From Terriglobia bacterium (GTDB lineage: Bacteria > Acidobacteriota > Terriglobia > Acidiferrales > UBA7541), in contig OY968796.1 of the NCBI GenBank assembly GCA_963695545.1, positions 160,001 through 224,000 of the forward strand: a stretch of DNA of 64,000 nucleotides, read 5' to 3'. Both the position numbers and the translations under genes were made by a program. This document shows positions 1-64,000 of this stretch, piece by piece (position 1 is the stretch's first letter; the number at the start of each line of letters is the position of its first letter). The notes beneath the pieces were generated by a model. It had not been told where the DNA came from. It did not search any database and was given only the letters and a program-made list of their open reading frames with translations.

Positions 1-738
1 TAAGTTTCGGCGCTGCGGCTGATGCAAGCGGTCGCGCATGGCCTCACGGAGCAAATCGGGGCGGCCGGCATCTATCGCCGCGCAGAACAGCGCGACTCTT
101 TGCAGATTGAAGACGGCGTCTTCGCGCAAAACCTCGGGGCTCAATTTCTTTCGCGAAGCGCGCGTGTCCACTTGCGCGTCGGGCGAAACGACGACGGCTC
201 GAATCCTGTTCGGCCAGGGCCTGCGAACGACGAGGATTCCACTTGAAGCCTGCGCCAGAACGACCCAGCCACCATGCAGAGCCGCGGCGACGTTGTCGGC
301 GTGGCCTTCGATTTCCGAAGCGCACGAGAGCAGGCGTTCGGGCCGCACGCGGCGGCCAGCGAATGCCGCGCCGATCAAAACTCCGGCGACAATCGCCGCG
401 GCGCTGCTGCCGAGTCCGCCGCCGAGCGGAATTTCGTTGGTTACGTCGAGATCCAGCGGTGGGAGACGAAATCCTTCGCGCTCGGCGAGAAGCAGCGCCG
501 AACGATAAATCAGATTGTCAGCTGTGCGCGGAATTGATTCGGCACCCTGGCCGGAATAATTCACGCGGCACGATTCGGGCGGTCCCGCGACCACGCGGGC
601 GCGCACGTCAAGATAAAGGCCGAGCGCCAAGCCGAAGCAATCGAAGCCCGCGCCAAGATTCGCCGACGATGCGGGCACGCGCACGGCAATCGTTCGCGCG
701 CGCGTTCCTGCGCTCGATTTTTTTGCGCTGCGCTTCAT
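1..738 (-). CDS. thrB: Homoserine kinase, C-terminus beyond window start
   Basis: Not in the ORF track. Manual translation from ATG 738 gives MKRSAKKSSAGTRARTIAVRVPASSANLGAGFDCFGLAL and the GHMP motif NEIPLGGGLGSSAAA. ATGA overlap with the thrC stop. Confidence 0.93.
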   Translation of the reverse strand, partial: MKRSAKKSSAGTRARTIAVRVPASSANLGAGFDCFGLALGLYLDVRARVVAGPPESCRVNYSGQGAESIPRTADNLIYRSALLLAEREGFRLPPLDLDVTNEIPLGGGLGSSAAAIVAGVLIGAAFAGRRVRPERLLSCASEIEGHADNVAAALHGGWVVLAQASSGILVVRRPWPNRIRAVVVSPDAQVDTRASRKKLSPEVLREDAVFNLQRVALFCAAIDAGRPDLLREAMRDRLHQPQRRNL

Positions 739-2147
739 CGAGAACGAGGCTCGGAGGACGAACGCTTCAGGTAATCGAGAATGCCCTCGCGCGTGGCCGG
801 CACGCGTGCCGGAGGATTCGCAAACGCGCCCACGATCGGGCGCGGCTCAGCTGCTCCCGGCTCACCCTCGGGTTCCTTCAATTGCCCGGTGTGATATTTC
901 GCAGTGTAATCGGTGTCCTTCAGAAGATGCCCGGTCAGGACGGCGACGACGGATTCGCTCTTCCGAATTCGACCGTCGGCCACAAGGCGCCGAATTCCGG
1001 CGACGGTCGTCGCGGAAGCCGGTTCGCATCCGATACCATCGCGGCCGATTACGGCCTTGGCGTCGGCGATCTCCTGCTCGGTGACGGCGAGAACCATTCC
1101 ATTCGTTTCGGCCAGCACGCGCAGTCCTCTCTGCCAGGAGACGGGCGCGCCGATGCGAATCGCCGTCGCAAGCGTGCGCGGTTCGGAGATCGGCACGATC
1201 GTCGCTTCGGGATTTCGCGCGCGTTCCGCGAACAGGCGCGCGAACGGCGCCGCGCCTTCGGCCTGAACAACGGTAAATCGCGGCAGGCGATCGATCAGTC
1301 CCCAGCGGCGCATCTCGATAAAGCCCTTGCCCAACGCGGAAATGTTGCCCAGATTTCCGCCCGGCACCACGACGTGATCCGGCACGCGCCAGCCGCGCTG
1401 CTCCATGATCTCGAACGAAACTGTTTTTTGCCCTTCGACGCGCATGGGATTGAGCGAGTTCACGAGATACAGCGATCCATCTTCGGCTAGCTCGCGCACC
1501 ACGCGCATGGCGGCGTCGAAATTGCCATCGAGCTCAAGCACCGCCGCGCCGTAATCCATGCTTTGGCCGAGCTTCGCGGAACTCACTTGGCCGCGCGGCA
1601 CCAGAATCACCGCGCGCACTCCGGCGCGCGCCGCGTACGCGGCCAAACTCGCCGCGGTGTTGCCGGTGCTGGCGCATGCGAGGGCTTGCGAGCCCAGGCG
1701 CACGGCGTGCGTCACCGCCGCCGTCATGCCCGTATCCTTGAATGAGCCGGTGGGATTCGCGCCTTGATGCTTCAGCCAAAGCTGATCGAGGCCGGAGTAA
1801 CTCGCCGCGCGCGGCGCTTCGTACAGCGGCGTATTCCCTTCGCGCAAGGTCACGAGCGGCTGCTGCGCGCCGATCGGCAGCATCTCGCGGAATCTCCAGA
1901 CGCCGCTTGAATCTTCGGGAAGATCGGACGTGCGGCGTTGCGCCCATAGTTTCGGCAGCGAAGTTCCCGCCGTCGGCGGCGCGCCCAATTCGACTTCGAG
2001 CAAGCCGCCGCAGCGCGCGCACACCACGACGCGTTCATCCAAGCCGTAATGCGCACCGCAGGACGCATCGACGCAGCGGAGTTCGGGCGCCGCGGCTGCG
2101 GCTCCCGCAATCGCGCTGGCCCCGGATTGATCGACCGCACGACTCAT
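735..2147 (-). CDS. thrC: Threonine synthase
   Basis: PLP motif NPTGSFKD, CASTGNT, PGGNLGN, EPASA, TGHLLKD; thr operon context. Confidence 0.93.
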   Translation of the reverse strand: MSRAVDQSGASAIAGAAAAAPELRCVDASCGAHYGLDERVVVCARCGGLLEVELGAPPTAGTSLPKLWAQRRTSDLPEDSSGVWRFREMLPIGAQQPLVTLREGNTPLYEAPRAASYSGLDQLWLKHQGANPTGSFKDTGMTAAVTHAVRLGSQALACASTGNTAASLAAYAARAGVRAVILVPRGQVSSAKLGQSMDYGAAVLELDGNFDAAMRVVRELAEDGSLYLVNSLNPMRVEGQKTVSFEIMEQRGWRVPDHVVVPGGNLGNISALGKGFIEMRRWGLIDRLPRFTVVQAEGAAPFARLFAERARNPEATIVPISEPRTLATAIRIGAPVSWQRGLRVLAETNGMVLAVTEQEIADAKAVIGRDGIGCEPASATTVAGIRRLVADGRIRKSESVVAVLTGHLLKDTDYTAKYHTGQLKEPEGEPGAAEPRPIVGAFANPPARVPATREGILDYLKRSSSEPRSR

Positions 2148-3676
2148 CGTTTCACTTCTCGCTGCGAGGCGCCACGCTCAGCGGCCGCGATCGCCGGTTC
2201 GGCCGGCGCGCCCATTATCGCCGACGTGCCAACCGGCATGCGTTGCGGAGCGCCCGCCGGAATTCCCTTCTCGAGATGAAATTCGTTGTGAATGCAGGAA
2301 ACGGCGCGCTGCAAAGAGTGCTCGTCGACGAGAAACGAAATGTTGTTCTCCGAAGAACCTTGCGCGATGGCGATGATGTTCACGCTTTCGCGGCCCAGCC
2401 GGCCGAACACGCGCCCCGCGACGCCCGTCGCACCGCGCATGTTATCTCCGACGACCGCGACGATCGCGACTTTGTCGTTCACGTGAATGTGATCGAGCTC
2501 AATCGGCCGCACTCCGAGAAGAAACGTGCGGCGCAGCGCTTCGACCGTGCGCTTGGCGTCGGCCGAATGGATCACGAAGCAAATATCGTCCTGCGACGAC
2601 GCCTGCGAGATCAGCAGAATGCGCGCGCGCGCTTCGGCCGTCGCCGCAAATGTCCAAGCGGCCACTTCGGGAACCCCGATGATGCCCGGGCCGCCGACGG
2701 TCAGCAAAGTGACATCGCGAATCGCCGTCACGGCCTTCACGCCTTCGAGCGTCGGATGACTATCGGGTCCAATCATGGTGCCGCGCGTCTCCGGCGAAAA
2801 ACTATTGCGAATCCACACCGGAATGCCGCGCCGGCGAACCGGATGCAGCGTGCTGGGATGCAATACTTTGGCGCCGAAAAAAGCCAGCTCCGCCGCTTCG
2901 TTGTATGAAATGTCGAGAAGCAGCGTGGCGTCGGGCACTAAACGCGGATCGGCGGTAAGCACGCCATCCACATCGGTCCAAATGATTACGTCGGCGGCGT
3001 CTAAAGCAGCGCCCAAAATCGTGCCCGTAAGGTCCGAGCCGCCGCGGCCGAGGGTGGTCGGCGTGCCGTCTTTGGCCGCCGCGATGTAGCCGGTGACCAC
3101 GGGCACCAATCCCGCGCGCAACCGAGGCACGAGCGCGGATTGCGCGCGCCCGCGCGTTTCGCTCTCGAGCGGAAGCGCGCCACCGTGCGTGTCGTCGGTG
3201 ACGATCACTTCGGTGGCTTCGACGGCTTCGCAGCGCACGCCAAGCGATTCGAGGGTTGCGGCCATCAATCGCACGGACAATCGTTCGCCGGCGCCAGAAA
3301 TGGAATCGAGAGTTCGCGGCGTCAGCTCGCGCAGCCAGGCCACGCCGCGGCAGCTGTTCGCCACTTCCTCGATGATCGCATCGATCTGCGACTGCAATGC
3401 GGCGCGGCGCACCGGATCGGTGACGAGCGCGGCGAGCGTTTCGGTGTGTTTGGCGGCCAGAAGACGGGCCAGTTTGTCGGCAGCGCTCTTATCGCCGCCT
3501 GCAGAGCGATGCGCGGCATCCACCAAAGCGTTGGTGACGCCGGCCATTGCGGAAACCACCACGACGATTTCGCGCTCAGGAATTGCGGCCGCCACAATTT
3601 CGGCGGCCTTGCGAATGCGCTCCGCGCTGCCGACGGACGTGCCACCGAACTTCATCACTTGTAGCGGACGAATCAT
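2144..3676 (-). CDS. lysC: Aspartate kinase with two C-terminal ACT domains, no homoserine dehydrogenase domain
   Basis: MKFGGTSV, TTLGRGGSD, WTDVDGVLTADPR, AELAFFGAKVLHP. Confidence 0.93.
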   Translation of the reverse strand: MIRPLQVMKFGGTSVGSAERIRKAAEIVAAAIPEREIVVVVSAMAGVTNALVDAAHRSAGGDKSAADKLARLLAAKHTETLAALVTDPVRRAALQSQIDAIIEEVANSCRGVAWLRELTPRTLDSISGAGERLSVRLMAATLESLGVRCEAVEATEVIVTDDTHGGALPLESETRGRAQSALVPRLRAGLVPVVTGYIAAAKDGTPTTLGRGGSDLTGTILGAALDAADVIIWTDVDGVLTADPRLVPDATLLLDISYNEAAELAFFGAKVLHPSTLHPVRRRGIPVWIRNSFSPETRGTMIGPDSHPTLEGVKAVTAIRDVTLLTVGGPGIIGVPEVAAWTFAATAEARARILLISQASSQDDICFVIHSADAKRTVEALRRTFLLGVRPIELDHIHVNDKVAIVAVVGDNMRGATGVAGRVFGRLGRESVNIIAIAQGSSENNISFLVDEHSLQRAVSCIHNEFHLEKGIPAGAPQRMPVGTSAIMGAPAEPAIAAAERGASQREVKR

Positions 3677-4800
3677 CGACGTTCCTTGCTTCCCGCAACC
3701 TGCGCGGCGGATGCGCCCGACGGCGCTGCCGACTCGAGCAATCCCTGCGCCAGCAGCAACTCGGCATTCAGAATCGCCGCGCCTGCCGCGCCGCGAATCG
3801 TGTTGTGCCCGAGCACGACGAATCGATAATCCAGCACATTGTCCGGAAACAGACGGCCCACGGTCACGCTCATTCCGCCGCCCGCGTCGCGATCAAGACG
3901 CGGCTGCGGCCGGTCCTTCTCGCTGCGCACCAGCACGGGACGCGCCGGAGCCGTGCGCAACTTCAATTCCTGCGGCAGGCCCACAAAATTTTCCATCGCG
4001 CGCCGCACATTATCGATCGTTCCAGGTCGAGAGAGCTTCACGCGCGTGGCCACCATATGCCCGTCGGTGACGTCGACGCGATGGCATTGCGCACTGATGC
4101 GCAGCGGCGCGCCGGCGATCGTCATTCCGGAAACCGAGGCCGAAACCTTGCCCAGAATCTTGCGCACTTCGCGCTCCATTTTCTCCTCTTCCTGGGCGAT
4201 ATAGGGCATCACATTATCCGCGATATCGAGAGAGGCAACGCCCGGGTAGCCTGCGCCGGAAAGCGCCTGCAGCGTCGTCGCGGTCACGCTTTCGATTCCG
4301 AACTCCGCTTCGAGCGGCGCGAGCGCGAGCGCCAGAATGATCGTCGAACAATTCGGATTGGTGACCAGATAGCCGCGGCCAAAGCCGCGATTGCGGCGCT
4401 GCGCTTCGATCAGCGCCAGATGACCCGGATTGATTTCCGGAATCAGCAGCGGCACATCGGAATCCATGCGCCACGCCGCCGAATTGCTGACCACCGGATA
4501 TCCGGCGCGCGCGAATTTCTCTTCCACGTCGCGCGCCGAATCCGAAGGCAAACTCGAAAACACGAAATCGCAATCGAGCGGAGGTTCCGGTGCTTCGACC
4601 GGCAGGGCTCTTGCGATCGCCGGAATTTCGCCGGGCAGGCGCCAGGTGCACGCCTGCGCATAGGTCTTTCCCTGCGAGCGATCCGACGCCGCCAGCGCGG
4701 TGACCTCGAATTGCGGATGATTTTCGAGCAATTGCAGGAATCGCTGGCCGACTGTGCCGGTTGCGCCGAGAATTGCCGCACGAATTTTTCGCGGTGCCAT
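3673..4800 (-). CDS. asd: Aspartate-semialdehyde dehydrogenase, archaeal/fungal-like type
   Basis: GATGTVGQRF, catalytic NPNCST, QALSGAGYPG, HNTIRGAAG. Confidence 0.95.
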   Translation of the reverse strand: MAPRKIRAAILGATGTVGQRFLQLLENHPQFEVTALAASDRSQGKTYAQACTWRLPGEIPAIARALPVEAPEPPLDCDFVFSSLPSDSARDVEEKFARAGYPVVSNSAAWRMDSDVPLLIPEINPGHLALIEAQRRNRGFGRGYLVTNPNCSTIILALALAPLEAEFGIESVTATTLQALSGAGYPGVASLDIADNVMPYIAQEEEKMEREVRKILGKVSASVSGMTIAGAPLRISAQCHRVDVTDGHMVATRVKLSRPGTIDNVRRAMENFVGLPQELKLRTAPARPVLVRSEKDRPQPRLDRDAGGGMSVTVGRLFPDNVLDYRFVVLGHNTIRGAAGAAILNAELLLAQGLLESAAPSGASAAQVAGSKERR

Positions 4801-4884
4801 GGCTCCTCTTTCCTTTTCCCTGTCGGGCGTTTCTGGTTCGGCCTCGCTCGCCGCCGTGTCAACGGTGCCGCAGCGCCGGAGGCC

Positions 4885-4925
4885 AAAAACGCAAACGGCC
4901 CGCCGGCTTCATCCGCCGCGGGCCG
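4885..4925 (-). terminator. Attenuator terminator in the thr operon leader
   Basis: Minus strand CGGCCCGC-N14-GCGGGCCG followed by TTTGCGTTTTT, between the leader peptide and asd. Confidence 0.8.
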
Positions 4926-4956
4926 CTTCGAGGAGACTTACGATTGCCGTCCTGCC

Positions 4957-5055
4957 TTAACTTGCCTCCCCCGCACGGTCCGCGGCGCGCGTCGTGGAGG
5001 TCGAACCTCCACGGCCAATAATCGACGTGCCGGTCGTGCGGGTGAAAGAAATCAT
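4957..5055 (-). CDS. thr operon leader peptide, 32 aa (MISFTRTTGTSIIGRGGSTSTTRAADRAGEAS)
   Basis: Manual translation: 7 Thr and 3 Ile. TTGACT-N16-TATCAT ends 9 nt before the ATG. The 3' part is complementary to the terminator 5' arm. Confidence 0.78.
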   Translation of the reverse strand: MISFTRTTGTSIIGRGGSTSTTRAADRAGEAS

Positions 5056-5120
5056 TGCGAAGTTATGATAAAACATTCCATCGCAAAGTCAAGGATCAAG
5101 GTGCCGCGCTGCGCCGGGAA

Positions 5121-7733
5121 TTACACGGCCGCGAGCGCAGCCACGAGCGCGGCACGCAGCGCCTCTTGCCGCGCCGCGTCGAGTTTCTTGCCGTCTGCCG
5201 TCAGGTAAAAAACATCGATAGCCTTGGGTCCCTCCGTATCCACCAGCGCGATCTCAATGTTGCATCCGCCCTCAGCCAGAACTCGGCTGACTTGATAGAT
5301 CAGGCCGGGCCGGTCCTGCGCGATCAGCTCGAGCAGAGTGCTGTGTGCGGAGACGGAATCGTCGAAGCGCAATTGTGTCGCGACCGCGACCTTGCGCTCG
5401 AACCCGGCTTGCGTTGCGCCTCCCGCGCGCCGCGCGAGCATGTTTTCGAGACTTGCGCGGCCCACGAGGACGTCGCGCACGCTCTCGACCAAACGTTCGC
5501 TCTCAGACGGATTGAGCTCGAGCGTCCGATGCAAATCCGCAAATTCAAAGCTATCGAGCCCAAGCCCCGCGTGGCTTGCGAACGCATCGGCCTTCACCAC
5601 ATTCATGCCCCACGCGTACAGCACACCCGCCACCTCGGCGAATAGAAACGGCCGGTCGTCGGTCAATAATCGCAGCTCGAATAAATGATTGCGCTTCGTA
5701 AGGCGCAGCTCGACGCGGTCGCCCCCGAGGCGGCGCCCCATCGCGAAATCTTGAGCGATTTCTTCGGCACCGTGGCTCGCGAGATACCGCAACGGCAGTC
5801 CTTCAAGAAAAGTGGCCAGCGCGCCGGCGTCCGCCGAAGGGCCAAGAAACGGCAACATGCGCTCGATTTCGCGGCCCACTTCCCCGCCCGAATGAAATCG
5901 CTTTTCATCCACACTCTCAACGAGATAATTCGACGTGCGCGCGTACAGATGCCAGAGCGCGCCCGCCTTCCACGGAGTGAGCGCCTCCGGATTTACGCTG
6001 CGAATGTCGGCGTAGGTCAGCAAGCAGAGCATCTTCAGGCGTTCGATAGAGCCCATCTTCTCTGCGAACACGCGGATCGTGGCATGATCGAAAACGTCGC
6101 GCCGTTGCATTGTCGCCGACATTTCAAGGTGATTGCCGACCAGAAAGCGCACCGTCGCCGTTTCGTCGGCGTCGAGCTTCAACCGCTGCGCCACCGCGTC
6201 CACGGTTTGCAGGCTGCCAACGACGTGATCGTCCTCCGGCATTCCCTTGCCCACGTCATGCAGCAGCAGCGCGAGGTACAGCAAATCGGGACGTTCAAGC
6301 GTTTTCAGAATGTCGCCGAAGCCGCGCTCCCAATCCTGCCGCGGCTGGCTCAGTCGATGAACATTTTCGATCGTGCGAAACGTGTGCTCGTCCACCGTGT
6401 AACGATGATAGAAATCGCGGATCACCAGCGCGTCAATCACGCGAAACTCCGGAATCAGCAGACCCAAAAGCCCCACGCGATTCATGGACCGCAGCGCGTC
6501 GGCGGCATGCGGCAACTTCAGAATCGAGGCGAGACGCGGCCATAAACCGTCGATGTGGCACACCGCTTCTCCCGCGCGCGCTGCGGCCAGCTCGATTTGC
6601 TCTTCGGCCTGAGCGCTCAGCGGAATTCCATGCCGCGCGACAAATTCGAATGGCGCGAGCGACGCCGCGGGATCTTCGAGCGTCCGCAAATTTCGCAGGT
6701 AGACGCGTTCGCGGCGCACTCCGAACTCGTCGTTCGCGCGCCGCGACCGCCAATCCTTGTAGGATTCATAGATGTACGATGGCGCGGCGGGAATTTCTTC
6801 GATTTCCTGTGCAACCAGGCGGTCGATCGCGCGCACGTGGCGATAGTAGACGCGCATCCAGTCCGCGGGCGCGACCGCGCGCCGCGGCTCAAGCCCCAAT
6901 CCGAGCGACGCGGCGTCGTCCTGGAATTCGTACGAAAGCGCATTGTCGTCACGCCCGCGGCGATAATGCAGAAAGCATCGCACGGTCAGAAGAAACCGGA
7001 ATCCGCGCGTGGCCTCCTCGCCCAAGCCGCGCGGCCACTTCTCCGCCGGATCGACCCATTTTTTTGTTTTGTCGAGTTCCGAGATGCGCACCAGCCAGCG
7101 TGCCACGTCGTAGTCGCGAATTCCGCCCGGCACTTCCTTGATGTTGGGCTCGAGATGAAAAATCGTGTGGCCGTATTTCGCGTGGCGCTTGTCAGTCAAT
7201 TGCGCAAGACCCGCGATCAGCTCGCCGCGCTCGCGCGTCACGACTTTCGGCAGCACGCTTTCGCGCATGCGTATGAAAAGCCGAGGATCTCCCACGATCC
7301 GCCGGCAGTCCAGCACGGCGATCGAAAATTCCGCGTTGTCCGGATCGAAGCTTTCGAGTTCCGCCAACGTTCGCGTGGTTTGCCCGAGTCGCAGCCGCAG
7401 ATCCCACAGGATTCGGCACAACTCCGCGGTCGCTTCTTTGAATTCCGTCGCCGCAGCCGCGTCCTCGTACAGGAACAACAAATCCACATCGGATTGCGGC
7501 AGAAGCACGCGCCGGCCGTAGCCGCCCAGCGCGACAAGACACGTCTTCGCCGGCCGCTCAGGATCTTCCGAGAACAACGCGGCGTGCAGCCGCGTCACCA
7601 GCGCGTCGATCAAATCCGTGCCGGCGCTTACCGCCTTCGGCCCGTCGCCATCAGCCTCGAACGTTTGCCGGATGCGCGCGAATTCGGCGGCGTAGAATTC
7701 CTGAAGATCGGGCAGCGAAATCGAAACCGCCAT
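5121..7733 (-). CDS. glnD: [Protein-PII] uridylyltransferase/uridylyl-removing enzyme
   Basis: GGYGR...SDVDL nucleotidyltransferase, HD domain (HRYTVDEH, LLHDVGKG), two ACT domains. Start moved to MAVSISL. Confidence 0.92.
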   Translation of the reverse strand: MAVSISLPDLQEFYAAEFARIRQTFEADGDGPKAVSAGTDLIDALVTRLHAALFSEDPERPAKTCLVALGGYGRRVLLPQSDVDLLFLYEDAAAATEFKEATAELCRILWDLRLRLGQTTRTLAELESFDPDNAEFSIAVLDCRRIVGDPRLFIRMRESVLPKVVTRERGELIAGLAQLTDKRHAKYGHTIFHLEPNIKEVPGGIRDYDVARWLVRISELDKTKKWVDPAEKWPRGLGEEATRGFRFLLTVRCFLHYRRGRDDNALSYEFQDDAASLGLGLEPRRAVAPADWMRVYYRHVRAIDRLVAQEIEEIPAAPSYIYESYKDWRSRRANDEFGVRRERVYLRNLRTLEDPAASLAPFEFVARHGIPLSAQAEEQIELAAARAGEAVCHIDGLWPRLASILKLPHAADALRSMNRVGLLGLLIPEFRVIDALVIRDFYHRYTVDEHTFRTIENVHRLSQPRQDWERGFGDILKTLERPDLLYLALLLHDVGKGMPEDDHVVGSLQTVDAVAQRLKLDADETATVRFLVGNHLEMSATMQRRDVFDHATIRVFAEKMGSIERLKMLCLLTYADIRSVNPEALTPWKAGALWHLYARTSNYLVESVDEKRFHSGGEVGREIERMLPFLGPSADAGALATFLEGLPLRYLASHGAEEIAQDFAMGRRLGGDRVELRLTKRNHLFELRLLTDDRPFLFAEVAGVLYAWGMNVVKADAFASHAGLGLDSFEFADLHRTLELNPSESERLVESVRDVLVGRASLENMLARRAGGATQAGFERKVAVATQLRFDDSVSAHSTLLELIAQDRPGLIYQVSRVLAEGGCNIEIALVDTEGPKAIDVFYLTADGKKLDAARQEALRAALVAALAAV

Positions 7734-8006
7734 GGGCGTCGCTAGTCTCCGTGAGCCGCGGCGTGCCACGCGGACAGTCTGCGGCCTCGCGCGCAACTCC
7801 TGCTTAGAAATTAGAGTGTACCATCGTCGCTGTGCGCGCCAGAAAATTGGCGCGTCACCCGATAAGCAGATTATGCGAGGGTGCGGAAAAAACGCTGTAC
7901 TGAAATCGCGACGCGAAGGTCTCTGCGCAGGCGGCGCGGCACTCTCCCGCCGGCGAAATCTTCGCAACTGCCGGGCGCTGCAGCGCACCGGACTCGCGGA
8001 GCCCCA

Positions 8007-8732
8007 CTAGCGGGCCTGCGCGCCTGAGCCACCCCGTCCGCGCGGCGCTTCCGGCAAATCCCAATCGACGCCCCACAGGTTCTGATCGGTTAGCAGCTCC
8101 AGGCCGACTTCAAACGTGCCCCCATCCTTACGCGCCGACCACGCCACGCGCGCCTTGCCATGTTGTCCCGTGTCCAGGCGGGTGAGCTTCACCACTTCGC
8201 CTTGCGCCAGCGCGCGCCCGCAGCTCACGCAAGCGCCATGTCGCGACACCGTTTGCGTCTTGGTGGTCTCTTCCCAGGGATCGCTGTCGATCAAACTCGC
8301 CAGCACCACCGCGACCGACATCCCGACTCGCGGCCCTCGGCGCACCTGTTTCAGCAAATCGGCGCTCCAAAGCAGAATGTCCATCAGACGCGCTCGCGCC
8401 AGGTTGTCGGGCTCGGCCACGGACATGGCAATACTCGTGGTGGCGCGCACGCATTCGTCCAAACGCCGGGCGAGTTCCGAAGTGGTCGGACCGTGACGCG
8501 AGGAGTGCCGCAACTGCACGGCGGCGTCATCCAGGAGGCGGTAGGATGCGAGGATGAAGTGGTCGACGCACAGCGCCCGCCCGTCCAACGCAGAGGTAGC
8601 CGCGTGAGGGCAATGTTTGATCGAGCAATTCTCTTTCTGAATCATTACGGCAACGTACCGCGGGGAGTATCGTAGCAGATCGGCGACGGTTGCAAGCGGT
8701 TTCTCGCGCGAGTGGGCCTGCGCGGCGCTCAA
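8007..8732 (-). CDS. PilZ-domain protein (start uncertain, possibly ATG 8645)
   Basis: C-terminal RRGPR...TVSRHGA PilZ-like motifs; N-terminal Cys/His cluster. Confidence 0.6.
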   Translation of the reverse strand: MSAAQAHSREKPLATVADLLRYSPRYVAVMIQKENCSIKHCPHAATSALDGRALCVDHFILASYRLLDDAAVQLRHSSRHGPTTSELARRLDECVRATTSIAMSVAEPDNLARARLMDILLWSADLLKQVRRGPRVGMSVAVVLASLIDSDPWEETTKTQTVSRHGACVSCGRALAQGEVVKLTRLDTGQHGKARVAWSARKDGGTFEVGLELLTDQNLWGVDWDLPEAPRGRGGSGAQAR

Positions 8733-8780
8733 TTTTCAGATTGGCGATGAGAACGTCTCAAATGGAAGCGCCGCTCTACT

Positions 8781-9770
8781 TCAAGCACCGACAGACAACG
8801 CCGCTTGATTCGCGGCCCCTAATAGCGGCGCCTTCTCATTGAGAATCACGTGGATCGGTATGCGCGAGAGCATCTCCCCGAGCTTTTCTTTCTGACAAAA
8901 CGCACGGAAAAATGTTCCGTCTTTGAGTTTCGGCAAAATCTTCACCGCGATTCCGCCGGCGACGTAGACGCCGTTGCGCGACATCGCCTTGAGCGCCAGA
9001 TTTCCCGCCTCGGCGCCATACAGCGCCGTCCAAAGATCGAGCGTGCGCACGCACACCGGACACGTTCCGGCCAAACCTTGCTCCGTGATTTCCGGCGCCG
9101 GGTCCACGCCGGGCTGGCCAAAACTCGGATGCTTCGCGGCGGGATCGAGAAAATTGTGGATCACGAGAAATCCGCGTCCGGAAAGAATCGCCTCGAAGCC
9201 CACGAACTCCTGGGTCTTCTTGAGATGCCGGAGCAGCTCGATTTCCTGTTCCGTGCGCGGCGCGAGGTCCGCGTGGCCGCCTTCGGAGCTGGCCACAAAG
9301 TAGCGATTGCCATCCCAATATAAAATTGCTTCGCCTAATCCGGTGCCCGCAGCAATCAGGATTTTCGCGGCGCGCGGCGCAACCTCGCCCACATTGAGCG
9401 TGGCTAGTTCTGCGGGGCGCAGCAATTCGATGCTGTAGCCGGAAGCCTCGAGATCGTTCAGCAGAACAATATGCTGGGTGCCGAGTTGCTTGGCGAGCGC
9501 CGCGGCGTCGATCACCCAGGGCAGATTCGTCGCGCGCACGCGGCCGTCCACCACCGGCCCGGCCACGCCCAAGCCAGCGGCTTCGAGCTTGATCGGCGCA
9601 CTGCCGAGCTCGGCGTGCGCGTCGACCAAAAATTGCGCGACGATTTTTTCAAATTGGTTATATTGTCCGCTCGGATAACGCTGCGTGACCACCGCTTCCA
9701 ATCGCCCGCCCCGCGGCTCGAACAGTCCCAAATTGCATTTCGTTCCGCCGACGTCGCAGCCCAGAATCAT
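8781..9770 (-). CDS. glk: Glucokinase
   Basis: GCDVGGTK, GVAGPV, LLNDLEA, AGTGLG, SEGGH. Confidence 0.92.
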   Translation of the reverse strand: MILGCDVGGTKCNLGLFEPRGGRLEAVVTQRYPSGQYNQFEKIVAQFLVDAHAELGSAPIKLEAAGLGVAGPVVDGRVRATNLPWVIDAAALAKQLGTQHIVLLNDLEASGYSIELLRPAELATLNVGEVAPRAAKILIAAGTGLGEAILYWDGNRYFVASSEGGHADLAPRTEQEIELLRHLKKTQEFVGFEAILSGRGFLVIHNFLDPAAKHPSFGQPGVDPAPEITEQGLAGTCPVCVRTLDLWTALYGAEAGNLALKAMSRNGVYVAGGIAVKILPKLKDGTFFRAFCQKEKLGEMLSRIPIHVILNEKAPLLGAANQAALSVGA

Positions 9771-10603
9771 CGCGGGCCCTTGCCGCCGCTCGCGCGCCCC
9801 GCGCCGGTCGGAGAAGCTGGGCGCTGCGGAAACTGCGCTGCCGCGGCTTCATCCAGCAGGAAATACCGGTCTCCGTTGCGCGGCTGCACCATTTGCGCCG
9901 GCACCGGCGGCTCGGTGGCGCCTTCGATCACCTGCTTCACCAGCTCCGCCTTGTCGCTCCCAGTGATCAAAAAAAGAATGCGCTCGGCCGCGTCCAGCAC
10001 GGGTAGCGTCAGGGTCATGCGACGCGCGCCCAATTTCGCCACCAGAGGCGTGCTCACCCAGCGCGAAGTGTGCCGCAGCGTCCGCGAGCCAGGAAATAGC
10101 GAGGCGGTGTGCCCCTCCGTGCCCATGCCCAGCATGATCAAATGAAAGCGCGGGAAGCCGCGGTCGTCGAGCTCGAGATTCTTGCGCAAAATCTCCTCAT
10201 ATTCATGCGCGGCGCGGCCGATATTCGGACTTTCCGCTTCCATGCGGTGAACATTTGCCGGAGGGATCGGCACCTTCAACAGCAACTCGCGACGCACCGC
10301 GCCGTAATTGCTTTCTGGATTGTCGGGCGGCACGGCGCGCTCATCGCCCCAAAAAAGATAAACGCGAGGCCAATCCACCTGCGCGCGATATTCGGCCGTG
10401 GCCAGCAGGCTGTACATGCCCAGCGGCGTGTGCCCGCCGGAAAGCGCCACGCAGAATTTGCCTTCGCGCGCGATCGATTGCCAGGCCCAATCCACGAATT
10501 GGCGCGCCGCTACGCGCGTAAGCGCTTCAGCATCGCGGCACACGCGAACGCCCGGCAGAATTTCCCGCGTTACGCTATTCGGAATTGCGCCAGGATCGGC
10601 CAT
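9767..10603 (-). CDS. pgl: 6-phosphogluconolactonase
   Basis: ALSGGHTP, FWGDER, LGMGTEGHTASLFP, RMTLT. Confidence 0.93.
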   Translation of the reverse strand: MADPGAIPNSVTREILPGVRVCRDAEALTRVAARQFVDWAWQSIAREGKFCVALSGGHTPLGMYSLLATAEYRAQVDWPRVYLFWGDERAVPPDNPESNYGAVRRELLLKVPIPPANVHRMEAESPNIGRAAHEYEEILRKNLELDDRGFPRFHLIMLGMGTEGHTASLFPGSRTLRHTSRWVSTPLVAKLGARRMTLTLPVLDAAERILFLITGSDKAELVKQVIEGATEPPVPAQMVQPRNGDRYFLLDEAAAAQFPQRPASPTGAGRASGGKGPR

Positions 10604-12122
10604 CTCGCTCCAGTAGCGCGTCGGATTCTTTCGGTCCCCAACTGCCGGCCGCGTAATTCGGAAAAGCGGGCTTTTGGCCGCTCCAAGTATTCAAGATCGG
10701 ATCCACCAGCGCCCAGGTGGCTTCCACGCTGTCGGCGCGATCGAACAGCGTGGCGTCGCCGCGCATGCAATCGTTCAGCAACGTGGTGTATGCGCTGCGC
10801 TCCGCGGCGCCGAAAGCTTTGTGATAACTGAAATCCATGGCCACGCTCTGCACGCGCATTTCCTGGCCGGGCAACTTCGCGCCGAACGAAATCGAAATGC
10901 CTTCTTCGGGCTGGATGTTCAGCACCAGGCAATTTGGAGCCACGTTCTGTCCGCGAAACACTTCGTGGGGCGCTTGGCGGAACTGGATCACGATTTCGGT
11001 CATGCGGGTATTCAGCCGCTTGCCCGTGCGCAAGTAAAACGGCACGCCGGCCCAGCGCCAGTTGTCCACTTGCAGCTTGACCGCGGCAAAAGTCTCCGTC
11101 GCGGAATCCGGCTTGACGCCTTTTTCCTGGCGATAGCCGGCTACGGGCGCGCCGGCCACTGTGCCCGGGCCATACTGTCCGCGCACAACATCGCGCGCGA
11201 CGCTCTCCGGCGTGAATCCTCGAATGGACTGCAGCACCTTGATTTTTTCGTTGCGCACCGCGGTGGCGTCGAAGACCGCCGGCGGCTCAAGCGCCACGAG
11301 AGCCGTCAGTTGCAACATGTGGCTCTGGATCATGTCGCGCACTGCGCCGGTTGTTTCGTAGAACGACGCGCGCTGCTCCACGCCCAAAGCTTCGCTCGCC
11401 GTGATTTGCACGTGATCCACGAAATTGCGGTTCCAGATCGGCTCGAAGATGCCGTTGCCAAAGCGCAGCACCAACAAGTTCTGCACCGTGTCCTTGCCCA
11501 AATAATGATCGATGCGGTAGACCTGCGACTCGTCGAACACGCACAGAACGGCCTTGTTCAACTTCACCGCCGATTCCAAATCGTGGCCGAACGGCTTTTC
11601 AATGATGATGCGCACCCACGACTGTTCGTTCCCCGGCTTCGACAATCCCGCCTTGTGCAACTGCTGAATGATCAGCGGATAGACTTCGGGCGGCGTGGCC
11701 AGATAGTAGAGGCGATTTCCGCCGAGCTGAAATTTCTTGTCGATTTCTTCCAGGCGCTGCGACAGCTTCTCGAATCCGTCGGGCTTGTCGTAATCGCCCG
11801 CAACGTACGAAAAACTTTGCGCGAAACTCTTCAAAACGTCCTCTTCGACTACGCCCGAATCGCTGCTGCTGCGTGTGGATTCCGCCGCCTTGGTTTGAAA
11901 TGCCGCGTCGCTCATGGGCGTGCGCGCGAAGCCGACCACGGCAAATTTCCGCGCGAGCGACTTGTCCGCCGCGAGACTATAAAGCGCCGGGATCAGCTTG
12001 CGATGCACAAGATCGCCGGACGCGCCGAAAATCACCACCGCGCAAGGATCCGCGGCGGGCCCGCTCTGAGGGCGCGGCTGCGCCTTCGGCGCGTCGGCCA
12101 CAAGCGTCGCGTTTGAGGTCAT
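10575..12122 (-). CDS. zwf: Glucose-6-phosphate 1-dehydrogenase
   Basis: GASGDL, EKPFGHD, RIDHYLGK, GVPFYLRTGKRL. Confidence 0.96.
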   Translation of the reverse strand: MTSNATLVADAPKAQPRPQSGPAADPCAVVIFGASGDLVHRKLIPALYSLAADKSLARKFAVVGFARTPMSDAAFQTKAAESTRSSSDSGVVEEDVLKSFAQSFSYVAGDYDKPDGFEKLSQRLEEIDKKFQLGGNRLYYLATPPEVYPLIIQQLHKAGLSKPGNEQSWVRIIIEKPFGHDLESAVKLNKAVLCVFDESQVYRIDHYLGKDTVQNLLVLRFGNGIFEPIWNRNFVDHVQITASEALGVEQRASFYETTGAVRDMIQSHMLQLTALVALEPPAVFDATAVRNEKIKVLQSIRGFTPESVARDVVRGQYGPGTVAGAPVAGYRQEKGVKPDSATETFAAVKLQVDNWRWAGVPFYLRTGKRLNTRMTEIVIQFRQAPHEVFRGQNVAPNCLVLNIQPEEGISISFGAKLPGQEMRVQSVAMDFSYHKAFGAAERSAYTTLLNDCMRGDATLFDRADSVEATWALVDPILNTWSGQKPAFPNYAAGSWGPKESDALLERDGRSWRNSE

Positions 12123-12136
12123 GGCTCCCCTCCTCG

Positions 12137-13051
12137 CTATTTCTTCGGTTCGGTTTTCACCGCGTGTCCGCCGAATTTATTGCGCATGGCCGCCAGCAGC
12201 TTATCGGAATATGAATCCGTGTCGCGCGACGTCAAGCGCTGCAAAAGTGAAAGTGTAATGATCGGCGCGGGCACGTCCAGGTCGATCGCTTCGGCCACCG
12301 TCCAGCGCCCTTCGCCGGAATCGGAAACGTACGGCGCAAGGCCGTCGAGCGTCGGATTTTCTTGCAGCGCCTGGCTTGTCAGGTCCAGGAGCCAGCAGCG
12401 CACCACGCTGCCGAAGCGCCAGATCTCCGCCACTTGATGCAAGTCGAGGGCGAAATCTTTCTTGTGCTCCAAAACCGAAAATCCTTCGGCGAACGCCTGC
12501 ATCATCCCGTACTCAATTCCGTTGTGCACCATCTTCACAAAATGTCCCGCGCCCGGCGGCCCCACGTGGCCCCAGCCTTTGTCCTTCGCGGGCGCCAGCG
12601 TTTCAAGCGCCGGGGTCAAGCGGGCCACCGCTTCCTTTTCTCCGCCGACCATCAGGCTATAACCTTCCTTCAAGCCCCAGACGCCGCCGCTGGTGCCCGC
12701 GTCCATGAAAAGAAATCCCTTGGCTTTCAATTCCGCCGCGCGCCGCATGGATTCCTTGTAATTACTGTTTCCGCCGTCCACCAGCAAATCGCCTTTCGCC
12801 AAATGCGGCAGCAAATCGTTAATCGTCTGGTCCACCGGCGGACCGTTCGGCACCATGATCCAAATCGTTCGCGGCGCTTTCAACTTGGACGCCAAATCCG
12901 CCAGAGAACTCGCTCCTCCCCCTCCCACGGCCACGACTTTCGCGACCGCAGCGGCATCGCGGTCATAGCCAACGGCGCGATGGCCGCCGCGCACCAGTCG
13001 CTCAACCATATTCGCGCCCATTTTTCCCAAGCCCACCATTCCGATTTCCAT
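12137..13051 (-). CDS. gnd: 6-phosphogluconate dehydrogenase, decarboxylating (short form)
   Basis: GLGKMG, DGGNS, HFVKMVHNGIEYG, DSGEGRWT. Start set at MEIGMVG after a GGAGA RBS. Confidence 0.93.
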   Translation of the reverse strand: MEIGMVGLGKMGANMVERLVRGGHRAVGYDRDAAAVAKVVAVGGGGASSLADLASKLKAPRTIWIMVPNGPPVDQTINDLLPHLAKGDLLVDGGNSNYKESMRRAAELKAKGFLFMDAGTSGGVWGLKEGYSLMVGGEKEAVARLTPALETLAPAKDKGWGHVGPPGAGHFVKMVHNGIEYGMMQAFAEGFSVLEHKKDFALDLHQVAEIWRFGSVVRCWLLDLTSQALQENPTLDGLAPYVSDSGEGRWTVAEAIDLDVPAPIITLSLLQRLTSRDTDSYSDKLLAAMRNKFGGHAVKTEPKK

Positions 13052-13089
13052 CGTCTTCTCTCCTCTTTCTCGATTCCTCGCGCGCGCCC

Positions 13090-13713
13090 TCAGGCGGTCG
13101 CTTGCCAAACCACGCCGAGGTCAGCCAGATCGCGCCGCAACTGCGCGCCGCCCCGAAATTGAATCGCGCTCATCCCCAATAGCCGCGCGCTTTCCAGGTT
13201 CTCCGCGCGGTCGTCGATAAACGCGCATTCGCCGGGCTCCCGCTGCGTCACGTCAAGCGCTCTGCGATAAATCTCAACGCCCGGCTTACGCGCCCCCATA
13301 AAGCACGAACTGAAAAACGCGCTAAAACTTTTCCTAAGTCCAAATTTCCGAATCCGGTAAATATTCAGCTCAACCGCCTCATTGTTGAGCGTGAACATTA
13401 AATAGCGCACAGAGCGCGCGATTTCATCCGCGATGGCATGGCCTTCCGGCAGATCCTGCGACTGCGCGAACATGAAATCGCGAAATTGTTCGGCCGTAAA
13501 CGCACGCGGTTCGTAGAACACCGTGCGCTCGAGATACGTCTGCAATGTGATGCGCCCGCATTCCCACGCCTCGTCCACTAACTTGTGACGCGCTTCAAAA
13601 TCGGCCGCGTCGAGACCGAACTTGCGCATCGCCGCGGCGCGTGCGTCGCCGTCCCAGCCATTCGATAGGAGCACGCCGCCCACATCCCAAAACATCGTCG
13701 TGATTTTGGGCAC
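13090..13713 (-). CDS. HAD-family phosphatase
   Basis: DVGGVL motif I, RKP, FIDD. Probable GTG start at 13713. Confidence 0.82.
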   Translation of the reverse strand: MPKITTMFWDVGGVLLSNGWDGDARAAAMRKFGLDAADFEARHKLVDEAWECGRITLQTYLERTVFYEPRAFTAEQFRDFMFAQSQDLPEGHAIADEIARSVRYLMFTLNNEAVELNIYRIRKFGLRKSFSAFFSSCFMGARKPGVEIYRRALDVTQREPGECAFIDDRAENLESARLLGMSAIQFRGGAQLRRDLADLGVVWQATA

Positions 13714-13865
13714 GCATCGCTCCTGCCTTGTTGTCTCAAAATCCGAGGCTTCCCGCAAGCCGACTTTCCTCGGGGCCGCCGCCGGTTTGGCCGGCGCTCA
13801 GTGTGGTAAGATTTCGATGCGGAATCCGGTTGGATGGCACACGCCGGCCCGCGGAGCGTACTTCT

Positions 13866-14201
13866 GTGGCAGACGATTGCGGACCGACCAATCCCGCGCC
13901 TCCGAGCGAGCCCGCCGCTCCCGGCACACGCATGGTCCATTGCGTGAAATTCGATAAGGATATGCCCGGCCTCGATCGTCCGCCGTGGCGCGGCGAGTTG
14001 GGCAAGCGCGTGTACGAGAACGTATCCAAAGAAGCCTGGAAACTTTGGATCGAGCACTCGAAGATGGTCATGAACGAATATCGTCTGAACCCGCTCGATC
14101 CCGCGTCGCAAAAAATCATGGAAGAACAGCTCCAGGAATTTTTCTTCGGCGAAGGCGCTAAACTCCCCGAAGGCTACGTTCCGCAGCGCGCCAAAAGTTA
14201 A
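13866..14201 (+). CDS. yggX: Fe(II)-trafficking / oxidative-damage protection protein
   Basis: MVHCVK...GELGKRVYENVSKEAW..W...MVMNEYRLN...PEGYVP. Start uncertain. Confidence 0.88.
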   Translation: MADDCGPTNPAPPSEPAAPGTRMVHCVKFDKDMPGLDRPPWRGELGKRVYENVSKEAWKLWIEHSKMVMNEYRLNPLDPASQKIMEEQLQEFFFGEGAKLPEGYVPQRAKS

Positions 14202-15523
14202 TCCGCTTCGCCGTAACCTCGCGCCGGCAAACGGCCTGTGGCTGGATGCTCGACCGGCAATTCCGCAATCAAATTGAAATGCAATTGTGCGTGTGCGGCG
14301 CGCACCGCCGCTTCGGCTTCTTCCGGACTCTCCGCGCGCGCAAAAATAAAGCCGAGATAACTTGCGCCCTCGGGCCAAGCCACCACGCGATCGCGGAGGC
14401 GCGCCGTTATTTCAATCGCCTCGATGTGCGCGACGCCGCGCGCGCGATCCAATCCTTCAACGCCATCCAGAATTCCGCTCGCCGGCACGGGAATCATCAT
14501 CACCGCCGCGGCTTCGGCCTCGCGCTCGGCGTCGCTCCCGGGCAGCGCGAATGCATGCCGCACCAGCAACTCTTCGAGCGGCATCCGCGCTGCGCCGAAG
14601 CGCAATGTGCGCGCGCAAAGCCCGCCGATCGGCCGCGGCGCGCATTCCAGAGCCCACGCGCCGCGATCGTTCCATCGAAATTCGGCGTGGATCGGCCCGC
14701 GCGTCAATCCGAGCGCCGTCACCGTGCGCCGCGCGCATTCTGCTAACGCTTCTTGCGCAGAAGCAGGCAATCGCGACGGCGTCACGTAAATCGTCTCCTC
14801 GAAATACGGCCCTTCGAGCGGATCGGGCTTATCGAAAATCGCGAGGATGCGCAGACCGCCGCGATCAATCAGGCCTTCGACAGCAACCTCGATTCCGGGC
14901 ACGTACTCCTCGATCAGCACGCGGTCAAGCTCCGGCTCGCGCGTCACCTGAACTTCCGGCGATTCAACCAGAGCGCGCACTCGCGCAACCGCCGCGCACA
15001 ATTCCGCGGCGTTGTTGGCGCGAATCACGCCTTGGCTTGCGGACAGGCGCAGCGGTTTCACCACGCACGGAAATTTCACGCGCGACAAAATTGCATCGAG
15101 CGAATCGGTGACGGCGAACGAGAAAAATCCGGGCACGGACACGCCGGCGGCTGCAAGGACTTCGCGTTGACGCAGCTTGCTCCGGCAATTCGCGACGGCC
15201 TCGGCAGAATTGTACGGCAGTCCCAACGACTGTGCGGCGAGCGCCGCGGCGAGTGGCGAGCGGTCGCCCAGCGCGAGAATGGCGGAGATCGGAACGCCGT
15301 GCGCGCGCGCCACGATTTCCGCCGCGGCTGCTTCGGCGTCCGCGAAATCCAGCGGCCAGGCGCGATCGTTCCACGGATCGTCAAGCTGATGGCAACAATC
15401 CGTGCCAAGCGCAACTTCAATGCCGAGGCGTTGCGCCGCGTCGATGAAGCCTCGCGTTTGGTAACCGAGCTTGCTCGCGAGAATCAGCAAGCTCGGATTT
15501 TTGCGATTATCCACGGCAGCCAC
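14198..15523 (-). CDS. ATP-grasp domain protein
   Basis: VVKPLRLSASQGV, IEEYVPGIEVAVEG, HAEFR, ECAPRPIGG. GTG start at 15523 or 15514. Confidence 0.85.
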   Translation of the reverse strand: MAAVDNRKNPSLLILASKLGYQTRGFIDAAQRLGIEVALGTDCCHQLDDPWNDRAWPLDFADAEAAAAEIVARAHGVPISAILALGDRSPLAAALAAQSLGLPYNSAEAVANCRSKLRQREVLAAAGVSVPGFFSFAVTDSLDAILSRVKFPCVVKPLRLSASQGVIRANNAAELCAAVARVRALVESPEVQVTREPELDRVLIEEYVPGIEVAVEGLIDRGGLRILAIFDKPDPLEGPYFEETIYVTPSRLPASAQEALAECARRTVTALGLTRGPIHAEFRWNDRGAWALECAPRPIGGLCARTLRFGAARMPLEELLVRHAFALPGSDAEREAEAAAVMMIPVPASGILDGVEGLDRARGVAHIEAIEITARLRDRVVAWPEGASYLGFIFARAESPEEAEAAVRAAHAQLHFNLIAELPVEHPATGRLPARGYGEAD

Positions 15524-15534
15524 GCCTTTTAACT

Positions 15535-17043
15535 TCAAACGAAACCGTCGATCGCGGCGCGGGCCACGCGCGCTGCCGGTGCCGCGACGCCGGAGCCACA
15601 ATTGTCTGGCGCGGCCGGCGCGATTGGCTGCGCAATGCCGATTGAAACGAACTGCTCGCGCGCCGGTTCGGCGCAGCAATACCACGGCTCGTCGAAATGC
15701 GGGATCGCGGCGAGGGCGCCCGCCGGTAACTGCCATGCGGTAGCTTCGCCTGCAATACCGTCAGCTTCAGCGGCAGATTGCCAGATCGCCGCGAAGATTT
15801 GCGCGCGGCTCAATTTCGCCGCCTCGCCCCGCTCCACGATTTCCTGCACGCGTCGACCGAGCGCATCCACGCGCGGATCGCCATGGCGCCAAGGGTATGC
15901 GAGGCCCGCGCGATCGAACGGCTCGACGAGATCCTGCACTTCCGGCAATTCGAGCAACCGCGATCCGGCGGGAATCAATAGACGGATCGCTAGTTGAATC
16001 GGCGGAACGTTGGCCACGAAATCGCATTCCGCGATCACGCTCAGCAGATCGCGAAAGCCCGCGAGCGTCGTCCACGGCGTGAACGGAACGAAGGTCGGCT
16101 GAAGGATCAAACCCAGTTCGCGAAAGTTGTGCGCGACAGCCAAAAAATCCGCGCGCGTGTGGCCCTTGTCGAGACGCTCGAGAATCGCGTCGTCGACGGA
16201 TTCGACCGCGCTCGTAACGAACAGACAGCCCGTGTCGCGAAGCTCGGGCAAAAGATCGGCGTGGCGCAGCAAATGTTCGATCTTGATCGTCACGTCGTAC
16301 GTCACGCCCGGAAATTCGCGATGCATCGCGCGAACGATCGCGAGTCCATGCGTCGGCCCATTGAAAAAATCGGGATCGCCAAAAGTGATGTGCCGTGCGC
16401 CCGCGGCAACTTGTTGCCGCACGTCAGCAAGCACAATTTCGCGCGCAACAACGCGAAAAGTTCCGTTGTAGACCGGCACAATCGGGCAGTGCCGGCAGAG
16501 ATGTTTGCAGCCTCGGCTCGCTTCCGTGTATCCCGCGAGAATTTCTTCGCCGCTTGGCATTTGCAGCCGCGCATAAAGATCGAGCGCCGGCAATTCCTCG
16601 CGCCTCGGCACAAGAAAATCCTGTCGTGCGAGTGAAATCGTCGGCTCGGCTTGAGCGCCCGGCTCGCGACTCTCGCCGCGTTCAAGCCGATCGGCCAGAT
16701 CGGAGAGGCCCGTCTCAAATTCGCCGCCGAGAATTGTTTCGACGCCGAGTGCTTTAAGGAAATCCTGATTCATCGGCGCGTATAAGCCGTAGCAACAGAT
16801 GTTCGCGCGCGAATTCAGTCGCCGCACGCGCTCAATTTGTTCCGCCGCCAGCCGCGTCGCCGTGTGCATCGGCAAGTGAAATGCGACGAGATCCGCACCG
16901 CGAATTGCATCTTCGTCGAGCGCCTGCCGCGAACGATCGCGACACGCAACGTCGTGTCCGCGCGCGGCGAGCCACGCCGCCGGCGACGCCAAACCGAACG
17001 GCGGCCGACCGAGTTCGTACGTCGATATCAGAACGATTCGCAT
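15535..17043 (-). CDS. CUAEP/CCAEP-tail radical SAM protein (Cys form)
   Basis: SRGCKHLCRHC (CxxxCxxC), B12-binding-like N-terminus, late EPWYCCAEP motif. Confidence 0.85.
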   Translation of the reverse strand: MRIVLISTYELGRPPFGLASPAAWLAARGHDVACRDRSRQALDEDAIRGADLVAFHLPMHTATRLAAEQIERVRRLNSRANICCYGLYAPMNQDFLKALGVETILGGEFETGLSDLADRLERGESREPGAQAEPTISLARQDFLVPRREELPALDLYARLQMPSGEEILAGYTEASRGCKHLCRHCPIVPVYNGTFRVVAREIVLADVRQQVAAGARHITFGDPDFFNGPTHGLAIVRAMHREFPGVTYDVTIKIEHLLRHADLLPELRDTGCLFVTSAVESVDDAILERLDKGHTRADFLAVAHNFRELGLILQPTFVPFTPWTTLAGFRDLLSVIAECDFVANVPPIQLAIRLLIPAGSRLLELPEVQDLVEPFDRAGLAYPWRHGDPRVDALGRRVQEIVERGEAAKLSRAQIFAAIWQSAAEADGIAGEATAWQLPAGALAAIPHFDEPWYCCAEPAREQFVSIGIAQPIAPAAPDNCGSGVAAPAARVARAAIDGFV

Positions 17044-17103
17044 CGCGTGGCTGGAGCTCGCCTCAGTTCGCCGTCGCAATCCATTGTAGTCCATCGCGGT
17101 GAG

Positions 17104-18048
17104 TCACTGTGGCACGCTCACAGGTTGGGGGAGCGACGGGAATGGCGGGCGGACGGAGACGGCGGTCGCGGTCGGAAAATCCGCGGGCACCGGAATCGTG
17201 ACGGGCCTGTGCGCCAGCCATTGAATCGCGCGCGGGATTAGCGTTTGCACGGCGGCGCAGCGCATGCTCACGGGTTGCACGTCGCCGGGCCAGATGTGGC
17301 CGTAGGTGGAAACGTAAACGCGGCCTTTACCGTAGCGTACGGTCCATTCAACCGGCCACAGCAATCCCTGGCCGGGTTTTGAATCGCGCGCGTAGGCGAG
17401 GACGCGTAAATTTTTCGCGGGGCCGCGCGTGTAGTAGTAAACCTCCATGTAGGGCGAGAGCCATTGGCGCGGCATTCCGGCGTGGATGGGATCTTCGCCC
17501 AGGCGCGTGACCAGCACGTCGCCGCGCGGGCCGTGATTCGTATCGCCGCCGACGCCCGGCGGGATGCGCACCATCTTTCCGTTCGCATCCATGCGAATCG
17601 AGGTTCCGTAGTCCGCTTTGCGCCACAACAGCGCGACCATCTTCTCGTATTCGGTCCAGCCGATGAAGGCGTTTTCGGCGCCGTGGAAAATGTAGACGCC
17701 GCCGCCATTGCGCACGAAATTCTCAAAATCTTTTTGCACCGGCTCGGGCCAAACATTCGGGTGGTGGTAATCGTTGCAATTTTGGATCACCACGTCGTAA
17801 TCGGAAAATTTCGGGCGCCAGGTGCCCCAGGCGGGATCGCCGGCTTTCGCCGGCGCTGTGCTCACGGAGACGTCGAATAAACCGGACGGCGCAAGGATCG
17901 CTTGAATCATCGCGGTGGTCTGCTGCCAATCGTGATTGTTGTATCCATCCACGATGAGCACTCGGATTTTCGGGGCGTCGGCTCGTGCGGGAGCCAGCGC
18001 GGCGAAGAACGCGATGACGAGGCAGATAATTAGCGAACGGCGATTCAT
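17104..18048 (-). CDS. Secreted ThuA-like domain protein
   Basis: Signal peptide, VLIVDGYNNHDW, FVRNGGG..FH, YGKGRVY...GH. Confidence 0.78.
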   Translation of the reverse strand: MNRRSLIICLVIAFFAALAPARADAPKIRVLIVDGYNNHDWQQTTAMIQAILAPSGLFDVSVSTAPAKAGDPAWGTWRPKFSDYDVVIQNCNDYHHPNVWPEPVQKDFENFVRNGGGVYIFHGAENAFIGWTEYEKMVALLWRKADYGTSIRMDANGKMVRIPPGVGGDTNHGPRGDVLVTRLGEDPIHAGMPRQWLSPYMEVYYYTRGPAKNLRVLAYARDSKPGQGLLWPVEWTVRYGKGRVYVSTYGHIWPGDVQPVSMRCAAVQTLIPRAIQWLAHRPVTIPVPADFPTATAVSVRPPFPSLPQPVSVPQ

Positions 18049-18557
18049 TTTTTCTCCCGAGCGAGCAGCCGCTCGATTTGCTTCAGGTGATTGATATCGT
18101 GGCCGGCATTCAGACGCAGGATGTGCTCGATCGATTCCTGGCCGCGTTCGGCGTGCATGCCGTAGTGCTTCCACTGTTCGGGCGCGAGCGATTCGAGCAG
18201 CGCGAGATTCGCCTCGCGCACGGCGGTGAAATGCGCGAGCGATTTGCGCGCATCGCGCTTTTCGTAATGCAGCGCGGCGGCCCAGGCATCTTGATCGAAT
18301 GGTTGGATCGGTGTGCCGGGAGCGCCAAGAATCTGGCGGATGCGCCAGGCGGTGACGGTTTCGCAGTCGGCGAGGTGCGCGAGAATTTCCGCGACGGACC
18401 ATTTGCCCGGCGCGGGGCGCTTCCGCAATTTCGATGCGGCTTGGCCGCGGACAAGGCGCGCGATTTTTTTCGGCGTGGACGTTTGGACCTTCCAGGCATC
18501 CTGCCCTTCGACGTTTCCCAGAATGCGTTTGATGTAATCCTGCGGGTTTTCGGTCAT
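18045..18557 (-). CDS. DinB-family protein
   Basis: PAPGKWSVAEILAHLAD...GHDINH. Confidence 0.85.
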   Translation of the reverse strand: MTENPQDYIKRILGNVEGQDAWKVQTSTPKKIARLVRGQAASKLRKRPAPGKWSVAEILAHLADCETVTAWRIRQILGAPGTPIQPFDQDAWAAALHYEKRDARKSLAHFTAVREANLALLESLAPEQWKHYGMHAERGQESIEHILRLNAGHDINHLKQIERLLAREKK

Positions 18558-18757
18558 AAGCTCGCTTCCCACGGAGATATCAATGCGACGAGCAAGCATC
18601 TTACAACGAAAGCCATCGCCGGCTCGAAACCGGAGATTCGCTTGAGGTGGTCGGCGTCGTGTGCTAGATTCCGGCCGCTGCGCTGACGCCGGAGCGCCGT
18701 TCTGGTGGGCGCGGGAAAAATCCCGCAATCTGATTCTCGATCTCGAGAGGTGCACTC

Positions 18758-19504
18758 ATGAAATCTCTTCGCAGTTCGGCCGCGCACATTCGCGCTGAGC
18801 GCTTCGATGGATTCGCGTTTGTGGCTGGCGTGCTCGCTCTTGCAATTGTTCTCGCGGCGACAGGTTGCGGGAAATCGCACGAAGAATCCACGTCCGCGCC
18901 CGCGGCGCCCGCGGCTCCAGCAGCACCGGCGGCACCTGCGGCTCCAAGCGGACCGGCGATGACTGCGGCCGCGCCGGCAGCCAACGGCGGCGCGGACACC
19001 ACGGCGAAACTCGCCGCCGCCGACTGGGCGATCAAGCAGGACTCGATCAAGAATGATCCCAACGGCCAGTGGGCCATCTCCGCCACTTCTTCCTCGAGCT
19101 ATAACGATGCGCAGGGCATGCAACCATGGTCCGCCAACCAAGCGACGGGCGCTCCGAACGTGGCGGCCTACGCCGACGATGGGAGTGCCTGGGCGCCAAA
19201 AACGCAGGACAGCGGCATCGAGTGGCTCGATCTGAAATATCCGAGACCCGTCCACGCGACGGACGTGCGCGTGCGCGAATCGTTCAATTCGGGGACGATT
19301 ATCAAGATCGAGCTGATCGATAGCGCCGGCACCGCGCACACCGTGTGGGCCGGAAACGATCCCACGACCGGGCTCAACTATATGCTGGTCACATTTCCGA
19401 AGACCGACTACAAAGCGGCGGAAGTGAAAATCACGCTTGCCACCAACATCGGTCCGGGATGGAAAGAAATCGACGCCGCCCAGTTGGTGGGGACCGACCA
19501 GTAG
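18758..19504 (+). CDS. Lipoprotein with Pro/Ala linker and galactose-binding-like beta-sandwich domain
   Basis: Lipobox LAATGC, (PAA)n linker, SSSY..WSANQATGAPN...EWLDL...EIDAAQLVG. Confidence 0.65.
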   Translation: MKSLRSSAAHIRAERFDGFAFVAGVLALAIVLAATGCGKSHEESTSAPAAPAAPAAPAAPAAPSGPAMTAAAPAANGGADTTAKLAAADWAIKQDSIKNDPNGQWAISATSSSSYNDAQGMQPWSANQATGAPNVAAYADDGSAWAPKTQDSGIEWLDLKYPRPVHATDVRVRESFNSGTIIKIELIDSAGTAHTVWAGNDPTTGLNYMLVTFPKTDYKAAEVKITLATNIGPGWKEIDAAQLVGTDQ

Positions 19505-19575
19505 CCGATCCAGGGGAACTGTCACCGTTTCGAGGATTCGGGGATTGGCGTCGAGAGTGAGCATTCCCTCCGATC

Positions 19576-21723
19576 CTATCCGCGGAAATCTTTCCAGTTT
19601 GGCAGCGAAACGATCGCGGAATAATTTGACTGGTTGTACCAGGGATTTCGGATGGGCGCGTAAATTTTCGCGCCGGTGAATGGACGATCCTGCGTGTAAA
19701 TCCAAACGCTATTTTGATCCCACACGATCACTTCATCGCGCGCGTCGCCCGTGAGGTGAATGGGCTGGGCGCAGAGCGCGGGATGGCCGTCGTCGGGGAA
19801 CATCACGGCGCGTCGCAAGTGGCCATCGATCATGCCGCCATACTTCGCGTCGGCGGAGAGCAAGACGAATTCCTGGCCGTCGCCGCGCCAATTCACCGGC
19901 AGCATCTTGCTGCCGTTGTGAATGGGCTCGCCTTGTTCGAGGATGTTGCCCTGCCAATCGAGAAAGGTGACGATGCCGGGATTCCAGTGGAACGTAATCA
20001 GGGAATATTGCAAGCCGGGCAGATCGGGACGGAATTTTCCGACGCTCGAGCACTGGCCGTGTCCGAGCAGAATTTGTTTCAGCACATTGCCCTGATCGTC
20101 AAACATCAGAAAACCTTCGTCGCTCGCGGCGTAGTAGGCGCGCGGCTCAGTGCCTTCGACGCCGGAGAAATTTCCGACCGCGACGGAATCGGCGTGGTCC
20201 TGGTAATCGGTGTCGTGCGTCCAGAGGCGCTTGCCGGTGTGATCCCACAGCGAATAACCGATGGCGATGCGATCGTAGCCGCCAACGTCGTAAGGAAAAG
20301 GAAAATGGCCGGTTTGGCCGGTGCCTTCCCAGAGAAATTCGAGCTTGTTATTGAAAATCCAGAAATGCGAATAGCGATTTTTCACCAGAATGTCGCGGCG
20401 CGCGGGATCACCGGATACATTTACGAACGCGAGGCTATCGCCCCAGAGCAATTCGTAAGGGCGCAATTGCGAAGAGTAGATGTCGGGGCCGGGCGTTTTC
20501 GGCATCCAGACCCAGTGCAGGATTTCGCCAGTGCGGCCATCGAGAATTTGTAGTTTGAAATCGCGGATGGTGACAACTTCATTGCGGCCATCGCCATCCA
20601 CGTCATGAATCTGAACGGGATTGTCGTTGGTGAGCAGGCCGTTGCGCGGATCGGGGCGGCCGGATTGCCACAGGACTTTTCCATCGAGCGTTACGGCGGT
20701 GAGACAACTGATGGTGTCAAACGCGTCGGCAACAACGGTGGGGATATTTTGCACGATGAGCATTTCGGGAACGCCGTCGCCATCAAGGTCGCCAAAGCGC
20801 ACACTGCTGCCGGCGCCGAAACCCGGCGTATCGAATTTTTTCCAGAGACGCGGCTGCGGATTGGAATCGCGAAGCGCGGCGATATCACGATCGCGCGAGG
20901 CGATGCGCGTGTCCGCGGCGGCGCGTCCAACGGCAGTGACTTCGACGCGAAAATCCTCAAAGCGCGCAGGGATGTCGGCGCAGATTCCGACTTGGCCCAT
21001 CGGCAGCTTGTCGTTTGAAATCTCGAGAATTTTGTTACCGTCGATAAAGGCGCGGAGCTGCGAGCCTTGCGCTTCGACGCGGAGCTTGTAATAGCGTTCG
21101 ACGTAGTATGTGAAGGGCGCGGACGCGAGCGTTTCCCAATCGGCCAAGCGGAGTTTCGCCGCGATGGGATGCTGAACTGCGAATTGCGCGGTGTCGCCGC
21201 CGGCGAGCTGAAACGCGTAGTATTCGCGATTCGTGTGATAGCGGAACGCGAGGCCGGCGGTGCCGTCAAGCGCGAGCGGCTTGACCATGGCTTCGACGGC
21301 GTAATCGCCCCAATCGTCATCACCGGTGATCAGCACGGATTTCGCACCGACGCGCGGATGATCAATCTGCTGCTGCATGTAACTCGCGCCGTCTTCGCTC
21401 GAGACAAACCACGAATCGAGATCGGCGACGCCGTTGCTCCACGCGCCGTGCGGCCAGGCGCGCGCAGCGATCCAGTGATTTTCCTGAATCGCGGAATTGA
21501 GCTGGCCGAGCGGTTCGGTGAGCGAGCCAGCGGGCAACTTCGAGAAATCGTCGTGAAAAAGTTCGCTCCACGCGCCGCTATCCGCGGCGGGAGCGGGTGA
21601 CTGTGCGGAGTCTGCGGCGTTCGGCGCGGCACCGAACGCCCACGAGCGCGGCAACAGGGTGACGGCGGGCAGCGCGACGAGCGTGGACTTAAGCAAATGC
21701 CTTCTGGAGAATTTTTCGGACAT
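19576..21723 (-). CDS. Tat-exported protein: concanavalin/DUF1080-like domain plus PL11 (rhamnogalacturonan lyase)-like beta-propeller
   Basis: SRRHLLK Tat motif; Ca-binding DLDGDG and DVDGDGRNE repeats; HAD and GHGQ motifs. Confidence 0.6.
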   Translation of the reverse strand: MSEKFSRRHLLKSTLVALPAVTLLPRSWAFGAAPNAADSAQSPAPAADSGAWSELFHDDFSKLPAGSLTEPLGQLNSAIQENHWIAARAWPHGAWSNGVADLDSWFVSSEDGASYMQQQIDHPRVGAKSVLITGDDDWGDYAVEAMVKPLALDGTAGLAFRYHTNREYYAFQLAGGDTAQFAVQHPIAAKLRLADWETLASAPFTYYVERYYKLRVEAQGSQLRAFIDGNKILEISNDKLPMGQVGICADIPARFEDFRVEVTAVGRAAADTRIASRDRDIAALRDSNPQPRLWKKFDTPGFGAGSSVRFGDLDGDGVPEMLIVQNIPTVVADAFDTISCLTAVTLDGKVLWQSGRPDPRNGLLTNDNPVQIHDVDGDGRNEVVTIRDFKLQILDGRTGEILHWVWMPKTPGPDIYSSQLRPYELLWGDSLAFVNVSGDPARRDILVKNRYSHFWIFNNKLEFLWEGTGQTGHFPFPYDVGGYDRIAIGYSLWDHTGKRLWTHDTDYQDHADSVAVGNFSGVEGTEPRAYYAASDEGFLMFDDQGNVLKQILLGHGQCSSVGKFRPDLPGLQYSLITFHWNPGIVTFLDWQGNILEQGEPIHNGSKMLPVNWRGDGQEFVLLSADAKYGGMIDGHLRRAVMFPDDGHPALCAQPIHLTGDARDEVIVWDQNSVWIYTQDRPFTGAKIYAPIRNPWYNQSNYSAIVSLPNWKDFRG

Positions 21724-21901
21724 CGGAACTCCCTCGGGCCCCTCCCAAGGCCCGCGCGATTCGTTTCGATGCAGGATGTTAGTTGGATTCGCATTCGATG
21801 GCAACCCCGCCCGATAAAGATGCGCAGAGACGGACTGCGTGCCGCGCGCGATTGCGATATGATTGTGTGTTCAAGACACGCCTCGAAAGGAACGCGACGA
21901 C

Positions 21902-24571
21902 ATGGCACTCGCCCGCAAGAATTCATTCGGCACTCGGGAAACGCTGAAGGTGGATGGGCGCGAGTACGACATTTTCGCGCTCGATGCGCTTGAGAAAAAA
22001 GGCGTGGGCAAGGTTTCGGGGCTGCCATTTTCGCTGAAGGTGCTGCTGGAGAATTTGCTGCGGCAAGAGGATGGGCGCTTCGTGAAGCGGGCGGAGATCG
22101 AAGCGCTGGCGGCATGGGCGCCGGGAACGACAGCGCGCACGGAGATTGCGTTCATGCCGGCGCGCGTGCTGCTGCAGGATTTCACGGGCGTGCCGGCGGT
22201 GGCGGATTTGGCGGCGATGCGCGACGCCATGGCGAAATTGGGCGGCGACGCGACGAAGATCAATCCCCTGCTGCCGGCGGAGCTGGTTATCGACCATTCG
22301 GTGCAGGTGGATAAATTCAATTCAGGCATGGCGTTCGCTTTCAACGCCGAACTGGAATTTCAGCGCAACGTGGAACGCTACGGATTTCTGCGCTGGGGAC
22401 AGCGCGCGTTTTCCAACTTTCAGGTGGTGCCGCCGGACACGGGAATTTGCCATCAGGTGAATCTGGAATATTTGGCGCACGTGGTGTTCAACCTTGCGGA
22501 AGATGGGCGCACGCTCGCGTATCCGGATTCGCTGGTGGGCACGGATTCGCACACCACGATGGTGAATGGGCTGGGCGTGTTTGGCTGGGGCGTGGGCGGG
22601 ATCGAAGCCGAGGCGGCGATGCTGGGGCAGCCGCTCTCGATGCTGATTCCGGAAGTCGTCGGCTTCAAGTTGCATGGGCGGTTGGCGCCAGGCTCGACGG
22701 CGACGGATTTGGTGCTGATCGTCACGGAAATGTTGCGCAAGCTCGGCGTGGTGAACAAATTTGTGGAATTTTACGGCACGGGGCTTTCGAGCTTGAGTCT
22801 GCCGGATCGCGCGACGATCGCGAACATGGCTCCGGAATATGGCGCGACGATGGGATTTTTCCCCGTGGACGCGGAGACGCTGGCATATTTGCGATTTACG
22901 GGGCGCGACGCGCATCGCGTGCGACTGGTCGAAGAGTACGCGAAGCGGCAAGGGATTTTCCGCACGGACGCGACACCCGATCCGGCGTATTCGCAGACGA
23001 TCGAGCTCGATCTGGCGAGCGTGGAAGCGGCGCTGGCGGGTCCGAAGCGGCCGCAGGATCGCGTGCTGCTGCGCAACGCGAAGACCGCGTTTGCCACGGC
23101 GATGGAAGGCGTGGCGCCGAAGCGCGCCGAAGTGCAGAACAATGGCGATCATTTCGAGCTCTCGAACGGATCGATTGTGATCGCGGCGATCACCAGCTGC
23201 ACGAATACGTCGAATCCGTCGCTGATGCTCGGCGCGGGATTGCTGGCGAAAAAAGCGATCGAACACGGATTGCACCGAAAACCCTGGGTGAAGACGAGTT
23301 TGGCGCCCGGGTCCAAGGTGGTGACGGATTATCTCGATGCCGCGGGGCTCACGCCATATCTCGATCAACTGGGATTTCAATTGGTGGGATTTGGGTGCAC
23401 AACGTGTATCGGGAATAGCGGTCCGCTGCCGGAGCCGATCGGCGCGGCGATCAAGGAAACGGGATTGGTGGCGGTTTCGGTGCTGAGCGGAAATCGCAAT
23501 TTTGAAGGGCGCATTCATCCGCTGGTGCGCGCGAATTATCTGGCCTCGCCGCTGCTGGTGGTGGCTTACGCGCTCGCAGGGCGCATGGACGTGGACATCG
23601 CGAGCGACGCGATCGGCGAGGATCGCGAGGGGAAACCGGTTTATTTGCGCGACATCTGGCCTTCGCCGGTGGAGATCGAAGAGACGGTGCGCGCGGCGGT
23701 GAAAACGCAGATGTACTCGAAAGAGTACGGCGAAGTGTTCAGGGGCGACGATCGATGGCGCTCGTTGCCGGTGCCGGAAGGAAATCTGTACGACTGGAAC
23801 GCGCAATCCACTTACATCGCGCGGCCGCCGTTCTTCGACGGCATGCCGCGCGCGCCCGAAGCGCCGGCGGACATTCGCAACGCGAGAGTGCTGGCGCTGC
23901 TGGGCAACAGCGTGACGACCGATCACATTTCGCCGGCCGGCTCGATTCAACCGGACGGGCCGGCGGGACGCTATTTGATTTCGCGCGGCGTGCGGCCGGT
24001 GGATTTCAATTCCTACGGAGCGCGGCGCGGGAATCACGAAGTGATGGTGCGGGGCACGTTCGCGAATATTCGATTGCGGAATCAGCTTGCGCCGGGGACC
24101 GAAGGCGGCGTGACGGTGCATCTGCCGGACGGCGAAGCGATGAGTATTTACGACGCGGCAATGCGCTACGCGAAAGAAGGCGTGCCACTGGTGGTGATCG
24201 CGGGCAAGGAGTACGGAGCGGGATCTTCGCGTGACTGGGCGGCCAAGGGGCCGCTGCTGCTGGGCGTGCGCGCGGTGATCGCGGAAAGCTACGAGCGCAT
24301 TCATCGCAGCAATCTTGTGGGCATGGGCGTGCTGCCGCTGGAATTTGAGCCGGGGCAAACGCCGGCGTCGCTGGGACTGACGGGACAAGAGACATATTCG
24401 ATCGAAGGAATCGGCGGACTTTCGCCGCGCAAGAAACTTACAGTGCACGCGCGGGACGATTCGGGCAAGACCATCACGTTTCAAACCATCGCGCGCGCGG
24501 ATACACCCGAGGAAGTTTCCTACTACCAGCACGGCGGGATTCTGCGCTACGTGCTGCGGCAGATGCTGTAG
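21902..24571 (+). CDS. acnA: Aconitate hydratase A
   Basis: [52 protein letters not shown]. Confidence 0.97.
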
Positions 24572-24637
24572 AGCGTAGCTTCGCGCGCTGGAAATCACTT
24601 CGGACCTCCAAATTCCGCTGCCAGATTGTCTGCAGGA

Positions 24638-24891
24638 TAATTTGCTGATTTTAAGGGACTTCGTCGCTGTCTTCGGCATTGCCACGCGCAGTGGATGCGG
24701 ATGGGGGAGGGGGTACCCCGGGTACCCAGTTTGTAAGTTTATGTAGATACAAGGCTTGCGGGAAATGTGTGCACGAGGAGTGTGGAATGTGCTGAAAATA
24801 AGCGAGTTATCAAATCCTCTTTGTGCCTTATTTTCAATGAGTTGCGCACTGCTTGGGAGGCGTGCGGATATTACTGATAACAAGGGAGTTG
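24638..24891. repeat. Cluster of five degenerate ~25-bp motifs in a long intergenic region
   Basis: Copies at about 24638, 24734, 24785, 24820 and 24867, e.g. GCTGATTTTAAGGGACTT, GCTGAAAATAAGCGAGTT, ACTGATAACAAGGGAGTT. Confidence 0.5.
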
Positions 24892-25230
24892 TTGGAACGT
24901 TTTGGTTCGGATTCCGGGGCGAGGCGGAGGCAGGCGGAAGACGGAGCGACGGCGGGAAAAGTGGGGTCGGCGACCAATTCGAATTGATTGCGGCGAACAC
25001 GCAGAAGAGTATCACAAATGAATTCAAGTGTCAACTACTAAATAAGTATTCGAAACAACATTCTCAAGGTGGCGACGCGAGGCTGGGCGAGCTCCGCGCC
25101 CAACCGTTCGCGTAAGAACATTCGGGGCGCAAGGGACGCGGAGATTGGCGTGCGGGGCGTCGCTATTTGAGCATGATCTAAGTGGCGGGGTGTTGACTGG
25201 CGCGGGCAAATTCGACAGAATGCGCGGCAA

Positions 25231-27183
25231 ATGCGCGGCCGAATTATTTATGGCGCTGCACTGCTTATCGCGGCAACAACCGCGGCATTGCCCGGAGTGG
25301 CCGCGGCCGGAGTGAAGCCGTGGATCGAAGTACGCAGCCCGCATTTTCGCGTGCTGACCGACGGCAGCGACGGGGACGGGCGGCGCGTGGCGCTCGATTT
25401 TGAGAAGATGCGCTACGTTTTCGCGACGCAGTTCCCCGCCTACAGACTGGAATCGGGCGCTCCGCTGCTGGTGTTCGCCCCAAGCGACGAAAGCTCGGCG
25501 AGGATCGTCGATCCAGCGCTAAAGAAAGCGAAAAACGCGGATCAAATTGCGGGCCTTTTTACGCACGGTTGGGAGAAGCAATACGCCTGGATTCGGCTGG
25601 ACACGATGGACACGATGGGTGAGTCGGTGGTGTTTCACGAGTACACGCATTCGATCGTGCACATGAACGTGCATTGGCTTCCGACGTGGATGGACGAGGG
25701 CATCGCGGAATTCTACACATACACGCAATTCCGAGGGAACAAAATCCTGATTGGAGTCCCTACGGAACGGTATCGAAGCATCGCGAGCGGCTATCCGATT
25801 CCGATCGAAACTCTCCTCGAGGTGAATCAGAACTCGCCCTACTACCACGACCCAGACAAGACGCAAATGTTTTACGGAGAATCGTGGGCGTTGGTTCATT
25901 ACCTTCAATTTGGCCCCGGCATGGAAGGCGGGGCGAAACTCAACGATTTCTTTCGTCTTATCCAGACGGGCGTGGATCAGAAAAAAGCCTTCGTTCAGAC
26001 TTTCGGCGATTTTAAAACGATGGATGACACCCTCGATAAATACATGCGGCTCTTCGCGTTTTCGGTGGGCGCGATAGCGGCTCCCGCGAGTATCGACGAT
26101 AAGACATTCGCCGTCCGGAAATTGAGCGTGGCGGAGACCGAGGCCGAACTGGCCGGCTATCAGCTTTGGAACCACGACATCGTGGCCGCGCGGCCTCTTG
26201 TGGCGCAGGCGCTTGCGGACGACCCCAAGCTGGGCTTCGCACACGAAGAAAATGGATTCCTGCTTTTCCAGGACGGGAAAACGCCTGAAGCCGCCGATGA
26301 ATTCTCAAAGGCCTATGAGCTGGATCCGACGCTCTATTTATCGCTTTTTTCCAAGACCATACTTTCGCCGATGGCGACTTCCGACGCCCCGGCAGATGAG
26401 CAGGCGTTTCGCCTCGCGCTGGTGATGGTGGTGCAAATCAATTCACAATTCGCTCCGGCGTATGTGCAATTGGCGCGGCTGGCTCTGCGCGCGGGCAATT
26501 TGAACGAGGCGCTGCGGGTTTCGCTGAAAGCCGAGGAGCTTGAACCCTGGAGAGCGGGCTACCATCTGCAGACCGGTCAAATCCTGGTGCGCTTGGGGCG
26601 TGGCGCGGAAGCCGCTGGGATCGCGCAATATGTTGCGCCGCGGTGGTTCGGGCCGGACCACAACGAGGCCGTGGAACTCTGGTACGCCGTGCCGGCAGAC
26701 CAACGGCCGGCGGGCGAAGTCCTGTTGCCAGCGATGCCGACGGACAGCCAAATGGCGGGCGGGATCATCAAGTCGGCTGATTGCGGTGATCCGCAGGACC
26801 CGAAGAATCCGGCACATCCGTTGATTGTTGTAATTGACCACAAGGGACAGACGCTGACGTTTCATCAAAAGCCGGGGCAGGGCTTCGAGGGCGGATTTTC
26901 CGACACGCTGTGGTATGGCGAGGATCACTTCGGATATTGCCACAACATCGAGGGCTTGCGCGGCATCGTGTTCTATCGCGCGCCGTCGCCGCCGGACCCG
27001 AGCTACACAGGCGATATCACGGGATTCGAGGTTCGCAACGATCTTCCGGCGCCGGCGGCGGGCGCGAACCCGGCGCCGGCGCAGACCTCCCCGCCAGCGT
27101 CATCACGGCCCGCACCGCCAGCATCGACACCACCCACGGCACCGGCGAAAGCGCCGCCCACGAGCCAGAGTACGGTCCACTAA
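25231..27183 (+). CDS. Secreted zinc-metallopeptidase-like (DUF1570/peptidase MA-like) protein with TPR repeats
   Basis: Signal peptide, HEYTH...EGIAE, TPR-like helices, Pro-rich tail. TTGACT-N17-CAGAAT upstream. Confidence 0.7.
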   Translation: MRGRIIYGAALLIAATTAALPGVAAAGVKPWIEVRSPHFRVLTDGSDGDGRRVALDFEKMRYVFATQFPAYRLESGAPLLVFAPSDESSARIVDPALKKAKNADQIAGLFTHGWEKQYAWIRLDTMDTMGESVVFHEYTHSIVHMNVHWLPTWMDEGIAEFYTYTQFRGNKILIGVPTERYRSIASGYPIPIETLLEVNQNSPYYHDPDKTQMFYGESWALVHYLQFGPGMEGGAKLNDFFRLIQTGVDQKKAFVQTFGDFKTMDDTLDKYMRLFAFSVGAIAAPASIDDKTFAVRKLSVAETEAELAGYQLWNHDIVAARPLVAQALADDPKLGFAHEENGFLLFQDGKTPEAADEFSKAYELDPTLYLSLFSKTILSPMATSDAPADEQAFRLALVMVVQINSQFAPAYVQLARLALRAGNLNEALRVSLKAEELEPWRAGYHLQTGQILVRLGRGAEAAGIAQYVAPRWFGPDHNEAVELWYAVPADQRPAGEVLLPAMPTDSQMAGGIIKSADCGDPQDPKNPAHPLIVVIDHKGQTLTFHQKPGQGFEGGFSDTLWYGEDHFGYCHNIEGLRGIVFYRAPSPPDPSYTGDITGFEVRNDLPAPAAGANPAPAQTSPPASSRPAPPASTPPTAPAKAPPTSQSTVH

Positions 27184-27209
27184 CGATTTGAAAAATATAT
27201 TTGGACGGT

Positions 27210-27240
27210 CTCCGGACGCCGGAAAGACCGGCGTCCGGAG
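27210..27240. terminator. Perfect 13-bp hairpin between convergent genes
   Basis: CTCCGGACGCCGG-AAAGA-CCGGCGTCCGGAG. Confidence 0.65.
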
Positions 27241-27261
27241 CGACCGCGCGCGAAAAAACAG

Positions 27262-27690
27262 CTATGCGCCAAAGGCTTGCTTGACGGTTGGCTGGTTCAG
27301 ATACCACAAAATCAGGCCACTGATCACGACCCGGACCAAGACGAAGAACACGCGAATCATCGCGAAATGCATCATCAGAACCAGGATGTGAAACACGCCA
27401 AACACCAGGGCGATGGCCGCGAGCACCATGGCAATCACGCGCGCCCAGTTTCTTAGGCCGATCAAGCCGAAAGCGATGATCAGGGCCAGCGCCCCGAACA
27501 CGATGAATACGATGCCGAGGAACGCTCCGAGTCCGCCGGCGACGCCGCGACCAACGGTCATACCGAGTGACGCGGCGCGCATCATGAAGGCGCCGCCGAT
27601 GAAGAAGGCGGCCAAGCCGCCGAGAATCGCGAAAACTGCGCCGAGGATATAAAGGGCCGCGATGAGGATCACTCCGGTGGGTTTTTGCAT
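27262..27690 (-). CDS. Small 4-TM membrane protein
   Basis: GGAGG RBS; KPTGV..., RNWAR, WYL..P.VKQAF; four hydrophobic segments. Confidence 0.75.
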   Translation of the reverse strand: MQKPTGVILIAALYILGAVFAILGGLAAFFIGGAFMMRAASLGMTVGRGVAGGLGAFLGIVFIVFGALALIIAFGLIGLRNWARVIAMVLAAIALVFGVFHILVLMMHFAMIRVFFVLVRVVISGLILWYLNQPTVKQAFGA

Positions 27691-27809
27691 GGGCTTACCT
27701 CCAGGAAGAAAAATCGTCCCCGCGCGGGACGCCCAACTGATCGATAAAAAATAAATCTGCGAGACGCGGACGGCTGCGACGCGCACGCTACGTCAGATTT
27801 GGGGCAGCG

Positions 27810-28634
27810 TCAAGCGCGAGGGCGCGAGCGGGCGGGTTTCGAGCCGGCACGCGAAGCGGATCGCGAACCGGGATTCGGTTGGGCGCCGCTACGACCGCGC
27901 ACGAGCCAGAATAGAAGCGCGCCGGCCAGAATCGAGGCGAGGCTGGCGGCCTGCGCGTTGGTCATGCCGAAAAACGAACGGGGATTGATGCGGATGAACT
28001 CGATCAGGAAGCGGGCCACGCCGGTGAGCACGAGATACGCGGCGAAAATAATTCCAGCGGGGCGCGCGTCGCGAATCGCGCGGGCACCCAGGCGCCACAA
28101 GATCCAGAAAATCACGATGGCGATCAGAAATTCGTAAATTGGCGTGGGATGAACGCGCTGCGTGGTGGGCACGATGCCGTCGGGAAAGCTCATGCCCCAG
28201 GGCAAATTCGTGGGCTTGCCGTAATCGCCGTCGCCGGAGATCAGGCAGCCGATGCGGCCGACGCCGTAGCCGAGCGCCGCGGCCGGGGATGCGGCGTCAA
28301 GCATGGTGAGGAATCCGATTTTGTAGTGCCGCGCGAGAAGCACGAGCGCGATAAAGCCTGCGATGACCGAGCCGAACCACGCGAAGCCCATGGTGCTGAA
28401 CAGCAGATGCCAGGGATCGGCGAAAAATTCGCCGGGGCTTTCCATCAGGTGATAAAGGCGCGCACCGACGAGACCGGCGAGGCCGGTGATTCCGACGACA
28501 GTTTCGGCGTCAATCGGCAGCGCGCGACGGAGGAAATCGGCGCGCAGCACGAAATAGGAAACGAGCAGGGCGATCGCCACGAGGATGCCGTAGGTGCCGA
28601 GCGTAATCGGACCGAGATGGATGAATGGATACAC
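27810..28634 (-). CDS. lgt: Prolipoprotein diacylglyceryl transferase
   Basis: GARLY, GRIGC, HPTPIYE, RFLIEFIR. Confidence 0.9.
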   Translation of the reverse strand: MYPFIHLGPITLGTYGILVAIALLVSYFVLRADFLRRALPIDAETVVGITGLAGLVGARLYHLMESPGEFFADPWHLLFSTMGFAWFGSVIAGFIALVLLARHYKIGFLTMLDAASPAAALGYGVGRIGCLISGDGDYGKPTNLPWGMSFPDGIVPTTQRVHPTPIYEFLIAIVIFWILWRLGARAIRDARPAGIIFAAYLVLTGVARFLIEFIRINPRSFFGMTNAQAASLASILAGALLFWLVRGRSGAQPNPGSRSASRAGSKPARSRPRA

Positions 28635-28644
28635 GGCGGAGATT

Positions 28645-29547
28645 TTAAGAGCCGAAGGCGCGTTTTAGCGCGAGCCACGGCAATTGAAAAATCGTGAGTG
28701 GATGCGACCAGAGGCGCTTGGCCATCAGCCAGGGATGGCGGCGCGAACGGACGAAGCTGCCGTCTGCCGATAACATGTGAGTCGCGTCTGCGATCGTGTA
28801 CAAGTGCCACCAGCCGCCGATCAGCGCACGATTACGCTTGGCTTCGGGGCCGGTCCAGACGCCAGCCGAGCCGGCGGGGTGGTGCGAATAATCGTGATTC
28901 TGGTGGATGGCCATGACGGCGGCGCTGGCGTCAACGACATCGGCGCCGCGCGAACGCGCCAGCCAGACAAGATAATTGTCCCAGTAAGCGCGGCCGATGG
29001 CCAGCGGCAGCAGGCCGTCGAACAGGCCCTTGCTGAAAGCGAAGTAGTCGACGAAATTCGGCGAACGCTGCTGGCCGGCGGAGGGCGTTTCGCGGCGCAG
29101 CGCTTCCTGCCAATCGGCGCCGAAGGAATCGAGTGGTCGGACCAAATCGAGGTCCCAGCGGCGGCCGACCATCAGAAAGCGCGGGCGCGAAGCGGCCACG
29201 CGAGCGACGGCGGCGGGGAAATCGGGAAGGAGAATGATGTCGGAATTGCAGTAGACGAGCGTGGCGCCGGTGGCCTCGCGTGCGGCGCGCGCGAAAAGAT
29301 CGTCAAGCAACGGCGTGCCGAATTCGTTGCGGCGAACTTCGGGCATGTGGCGCGCGCCGAGGTCGCGCGCGGCGTCAGCGACGCCTTCTTCGTCACCGAA
29401 GAGCAGCACTTCGGGCCGGGGGGAGAGCGAGGCCCAGCTGGCGATCGCGTTGCGCTGCATCGTGGCGGTCGAGCCGCGAAACGGCTTGGGCATGCCGAAA
29501 AACGTCAGCGCCGGCGCGGACGTGGGCGTTAGCGGCGTTGTGGGCAT
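28645..29547 (-). CDS. GT-A-like glycosyltransferase-related hypothetical protein
   Basis: NEFGTPLL, YCNSDII, GRRWD, WDN, HQNHDY. Confidence 0.6.
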   Translation of the reverse strand: MPTTPLTPTSAPALTFFGMPKPFRGSTATMQRNAIASWASLSPRPEVLLFGDEEGVADAARDLGARHMPEVRRNEFGTPLLDDLFARAAREATGATLVYCNSDIILLPDFPAAVARVAASRPRFLMVGRRWDLDLVRPLDSFGADWQEALRRETPSAGQQRSPNFVDYFAFSKGLFDGLLPLAIGRAYWDNYLVWLARSRGADVVDASAAVMAIHQNHDYSHHPAGSAGVWTGPEAKRNRALIGGWWHLYTIADATHMLSADGSFVRSRRHPWLMAKRLWSHPLTIFQLPWLALKRAFGS

Positions 29548-29845
29548 GGGGCAATGCGAGCGGCGCGCATGAAATTCATCTTAGCTTGGGCGAATCGAGA
29601 CGGGCAAGCCGGGCGGTATTGGAGAGGGGGAAAACAAGTATGACCAATTGAGCATTCGGGGAGCGCGGCGCTGTTGTCGCGCATCCGATTCGGCGGGATA
29701 ATTCTGGTTGTGATTTGCTGAGACGCGCCCAGCCGCCCCTTTGCACCCCTCGCCTGGGACGTTAGAGAACGGTAAGCAATCTCGGAGGCATGCGCCGAGC
29801 GAGTGCGCCACCGTCACCGGCTTCACCTGAGGGGTGAATTAGAAC

Positions 29846-30406
29846 ATGCAGGAACTTCCAACTTTAAAGACGTCGCGGTTGAAGTCGGGCGCAGCCGCGC
29901 ACGACGAACGGCGCCGCTCCACGCGGCACGCGGTTTCGGCCGTGGTGCAGATCATGGACACGCGATCGGGAACGCGGCTGACCACGCGCGCATCCGACCT
30001 GGGATTGGGCGGCTGCTACGTGGATACGCTCACGCCTTTGCCGGTGGGAACCGAGGTGAAGCTCGGCTTGCATAAGGACAAGGTGCTGATCGAATTGACC
30101 GGGAAGATCATCTATTCGCATCCCGGCCTAGGCATGGGCATAGCGTTCGTGGACGGTGCGCCGACGCATCGGGTTGCTCTCGAGCAGTGGCTGAGCGGGC
30201 TTTCCACGGTCACGTACGCCGGCAATCCAGGTTCCGACCGCGGGGGCGAGGCTCCTCCGACGGCGGCACGCGCTGGCGAGACCAATGGAACCGGCGCGGA
30301 CGCTCGGGGTGCTATCGCGAGACTCGTGAATTTGCTGCTGGCGAAGGGCATTCTGACAGAAGACGATGCGGATATGATTCTGCAGAAGCGCAAGAACGTT
30401 ATTTGA
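29846..30406 (+). CDS. PilZ-domain protein
   Basis: RRRSTR and SDLGLGGCY motifs; GMGIAF. Confidence 0.8.
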   Translation: MQELPTLKTSRLKSGAAAHDERRRSTRHAVSAVVQIMDTRSGTRLTTRASDLGLGGCYVDTLTPLPVGTEVKLGLHKDKVLIELTGKIIYSHPGLGMGIAFVDGAPTHRVALEQWLSGLSTVTYAGNPGSDRGGEAPPTAARAGETNGTGADARGAIARLVNLLLAKGILTEDDADMILQKRKNVI

Positions 30407-30538
30407 GTATCCGTTAGCGCGCGCATCGGGGTCGCTTTGGCGATTCCCAGCCTGGACCTGTGAGTTCGTGCCGCACTTCCGAGTTGCTAAATTCAGCGTG
30501 AAAAAATTTCCTGGATTAGCGTACGGTCGCCTCCGGGC

Positions 30539-30556
30539 CTGACATCAATTTGTCAT
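30539..30556 (+). promoter_or_regulatory. PHO box upstream of phoB (autoregulation)
   Basis: CTGACAT-CAAT-TTGTCAT, 11-bp direct repeat resembling CTGTCAT-N4-CTGTCAY. Confidence 0.6.
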
Positions 30557-30641
30557 GCCGGCCATGGACTGCTTCCACGCCTCGCGGTGGCTTGCGCTTC
30601 CACAGGAATCCAAGCTATCGTGCATTGGAACATCTCCTGCC

Positions 30642-31340
30642 ATGAAGCGCATTTTACTGATCGAAGACGACCGCGATATCGTCGAGTTGGTTCGATACAA
30701 TCTTTCGCGCGACGGCTTTGACGTGGTCGCGGTCGGCGACGGCTCGTCGGGCCTGGCGCAACTCCGAAAATCCGCGCCCGATCTTTTAATTCTCGATCTG
30801 ATGTTGCCGAAGCTGCCTGGCCTTGAGGTGTGCAAAGAAATTCGCCGCGACCAGAAGCTCAATCGTTTGCCGATCCTGATCCTGAGCGCGCGCGGAGAAG
30901 AAGCGGACCGCGTGCTGGGGCTCGAGCTTGGCGCCGACGATTACGTCACCAAACCTTTCAGTCCGCGCGAACTTCTGGCGCGGGTGCGGGCGCTGCTGCG
31001 CAGAATGGAACCTTCGGCGGCGGGCGGCGAGAAAGCCATCACGCGCGGCGCACTGCAGCTTGATCCGGCGTCGTTCCGCGTGACGCGCGACGGCGAAGGC
31101 CTGCCGATGAGCACGCTCGAATTTCGCCTGCTTTATTTCCTGGCCTCGCATCCGGACCGCGTGTACTCGCGCGATCAACTGCTCGACGCGGTGTGGGGTT
31201 CGGAGCGCTTCGTGACGCCGCGCAGCGTGGATGTCTACGTGCGGCGAATCCGCAAAAAGGTCGAAGTCGATCCCGAGCGGCCGATGTACCTGAAGACGCT
31301 GCGGGGCGCCGGCTATATTTTCCAAGGCCGTGCGGAATAA
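30642..31340 (+). CDS. phoB: OmpR-family phosphate response regulator
   Basis: Receiver (LIEDD, LDLMLP, GADDYVTKPF) plus winged helix (RSVDVYVRRIR, RGAGY); pst context. Confidence 0.85.
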   Translation: MKRILLIEDDRDIVELVRYNLSRDGFDVVAVGDGSSGLAQLRKSAPDLLILDLMLPKLPGLEVCKEIRRDQKLNRLPILILSARGEEADRVLGLELGADDYVTKPFSPRELLARVRALLRRMEPSAAGGEKAITRGALQLDPASFRVTRDGEGLPMSTLEFRLLYFLASHPDRVYSRDQLLDAVWGSERFVTPRSVDVYVRRIRKKVEVDPERPMYLKTLRGAGYIFQGRAE

Positions 31341-32718
31341 TCTGCTTTGGAAATTGGGGCTGGCGTTCGCCGCGCTCTCGCTGGGCTTCCTTGCAGTGCT
31401 CGATTTTTATTCGGCGCGCCTGCCGCGCGGGCTGACTCTGGCCACGCTGATCCTGCTCGCGCTCGCGAGCGGCGTCCTTTTGCTTTCCGCGCAATTATTT
31501 TCAGCGCGGGTCGAGCGCCTGAAAGAACTTTCCGAACGCATGTCTGAAGGCGATTTCCGCACCCTGCCGAGCGACCCGGCGGGCGACTCGCTTGCGGAGC
31601 TGCGCGGCACGCTGAATCGCACAGCGCAACGACTCGAGCGATCCATGGGCGCGCTCGAGGAGGAGCGCAATCGTTCGGGGGCGATTCTGGCGAGCATGGC
31701 CGAAGGCGTGGCGGTGATCGACGCGCAGGAGCGCATGGTGTTCTGCAACCAGGCATTCCGCCGGATCTTCGCGCTAGGAATGGCTCCGTGCGAAGGACGG
31801 GCGATGATCGAGCTGGTGCGCGAACCGGAACTATTAACCATCGTGCGCCGCGCGCTGGCCGGAACCGCGCCGGATGCGGGGGAGCTCGAACGCGGAACGG
31901 TGCACCGCCAGAGCTTTCGCGTGACGGCGTCGCCGCTACAGGCTGGAGACACGGCCGGCGCGGCGCTAGTGCTGCATGACATCACGGATCTGCGGCGTCT
32001 GGAGCGCGTGCGGCGCGACTTCGTGGCCAACGTGTCGCACGAGTTCAAAACTCCGCTTACGGCGATTCAGGGATTCGCGGAGACGCTGCTGGGCGGCGCG
32101 CTCGAAGACCAGACGAACAACCGGCGATTCCTGGAAATCATTCGCGCGCATGCGGCGCGCCTGGCGCGCCTGACCGACGACTTGCTGGAGCTTGCGCGGA
32201 TCGAGGCGGGACGGATTGAGCTCGACCGTCGCGAAGTTTCGCTGGCGGAAATTATCGAGGCCTGCGCGGACACCACGCGCCCGCGCGTGGAGCATGGCAA
32301 TCTGGAGCTTGAACTTCGCGTTCCCGCCGATTTACCGGACGTTTCCGGCGATCCGCGGCGCTTGCGCGAAATTCTGCAGAACTTGCTGGACAACGCCGCG
32401 CAGTACACGCCGGGCGGAGGCCGAATCTGGATCGAAGCGCGCGTGAAAAACTCCGGCGACGATGGCGCGGCCGGCGCGGCCCCGAGCGTGATTGTTACAG
32501 TCGGCGACACCGGGATCGGGATTCCGCACTCCGATCAGCAGCGCATCTTCGAGCGTTTCTATCGCGTGGACGCGGCGCGCTCGCGGGAAGCCGGCGGGAC
32601 CGGACTCGGCCTTGCGATCACGAAACATTTGATCGAATTACACGGCGGGCGCATCTGGGTGGAAAGCGAAGTGGGACAGGGCTCCAAATTTAATTTCTCA
32701 GTTCCCATTTCGGCGTAA
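31330..32718 (+). CDS. phoR: Phosphate sensor histidine kinase
   Basis: HAMP, PAS, RRDFVANVSHEFKTPLT, RIFERFYRVD..RSR..GGTGLGL. Confidence 0.88.
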   Translation: MRNNLLWKLGLAFAALSLGFLAVLDFYSARLPRGLTLATLILLALASGVLLLSAQLFSARVERLKELSERMSEGDFRTLPSDPAGDSLAELRGTLNRTAQRLERSMGALEEERNRSGAILASMAEGVAVIDAQERMVFCNQAFRRIFALGMAPCEGRAMIELVREPELLTIVRRALAGTAPDAGELERGTVHRQSFRVTASPLQAGDTAGAALVLHDITDLRRLERVRRDFVANVSHEFKTPLTAIQGFAETLLGGALEDQTNNRRFLEIIRAHAARLARLTDDLLELARIEAGRIELDRREVSLAEIIEACADTTRPRVEHGNLELELRVPADLPDVSGDPRRLREILQNLLDNAAQYTPGGGRIWIEARVKNSGDDGAAGAAPSVIVTVGDTGIGIPHSDQQRIFERFYRVDAARSREAGGTGLGLAITKHLIELHGGRIWVESEVGQGSKFNFSVPISA

Positions 32719-32742
32719 GCAGGCCCCGCCGCACGCCGCAGA

Positions 32743-32798
32743 TCGTGACGAATTATTCATCGGCGCTTCATTCGCCGTTCAACTTCATTTTCTATAGT
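32743..32798 (+). promoter_or_regulatory. Putative PhoB-type promoter
   Basis: 11-bp-period half-sites TCGTGAC/TATTCAT/GCTTCAT/CGTTCAA, then exactly 10 nt to TATAGT. Confidence 0.5.
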
Positions 32799-32804
32799 CG
32801 CGTC

Positions 32805-32912
32805 ACCCGATGACCTGGTTGAATCGGTTCTCCGCTACCGCAACCATGAGGGTCTCGGGCTTTTGGCCCACCACGGGGCCGGTGTTACCCGGCACCGGCC
32901 CCACCCCTCTCT
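32805..32912 (+). ncRNA. Candidate Pho-regulated small RNA
   Basis: Behind the putative promoter; long hairpin 32806-32859 with apical loop UCUCCGCU and a perfect 10-bp hairpin 32875-32902. Confidence 0.4.
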
Positions 32913-33030
32913 TAGTTGAAGTGCATACGCGATACAGCCTTGCGGCCGCACTCCGCCGGGCGGCCGAGCCGACCGCTAGATCGGTACAATGCTTTTCTGG
33001 CGGGCTCACGCTGGAACCCGCTCCCGCTCG

Positions 33031-33510
33031 CTATTGAATCTGGCCGCGAATTTCCCCGCCGGGATGCGCGGTGGTGTGAACGTTGACGTAGGCGTTTCCG
33101 GCTTTTATGTCGGCGACCAGATCGGCGATGGTCTTACCTTGGAGTGGGCCGACGAGATCGGCGGCGGTGAGCGTCCCGGTGGCCAAGTCGCCGGTGAACT
33201 TTCCGGGCTTAACCTCGGCGTGCGGCTGAGAGGGATAGAGCCAGGTGGCCACAGGGCCGTTCTGGCCTGCGGCGGCGATGTGAATGTGGGCCATCGTAAT
33301 ATCCTCGGTGTCAACCACCGAAAGCGTGTAACTCAAGCTCATGCCATCGGCGCTCAAGGTGAAGGTGGCCATGCCATGAGCGGGCGTATCGATCGGCGGA
33401 TTCTGTTCTTTGCCGGAGAGCGTAGCCATGAACTTCGTCTGAGCACCGGCAAGGGGAGCAAAAAGAAGCACGAGAAAAACGGGAAGCGCAAGTCTGCGGA
33501 CAAGTTTCAT
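33031..33510 (-). CDS. Secreted CHRD-domain protein
   Basis: ATLSGKEQNPP, AHIH, AYVNVHTTAHPGGEIRGQ. Confidence 0.88.
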   Translation of the reverse strand: MKLVRRLALPVFLVLLFAPLAGAQTKFMATLSGKEQNPPIDTPAHGMATFTLSADGMSLSYTLSVVDTEDITMAHIHIAAAGQNGPVATWLYPSQPHAEVKPGKFTGDLATGTLTAADLVGPLQGKTIADLVADIKAGNAYVNVHTTAHPGGEIRGQIQ

Positions 33511-33631
33511 GTTGACCTCCACCTATTTTAGACTCCAATCGCTTCGGAAAAGATACGCGAACGGGACTAGATTCCGAGCTTTTCACGCATGGTAGTCCGC
33601 GGCGCTTGCGGGCGGTCGAGGAAACGCGCGG

Positions 33632-33673
33632 AAAGAAAAAGGCGGGGAGTCGAGGCTTCTCGATTCCCCACCC
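33632..33673 (-). terminator. Intrinsic terminator after the porin-like gene
   Basis: Minus strand GGTGGGGAATCGAG-AAGC-CTCGACTCCCCGCC-TTTTTCTTT. Confidence 0.75.
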
Positions 33674-33704
33674 TGAGGCGGAAAGCCGCTAGCTGTAAAT
33701 CGAT

Positions 33705-35639
33705 TTAAGGCAACGTGTAGCGCAAGTCCACGTAAACCATCGTGAAGTGCCCATTTTTCGCCGTGCCGGGATCGACAAACCACGGAGCGCGAGTGATGTA
33801 CGAGGCCTGGGTGATCAGCGAGACCGCGCCGTAATTGGGGTTCTTGAAAAAGGTTTGAATCCAGCCAAACGTTCCTTCCTGAATGGCCCGATTCTGGCCC
33901 TGAGCCGTCGAAGCCGTCTCGCCAGAGTCCAGGTACTCATACCCATAGCCGACGAGCTTCGTCGAGGTGGTGCTGGGATCCTGGAAGAAGGCCTTTCCGA
34001 AGTAGTCCCCGCCATAGTAGCCATAGAACATGGTCTTCGGAGTGGCTTGCCATTCGAAGCCGGTGATGGCGGAACCGGCCTTCACCGGAATCGGAAGAAA
34101 CGCAGAGCTGCTGGTCAACTGATTGACAACCAAGTCCGGCCCCGCGCCCTCAAGGTAACGGCCACCGCCGTCGCTCCAGAAAGTCGTGCCGATCCAGTGG
34201 AAGTTTTTCACCAGCTCGAGATTCAAGTTGGCTTCAAATCCGCCGCCCGTCGCGGAATCCGTCGTGCGGCTAGTGCCGCCGATGACTGAAGCAGGCGTCA
34301 CAAGCTTGAATTCGCTGAGCAAGCCAGCGAAATCGAAGTGCCACATGGTGTTGCCGACTTTCGGATCCGCGGCGACTTTGAATATGAAATCGGGCGCGAC
34401 GTTCGGAGTGGGCGGAGTCGCAAGCGTGCCGCCGCTGGTTTCGTCCACGGCCCCGACCTCGGCGGAGCCGAAAGCCGAAGGAGTCGTGGCCGCTGAGCCC
34501 ACGAGTTGGTCCGCGTTCTCGATCGAGATTCCCATCGCCCAAGTATCGTTGGGATGATAAACGAAGCGAACTTGAGGCTGCCGCGTCCAAGTCAAGCCCA
34601 CTTGGTAGTTCGTGTCCATGTCTTGCGAGTAGAAGATGTCGCTGGGGAACGGCGATATCCCCTTGCGGTTCGGCGTGAGCATCGACCAATCCTGCCCGGC
34701 GAGAAATTCAAACTTCCCGCGCCGGTAGTCGGCGAAGTAGACGCGCATGCGCAGCGAGTTCGAGTTGCTGGTTACGTTCGCGTTTGCGGCGGTGAGACCG
34801 AGGAAGTCCGCCTCGAGATATCCGGTGATGGTAGCTCCGTGAACCGGCGCGTCTACACGCAATCCGATTCGAGAGTTTTGCGCGCTGAAGCGGTCCTCGG
34901 TGAGCCCCGCGGCCGGCAAGCTGGTGTTGTACGGAATACCGGTGAAGCTGGTGCCGATGCCGTTGCCCGTGCCCACGGTACGAAAGACGTCCGTCAAATC
35001 GAGAAAACCGAGGGGCGTGAATGTAGCGTCGCCGATTTTGAAACCGAGCGGACTGAGTTGCGGCGCGGCCGTATCGGCCGCCAACGTTGCCGCCGGCTTC
35101 GATGTCGAAGTTGCGGCGGTGACGGCTGCGGCGGGTACTTCAGCCGGCAGCGTGATCGCTGCAGGCGACGGCGCGGCTGGTGCGGCGGCCGAAACCGCTT
35201 CAGCCGGCTGAGACGCGGGCGCTGACACCGGTTGTGCGGATGCAGCGCTGTTCGTCAATTGCGTTCTCATCGCCGCGAGTTCGTGGCGTTGCTCATCGAT
35301 CTGCGCGGCCTGCTGTTCCATCAACAACTTCATTTGCTCGATCTCGTTCTGAAGCTCGGCGCTACTTGGGGCCGGGCTTTCCACCGGCGAGGCCGGCGTG
35401 TTCGCCGCGCTCGCGGGCGCCGACGCTGGGGCCGGTGTTGGCACCGGAGATTTCGTGACGGCCCCGGATGTTGCTTTCGACGAACTGCCCGCCGCACTGC
35501 TCGAAGTTGCTGCCGACGAACTGCTCGATGGATCGCTCGCGGCGCCCGCTTTCGCTCCGCTGCCGGAGTTGCCCGCGGCCAATAACGCTGGGCACACCAT
35601 TAAACCCGATGTCAACACGAGAGCTGCAAATCGTCTCAT
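33705..35639 (-). CDS. Putative outer-membrane porin with N-terminal low-complexity/coiled-coil region
   Basis: Signal peptide, Ser/Ala/Pro linker, coiled coil, amphipathic beta-strands, terminal VYVDLRYTLP; divergent from pstS. Confidence 0.65.
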   Translation of the reverse strand: MRRFAALVLTSGLMVCPALLAAGNSGSGAKAGAASDPSSSSSAATSSSAAGSSSKATSGAVTKSPVPTPAPASAPASAANTPASPVESPAPSSAELQNEIEQMKLLMEQQAAQIDEQRHELAAMRTQLTNSAASAQPVSAPASQPAEAVSAAAPAAPSPAAITLPAEVPAAAVTAATSTSKPAATLAADTAAPQLSPLGFKIGDATFTPLGFLDLTDVFRTVGTGNGIGTSFTGIPYNTSLPAAGLTEDRFSAQNSRIGLRVDAPVHGATITGYLEADFLGLTAANANVTSNSNSLRMRVYFADYRRGKFEFLAGQDWSMLTPNRKGISPFPSDIFYSQDMDTNYQVGLTWTRQPQVRFVYHPNDTWAMGISIENADQLVGSAATTPSAFGSAEVGAVDETSGGTLATPPTPNVAPDFIFKVAADPKVGNTMWHFDFAGLLSEFKLVTPASVIGGTSRTTDSATGGGFEANLNLELVKNFHWIGTTFWSDGGGRYLEGAGPDLVVNQLTSSSAFLPIPVKAGSAITGFEWQATPKTMFYGYYGGDYFGKAFFQDPSTTSTKLVGYGYEYLDSGETASTAQGQNRAIQEGTFGWIQTFFKNPNYGAVSLITQASYITRAPWFVDPGTAKNGHFTMVYVDLRYTLP

Positions 35640-35699
35640 TCCCCGTCCTCCTCACTCGCATGGCAGGTTGCCACGTGCGCCGGAGCTTACGGTTGTAGG

Positions 35700-35739
35700 G
35701 TCAACACTGTATGAGAGGGATGTGAATGATGCGTTACAG
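35700..35739 (-). promoter_or_regulatory. PHO boxes for the porin-like gene
   Basis: Minus strand CTGTAAC/CATTCAC/CTCTCAT/TGTTGAC at 11-bp period, then 10 nt to TAAGCT. Confidence 0.7.
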
Positions 35740-35803
35740 CATGCACAGGCCGCGCGAGCTTGCGGTAAGTGGCCTGTTTTCAGCGACAGGATATCCACAG
35801 GGC

Positions 35804-35843
35804 GTTTCACGCCGATTTCTTTCGACTGTCATACAGCCGTAAC
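35804..35843 (+). promoter_or_regulatory. PHO boxes for pstS
   Basis: GTTTCAC/ATTTCTT/CTGTCAT/CCGTAAC at 11-bp period. Confidence 0.75.
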
Positions 35844-35885
35844 AATTGACGGCGAAGATTGCCTACGAGGAGACACCCTACACAC

Positions 35886-36902
35886 ATGAAAAAAATATTG
35901 CTCGCACTCTCGCTGTGCGCCGGCATCGCGGGCCTGTTGGCCGCCGAGAACCCGATACAACTCAACGCCGCGGGCGCGACGTTCCCCAACCCAATTTACT
36001 CGAAGTGGTTCGACGAATATCACACCATGATGCCGAACGTGGAAATCAATTATCAGAGCATCGGCTCCGGCGGCGGAATACGCCAGTTGGAAGCGCATAC
36101 GGTAGACTTCGGCGCCTCGGACATGCCGATGAATGACCAGCAATTGCAGCAGGCCGGTTTCAAGATTCTGCACTTCCCCACAGTGCTGGGCGCGGCCGTA
36201 CCCAGCTACAACGTTCGCGGCGTGACTACCGACCTGAAGTTCACGCAGAAAGCGCTGGCTGGGATTTACCTGGGCACGATCTCCAAGTGGAACGATCCGG
36301 AAATCACCAAGGCTAACCCCGGCGTTTCACTCCCGGCCGACGACATCGTCGTGATTCACCGCTCCGATGGCAGCGGCACGTCGTTCATCTGGACCGACTT
36401 TCTTTCCAAGGCCAGCGACGACTGGAAAAACAAAGTGGGGAGCAATACTTCGGTGAATTGGCCGGTAGGCTTGGGCGGCAAGGGAAACGAAGGCGTTTCC
36501 GGACTCATCAAGCAGACGCCGGATTCGATCGGCTACATCGAACTGATCTACGCGGTGCAAAACAATATCTCTTACGGCGAAGTTCAAAATTCCAGCGGCG
36601 CGTTTGTCAAGGCGAGTCTGGACAGTGTGAGCGCAGCGGCCGCCGGGGCAGCCAAGACCATGCCCGACGATTTCCGCGTCTCGATTACCGACGCGCCCGG
36701 CAAGACCGCGTATCCCATCTCGAGCTTCACCTGGCTTCTAATTCCCGCGGACATTCAAGACGCGGGCAAACGCGACATCATCAAAGGCTTCCTCAAATGG
36801 ATGCTGACCGATGGGCAGAAGGACTGCGCCGGCCTGTCGTACGCGCCTCTGCCGGCTCCGGTGGTGGCCAAGGAGTTGAAGGCCATCTCGCTAATCCAGT
36901 AA
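35886..36902 (+). CDS. pstS: Phosphate ABC transporter substrate-binding protein
   Basis: GATFP, YQSIGSGGG, DFGASD, HRSDGSGTS, GKGNEGV. Confidence 0.96.
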   Translation: MKKILLALSLCAGIAGLLAAENPIQLNAAGATFPNPIYSKWFDEYHTMMPNVEINYQSIGSGGGIRQLEAHTVDFGASDMPMNDQQLQQAGFKILHFPTVLGAAVPSYNVRGVTTDLKFTQKALAGIYLGTISKWNDPEITKANPGVSLPADDIVVIHRSDGSGTSFIWTDFLSKASDDWKNKVGSNTSVNWPVGLGGKGNEGVSGLIKQTPDSIGYIELIYAVQNNISYGEVQNSSGAFVKASLDSVSAAAAGAAKTMPDDFRVSITDAPGKTAYPISSFTWLLIPADIQDAGKRDIIKGFLKWMLTDGQKDCAGLSYAPLPAPVVAKELKAISLIQ

Positions 36903-36926
36903 CATCCTGAGCATCCTGGCGAAACA

Positions 36927-37922
36927 ATGGCGACAGCTACCACCACGACACCGGTCGGACCCGCGGGCTCCAGTTGGAGTCCGCGGGCGCTGGTCGCTCG
37001 GTTGCGTGGCGGCGATGCGATCGCTCACACGTTGACGCTGGTGTTCGCCGCGATGGTTCTGCTGATCACGCTGCTGCTGGTGGAGCAGCTATGGGTGCAT
37101 TCGGCGGCTTCGCGCGCGCAATTCGGCTGGCACTTTCTTTGGACCAGCGTGTGGGATCCGGTCTTTGACAATTATGGCGCGCTGACTTTCCTGTACGGTA
37201 CGGTCCTGACCACGGTGTTGGCGCTGGTGATTGCCGTACCGCTGGGACTGGGCGCGGCGATCTTCCTTTCCGAGCTGGCGCCGCCGAAGGTCTCCGCGAG
37301 CCTCTCGTTCGTGGTCGATCTTTTAGCCGCGGTGCCGAGCGTGATTTACGGCTTGCTGGCCATTTTCACTCTGCTGCCGCTGCTCGCCTCAACGGTCGAG
37401 CCGTTCCTGAAAAGGACGCTGGGATTTCTTCCGCTGTTTCGAGGGCCGGCGTACGGCGTCGGGTTCCTTGCGGCGGGCTTGGTGCTCTCGATCATGATCG
37501 TGCCGTACATCGTTTCGGTGTCGCGCGAAGTGCTGATGTCGGTGCCGGGCGATCAGCGTGAAGCGGCGCTGGGCCTGGGCGCGACGCGCTGGGAAACCAC
37601 CTGGAAAGTTGTGGTGCCATACGCGAGAACCGGAATTATGGGTTCGGTTTTCCTTTCGATGGCGCGCGCGCTCGGAGAAACCATGGCGGTCACTATGGTC
37701 ATCGGCAATACCCCGAAAATTTCGGCGTCGCTTTTTTCTCCGGGCTACACCATCGCCGCGGTGATCGCCAACGAATTTACGGAGGCCACCGGCAAGCTCT
37801 ACCAGAGCGCTCTGATCGAACTCGGACTCGTCTTGTTCCTGCTCACGTTTATCCTGAACGGGCTTGCGCGCGTGATGATGGCGGCCACAGCCGGACGCGG
37901 AGCAGGCATGGGGCGCACATGA
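36927..37922 (+). CDS. pstC: Phosphate ABC transporter permease
   Basis: LAAVPSVIYG, RALGETMAV. Confidence 0.95.
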   Translation: MATATTTTPVGPAGSSWSPRALVARLRGGDAIAHTLTLVFAAMVLLITLLLVEQLWVHSAASRAQFGWHFLWTSVWDPVFDNYGALTFLYGTVLTTVLALVIAVPLGLGAAIFLSELAPPKVSASLSFVVDLLAAVPSVIYGLLAIFTLLPLLASTVEPFLKRTLGFLPLFRGPAYGVGFLAAGLVLSIMIVPYIVSVSREVLMSVPGDQREAALGLGATRWETTWKVVVPYARTGIMGSVFLSMARALGETMAVTMVIGNTPKISASLFSPGYTIAAVIANEFTEATGKLYQSALIELGLVLFLLTFILNGLARVMMAATAGRGAGMGRT

Positions 37923-38767
37923 GCTTCCGAACCGTTTGGCGCAAGGGGTTGAGCGCGGTGATGATGAGCTTGACCGGCTTGTGCGCGCTGGTTACGGTGT
38001 CCGTGCTGGTGTTGATTCTCGGGTACCTCGCATGGAACGGCGCAACCGCGTTGCACTGGAGTTTCTTCACGAAACTACCGGTGCCGGTCGGCGAAACGGG
38101 CGGCGGGATCGCTAACGCGATTGCCGGCAGCGCGAAGCTGCTTCTGCTTGCGGCGATTGTGGGCATTCCGATCGGTTTGCTGGGTGCGGTGTATCTGGCG
38201 GAATATGCTTCGCCGATTCCGGCGTTCCTGGTGCGCTATTCAGCCGACCTCCTGAACGGCGTGCCCTCAATCGTGATCGGCATCTTCGCCTTCACCGTCG
38301 CGGTGATGCCGTTCCATGGTTTTTCAGCGTATGCGGGCGGCTTCGCGCTCGGCGTAATGATGATTCCCATCATCCTGCGCAGTTGCGAGGATTTCCTGCG
38401 CGCGGTGCCGGGTTCGCTGCGGGAAGGCGCGATGGCGGTTGGCGCGAGCAAATGGAGGACGATCTTGACCGTGGTCGTTCCGGCGGCTTCGGGCGGCATC
38501 ATGACCGCGATCTTGCTCTCGCTCTCGCGGGTTGCGGGCGAGACGGCGCCTCTTCTGTTCACAGCGTTCGGCAACAACTTCTGGAATCATGGCCTGAACG
38601 AACCGATTGCCTCTTTGCCGGTTGTGATTTATACCTACGCGATTTCGCCCTATGACGATTGGCATCGGCAGGCGTGGGCCGCGGGCCTGGTATTGCTCGG
38701 ACTTGTATTGGTCACGAACGTCGTGGCCCGTGGGCTGCTTGCGCGCCCGGCGGGACAACGGAGATAA
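37919..38767 (+). CDS. pstA: Phosphate ABC transporter permease
   Basis: [20 protein letters not shown]. Confidence 0.95.
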
Positions 38768-38772
38768 TCGCG

Positions 38773-39606
38773 ATGGAATCCTCTTCGGCGGTGCAAATGG
38801 CCCTGGCAAAGGATAAGTCGGTCAGCTCGGTCACGCTCGGGCCGCATCCGGCGCTTGCGAACTCTCCGGTGCGGGTGAAGGTCGAGCTTCTGAACTTCTT
38901 CTACGGCAAGTCGCAATCGCTGTTTCACGTCAATCTCGAAATTGCCGCGAATCGTGTTACGGCGATGATTGGGCCTTCGGGTTGCGGCAAATCCACGCTG
39001 CTGCGCACGCTCAACCGCATGCACGAAACCATCAGCCACACGCGCTTGAACGGCAAGATTTTGCTCGACGGGAACGACATCATGTCGCAGGACGTCACGC
39101 GGCTGCGGCGCAAAGTCGGCATGGTTTTCCAGAAGCCCAATCCGTTTCCGAAATCGATCTTCGATAACGTGGCTTACGGGCTGCGCGTAAACGGCTACGC
39201 CGGTTCGCTGGCGGAACACGTCGAGCACAGTCTGCGCCGCGCGGCGCTTTGGGAAGAGGTGAAGGACCGCTTGCACAAATCGGCCTATTCGCTTTCGGGC
39301 GGGCAGCAGCAGCGGCTGTGCATCGCGCGCGCTCTCGCCGTGGATCCTGAGGTTCTACTTCTCGACGAGCCGTGTTCGGCGCTCGATCCGATCAGCACGG
39401 CGAAGATCGAGGACCTGCTCATCGAGCTGAAGCAGAACTGTACGATCGTGATCGTCACGCACAACATGCAGCAGGCTGCGCGCGTGAGCGATTTCACGGC
39501 GTTCATGCTCATGGGCGAGCTGATCGAATTCCAACCCACGCCACAGCTCTTCACCACGCCCACCGATCCACGCACCGAAGCCTACATAACCGGCCGGTTC
39601 GGGTGA
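38773..39606 (+). CDS. pstB: Phosphate ABC transporter ATPase
   Basis: [33 protein letters not shown]. Start could be slightly later. Confidence 0.96.
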
Positions 39607-39662
39607 GGCGGCGGGCCTGCACTCGAAGCCCGCGAGGATATTGAAGAAAGTTTGGAGCCAAG

Positions 39663-40328
39663 ATGCCGCGACATTTTGAACAAGAGCTTCAGGAACTGAA
39701 CGAGCGGGTGCTCTGGATGGCGAGCCTCGCCGAGCGCGCCGTGCACGATTCGATGCACGCGGTTCTCGATTCCGACCAGAGCCTGGCCAACGGAGTGCTC
39801 GAGCAGGAAAACGTCATTAACGAAATGCAGATTGAGATCGACGATCGCATCGTGCAACTCGTCGCGCAAGTGCAGCCGATGGCCACCGACCTGCGTTTCC
39901 TGCTGGCCATGGGCCGCATCAATTCCGATCTCGAGCGAATCGGAGACCAGTCGGTGAACATCGCGCAATCCGCTCTGCGCATCCTGCGCCACCCGCGCGT
40001 GAAACCCTACGTCGATTTGCCGCGCATGAGCGAGCTGGCCGAGGGCATGGTCCGCGACAGCATTCGCGCCCTGATCGATCGCAATATCGATCTGGCTCAG
40101 GCCGTGCTAACGCGCGACGACATGGTCGACTCACTGCGCGATCAGATTTTCCGCGAAATGCTCACCTACATGATGGAAAACTCCGCGGTGATCTTCCCCG
40201 CGTTCGAGCTGATCCTGATGGCCAAGAACCTCGAGCGCATCGGCGACCACGCCACCAACATCGCCGAAGACGTGATCTACATCGTGCAGGGCCGCGACGT
40301 CCGCCACAACGCCCTCGATCGCCGCTAG
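39663..40328 (+). CDS. phoU: Phosphate signalling complex protein
   Basis: QPMATDLR, DLERIGD, LERIGDHATNIAE. Confidence 0.95.
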   Translation: MPRHFEQELQELNERVLWMASLAERAVHDSMHAVLDSDQSLANGVLEQENVINEMQIEIDDRIVQLVAQVQPMATDLRFLLAMGRINSDLERIGDQSVNIAQSALRILRHPRVKPYVDLPRMSELAEGMVRDSIRALIDRNIDLAQAVLTRDDMVDSLRDQIFREMLTYMMENSAVIFPAFELILMAKNLERIGDHATNIAEDVIYIVQGRDVRHNALDRR

Positions 40329-40359
40329 CGGGCCGCAGAGCGAATCAAAATCTCGCGCC

Positions 40360-40393
40360 AAAAAAATACCGGGGACGCAATTTGCATCCCCGG
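40360..40393. terminator. Terminator between convergent phoU and DUF6600 gene
   Basis: A-tract plus CCGGGGACGCAA-T-TTGCATCCCCGG; U-tract on the minus strand. Confidence 0.7.
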
Positions 40394-40425
40394 CGACAAT
40401 ATCTCAATTTCAGCTGCGCTGAGAT

Positions 40426-42654
40426 TTAGCGGTGATGTCCTCCACCGCCGCCGTGGGAACCGCCGCCTCCGCCGCCTCGCGATCCTCCTCCGCCACCGCC
40501 GCGTGATCCACCGCCGCCGCTGGGCGCACTGTAACCGCGCCCTCCGCCACTCGGTGCGCTATAGCCTCCGCGGCTCGATCCACCGTAACTGCCGCGACCG
40601 TAGCTGCCGCCATAACTATTGTTGGGGCGGCTGACGATCGGTTGCCTCATGTTAAGCGGCGGACGGTAGCTGGGCGATGTGTTTGAGGGCCGCGAGTAGT
40701 TGCCGCGGGAATCGGTTCTGCTTTCGGGCCGCGATGACGGCGCGAACTGTTGGTAGCCGTTTCCGCGGCCCGCAGTGTCAGCCGTGCCGCGATTGCCGCC
40801 GCCAGGGTATCCGTTTCCTTCACTGGGGCGATACGATGGCGTCGAATTGTGGTTGCCGCGTTCGTCGTTTGAATTAGCCGAACCGCGTTGGCCTCCGGCC
40901 GAACCAGAATCGCCAAAACGATGCCATCCTTCGCCCCCGGTCGCGGCGCGGGAGTCGCCCGAACGCGAGTACGACGATTGGGCGTCGCCGCGCGCAGCTT
41001 CGTTGTTCGTTCCGTAGCGCGCGTTCTCCTGGATATTCTGGCGCTCCGTTGCGGAAGTCTGATCGAACGACCGAGAAACGGCCGCGGTTTGTCGCACGGA
41101 GTAAAAATGTTCATCGTTGGCGCGAGCCGAGATCGTGGATGGATTCGCCGCGCGGCCACTGGCGCTCAAGCTTCCGCGAGTTGGCGCCACAGGCATTCGC
41201 CCGGTCATCATGCTGCCCTGCCGAATCATGTCGCGAGAAGCCGGCGTGATGCCAACGCGGCCCGCACCGAAGCGGCCGGCCGGGACGGTTGAGAGGGCGC
41301 CCCGCAAGCGATCGTTCCCTGCGAAGCCAAGAGTTGAGAAACCCCCGGAGCGCAGCGGCGCAAAACCGCCTGAGCGGAAGCCCAGATGATTCACGTCCGC
41401 GTATCCGTAGCGCCCACCGAACCCTCCGTACCACGGGAAGAAGCGATCACCCGGGCCGATCGGGAGCCAGCCGTAGGAACCAAATCCGAAGCCGCCGCCG
41501 AAACCAAAGAACGACACGTACGCCGGCGCCCAAATCGGCCGATAGAATCGGCCCCAGCCGAAGCCTGCGCCCCAGCCGAAGCCTCCACCAAAACCCCAGC
41601 CGCCGAAGCCGCCGTAAACAGGACCGGGCCACCACGCCCAAGCGTTATCGCAGAGGAACCAACGCCCATAGTGATACGGCGCCCATCCCCACGGCTCATA
41701 GGAAACCCACGTCCATCCGTAGTAGGGCTCATAAACCCACTGACCATCCTGATAAGGCGCCCAGCCGGGGCCGACGCTCGGCTCCCAGACCTGGCCGTAA
41801 TCGGGTGAGTTAACCCAAGAGCCGTTGTTGTCGAGATCTTGCGTGCCAACATAATAAGGATCTGTGTTCTGCCAGCTCTGCGCGTCTTGAATCTGCCGAT
41901 CGCGTCCTTCGACCCAGGTGTCAAACGAATCCTTGTCGGGCGCGTCGGTCACCTTGTACTGCGCTGCGTCGCCGGCGCCCTCGATGGTAATGAGCTGGCC
42001 TTTCGAGACGTGCGTGCTGCCCTGAGGCGTGGAAACTTCAGCTTCGCCATTGCGCACGATCACCTGCGTCTCGGTGTCCGAGAGAACCAGGATGCGGAAG
42101 CTGCCCTCATTCTGGCTCGGGTGCACCGCGACGTTCGGCGTATCGATCTCAACATCGGATTCGCTGTGCTTGAAAACTGAAAAATTTACCAAGCCCTGCG
42201 CCACCTGGACTTGAATCTGTTGATTGCCGAGCGCGGTGATATTGGCTTGCGCGTGCTGATCGAGGCGAAGAACGTCGGCAAAATCGAGCTGCACTTCGGC
42301 CTGCGCATTCGCGCCGGTAGAAATTTTGTCGCCGGCTTCAAGCGGCTGATTGATCGTCGCGGCCGACCAATCGCCGGAGTCGCCGCGCTGCGTCGATGCG
42401 TCGCCGCGAATCAAACTGATCCGCGCTACGCCCGGCTGCGCCTGCGGCTGGTCTTGCGTTTGAGATTGATTCTGCGATTGGTCGGGCGCGCCGGCGGGCG
42501 GCGCCGGCGGCGCCGTCTGCTGCATCTGCGCCTGCGATTGATCCTGCGATTGGTCGGGCGCCTGGGAATCATCCGGCGCTTGCGCCAGGACACTTCCGGC
42601 GCCGAACAGCGCCAATGTCAAAATCGCGGTTACTCCAAGAAGTTTGGTCGTCAT
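40426..42654 (-). CDS. Secreted FecR-like/DUF6600 domain protein with Gly-rich tail
   Basis: VARISLIRG FecR-like region, GWTWVSYEPWGWAPYHYGRW, poly-Gly C-terminus. Confidence 0.8.
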   Translation of the reverse strand: MTTKLLGVTAILTLALFGAGSVLAQAPDDSQAPDQSQDQSQAQMQQTAPPAPPAGAPDQSQNQSQTQDQPQAQPGVARISLIRGDASTQRGDSGDWSAATINQPLEAGDKISTGANAQAEVQLDFADVLRLDQHAQANITALGNQQIQVQVAQGLVNFSVFKHSESDVEIDTPNVAVHPSQNEGSFRILVLSDTETQVIVRNGEAEVSTPQGSTHVSKGQLITIEGAGDAAQYKVTDAPDKDSFDTWVEGRDRQIQDAQSWQNTDPYYVGTQDLDNNGSWVNSPDYGQVWEPSVGPGWAPYQDGQWVYEPYYGWTWVSYEPWGWAPYHYGRWFLCDNAWAWWPGPVYGGFGGWGFGGGFGWGAGFGWGRFYRPIWAPAYVSFFGFGGGFGFGSYGWLPIGPGDRFFPWYGGFGGRYGYADVNHLGFRSGGFAPLRSGGFSTLGFAGNDRLRGALSTVPAGRFGAGRVGITPASRDMIRQGSMMTGRMPVAPTRGSLSASGRAANPSTISARANDEHFYSVRQTAAVSRSFDQTSATERQNIQENARYGTNNEAARGDAQSSYSRSGDSRAATGGEGWHRFGDSGSAGGQRGSANSNDERGNHNSTPSYRPSEGNGYPGGGNRGTADTAGRGNGYQQFAPSSRPESRTDSRGNYSRPSNTSPSYRPPLNMRQPIVSRPNNSYGGSYGRGSYGGSSRGGYSAPSGGGRGYSAPSGGGGSRGGGGGGSRGGGGGGSHGGGGGHHR

Positions 42655-42705
42655 GATTGCCTTTGAGCCTCCCCCAAATACATAGAAACCATACGCAGTT
42701 TAGAT

Positions 42706-42721
42706 AGCAGGCGGCGTGCCA
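42706..42721 (-). promoter_or_regulatory. Sigma-54 (-24/-12) promoter
   Basis: Minus strand TGGCACGCCGCCTGCT (GG-N10-GC), about 50 nt before the DUF6600 start. Confidence 0.75.
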
Positions 42722-42890
42722 GACTAGTCCAGGTCGGCGCACATCATAAGATTAGTGGATTCAGCGATTTGCAGGTAATTTCCGGCAGCCGTCGGCGCAT
42801 CTCCGCAGAGCCTCTGGCCGATTTCAATCAGAAGTGGTGGATTTCAGCCACCGGTGCGCGCCCTCGAGATACGGTCGAGCACTGTGCGAC

Positions 42891-44261
42891 TCACGATTCT
42901 TTTTCGGGGTCGTCGGCGATGCCCACTCGCGAAAGTCGATAACGCAGAGCGTTGCGGGAGAGGCCGAGCATCCGCGCGGCGCGGCTTTTGTTTCCGGCCG
43001 TGCGGCGCAGCGCTTCGCGAATTAATTCATCTTCCCACTGCTCGAGCGTGACGCCTTCCGGCAAGAGCGCGCCGGATTCGATAGCTGGCCGCGCCCGGCC
43101 GGAATCGAGTCGGATGTCCGCAACTTCGAGAATCGGTCCTTCGGCCATCGCGCAAGCGCGCTCGATCACGTTTTCAAGTTCGCGCACGTTGCCGGGCCAG
43201 TGAAATTCCATCAGGCGCTGCAATGCATCGGGGCGGATGCTGGTGACGGATTTGTCTCCGCCGCGCGAAAATCTTTCGATGAAGAGCTGCACAAGATCGG
43301 GAATGTCTTCGGTGTGTTCGCGTAACGGCGGGATGTCCACGGGCACAACATTCAAGCGGTAATACAAATCCTCGCGAAAAGTTCCCTCTTCAAGCGCGGC
43401 GCGAAGATCGCGATTCGTCGCGGCCACCAAACGAACATCGACCTTAAGCGTGCGCGTGCCGCCCAGCCGCTCAAATTCGCGTTCCTGCAGAACGCGCAGG
43501 AGTTTCACTTGCGTCGCGGGGGGAACGTCGCCAATCTCATCGAGAAACAGCGTGCCCTTGTCGGCGAGCTCGAACTTGCCGGGCTTTGTGCCCGCCGCGC
43601 CGGTGAACGCTCCCTTCTCGTATCCGAAAAGTTCGCTTTCGAGCAGATTCTCGGGGATCGCCGTGCTGTTGATTTTTATGAATGGGCCCGCGGCGCGGCG
43701 AGATTTTTCGTGAATCACGTGGGCGATCAAGTCCTTGCCCACGCCGCTTTCGCCGCCGAGCAGCACTGTTGAATTTGTCGGCGCGATGCGCTCGATCGTG
43801 GCCATCACCTCCTGCATTTTGGCGCTGCGCGTCACCACGTTCGGATGCGTGTACTTTTGGCCCAACGCTTCGCGCAACGTGCGGTTTTCTTCGCGCAGTC
43901 GGCGCACGTCCAGTTCCTTCTGGATGACCATTTTCATTTCCGCCAGCGAAAACGGTTTCAACACGTAGTCGCTCGCGCCGGCCTTCATGGCTTCCACCGC
44001 GGTTTCGACCGTGCCGTACGCCGTCATCACCACCACGGGCAGCGCGGCATTGGTGCGCTTCACCGCGTGCAAAAATTCGAGACCGTCCATGCCCGGCAGC
44101 TTCAGGTCGGTGACCACCAGATCGATCGCATCCTGCCGCACAAGCTTCAGACCTTGCTCCGCGTCGGCCGCGGCCAGCACACGGTGCCCCTCCTCGCTCA
44201 AATCGAGTTCGAGCAAGCGCCGCAGCTTCGGTTCGTCTTCGACAATCAGTATCGTTGACAT
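42891..44261 (-). CDS. Sigma-54-dependent response regulator (NtrC/AtoC family)
   Basis: Receiver, GESGVGKD, ESELFGYEKGAFTGA, WPGNVRELEN, Fis-type HTH. Confidence 0.95.
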   Translation of the reverse strand: MSTILIVEDEPKLRRLLELDLSEEGHRVLAAADAEQGLKLVRQDAIDLVVTDLKLPGMDGLEFLHAVKRTNAALPVVVMTAYGTVETAVEAMKAGASDYVLKPFSLAEMKMVIQKELDVRRLREENRTLREALGQKYTHPNVVTRSAKMQEVMATIERIAPTNSTVLLGGESGVGKDLIAHVIHEKSRRAAGPFIKINSTAIPENLLESELFGYEKGAFTGAAGTKPGKFELADKGTLFLDEIGDVPPATQVKLLRVLQEREFERLGGTRTLKVDVRLVAATNRDLRAALEEGTFREDLYYRLNVVPVDIPPLREHTEDIPDLVQLFIERFSRGGDKSVTSIRPDALQRLMEFHWPGNVRELENVIERACAMAEGPILEVADIRLDSGRARPAIESGALLPEGVTLEQWEDELIREALRRTAGNKSRAARMLGLSRNALRYRLSRVGIADDPEKES

Positions 44262-44266
44262 GTTTT

Positions 44267-45757
44267 TCAGACGTCCTGCGGCTCGGCGCTCGCCGCTCCC
44301 GGCGCCACTGGCAGAAACACGACCAAGCGCGCCCCGCGCGGACTCGATTCCAAATGTATCGTACCGCGATGCTCATCCACGATTTTCGAGACGATCGAAA
44401 GCCCCAGGCCCACGCCGGTCTTCTTCGTGGTTACGAACGGATTGAAAATCTGCTCGCACATTTCCGGCGCCACGCCCGGCCCGGTGTCCTCGATGCGCAC
44501 TTCGATGCCGGCGCGTCCGCCGGATTGCGCGGGCGCGAGCGAAACGCGCAGCGTGCCGCCTGCGTCGCCCATGGCTTCGTAGGCGTTCTGCACCAAATTC
44601 ACGAATGCGCGATCGGCCAAATTTTCGTCCAGCGGAATTTGCGGCAGGTCCGGCGCGAAGTTGCGTTCCACGCGCACCGCGCCGCCGCGCCAGGATTCGG
44701 CGACCGTTGCGAGCGCGCGCTCGACAAGCGCTGTGAGCGAAGCCGGATATCGCTCGGCGTGCAACGGCCGCGCGAAATCGAGAAAGCGCGAGACCAGCGC
44801 GCTGACGCGATTGACCTCGCTTGAAATGTATCCCGCCAATTCCCCGGCCAGTGGATTCGATGTGCCGATTCTCTGTTCAAGCATCTCCGCCGATCCTTTG
44901 ATCACGCTCAGCGGATTGCGAATTTCGTGCGCGAGTCCGGCGGAAAGTTGGCCGAGCGCCGCCAAACGCTCCGAGCGCCGCGCTTCGTCCTGCGCCAGCT
45001 CGAGGCGGCGATTGGTTTCGGCCAGACGCGCGGCGAGGCCGCGATAGAGCGCCGTCTGACGGCGGATCTCGATCGAAAAGCGATTCACCAAAACGGCCAC
45101 CAGGAAAAAGAACAAGATGCGGATGGCGAGCTCGCCCAGAGCGTCCAATCCAATCTGATATTCCTGCATGGCCGGAAGCAGGTAAGAGCAATAAGCCGCC
45201 GAAGCCAGCAGCGTCCACAGAAGCGTGCCGATCGTGTCGAAGTACATCGCCGCGGTCATCACCGGCAGAAAATAGATCGGGTAGTAGCTGCTGTTGATCG
45301 TGGCTTCCATACCCGTGTGATCGATCAAGAGCGTGGCCAGCGCGATCTTCAGCAGCACCGCGTAGTAGCGGCCTCTACGCGGCTCGAATCGTATCAAGCG
45401 TGCTTCGAGCAATTGCACCGCGGCGATCACCAGCAGAATAAGTTGCTTATGGATTTCGCGAATGGGCGGAAGAATCGCGAGGCCGGCGAGTATGGCCACC
45501 ACCAGCCAATCGATCCAGCCACGGCCGTCGCGCTCGACTCGATCAGAAGCCTCGTCGCCCGCGTCATCGGGAAATGTTTTGGGAATTGTGCTGGAAGCCG
45601 GTCCGGCAGCCCTGGCCAAAGGTCCGCTGGCGCCGGTGTCCGCGTCGCTTCGGCGAATCGCGGTCGCCGGCTCGAATTCGGCAGCCGGTCGCGCGCTACG
45701 TTCGGAACGTGCGTGGAAGAGCTCGGCCATCGCAGACATTATTACAACGAAAGCCAC
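44267..45757 (-). CDS. Membrane sensor histidine kinase (start uncertain)
   Basis: TM helices, LAHEIRNPL, NLVQNA, DTGPG, FVTTKKTGVGLGL. Confidence 0.9.
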   Translation of the reverse strand: MAFVVIMSAMAELFHARSERSARPAAEFEPATAIRRSDADTGASGPLARAAGPASSTIPKTFPDDAGDEASDRVERDGRGWIDWLVVAILAGLAILPPIREIHKQLILLVIAAVQLLEARLIRFEPRRGRYYAVLLKIALATLLIDHTGMEATINSSYYPIYFLPVMTAAMYFDTIGTLLWTLLASAAYCSYLLPAMQEYQIGLDALGELAIRILFFFLVAVLVNRFSIEIRRQTALYRGLAARLAETNRRLELAQDEARRSERLAALGQLSAGLAHEIRNPLSVIKGSAEMLEQRIGTSNPLAGELAGYISSEVNRVSALVSRFLDFARPLHAERYPASLTALVERALATVAESWRGGAVRVERNFAPDLPQIPLDENLADRAFVNLVQNAYEAMGDAGGTLRVSLAPAQSGGRAGIEVRIEDTGPGVAPEMCEQIFNPFVTTKKTGVGLGLSIVSKIVDEHRGTIHLESSPRGARLVVFLPVAPGAASAEPQDV

Positions 45758-45800
45758 CCTTAGCGGCGACTTTCGCTCACGAGCTCTTGCGCTCTACGCG

Positions 45801-47678
45801 TCAAGAATGCGGGGGCTTCGACGATGAGGGTTTCGAGCCCTGCCCACCGTTGGTTTGGCTCCCACTGGAGTGGTCGTTCTGATGCACTTCCTCGTGTTTC
45901 GTCTGCCAGCCCTGCTCCTTCTCGGTATCGCTTTGCTTTTCTTGCGGCGTGGGATCGCGTACCGGCGGCGCCGCACGAACGTTCGGCGTCCGCGATGGAG
46001 CCGGCGTTTGATTCTCATCGACGTGGCCGTTGCTCGGGCCTTCTGAATTTCGGGCCGGCGGCGGAGCTTCATTTCCGCCCGGCTGGCTTGGAGGCCGGTA
46101 GCCCGGCGCGCCACCCGGCGCACTGGCCGGCGCATTTCCGCCGCTCGGGCGCTCCTCCACTACCGGGCCGCGGCTTGCGTTCGCAGCGCTATTCCCGTGG
46201 AAACTCGCCGGAGCCGCCGGTGTGTGCACGACCACCGCTGATCGGCTCACGACCGTCGCGGGCGGGCGAGTCGTCGTGACGCGCCCTCCGCCGGCAACGC
46301 TCGCGCGCGTCGGTTCGGCCGCGGGGCCCGCGCGATTCACGGGCGCCGAAGCCAAATCGCTTTCCGGAACATTGACGACATTCCGCGAGACCATCGCGCC
46401 GCTGACAAACGTATCGTGCGAGACGACCGTCACTCCGCCCGCGACGTGCTGATTCGCATAGGTCACATCTCTCGCGTTGTTGTGATACACATCGAGCACC
46501 GTCGTGCGATCAACGACCGTGTTCGTCACGTTGACGCGCGTCATATACCCCGCGCTCACGTGATATGTGGGCATGAAAACCTCTCGCGGCCCCAACGGAA
46601 ACCACGCGATCCCTCCGCCTCCACCGATCGCGACCGAGAACGAAAATCCCGGCGCTCCGCCGACCCAGCCCACCAGCGCCGGGGCGTACACCGGGCGCAC
46701 GCCGACGACGTATGGGCCCGGGACCCATCCCCAGCGCCCGCCGAAAGTCGCCCACCGGCCATAGTGGTACGGCGCAAATCCCCACGGCTCACCGCCCACC
46801 CACGTCCAGCCCCACGGCGCGATCCAAACCCAGTGGCCGTCGCGGTACGGCGCCCAGCCCACGGCAACTCCAGTGGGAAACCAAACGGCGCCGTAATCAG
46901 CCTCCGGAGTCCAAGAGCCATAGGCGTCCAGATCTTCGGAGCCGGTCACGTCCGGCGAGACATACTGCGGAGCGGGTGTGCTCTCTGCGGCCGCGTCGCG
47001 TTGCGCCGACCACTGCTGGAAACTCGACTGCGGCAGCGAATCCGCATCCTCCAGACTGTAATCGAGCGTGTCCGTGCCGGTGAAAGTCGCCTGCTGATCC
47101 GCCGTGATGTTCCACGAACGCCCGCCTCCGGTGACTTGCCCCTCGCCACTTACGGCGGTAACCTCCGTAACGGACTTATCCGGGTCTACATCGACTTGAT
47201 ACGTGCCCGGCTGCAGCACCGTGAATGCCAGATTCGGCGCGTCGATTTCAAACGAATCGTTCGGAGCGAGTTCGCCGAGCCGGACGATCACGGACCCCGC
47301 CGACACCTGAAGCTGAATCAAGCTGTCGGACAAATTCAGAAACGATATTCCGGTGTTGTGATCCATGCGCACGGTGGTCGAACCGACCTGCATTTCGACC
47401 AGTCCATCCGTATCGGCCCAGAGCTGATCGCCCGTGGTGAGCGGACGGTTGGTCTCCGCCGCGACCCAATCGTTGTCGCCGCCGCCGGCCGGCTGGAATG
47501 ACACTGAGCCTTGAAGGAAGTCGAGGTCCGCGACTCGAGCCGGCGGATCGTCAGCCGTGGCGCCTGCGGCCGCGGGTGGCGCAGCTTGCGCCGCGGCCGG
47601 CGCGGGCCCGCGGAGCAAAAGGCCGGCGGCAGCCAACGCCAACGCGGCGAAAAGCAACTTGCGTGTGTCGATCTTCAT
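45801..47678 (-). CDS. Secreted FecR-like/DUF6600 domain protein (paralog of 40426..42654)
   Basis: DPPARVA, GWTWVGGEPWGFAPYHYGRW, WFPLGPRE. Confidence 0.8.
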   Translation of the reverse strand: MKIDTRKLLFAALALAAAGLLLRGPAPAAAQAAPPAAAGATADDPPARVADLDFLQGSVSFQPAGGGDNDWVAAETNRPLTTGDQLWADTDGLVEMQVGSTTVRMDHNTGISFLNLSDSLIQLQVSAGSVIVRLGELAPNDSFEIDAPNLAFTVLQPGTYQVDVDPDKSVTEVTAVSGEGQVTGGGRSWNITADQQATFTGTDTLDYSLEDADSLPQSSFQQWSAQRDAAAESTPAPQYVSPDVTGSEDLDAYGSWTPEADYGAVWFPTGVAVGWAPYRDGHWVWIAPWGWTWVGGEPWGFAPYHYGRWATFGGRWGWVPGPYVVGVRPVYAPALVGWVGGAPGFSFSVAIGGGGGIAWFPLGPREVFMPTYHVSAGYMTRVNVTNTVVDRTTVLDVYHNNARDVTYANQHVAGGVTVVSHDTFVSGAMVSRNVVNVPESDLASAPVNRAGPAAEPTRASVAGGGRVTTTRPPATVVSRSAVVVHTPAAPASFHGNSAANASRGPVVEERPSGGNAPASAPGGAPGYRPPSQPGGNEAPPPARNSEGPSNGHVDENQTPAPSRTPNVRAAPPVRDPTPQEKQSDTEKEQGWQTKHEEVHQNDHSSGSQTNGGQGSKPSSSKPPHS

Positions 47679-47848
47679 ATCGTCCTGCCTCCAGCGAGCT
47701 CGAAGCTGTTTCTCGCACAGTAAAACACGGGCCTACGGATTTAGTTTCCTGCCGGACGCAAAGGGATGTAAGCCCGTCGCCCATTTCTGTGTGTTTGGAT
47801 GCGTTCGCTAACAGTTGCGGCTGGTCACTTCGCTGTCGTCGTGTCGTT

Positions 47849-49189
47849 TCAGTGATGCGCTGCGGCGCCGCCGACGTAGCTGACGCGCCAAATCGTGTTC
47901 GATCCGTCGTCACTCACTAGCAGCGAGCCATCTTTCATCACCGCTACGCCCACCGGCCGGCCCCACACGCCGCCCTGCGGCGTCACGAAGCCCGTCAGGA
48001 AATCCTCATATTCTCCGGTGGCTTTTCCCGTCGAATCCACCGGCACGCGAATCACTTCGTAACCCGTGCGCAGGTGCCGATTCCAGGAACCATGCTCGGC
48101 GTCGAAGATGTCGCCGTGATATTCCTTCGGAAATTGATCGCCTTCGTAGAACAGCATCTCGAGCGGAGCGCTGTGCGGTTGCAGCAAAACGTCGGGAACG
48201 ATGGCTTTGGCACGCAATTCCGGATGCTTGCCCGGAAAACGCGGATCGGGGTTTCCTCCCGTGTAATACCACGGCCAGCCGTAGAAGCCGCCATCCGCCA
48301 CATGCGTGATGTAATCGGGCGGGAGGTTATCTCCCAATTCGTCGCGCTCGTTTGTCGAGCACCAGAGTTCGCCCGTCTCCGGCTGGATGGCTTCGCCCAC
48401 GCAGTTCCGAATTCCCCACGCGTAAACGCGCTTGCTCGAACCATCGGGATTGAATTCGAGCACGTCGGCGCGGTCCGTCTCGCGCGGATCCGCATCCGTG
48501 TCGATGACGTTGGTGGCCGAGCCAACGGAGACGTACATCTTCTTTCCATCCGGGCTGAAGACCACATCGCGCGTCACATGCGCGCCGCCGTGCGGCAATT
48601 CAGGCACGATCGTTTCGGGCTTGCCCGTCGCCACCAGATCGCCATTGTGATAAGGGAAGCGCACCACCGAATCGGTGTCGCCGATGTAAACGTACTGGGG
48701 ATCGGGGCCCGGCGGATAAAATGCGATGCCGAACGGGCGATTCAGTCCCGTGGCAAACACCGAAACGTGCTCGGCTTTTCCTTCCGGCGTCACGCCTCGA
48801 AAAACCAGGATTCGGCCGGGCGGATTATCCGTGATCTTATCCGGGAAACTCTCAGCCAAAAATATATCGCCGTTCGGCGCCGTGCGCATCTCGCGTCCAT
48901 TGTCCAAGCCGCTAGCGTAAAGCTGCACTTTGAAACCGGGCAGCGCCTGAGGAATGGCGTTCGCCGGCCGCGGCACCAGCGCGGGACCATTCTGAATTGT
49001 AGTGGTTGCGTACGGCTGCGGGAGATCCGCCGGAGTGATCTTGCGAAAAACGCCGGGATGTTCGGCGGTAAAATCGTGAAATGCCGCCGCTCCGGTCACC
49101 ACCTCGTGCGGCTTCGCGTCCTGCGAATACGCGGCCAACCAGGAAACACACGCTAGACCCAGCGCGACAAATCCCAATAGCTTCGACAA
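47849..49189 (-). CDS. Glucose/sorbosone dehydrogenase family beta-propeller protein
   Basis: GLNRPFG, YVSVGS, GIRN, NERD, HGSWNR, GRPVGV. Probable TTG start after GGAGG. Confidence 0.85.
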   Translation of the reverse strand: MSKLLGFVALGLACVSWLAAYSQDAKPHEVVTGAAAFHDFTAEHPGVFRKITPADLPQPYATTTIQNGPALVPRPANAIPQALPGFKVQLYASGLDNGREMRTAPNGDIFLAESFPDKITDNPPGRILVFRGVTPEGKAEHVSVFATGLNRPFGIAFYPPGPDPQYVYIGDTDSVVRFPYHNGDLVATGKPETIVPELPHGGAHVTRDVVFSPDGKKMYVSVGSATNVIDTDADPRETDRADVLEFNPDGSSKRVYAWGIRNCVGEAIQPETGELWCSTNERDELGDNLPPDYITHVADGGFYGWPWYYTGGNPDPRFPGKHPELRAKAIVPDVLLQPHSAPLEMLFYEGDQFPKEYHGDIFDAEHGSWNRHLRTGYEVIRVPVDSTGKATGEYEDFLTGFVTPQGGVWGRPVGVAVMKDGSLLVSDDGSNTIWRVSYVGGAAAHH

Positions 49190-49306
49190 AACGCCTCCTT
49201 GGCTCGCCTGCGTCGCATCGTTCCCTCTCGGAACGCCACATTCCACGGCACCCATGCTCGGCGCGCAGGCGCTTGGCCCACGCCATAATACCACCGTCGC
49301 CCGTGC

Positions 49307-49340
49307 AAAAAAAAAGACGGGCGGCTTGCGCCGCCCGTCT
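49307..49340 (-). terminator. Intrinsic terminator
   Basis: Minus strand AGACGGGCGGC-GCAA-GCCGCCCGTCT followed by a T-run. Confidence 0.85.
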
Positions 49341-49373
49341 CGCCGAATTGTAAGTCGGAAGGTCAGCGAATAT

Positions 49374-49709
49374 TTAGTACCCGTTCGCTGCGTTGTGCTT
49401 GTCGCGGTAGATTCCCCGCGAGATTCGGTTTTGCCGATGATTGATCGAAGCCTTCTCGCCCGGCGTTAAGTGACCGTCGTCGCCCCTGCGATCCGCCGCG
49501 ATCGTGCGATTCAAATTAGCTTCGCGGCTCTCGAGATGCGAGGTTTCTTTCGGCGTCAGCGAACCGTTCTTCACGCCGTTGGCGATGCGATCCTGCTGGT
49601 TCACCTTGCGTTGGTGAATTTCCCGGCCGGTGGTCGCGCCGGCGGACATAACGAACGTCAGGGCGGCCGTGGCCAAAGCCATTCTGGAAATTATGTTCGT
49701 GAGTTTCAT
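49374..49709 (-). CDS. Small secreted helical hypothetical protein
   Basis: AAGGAG RBS, signal peptide, NQQDRIANGV..GSLT / GHLT internal repeat. Confidence 0.75.
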   Translation of the reverse strand: MKLTNIISRMALATAALTFVMSAGATTGREIHQRKVNQQDRIANGVKNGSLTPKETSHLESREANLNRTIAADRRGDDGHLTPGEKASINHRQNRISRGIYRDKHNAANGY

Positions 49710-49937
49710 GAGCGTTCTCCTTGTGACAATGATTTCGTATTTGCCTTCGGTCCCTGTTGTTCGTTTCTCGGGTACCTGGGCGTGAAACCCTGCGCGCCTG
49801 AAAAAGTTGCTCGAAGTCTGAATCAAATATGCACACACGTGCGCGCGCACGGCCGAGTACAGTCCAAAATGTCATTATTTATTCAGTGCGTCGGGGACGC
49901 CACAAATCGATCATTCATTCTCACGGGGTTTTCATCG

Positions 49938-50684
49938 CTAAGCCGTCGTGCCGGTGACGGCGGCCACCGCCGTGTGCGTTGCGAGAAACGCGAGCGTCAA
50001 AGGCCACGCCTCGGCCGCGGCCAAAGCGTTGTAGCTCGGTCGCGCGTCGCAAAAGAATCCGTGATCGGCGTCGGAAAATTCCACGTTGACGAAACTCTTT
50101 CCCGCCGCACGCAGCGCGTCGGTCACTGAGCGCACCACGTCGGGACCGAGATGCTTGTCGCGCCCGCCCCAATTCAACAGCACCGGCGCGCGCAGCTCGC
50201 TCACGCGATCGAGCAGCCCCGGACGCTGCGGGCTCGGCGCGATCCCGCCTCCGTAAAAAGAAATCGCGCACGCAACCGGCAACGTTAGCGCGGCGAGAAA
50301 TGCCACGAACCCTCCCATGCAAAATCCCACCGCCGCGATCGGCAACTTGCCGGCGCCGTTCGCCGCGAGCCAACCGTGCGCCGCGCGCAAGTCCGCTTCC
50401 ACCTGCGGATGCCGCAGTGCCTGCACGTGCGGCATTACCGAAGGAAAATCGTCGTAGCGCCCCTCGAACCCACTCGCCGTGCGATGAAATAATTCCGGCG
50501 CGATCGCCGCGTAGCCCTGCCGCGCGAATCGCTCGGTAACGTCCCGAATGTGCCCATTCACGCCAAACGCTTCCTGCCCGACAATCAAACCCGGATAATG
50601 GCCCACCGCAGGCCGCGCCACGTACGCGTGCATCGTCGTGCCGTCGTCAACGCTCAAATCCACGTACTCCGTGCGAATTTCCAT
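49938..50684 (-). CDS. Dienelactone hydrolase family protein
   Basis: QEAFGVN, GFCMGG, HGFFCD. Confidence 0.9.
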   Translation of the reverse strand: MEIRTEYVDLSVDDGTTMHAYVARPAVGHYPGLIVGQEAFGVNGHIRDVTERFARQGYAAIAPELFHRTASGFEGRYDDFPSVMPHVQALRHPQVEADLRAAHGWLAANGAGKLPIAAVGFCMGGFVAFLAALTLPVACAISFYGGGIAPSPQRPGLLDRVSELRAPVLLNWGGRDKHLGPDVVRSVTDALRAAGKSFVNVEFSDADHGFFCDARPSYNALAAAEAWPLTLAFLATHTAVAAVTGTTA

Positions 50685-50801
50685 GAGTCCTTCTCCCGGT
50701 TACGACATCGAAATGATATCACCGGCGGGCTTTGCCGTCCCCGGCCGCCGCGGTTAAAAGGCTTTGAGAAATCTCGGCGGTATGGGATACTGCCCTTGGA
50801 C

Positions 50802-50924
50802 ATGAAGGCCCAAATCCAGAAGACCACAATCTGCTGCTGCGACGCGACGTGCTGCTGTTGCGCGTGTTGTTGTGCAGTTTGTTGTTGTACGCCCGCGTCT
50901 TCTGGGTGGATCCTGACGAGCTAG
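50802..50924 (+). CDS. Poly-cysteine leader peptide, 40 aa (MKAQIQKTTICCCDATCCCCACCCAVCCCTPASSGWILTS)
   Basis: 13 Cys in four runs; TTGAGA-N16-GATACT ends 10 nt before the ATG; followed by a terminator, then sat. Confidence 0.85.
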   Translation: MKAQIQKTTICCCDATCCCCACCCAVCCCTPASSGWILTS

Positions 50925-50950
50925 AACCACAACAGCTCAATCGCAGTCAG

Positions 50951-50995
50951 AGCCCACCGCCAGAAGACGACCTGGCAGGTGGGTTTTTTGTTTTT
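50951..50995 (+). terminator. Attenuator terminator upstream of sat
   Basis: GCCCACCGCCAG-AAGACGAC-CTGGC(A)GGTGGGT followed by TTTTTGTTTTT. Confidence 0.85.
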
Positions 50996-51028
50996 ACGAG
51001 CAAGTTTTTCGACCCAGGAGAGCCCTTG

Positions 51029-52231
51029 ATGACCGCTGCCACCGAGACATCGAACATCGCCGCGCATGGCGGCAAGCTGGTCAATCGCGTCATTGCGCCC
51101 GAAGCGCGCCAAGAAGCCCGCGCCCGCGCCGCATCGCTGCGCGCCGTGCCCATCGGCGCTCGCGAGGCAAGTGAACTCCTGCTGATGGCGACCGGCGCGT
51201 TCAGTCCGCTCGAAGGTTTTCAAACCAAAGCCGCCGCGCAATCCGTGGTCGATAAAATGTCGCTCCCCGACGGCACACTCTGGCCGCTGCCCATCCTCTT
51301 GCATCTCGCGCCTGCCGAAGCCAACGACGTGCGCGTCGGCGAACGCGTGGCGCTCACGCTCGATGGCGAACCGCTGGCCACGCTCGACGTCGAAGATCGC
51401 TTCACCGTGCCGCGCGAAGAATGGGCCCCGAAAATTTTCGGCACGAGCGATGCCGCGCACCCCGGTGTTGCGGCGCTGAACAACGCGGGCGAAATCGCGC
51501 TCGGCGGAAAAATCGAGTGGCTCGGCGAGCCAACCCTCCCCGGACTCCCCGTGCAATGGCGCACGCCCACGGAAACGCGCGCCGAAATCAGATCGCGCGG
51601 CTGGTCCACCGTGGCCGGATTCCAAACCCGCAATCCCGTGCATCGCGCGCACGAACACGTTCTGCGCATCGCGCTCGAAGTCACCGACGGCCTGCTGCTG
51701 CATCCGCTTGTCGGCGAAACGCGCGCCGAGGATATTCCCGCCGACATCCGCATGCGCTGCTATCAAGCGCTGCTCGACAATTACCTTCCGCAAAAATACG
51801 TGATGTTCACCGTGCTGCCAGCCTTCATGCGCTATGCCGGTCCGCGCGAAGCCATTTTTCACGCGCTGGTGCGCAAGAATTTCGGATGCACCCACTTTTT
51901 AGTCGGCCGCGATCACGCCGGCGTCGGCGGCTACTACGGCCCCTACGACGCGCACAAATTGGTGCGCTCGGTGGCTGGACGCGGCCTCGGTATCCAGCCG
52001 ATCTTTTTCGACGAAGTTTTTTATTGCAATCGCTGCGGCTCGATGGCCAGCCGCAAAACCTGCGCGCATCCCGACGACGCGCATCTCAGCCTGAGCGGCA
52101 CCGAAGTGCGCCGCCGCCTGCGCGAAGGTTTGCCTCTGCCCGTCGAGTTCACTCGTCCCGAAGTCGCGGCCGTGTTGTCGGAAGCATTCCGCGAAACCAC
52201 CGAAGCCGGCCAGGAGACACGACGTGGTTGA
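51029..52231 (+). CDS. sat: Sulfate adenylyltransferase (ATP sulfurylase)
   Basis: GAFSPLEGF, FQTRNPVHRAHE, MRYAGPREA, VGRDHAGVG; AGGAG RBS. Confidence 0.95.
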   Translation: MTAATETSNIAAHGGKLVNRVIAPEARQEARARAASLRAVPIGAREASELLLMATGAFSPLEGFQTKAAAQSVVDKMSLPDGTLWPLPILLHLAPAEANDVRVGERVALTLDGEPLATLDVEDRFTVPREEWAPKIFGTSDAAHPGVAALNNAGEIALGGKIEWLGEPTLPGLPVQWRTPTETRAEIRSRGWSTVAGFQTRNPVHRAHEHVLRIALEVTDGLLLHPLVGETRAEDIPADIRMRCYQALLDNYLPQKYVMFTVLPAFMRYAGPREAIFHALVRKNFGCTHFLVGRDHAGVGGYYGPYDAHKLVRSVAGRGLGIQPIFFDEVFYCNRCGSMASRKTCAHPDDAHLSLSGTEVRRRLREGLPLPVEFTRPEVAAVLSEAFRETTEAGQETRRG

Positions 52232-52994
52232 AATTCTACTTGGTCTCGTCGGCGGGATTCTTGTCGGCGCAACCGGCTCGGGCTTCGGCACGGTGATTAC
52301 GCCCGTGCTCTTGCTGCTGGGCTACCGTCCGGGCGTGGCCATCGGAACCACGCTGGGCGTGCTCGTGGCCACGAAATTCGTCGGCACCGTCACCCATCAT
52401 CAAATGGGCCACTGGCCGCGCCAGCACGTCTGGCTCTTGCTGGCTGGCGGCGTGGGCGGCGCGCTCGTCGCCGGTTTCGCCGCGACTGCCTGGTTGCCCG
52501 CGATGCACGATGGAAATAAATTGCTCGAGCGTTTCGTCGGAGCCGCCCTGCTCGGTCTCGCTGCATTTATTTTTGGACAAGAACTATGGAGGCGATACGG
52601 CCAGGAGCCACTCCTGCCCGATGCGATTCCCAAGGACCGCGGCGGCCCCATGACTCTTTTCGCCGTCGGCATTGGCACGGGCGCGGCGGTCACACTCACC
52701 GCGGCAGGTTCCGGCAGCGTTCTCGTGCCTGCGCTCGCGCTGGTCACGAATTGGAGCACCGCACAATTGGCCGCGGCCAGTAACTTATTCGGCTGGGTTG
52801 TGGGTGCGATCGGAGTTCTTTTGTTTTCGCACGCCGGCGCGTTCGCCTGGCCGCTGTTCGCAAAGGTCTTGATCGGAACGCTGCCGGGAATTTACTTCGG
52901 TGCGCTGGCTTCGCGCCACATCAAGCGCGGCTGGTTGCTCCGCGGCGTGGCGTTGATCGCGGTGATTCTAGGAGTTCGACTGATTTTCCGTTAA
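52224..52994 (+). CDS. TauE/SafE (TSUP) sulfur-oxyanion transporter
   Basis: Multi-TM protein with duplicated GxGxG..P motifs; lies between sat and cysH. Confidence 0.82.
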   Translation: MVEILLGLVGGILVGATGSGFGTVITPVLLLLGYRPGVAIGTTLGVLVATKFVGTVTHHQMGHWPRQHVWLLLAGGVGGALVAGFAATAWLPAMHDGNKLLERFVGAALLGLAAFIFGQELWRRYGQEPLLPDAIPKDRGGPMTLFAVGIGTGAAVTLTAAGSGSVLVPALALVTNWSTAQLAAASNLFGWVVGAIGVLLFSHAGAFAWPLFAKVLIGTLPGIYFGALASRHIKRGWLLRGVALIAVILGVRLIFR

Positions 52995-53034
52995 AATTTC
53001 AAAATCATTTTCTAACAAGGAGAAACGAAGCGAT

Positions 53035-53730
53035 ATGGATACGCTCCAGCAGGAAGCCGTAGCTCAGCAGCAAGCGGCCGAATCGTGGAATGCGGCCGAA
53101 CTCATCAAGTGGGGACTTGAGCGATTTGGCTCGACGCTCGGAATCGCCTCGAGCTTCGGCGCCGAAGACGTCGTCTTGGTCGAGCTCGCGGCGCGCGCCG
53201 GAATTCCCTATCGCGTCTTCACCCTGGACACCGATTTTCTTTTTCCCGAAACCTACACGCTGATCGAAGGCACGGAGAAGAAGTACGGCATCCACATCGA
53301 GCGCGCTCGTCCGCTGCTCACGCCCGATGAACAGGTCGCCAAGCACGGCGAAGCACTTTGGTCCCGCGAACCAAACCTGTGTTGCTCGATCCGCAAAGTC
53401 GAGCCGCTCAAGAAATCTCTCTCCGGCTTTCAGGCCTGGATCACCGGCATTCGCCGCGATCAAACCCCGCAGCGCGCCAACGCCAAGAAGGTCGATTGGG
53501 ACGCCGGCTTCGGCCTCGTGAAAATTAATCCGCTCGCCGATTGGACTTCCGATCAGGTTTGGGATTTCATTCGCGAGAACAAAATTCCCTACAACGCGCT
53601 CCACGACAATCATTACCCGAGCATCGGCTGCACCTATTGCACGCGCCAGGTTATGCCCGGCGAAGATCCGCGCGCGGGCCGCTGGGCCGGTTTCGCGAAG
53701 ACCGAGTGCGGTCTGCACGCGAAAGAATAG
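53035..53730 (+). CDS. cysH: Assimilatory APS/PAPS reductase, Fe-S (APS reductase) type
   Basis: SSFGAED, LDT, CCSIRKVEPL, SIGCTYCT, ECGLH. Confidence 0.93.
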   Translation: MDTLQQEAVAQQQAAESWNAAELIKWGLERFGSTLGIASSFGAEDVVLVELAARAGIPYRVFTLDTDFLFPETYTLIEGTEKKYGIHIERARPLLTPDEQVAKHGEALWSREPNLCCSIRKVEPLKKSLSGFQAWITGIRRDQTPQRANAKKVDWDAGFGLVKINPLADWTSDQVWDFIRENKIPYNALHDNHYPSIGCTYCTRQVMPGEDPRAGRWAGFAKTECGLHAKE

Positions 53731-53755
53731 TTTTTACAACTCGAAGGTATTCTCA

Positions 53756-53808
53756 AGTCCGAGGCGCGCGCCGCAATTCTCTGCGACGCGCGCCTTGGGC
53801 TTTCTTTA
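53756..53808 (+). terminator. Intrinsic terminator after cysH
   Basis: AGTCCGAGGCGCGCG...CGCGCGCCTTGGGCT followed by TTCTTT. Confidence 0.7.
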
Positions 53809-53835
53809 CGCTGCGCATTCGATAATAATTCGCGA

Positions 53836-54705
53836 ATGCCGCCTCGTGACCTGCCCCTCGCCGGCTTCAACGGCTTGACCGTGCTCGCGCTCGAAAGCCG
53901 CCGCGCGCCCGAAACTGCCAAACTCATCTCGGCTCACGGAGGCCGACCCATCGTCGCGCCCGCGCTGCGCGAAATTCCGCTCGCTTCAAATGTAAAAGCT
54001 CTGGAATTTGTCGACGCGCTGATCGATGGACAATTTGACATGACCATTCTTCTCACCGGCGTCGGTACGCGCGCGCTCGTCGGCATCGCCGAAAGCGCCG
54101 GCAAGCGCGAACCATTTCTTGCGGCGCTGCGCCGCGTCACGATTGTCGCGCGCGGTCCGAAACCCCTCGCGGTCCTGCGTGAACTAAATATTCCCGCGAG
54201 CGTCGCCGCGCCGGAACCGAACACTTGGCGCGAACTTCTGGCCGCGCTCGATGCAGCGGCCGCGCAATTTCCCGTTCGCGGTCGCCGCGTTGCCGTGCAG
54301 GAATACGGCGTATCGAATCCCGAGCTCCTCGCAGCGCTCGCCGAGCGCGGCGCCGAAGTCACGCCCGTACCCGTTTATCAATGGGCGCTGCCGGAAAATC
54401 TCGAGCCTCTTCGCGCCGCAATTTCCGCCATCGGCCGCGACGAAATCGATGTCGTGCTATTCACGACGAGCGTCCAGGTGGACCACATCTTTGAAGTCGC
54501 CGCCCAAATGAACGCGGTACACGCGCTCCGGCGCGGCCTCGCGCGCACTGTGATCGCGTCAATCGGACCAACCACGACCGAGGCGCTCCTCCGTCACGAT
54601 TTGACGCCAGATCTTGAGCCCTCGCACCCCAAACTCGGCGTCTTAGTCGCAGAGGCCGCGGACCAAAGCCCCGCCCTGCTCGCACCGAAACGCGATCTTC
54701 CATAG
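53836..54705 (+). CDS. hemD: Uroporphyrinogen-III synthase (HemD-like)
   Basis: ARGPK, VPVYQW, FTTSVQV, SIGPTT. Confidence 0.75.
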   Translation: MPPRDLPLAGFNGLTVLALESRRAPETAKLISAHGGRPIVAPALREIPLASNVKALEFVDALIDGQFDMTILLTGVGTRALVGIAESAGKREPFLAALRRVTIVARGPKPLAVLRELNIPASVAAPEPNTWRELLAALDAAAAQFPVRGRRVAVQEYGVSNPELLAALAERGAEVTPVPVYQWALPENLEPLRAAISAIGRDEIDVVLFTTSVQVDHIFEVAAQMNAVHALRRGLARTVIASIGPTTTEALLRHDLTPDLEPSHPKLGVLVAEAADQSPALLAPKRDLP

Positions 54706-54833
54706 CAATCCAGCCTTCATAAACGAATGATTAAAGGAGGGTTAATCCCCGCGGCAGTAGGCTTCAAAATTCCGGTTAGATGCAACGAAGACTTGAATTG
54801 GACACTTTTTCCACAGCCCGGCTAAAATTGTAC

Positions 54834-55655
54834 ATGGACACCACCGCAGTGACCCCCATTGAAGTACAAGGTGCAGTTCAACCCGAAATCCTAACCATAG
54901 ACTTCGATTTCTTACTCGAGATCACCAGCCGCATCGCCGCCGCCGATGCTGTCGACAAAGTGCTCGGGCGCGTGGTGGATTTTGTTTCCACGCTGGTGAA
55001 ATGCGATTCCTGTTTTATCTACATCCTGGAAGGCACTGACCTGGTGCTGCGTGCCTCGAAAAATCCGCATCCGGATATTATCGGCCGACTGCGTCTTTCG
55101 GTCGGCCAGGGCATCACCGGCTGGGTCGCCGAGCACAGAGAACCCGTGACCGTCGCGCGGCACGCCTCAAAAGATCCGCGCTTCAAAGTGTTCCACGAGC
55201 TGCCGGAAGATAGCTTTGAGGCGTTTCTCTCGGTTCCAGTGCTCTGCCGCGGACGTCTGGTCGGCGTCATAAACATCCAGCACAAACAGCCTCACCATCA
55301 CAGCAAGCGGCAGATCCAATTGATTTCTACGATCGGCTTTCTGGTCGGCGCGGAAATCGAAATGGCGCGCCTCGAAGGCGAAAATTCCGAATTGAACGAG
55401 CAGCTCGAGACGCGCAAAGTTGTCGAGCGCGCCAAGGGAATTCTCCAGCGCGAACTTCGCATCACCGAGGAAGAGGCTTATCTTTCGCTGCGCAAACAGA
55501 GCCGCCAGCGGCGCATGCCCATGAAGGAAATCGCCGCGGCCATCGTCTTGAGCGACGAAGTGCAGCGGGGCAGAAGTCCCGTGGCGAACGCTCGACCGGT
55601 TCGCGCCGAAAACGAGCCTGGCACGCGCCGCCCGAGCGGCGTACACCCGTCGTGA
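54834..55655 (+). CDS. GAF + ANTAR domain RNA-binding regulator
   Basis: GAF (GQGITGWVA, DPRF, LSVP, GVIN) plus ANTAR (LETRKVVERAKGIL...EEEAY..LRKQS). Confidence 0.9.
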   Translation: MDTTAVTPIEVQGAVQPEILTIDFDFLLEITSRIAAADAVDKVLGRVVDFVSTLVKCDSCFIYILEGTDLVLRASKNPHPDIIGRLRLSVGQGITGWVAEHREPVTVARHASKDPRFKVFHELPEDSFEAFLSVPVLCRGRLVGVINIQHKQPHHHSKRQIQLISTIGFLVGAEIEMARLEGENSELNEQLETRKVVERAKGILQRELRITEEEAYLSLRKQSRQRRMPMKEIAAAIVLSDEVQRGRSPVANARPVRAENEPGTRRPSGVHPS

Positions 55656-55700
55656 AATTCTAAATTCGCGAACGGCTGGCTTGCGATTCTGAAAGGCCGC

Positions 55701-56639
55701 TTAGGACTCTGACAAACTGATGTTTCGCTCGGCGGCGCTTGCGTCGTAAGGATTCTCGGAAGTCTCTTCGGCGAAGTCCCCGGCCACTTCGCCCGAAAAC
55801 TGTTCGGCAAATTGCAGTTCGGCGCGGCTCTCGAACGCGGCAGCGGCCGCCAGCGCAATTTCCGGTGCCTCCGCGATTCCGGCCCTGGCCCCGGCCTTCT
55901 CCACAGAAGCCCAATCGCGCGCGGCCATCGCGCGGTCTGCTGCGACGGCGCCAATTACCAGCAGAGCCGGCGCGCCTAGCGTCGGCGCAAGCGCCACTTC
56001 TCCGAGCGTCATCCGCGCAACTTTCTGTTCGCGCCGCGACGCGCAAGAAATCACCGCGCACGGCGTATCCGGAGAAAGCCCGCCGTCGACAAGCTCCTCG
56101 ACGCGCCCGGCGACGTTCGGCCCCGGCATGTACACCGCCAGCGTCGTGTCCTCATCCGCCAGATGCGCCCATCCAGCGCCGGATTTCTCGCGCGTGTGAT
56201 GATTGCTCACCAGAATCAACTTCGATGCCAGGCGCCGGTCCGTCAGCGCGACTTGCGCCACCGCCGCCGCGCCCAGCGCCGCTGTCACGCCCGGCACGAT
56301 CTCAAATTCGATTCCCGCGTGCGCGAGCGCATCCATTTCTTCGCCCGCGCGGCCGAAAATCAGCGGATCCCCGCCCTTCAGGCGCACCACGGCCAACCCC
56401 TGGCGCGCATAATCCACCAGGCGCCGCTCGATTTCCGATTGAGTAATCGATTCCTTGCCGCAGCGCTTGCCTACGTTCTGCACCCGCGCCCCGGCCGGGG
56501 CCAGCGCCAGAATCTCGAGCGGCACAAGATCGTCGTGCAAAATCGCGTCCGCCACGCGCAACAGGCGCGCCGCCTTCAGCGTCAGCAATTCGGGATCGCC
56601 GGGTCCCGCGCCGATCAAATACACCTTGCCGGGAATCAC
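55701..56639 (-). CDS. cobA: Uroporphyrinogen-III C-methyltransferase
   Basis: VYLIGAGPGDPELLT, RLKGGDP..FGR.GEE, VPGVTA. Probable GTG start. Confidence 0.92.
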   Translation of the reverse strand: MIPGKVYLIGAGPGDPELLTLKAARLLRVADAILHDDLVPLEILALAPAGARVQNVGKRCGKESITQSEIERRLVDYARQGLAVVRLKGGDPLIFGRAGEEMDALAHAGIEFEIVPGVTAALGAAAVAQVALTDRRLASKLILVSNHHTREKSGAGWAHLADEDTTLAVYMPGPNVAGRVEELVDGGLSPDTPCAVISCASRREQKVARMTLGEVALAPTLGAPALLVIGAVAADRAMAARDWASVEKAGARAGIAEAPEIALAAAAAFESRAELQFAEQFSGEVAGDFAEETSENPYDASAAERNISLSES

Positions 56640-56944
56640 ATATCCGTGCCTCAACTTCGCTCCTTGCGATGTGTAATACCCATGCTAACACCTGCGCCTA
56701 CTGCACTTACAGCAAAAAGCAGCGGCGCAAACTCAAACGCCCAGCTCTCCCGATTTCCCCGCGTCTAAAACCACGAGTGCTATCATCGCCGTGGGTGGAC
56801 CAAGCACACGAAACAGACTACAGGCTCCGCCGTGGGCGAGACGCACGGATCCATTATCATGGTGCATCGGAAACAAAAAGGAATCCTCGCGCGTATAAAT
56901 AGAGACGGGCGAAGAGTCTTTCTTGACGGCGTGTAGACGAATTC

Positions 56945-58183
56945 ATGAAATCGCGGATCAATCTGCGTGAGCCTATATCCGTGGCGCTTTCCGCGCTTTG
57001 GGAACACAAGCTGCGTTCGTTCCTGATGCTTTTGGGGATAATCCTTTCGGTCTCGACGTTAATCCTGGTGGTCTCTCTGATTTCCGGAGTGAATTTGTAC
57101 ATCGCCGAGCGCGTGGCCAATCTCGGTTCAAATGTTTTTCTCGTGGCGCGCAATCCGATCATCACCGACGTCACCGACCTTGTGAAAGCCAACCGTCGCG
57201 ACAAGAACATCACCTGGGAAGATTACGAGTACCTGCGCGACAACATGAAACTCCCACAGCGCGTGGGCGTCGAAGTGCGCCAGGACGGCCGCGTGCGCCG
57301 CGCCAATCAAACCATCGAGGATTGCAACGTACGCGGAGTGACCGCCACGATCGGAGAGATGGACGTCGAGGAACCCGCCGAGGGCCGCTACATCACCGAG
57401 GCCGACGAGTTGCACCACTCGAGCGTCGCGCTGATTGGGTCCGATGTGGCCGCGAAACTTTTTCCCAATGTCGACCCGCTGGGACGCGAAATTTCGGTCG
57501 ACGAATCGCCCTATCAGGTTGTTGGCGTGGCAAAATCGATCGGCACGGTCTTCGGGCAGTCACAAGACAACTACGTCTACATCCCGATCGAAACATTTCT
57601 TAAAGCCTACGACGTGTCCGATCGCAGCCTGACGATCAACATTCAAGCGCGCGCGCCCGATTGGATGGCGCGCACGGAAGACGAAGCGCGCATGCTCATG
57701 CGCGCCAGGCGTCACCAGTCGCCCGATGCGGACGATGCCTTCGGCATTCTCAGCTCCGGCTCGCTTCTCGATCTGTGGAATCAGCTCACCGGCGCGATTG
57801 CCGCGGCGATGGTCGGCATCGTGTCCGTGTTCCTGGTCATCGGCGGCGTGGTGATCATGAACGTAATGCTCGCGACGGTCACCGAACGCACGCGCGAGAT
57901 CGGCGTGCGCAAAGCCATCGGCGCGCGGCACCGAGACATCCTTTTGCAATTTCTGCTGGAAGCGGGCGTCATGTCCGGCATTGGCGGAACAATTGGCGTC
58001 ACGATTGCCTATAGTTTGGCAAGCTTGATCGGCGCCACGACCGCTGTGCCGATGCACGTACCGCTGGTTGCGGTGATCACCGCGCTCGGCGTATCGACGG
58101 GCGTCGGAGTATTTTTCGGAATTTATCCGGCGCGGCAGGCTGCGAAGTTGAGTCCGATCGAAGCCTTGCGCGCGGAAGTCTAG
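56945..58183 (+). CDS. MacB/FtsX-like ABC transporter permease
   Basis: HKLRSFL..LG, GGVVIMNVML..VTERTREIGVRKAIGA, PIEALR. Confidence 0.9.
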   Translation: MKSRINLREPISVALSALWEHKLRSFLMLLGIILSVSTLILVVSLISGVNLYIAERVANLGSNVFLVARNPIITDVTDLVKANRRDKNITWEDYEYLRDNMKLPQRVGVEVRQDGRVRRANQTIEDCNVRGVTATIGEMDVEEPAEGRYITEADELHHSSVALIGSDVAAKLFPNVDPLGREISVDESPYQVVGVAKSIGTVFGQSQDNYVYIPIETFLKAYDVSDRSLTINIQARAPDWMARTEDEARMLMRARRHQSPDADDAFGILSSGSLLDLWNQLTGAIAAAMVGIVSVFLVIGGVVIMNVMLATVTERTREIGVRKAIGARHRDILLQFLLEAGVMSGIGGTIGVTIAYSLASLIGATTAVPMHVPLVAVITALGVSTGVGVFFGIYPARQAAKLSPIEALRAEV

Positions 58184-58198
58184 GGCGAGGAAACCGCG

Positions 58199-59455
58199 AT
58201 GCCGTTCATGCTCGGCGAAAACGCGAAAATGGCGCTGACAACACTGCGCGAAAATAAAATGCGCTCGTTTCTTACCGTGCTGGGCGTGGTCATCGGAATC
58301 ACTTCGCTGATCGCCGTAGCGTCGATCTTGGTCGGGCTCTATCAGGATGTTGACGCCGTGCTGAATGATTACGGCCCGAACACCCTCTTTATCTTTCGAT
58401 TCGATCCCGGCATCCACATCGGCCCGCTCACGTTTGAAGAGCGCATGCGCAAGCCGCTTTCTCTTGACGATGCGCTCGCGATCCGAGAACTGTGTCCGGA
58501 CGTGAAAATGGTCACCGCCAGCGTAATGCCCGATGTCACCAATCAGAACCAACAACCTGTGAACGCGCTCTACAAAGACCGCGAAGTGGACGGCGTCGAT
58601 TACGAAGGCAACCTCGTCGAGACCGAGGACGTTTTCAATTCCCATCCCGAACGCGGCCGTTTCTACACCGAGGCCGAGGATCTGCACCGCTCCGACGTCG
58701 CCGACATCGGCTACGACGTCGCGCAGGGCCTTTTCGGCGCCGAGAATCCGCTCGATAAGCAAATCATCGTCGCCGGCGTACCCTACGTGGTGATCGGCGT
58801 TTTCGAGAAGCGCAAAGGACAATTTTTCAAAGATCCTCAGGCCGATAAGGAAATTGACGTCCCCTATCGCACTTACGAAAAGCATCACCCGAACGACCAC
58901 GAGAACTTCATCGGCGCCGAAGCCTATCCGGGCCGCATGGCCGAAGCCGAGGACGAAATTCGCGGCGTTCTGCGCCGCAGGCGAAACCTACCCTACGACA
59001 AACCCGACAACTTCGGCATCTCGAGCGCGCAAGAAATTGCCGATCAGTTCCGCCAAATCACCGGATCGGTGGCGCTGCTCACCGCCGTGATCAGTTCGAT
59101 CGGATTGCTGGTGGGCGGCGTGGGCGTAATGAACATCATGCTCATGTCCGTCACGCAGCGCACCCGCGAAATCGGCGTGCGCAAAGCCATCGGCGCGCGC
59201 AAACGAGACATCATCTGGCAATTCCTCACCGAAGCTATGGTGCTGACGGGCGCGGGCGGCGTGATCGGCGTGCTCTGCGGAGTCGGAATCAGCATGCTGA
59301 TAAATGCGCTCGCGCCCAACCTGCCCTCGAGCGTTCCTCTATGGGCCGTGATTTTGGCTACTGTCGTCTCGATGGGTGTCGGCTTGTTCTTTGGAATGTA
59401 TCCCGCGATCAAAGCCGCCAGACTCGACCCTGTCGTCGCCCTGCGCTACGAATAG
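58199..59455 (+). CDS. MacB/FtsX-like ABC transporter permease
   Basis: NKMRSFLTVLG, GGVGVMNIMLMSVTQRTREIGVRKA, DPVVALRYE. Confidence 0.9.
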   Translation: MPFMLGENAKMALTTLRENKMRSFLTVLGVVIGITSLIAVASILVGLYQDVDAVLNDYGPNTLFIFRFDPGIHIGPLTFEERMRKPLSLDDALAIRELCPDVKMVTASVMPDVTNQNQQPVNALYKDREVDGVDYEGNLVETEDVFNSHPERGRFYTEAEDLHRSDVADIGYDVAQGLFGAENPLDKQIIVAGVPYVVIGVFEKRKGQFFKDPQADKEIDVPYRTYEKHHPNDHENFIGAEAYPGRMAEAEDEIRGVLRRRRNLPYDKPDNFGISSAQEIADQFRQITGSVALLTAVISSIGLLVGGVGVMNIMLMSVTQRTREIGVRKAIGARKRDIIWQFLTEAMVLTGAGGVIGVLCGVGISMLINALAPNLPSSVPLWAVILATVVSMGVGLFFGMYPAIKAARLDPVVALRYE

Positions 59456-59572
59456 CGCAATTCCTTGCGCGATTCGAGCCGTTGCGCGGCCGCGCGAGCG
59501 GATGTACATTCCTCGCGCCTTAGTGCTTGAAACTGGAAATTTAGATCGACAACTTTTAAGGGAGAAAACAAC

Positions 59573-59854
59573 ATGGTTCGGACAGGATCAATGTTTCGAG
59601 TTTTTTTCGTCGTGGCGCTTCTCTGCGTTGGAGTGGTGTACGCCCAAAATAAACCCGTCAACACGATCAACGCCAAGGTCAACCCAAATCTGGCCGCGGC
59701 TCAGGCGCACATCCTTCAGGCCTGGGATTTTGTCGGTGTAGCTCAGGTGCAGAACCACTACGACATGCAAGACCATGCCGTGAATGCCAAAGTCTATCTT
59801 GATAAGGCCGCGAGTGAAATTGACCTGGCAGCAAAACTCGCCGACGCAAAGTAG
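59573..59854 (+). CDS. Small secreted helical protein, tandem paralog 1
   Basis: GGGAG RBS, signal peptide, PNLAAAQ...AW...DM..HA.NAK. Confidence 0.75.
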   Translation: MVRTGSMFRVFFVVALLCVGVVYAQNKPVNTINAKVNPNLAAAQAHILQAWDFVGVAQVQNHYDMQDHAVNAKVYLDKAASEIDLAAKLADAK

Positions 59855-60043
59855 CTAATTGACACGCTCCAGGTTTGCTGAGCGCGCCTCGCCCCGCGCT
59901 GGCGCCGGCGTGTCTCCGGGCGAACACAGAGCCGTGCTCGTCTCTCCGCCATTGCGAGGCCGCGCTGTCGGATGTACATTGTCGGCCGCTCGAGAATTGA
60001 ACGCTGGCAAATCCTAGTGGCAACCTTGAAGGGGGAAAACGAC

Positions 60044-60334
60044 ATGGTTCGTACGGGCACAATGCTGCGAGTATTTTTCGTGTTGGCACTTTTCTGCGTC
60101 GGTGTCGCATATGCGCAATCCACCAAGCCCATCCAGGACGTCAACGCCAAGATCAGCCCGAATTTGGCCGCTGCTCAGCAATATATGATGGACGCCTGGA
60201 ACAAACTCAATTTGTCCCAGGCGATCAACAACGGCGACATGAATAACCACGCCGCAAATGCCAAAAACTTGCTGGTTCAGGCCAGCAGCGAAGTAAGTGC
60301 GGCTGCAAAAGCCGCCTACGCCAACACGAAATAA
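60044..60334 (+). CDS. Small secreted helical protein, tandem paralog 2
   Basis: MVRTGTMLRVFFV... near-identical N-terminus and the same motifs as paralog 1. Confidence 0.75.
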   Translation: MVRTGTMLRVFFVLALFCVGVAYAQSTKPIQDVNAKISPNLAAAQQYMMDAWNKLNLSQAINNGDMNNHAANAKNLLVQASSEVSAAAKAAYANTK

Positions 60335-60470
60335 CGAAACGGCGTGCGCAAAGAGCTCTGATTTGCGTCCCTCGCAGGGCGGCGCTTGAGGTGTCGGCTG
60401 GCGAACGTCCAGCCGGCGTGTCCTCGAGCGTCCGCCCCGACGGACTATGACGAAAGCGGCGATACGTTTG

Positions 60471-61235
60471 CTACGCGCCTCTCGCTCCGCTTCCTACGCT
60501 ATAGCCGGGCAGCGAATAGACGCTGCGGCCTTGGCTGTCCCAAGCGCCCAGGATTACGTGTCCGTGCGGGCTGTAATCGACCGTTCCCCAGCCCAGCGTG
60601 CTCAACTCCGTCATGCCGTAACGCCCATCCATCAGGAACGCGCGGTCGGCTAGGCGGAGCATGCCTCCTGACGCCACGCGAACAACTTTCACGGGACCCG
60701 TAGTTCGCAGATAGGTCGTGCCACGCAGATCGTGGCGCATGGGCCGCTGCGCCGTGAGCCAGGAAATCCCGTAGATCATGATTGCGGAAACGAGGCCAAT
60801 CCCGCTGAGCAGCAGCGCCAGGGTTCGGCCCTCGCCTGGGGCCACGTTGGCTGCGGCGAACACAATGCCTAGCACGACGAAAAACGCCAGGATCCCTCCA
60901 ACGACGTAAAGCAGAATTCGCCGCGTGCGGGCACTTTGTCGCGCGATCACTGCGGCCACCTCCGGCGTCAGCGGCAATTCCACGGTCGAAAATTGCGCCG
61001 CAAAGGCAACGGGCTGCCCCGCTGCCATCGCTGCGTCGGGATGTCCCACCGCCGCGGCCGGGTTTGCTTGCACGATTCCCCTTCCAGACGTGCGCAGCCT
61101 TGCGCCGATGGCGATCAAAAACGCCGCAATAAAAAACGGCAAGTATCCTATATGGCCGCCTCCGAACTCCGCGAGCGCGAACAGGATCAAGAAAAGTACG
61201 CCGAGAACCAGGATCACATTTCCCCAAATGCGCAT
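60471..61235 (-). CDS. Hypothetical membrane protein
   Basis: AAGGAG RBS, four hydrophobic segments. Confidence 0.65.
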   Translation of the reverse strand: MRIWGNVILVLGVLFLILFALAEFGGGHIGYLPFFIAAFLIAIGARLRTSGRGIVQANPAAAVGHPDAAMAAGQPVAFAAQFSTVELPLTPEVAAVIARQSARTRRILLYVVGGILAFFVVLGIVFAAANVAPGEGRTLALLLSGIGLVSAIMIYGISWLTAQRPMRHDLRGTTYLRTTGPVKVVRVASGGMLRLADRAFLMDGRYGMTELSTLGWGTVDYSPHGHVILGAWDSQGRSVYSLPGYSVGSGARGA

Positions 61236-61360
61236 GCACGCTCCTTGAGATTTGCACTCGCCTCAATTCCGCACAATCGTGTTGGCGGCGCCGAAGAGCA
61301 GCGATAGTAACTCAGTTTCCCACGCGGAGGTTGCGCACTCTCGTGTGTGCGGCGAGCGAA

Positions 61361-62562
61361 TCAGGTGATGCGGTCGAAAACGTAGCCGGCCTCGCCGAGC
61401 GCTCTAAGCAGAGCGGCCACGTGCTCGGCGCCGCGTGTTTCCATGGTGAGGTCGATGGCGGTGTCGCCGAAATTTACGCCGTAGTACGCGCGGTCATAGG
61501 ACGTGGCCACGATGTTCGTGCGGTGCTCGGACAGCACGCCTGTCAGGCGATGCAGCGCGCCGGGATAATCCGGCAGATGAATGCGCAGGCGAATCATGCG
61601 GCCGTCCTGAACCAAGCCGCGCTCGATAATGCGCGAGAGAATCGTGACATCGAGATTGCCGCCGGAAACGATGATCGCGACGCGTTTGCCGGAGAGTTTC
61701 GTTTTCCCATTCAGCAGCGCCGCGAGCGGCACCGCGCCGGCGCCTTCGGCGAGAATTTTTTCGCGCTCGAGCAACAGCAGAATGGCGCTGGCGATTTCTT
61801 CTTCCTCCACGGTCACGATATCGTCCACGTATTTTTGCACCAGAGGAAACGTCAGTTCGCCGGCGCGGCGCACCGCGATTCCGTCGGCCAGCGTGGAGGC
61901 CACGGGCAGCGTGACGAGCGAACCCTTCTCGACCGCGGCTTTCATCGACGGCAGCCTCGCGGTCTCGACGCCGATCACGCGGATATCGGGCCGCAAGTTC
62001 TTGAGCACGCAGGCCACGCCGCTGATCAAACCGCCGCCGCCGATCGCGGCGACGACCGCTTCGATATCGGGCTGCTGCTCGAGAAGCTCAAGGCCAATCG
62101 TGCCTTGCCCCGCGATCACATCGAGATCGTCGAAGGGATGGATGAGCACAAGATTTTGCTCGATCGAGCGGCGCAGCGCTTCGTCGAAGGCTTCGTCGTA
62201 ATTCGCGCCGTACAGCACAACTTCGGCGCCATAGCGGCGCGTGGCCATCACTTTGTTGAGCGGCGTGGCCAGCGGCATGCAGATTTGCGCGGGAATTCCG
62301 CGCCGCGTGGCGTGGTAGGAGACGGCTTGCGCGTGATTTCCCGCCGAAGCCGCGATCAATCCGCGGCGCCGTTCGTCTTCGGTGAGCGCGAGGATGCGAT
62401 TTAGAGCGCCGCGCTCTTTGTACGATCCGGTGCGTTGCAAATTCTCGAGCTTCAGAAAAACATCGTTGCCGGTCATCTCCGAAAATGTTTCCGAGAGCGC
62501 GCACGGCGTCACCAGAATCGAATCCCGGATTTGGCCGCGCGCCTTCTTGATGTTTTCAACCG

Positions 62563-62569
<7 letters not shown>
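61361..62569 (-). CDS. ilvA: Threonine ammonia-lyase with a single C-terminal ACT domain
   Basis: KLENLQRTGSYKERGA, ASAGNHAQ, GGGGLISG, SGGN, PDYPGAL. Confidence 0.92.
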
Positions 62570-63587
<1,018 letters not shown>

Positions 63588-63937
63588 TCATCCCTTTCTC
63601 ATTCAAAAGCCGGGGCCGCCCAAGCCGTGCGGACATGCAGGGCGCGCCGTTATCGGCGCACGAAAGGCGGTGGCGCGCCCTGAGGACCCCGCAATCTTTA
63701 TAAAATCCTTATAAACTTTCAGGCTGTTCCGTTTGCTGTCGCGAGCGTGCCCAAACCGGGAATTTTGCATCCGCCCAATTGAAATTTTCCGTTTCCCATC
63801 CCCAAGAGTCAAGGGTAGAGTCTGTCACCTTAATGCAGTCTAGCCAATCTGCAAACGAACACTAAACAAGATTCTGGGGGATTCAGGGTGGAGTGGGTGG
63901 CTTTAATAACATATAAACAGGAGGAGAGGACGAAACT

Positions 63938-64000
63938 ATGCGCAATAAGATTCTAGTGGTAACCGGGCTCTTGCTGATGGGGGCAGTGGCTGCATGGGGG
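63938..64000 (+). CDS. Start of a secreted protein, truncated by window end
   Basis: GGAGGAG RBS; MRNKILVVTGLLLMGAVAAWG signal peptide. Confidence 0.6.
   Translation, partial: MRNKILVVTGLLLMGAVAAWG

Follow-up and report, generated by a model that had tools for sequence, protein, structure and literature searches.

The DNA immediately upstream of the sat-tauE-cysH operon of a Terriglobia bacterium very probably encodes a transcription attenuator that senses Cys-tRNA, as judged from a computational analysis of a 64,000-nt stretch of its genome (referred to as the window; positions 160,001 to 224,000 of contig OY968796.1) and of homologous loci in relatives. An initial reading of the sequence alone had proposed that ribosome stalling on Cys codons in a leader ORF frees an antiterminator and switches on the operon. 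Conservation of the element, its link to sulfur genes, the geometry of the antiterminator, and natural swaps of the sensor codons together support Cys-codon-dependent attenuation of this kind, to which our analysis adds that the antiterminator strand (segment 2) would have to be freed from an upstream partner (segment 1). The element appears to belong to an attenuator family spread through the class, located before whichever sulfur-assimilation gene opens the operon.

The mechanism that we envisage begins with a transcript whose start would lie a few bases upstream of the leader's ATG. When cysteine is plentiful, a ribosome would translate past all 13 Cys codons, reach the stop codon, and cover segment 2, leaving segments 3 and 4 to form a terminator at which RNA polymerase would be expected to halt near position 50990. 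When Cys-tRNA is short, the ribosome would stall within the Cys runs, with stalling in the later runs being most effective, and would thereby hold segment 1 off and free segment 2 for segment 3. Segments 2 and 3, which pair in silico, would do so before segment 4 leaves the polymerase, allowing transcription of sat-tauE-cysH. Should the leader go untranslated, a fold with segment 1 paired to segment 2 and segment 3 paired to segment 4 would keep the operon off.

A Cys-dense leader ORF with a start close to a putative promoter

The leader ORF (positions 50802 to 50924, forward strand like all features of the element described below) has 40 codons, 13 of which encode Cys (6 TGC and 7 TGT), and the sequence confirms the runs of three, four, three, and three Cys codons reported in the sequence-only reading (codons 11 to 13, 17 to 20, 22 to 24, and 27 to 29). 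As read from the sequence, these four runs at positions 50832 to 50888 constitute the putative sensor. When all six frames of G000, a genome of 4.16 Mb, were compared, the leader ORF had the highest Cys density per 20 codons (13), and the runner-up, with 10, was an off-frame shadow. Because of this genome-wide rank and a binomial probability of 3e-11 for at least 13 Cys in 40 codons relative to the TGY trinucleotide frequency, we do not attribute the Cys tract to chance. G000 encodes one tRNA-Cys, with anticodon GCA, and TGT is therefore read by wobble, which may sharpen ribosome stalling.

A sigma-70-like promoter site had been described as ending 10 nt before the ATG, and we found such a site at positions 50764 to 50791 (-35, 16 nt, and an extended -10 with TG; 9 of 12 matches). 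It is the only one in 800 nt, compared to a mean of 0.3 in shuffled sequence, and constitutes weak evidence when taken alone. Ten nucleotides separate the end of the -10 hexamer from the leader ATG at position 50802, and the identical hexamer and 10-nt spacing occur in all five same-genus leaders. A -10-like hexamer lies 7 to 10 nt upstream of the start in 17 leaders of a curated set of 36 (35 distinct, with L029 and L145 being identical; L028, identical to L002, was omitted and L140 was not included). Because the hexamer ends so close to the ATG, the leader transcript may be near-leaderless, with a spacing that suggests a 5' leader of 2 to 4 nt. Leaderless or near-leaderless translation would explain the absence of a Shine-Dalgarno sequence before the leader.

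Predicted alternative pairing of four RNA segments

RNA folding confirmed the U-tailed terminator claimed at positions 50951 to 50995, with a stem at 50951 to 50985 of about -23 kcal/mol and a U-tract at 50984 to 50995; a simple terminator scanner missed this stem because of a bulge. By folding, segment 3 (50951 to 50971) comprises the 5' arm and loop of the terminator and is the alternative partner of segment 2, and segment 4 (50972 to 50995), which is also supported by covariation of the stem, comprises the 3' arm and U-tract. The antiterminator strand, segment 2 (50896 to 50909), begins 7 nt past the last Cys codon, and 12 nt separate its end from the stop codon. Its sequence CGTCTTCTGG (50896 to 50905) is, as first noticed, perfectly complementary to positions 50960 to 50969 in the upper 5' arm and loop of the terminator, and GTGG/CCAC adds four pairs. 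The predicted segment 2-segment 3 duplex has an energy of -23.4 kcal/mol (z = -4.0 and P = 0.003 relative to 300 dinucleotide shuffles).

Minimum-energy folds also revealed segment 1 (50814 to 50824), a near-repeat of segment 3 that is located 5' of the Cys runs, pairs with positions 50897 to 50907, and could serve as an anti-antiterminator. The segment 1-segment 2 duplex had a P value of 0.053 in the window and of <0.05 in 18 of 36 homologues. Segment 1, which was absent from the sequence-only reading, would complete the 1:2, 2:3, and 3:4 layout of trp-type attenuators.

This geometry recurs in the curated leaders. In all 36, segment 2 starts 3 to 25 nt past the last CC run, and 35 of them have 50 to 72 nt between the stop codon and the U-tract. 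The segment 2-segment 3 duplex was stronger than shuffled sequences at P < 0.05 in 21 leaders and not in the other 15, and the cognate duplex was stronger than the median non-cognate duplex in 32 of the 36. A test for covarying hairpins among relatives had been suggested. The terminator stem covaries over 26 homologues (0 of 500 shuffles reached its score). The segment 2-segment 3 helix was 77% paired in a MAFFT alignment, with covariation not above that of shuffles (374 of 500 reached its score). In an ungapped register, pairing of segment 2 with the terminator loop scored 0.61 for cognate versus 0.51 for non-cognate combinations (22 of 26 rows; best of 5,000 permutations, 0.62), a modest signal that is confounded by relatedness.

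We then modeled the nascent transcript as far as the terminator loop, with the upstream RNA and a ribosome footprint to position +13 from the P site masked. Segment 3 was paired upstream at 0.66 to 0.70 with the ribosome over any of the Cys codons and at 0.14 with it over the stop codon, a value that is low in part owing to the setup itself, which leaves little RNA free. The shift between Cys codons and the stop codon had the same direction in 36 of 36 leaders. For the full-length window leader at equilibrium, the probability of the terminator was 0.18 with a ribosome at the last Cys run, compared to 1.0 with one at the first run or at the stop codon and 0.99 without translation. Among the 36 leaders, the equilibrium probability of the full-length terminator fell below 0.5 in seven with a stall at the first CC run and in five with a stall at the last run. 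Because equilibrium favors the terminator in most homologues, switching is probably kinetic, with the segment 2-segment 3 helix forming before segment 4 emerges. Kinetic switching is accepted for classical attenuators.

Persistence of the terminator in most equilibrium folds would also be compatible with a leader that senses cysteine and acts mainly elsewhere, on initiation of sat translation or through Rho-dependent termination, with the hairpin being secondary; the only experimentally studied Cys leaders mask a ribosome-binding site, according to the available portion of that report (10.1101/834739). Against such control, the terminator is the best-conserved part of the element and the part that covaries, and its U-tract is nearly invariant across homologues. 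Furthermore, the AGGAG ribosome-binding site of sat (51016 to 51020) lies 20 nt past the U-tract, clear of the attenuator hairpins, and the distance from U-tract to gene ranges widely, from 18 to 162 nt. We thus regard control mainly at another level as very unlikely.

Conservation of the leader at assimilatory loci

Transcription attenuation by Cys codons is further supported by the distribution of the leader. A search for poly-Cys small ORFs (sORFs) upstream of sat and cysH in relatives had been suggested, and such sORFs are conserved there. Within the genus, a Cys leader (8 to 16 Cys) with a near-identical U-tailed terminator precedes sat in five of five genomes with sat, a count that includes G000; a sixth genome, 66% complete, had no sat match. 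Within the family, 40 of 151 genomes contained cysH matches at E ≤ 1e-40, and up to 10 kb was examined around 29 of these loci outside the genus. A Cys leader with a terminator was present at 23 of the 29 (22 found by our detector and L140 by motif). Among the others, the operon start lay beyond the DNA examined for L146 and L148, the terminator was kept and the Cys tract eroded in L157, L159, and L160, and L162 was a cysD leader locus without a terminator. L152, from the same genus as these last four loci, has either a stop codon before segment 2 or an eroded Cys tract. The eroded leaders before cysD at these five loci (L152, L157, L159, L160, and L162) suggest that the switch may have been lost in part of one genus.

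The first gene behind the family leaders varies, being sat, cysD, or a NirA/sulfite-reductase-type gene in the 13 first genes scanned. One cluster, L141, contains two Cys leaders with terminators, at 2315 to 2482 before a NirA/sulfite-reductase-type gene and at 4278 to 4408 before cysD. As a control, a Cys leader was found at none of 11 sat loci for which the examined stretch contained no cysH; by eye, we take these loci to be sat-cysC or dissimilatory clusters. The sat loci L018 to L026 were covered over no more than 1.5 kb. Among 80 named sat loci, the detector gave leaders at six of eight from Acidobacteriota and six weak matches at loci from Bacillota. This detector is loose, requiring at least 4 Cys, any hairpin, and a T-run and missing leaders with fewer than 4 Cys. 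It gave about 60 matches in G000, nearly all of them noise, and we therefore relied on gene context and a covariance model.

A covariance-model survey and natural swaps of the sensor codons

The covariance model, R1, was built from 33 leaders and matched 45 of 150 genomes of the class and 9 of 150 genomes of the phylum (G000 counted), with one to three matches per genome. We examined 78 matches, comprising 72 of the 73 class matches outside G000 and 6 from other classes. Sulfur-pathway genes follow 64 of the 78 (61 of 75 when three training sequences are excluded), namely sulfite-reductase-type, sat, cysD/cysH, TauE, rhodanese, or siroheme-synthesis genes, assigned by Pfam for 34 matches (47 proteins run), by blastp to those proteins for 28, and by blastx for 2. 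Because the downstream gene is outside the model, this link is independent evidence; the Cys-richness of the matches is not, because R1 was trained on Cys runs.

The remaining 14 matches consisted of five Cys leaders, four Thr-rich leaders, one Ile/Val-rich leader, one match before an aromatic amino-acid hydroxylase gene, and three that were unassigned. Three of the five Cys leaders precede genes for a TonB-type outer-membrane protein (L208), a pyridine nucleotide-disulphide oxidoreductase (L251), and a carbonic anhydrase (L273), which may be further members of a sulfur-starvation regulon, and the genes behind the other two were unassigned. The Thr-rich leaders are located before aspartate kinase (three) and Asd (one) and the Ile/Val-rich leader before acetolactate synthase. 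These five leaders (L236, L245, L253, L274, and L238) are built on the same terminator and segment 2 scaffold as the Cys leaders.

We consider the chances about even that one homologous scaffold, with segment 2 read as Ser-Ser-Gly and a near-identical terminator, serves as a modular chassis across the class that codon swaps retarget to Cys, Thr, or Ile/Val pathways, and that the several Cys copies per genome constitute a ribosome-run, transcription-level sulfur regulon of near-leaderless mRNAs. If true, the scaffold common to the Thr and Ile/Val leaders would provide a direct case of codon-swap retargeting. Two R1 matches were unusual in structure. L221 (about G219:C1:3680800-3681050, reverse strand) has a long Cys tract that is out of frame with its own ATG relative to its close relative L258, which is due to a frameshift or an assembly error. 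L239 (G082:C1:900286-900412) has a Cys leader and terminator followed, by eye, by an apparent tRNA gene and no protein gene and is perhaps a rearrangement or integration site.

Codon choice within the leaders points to selection at the RNA level. TGT accounts for 162 of 242 Cys codons in leaders versus 19% in coding genes, and the Ser of segment 2 is encoded by TCT in 19 of 22 cases, compared to 5.6% of Ser codons genome-wide. These observations bear on whether the leader might instead encode a small Cys-rich peptide that binds metal or sulfur and works in trans, with the terminator doing no more than fixing the ratio between peptide mRNA and operon mRNA. With 13 Cys among its 40 residues, such a peptide could bind metal, and the leader could be transcribed as a separate short RNA. 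However, the number of Cys residues varies from 3 to 16 per leader and the remaining residues are unconserved, the rare codons TGT and TCT are retained where RNA pairing requires them, searches of Pfam and NCBIfam with the leader peptide gave no match, and the scaffold also carries Thr-rich and Ile/Val-rich leaders that precede genes of the corresponding pathways. To a peptide acting in trans we accordingly assign an even smaller probability than to control at another level.

Relationship to known leader-peptide systems

The thr, leu, and ilv leaders are classical transcription attenuators that operate through leader peptides. The E. coli trp and Salmonella his attenuators belong to the same class (10.1101/834739, in its available part). 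Attenuation through Cys codons, as proposed for the window, would share with trp and his a short ORF located upstream and enriched in codons for the end product, mutually exclusive 1:2, 2:3, and 3:4 helices, and an intrinsic, U-tailed terminator, with an antiterminator that is freed or covered according to the position of the ribosome. It would differ in sensing cysteine, controlling sulfate assimilation, being near-leaderless, and occurring in Acidobacteriota, as well as in having several runs of sensor codons, as many as 16 in total, and no sequence relation to Rfam leader families.

A comparative survey of attenuators was reportedly made by Lopatovskaya and colleagues in 2010. The nearest published counterpart that we found is uORFC-8-2 of Rhodobacterales (Brewer et al. 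2021, PMC8632094, in its accessible part), a motif before cysS with a predicted Cys-codon uORF and U-tailed terminator for which ribosome stalling was proposed. Both systems are predictions and both combine a Cys-codon uORF with a U-tailed terminator. As described there, uORFC-8-2 is set apart by having two tandem Cys codons, controlling a cysteinyl-tRNA synthetase gene, and being restricted to one alphaproteobacterial order; cysS was not among the genes identified behind the 78 R1 matches.

The mycobacterial polycysteine leaderless sORFs act by translational attenuation (Canestrari et al., 10.1101/834739), with Ms5788A regulating translation through masking of a ribosome-binding site. The same 2020 report describes uORF attenuation for cysteine as previously undescribed. 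The leaders described here resemble the mycobacterial ones in having runs of consecutive Cys codons in an apparently 5'-terminal sORF (judged from promoter spacing), a leaderless or near-leaderless start, several loci per genome, and links to cysteine and sulfur genes that include a rhodanese-type sulfurtransferase. In contrast to masking of the ribosome-binding site, a conserved intrinsic terminator is the core of the element here; in folding, the leader paired internally and with the arm of the terminator and did not show the mycobacterial type of pairing with a downstream ribosome-binding site. The element thus falls outside both the mycobacterial and the Rhodobacterales families.

In the available parts of other sources, Cys leaders were predicted in Actinobacteria with no conserved terminator hairpins (PMC1262725), Cys leaders are regarded as translational in PMC13236596, almost no predicted attenuators with an assigned function are given for Acidobacteria in PMC2965389, and the main text of PMC4833913 does not mention cysteine. 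The sequence-only reading was aware of no intrinsic-terminator version in this apparent lineage. A Cys leader with a terminator was predicted earlier for Rhodobacterales cysS, so that the terminator version is not unprecedented, but we found no published account for Acidobacteriota or for sulfate-assimilation operons in literature outside subscription journals and the supplements of PMC8632094, PMC2965389, and PMC4833913.

Cysteine is absent from textbook terminator-based attenuators, and the cysS prediction, as available, is the only terminator version that we found in print. If confirmed, the attenuator would mean that abundant, poorly cultured soil bacteria set sulfate assimilation by Cys-tRNA supply. 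The leader would then be a clean marker for telling assimilatory sat copies from others and would also provide a cysteine sensor that is compact (about 200 nt) and portable and could easily be tested in a laboratory host.

The downstream operon and its neighborhood

Protein family searches confirmed that sat-tauE-cysH lies directly downstream of the leader on the same strand, with sat (sulfate adenylyltransferase; 51029 to 52231; NF003166 and TIGR00339 over cutoff), a gene for a TauE/SafE-family membrane protein (52224 to 52994; PF01925), and cysH (APS/PAPS reductase; 53035 to 53730; NF002537 and TIGR00434 over cutoff). Folding detected a strong hairpin with a short T-run at 53755 to 53808 (forward strand), which is probably the end of the sat-tauE-cysH transcript. 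Beyond cysH, a HemD-domain gene and a GAF-ANTAR gene occupy 53836 to 55655 on the forward strand, with the GAF-ANTAR gene at 54780 to 55655, and a uroporphyrinogen-III methyltransferase gene lies opposite at 55701 to 56654 (reverse strand), an order common to three same-genus relatives. Another ANTAR gene is present near position 1882300 of G000, close to an ammonium-transporter-like gene.

We give scarcely any credence to a terminator switched by a protein or metabolite, through the GAF-ANTAR protein or a riboswitch, with the Cys codons being incidental: the ANTAR gene, of an RNA-binding antiterminator family, is 3.7 kb downstream and linked in the three relatives too, but 45 loci of other genera gave no ANTAR match, Rfam searches of the leader (T-box and SAM families included) gave no match at E ≤ 10 beyond one chance snoRNA and those of five homologous loci gave none, and an open frame with Cys runs is retained across the class. 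ANTAR as the main switch was rejected on the basis of its genus-only linkage and the probable terminator between cysH and hemD-ANTAR.

Across G000, R1 gave one strong match. The sole nitrite/sulfite-reductase-domain gene (G000:C1:3169230-3171485, forward strand) lies apart from the operon and lacks a Cys leader, and none was seen upstream of two cysK/cysM-like genes or cysS. With gene names judged by eye, we noted an Ile/Leu/Val-rich uORF with a terminator upstream of an ilvD-like gene (G000:C1 421825, forward strand), which is also a weak R1 match; a Phe/Tyr/Trp-rich uORF upstream of a pheA-like gene (G000:C1 432580, forward strand); and a terminator upstream of a thrC-like gene (G000:C1 659720-660982, reverse strand). 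These three sites are candidates for further leader-peptide attenuators.
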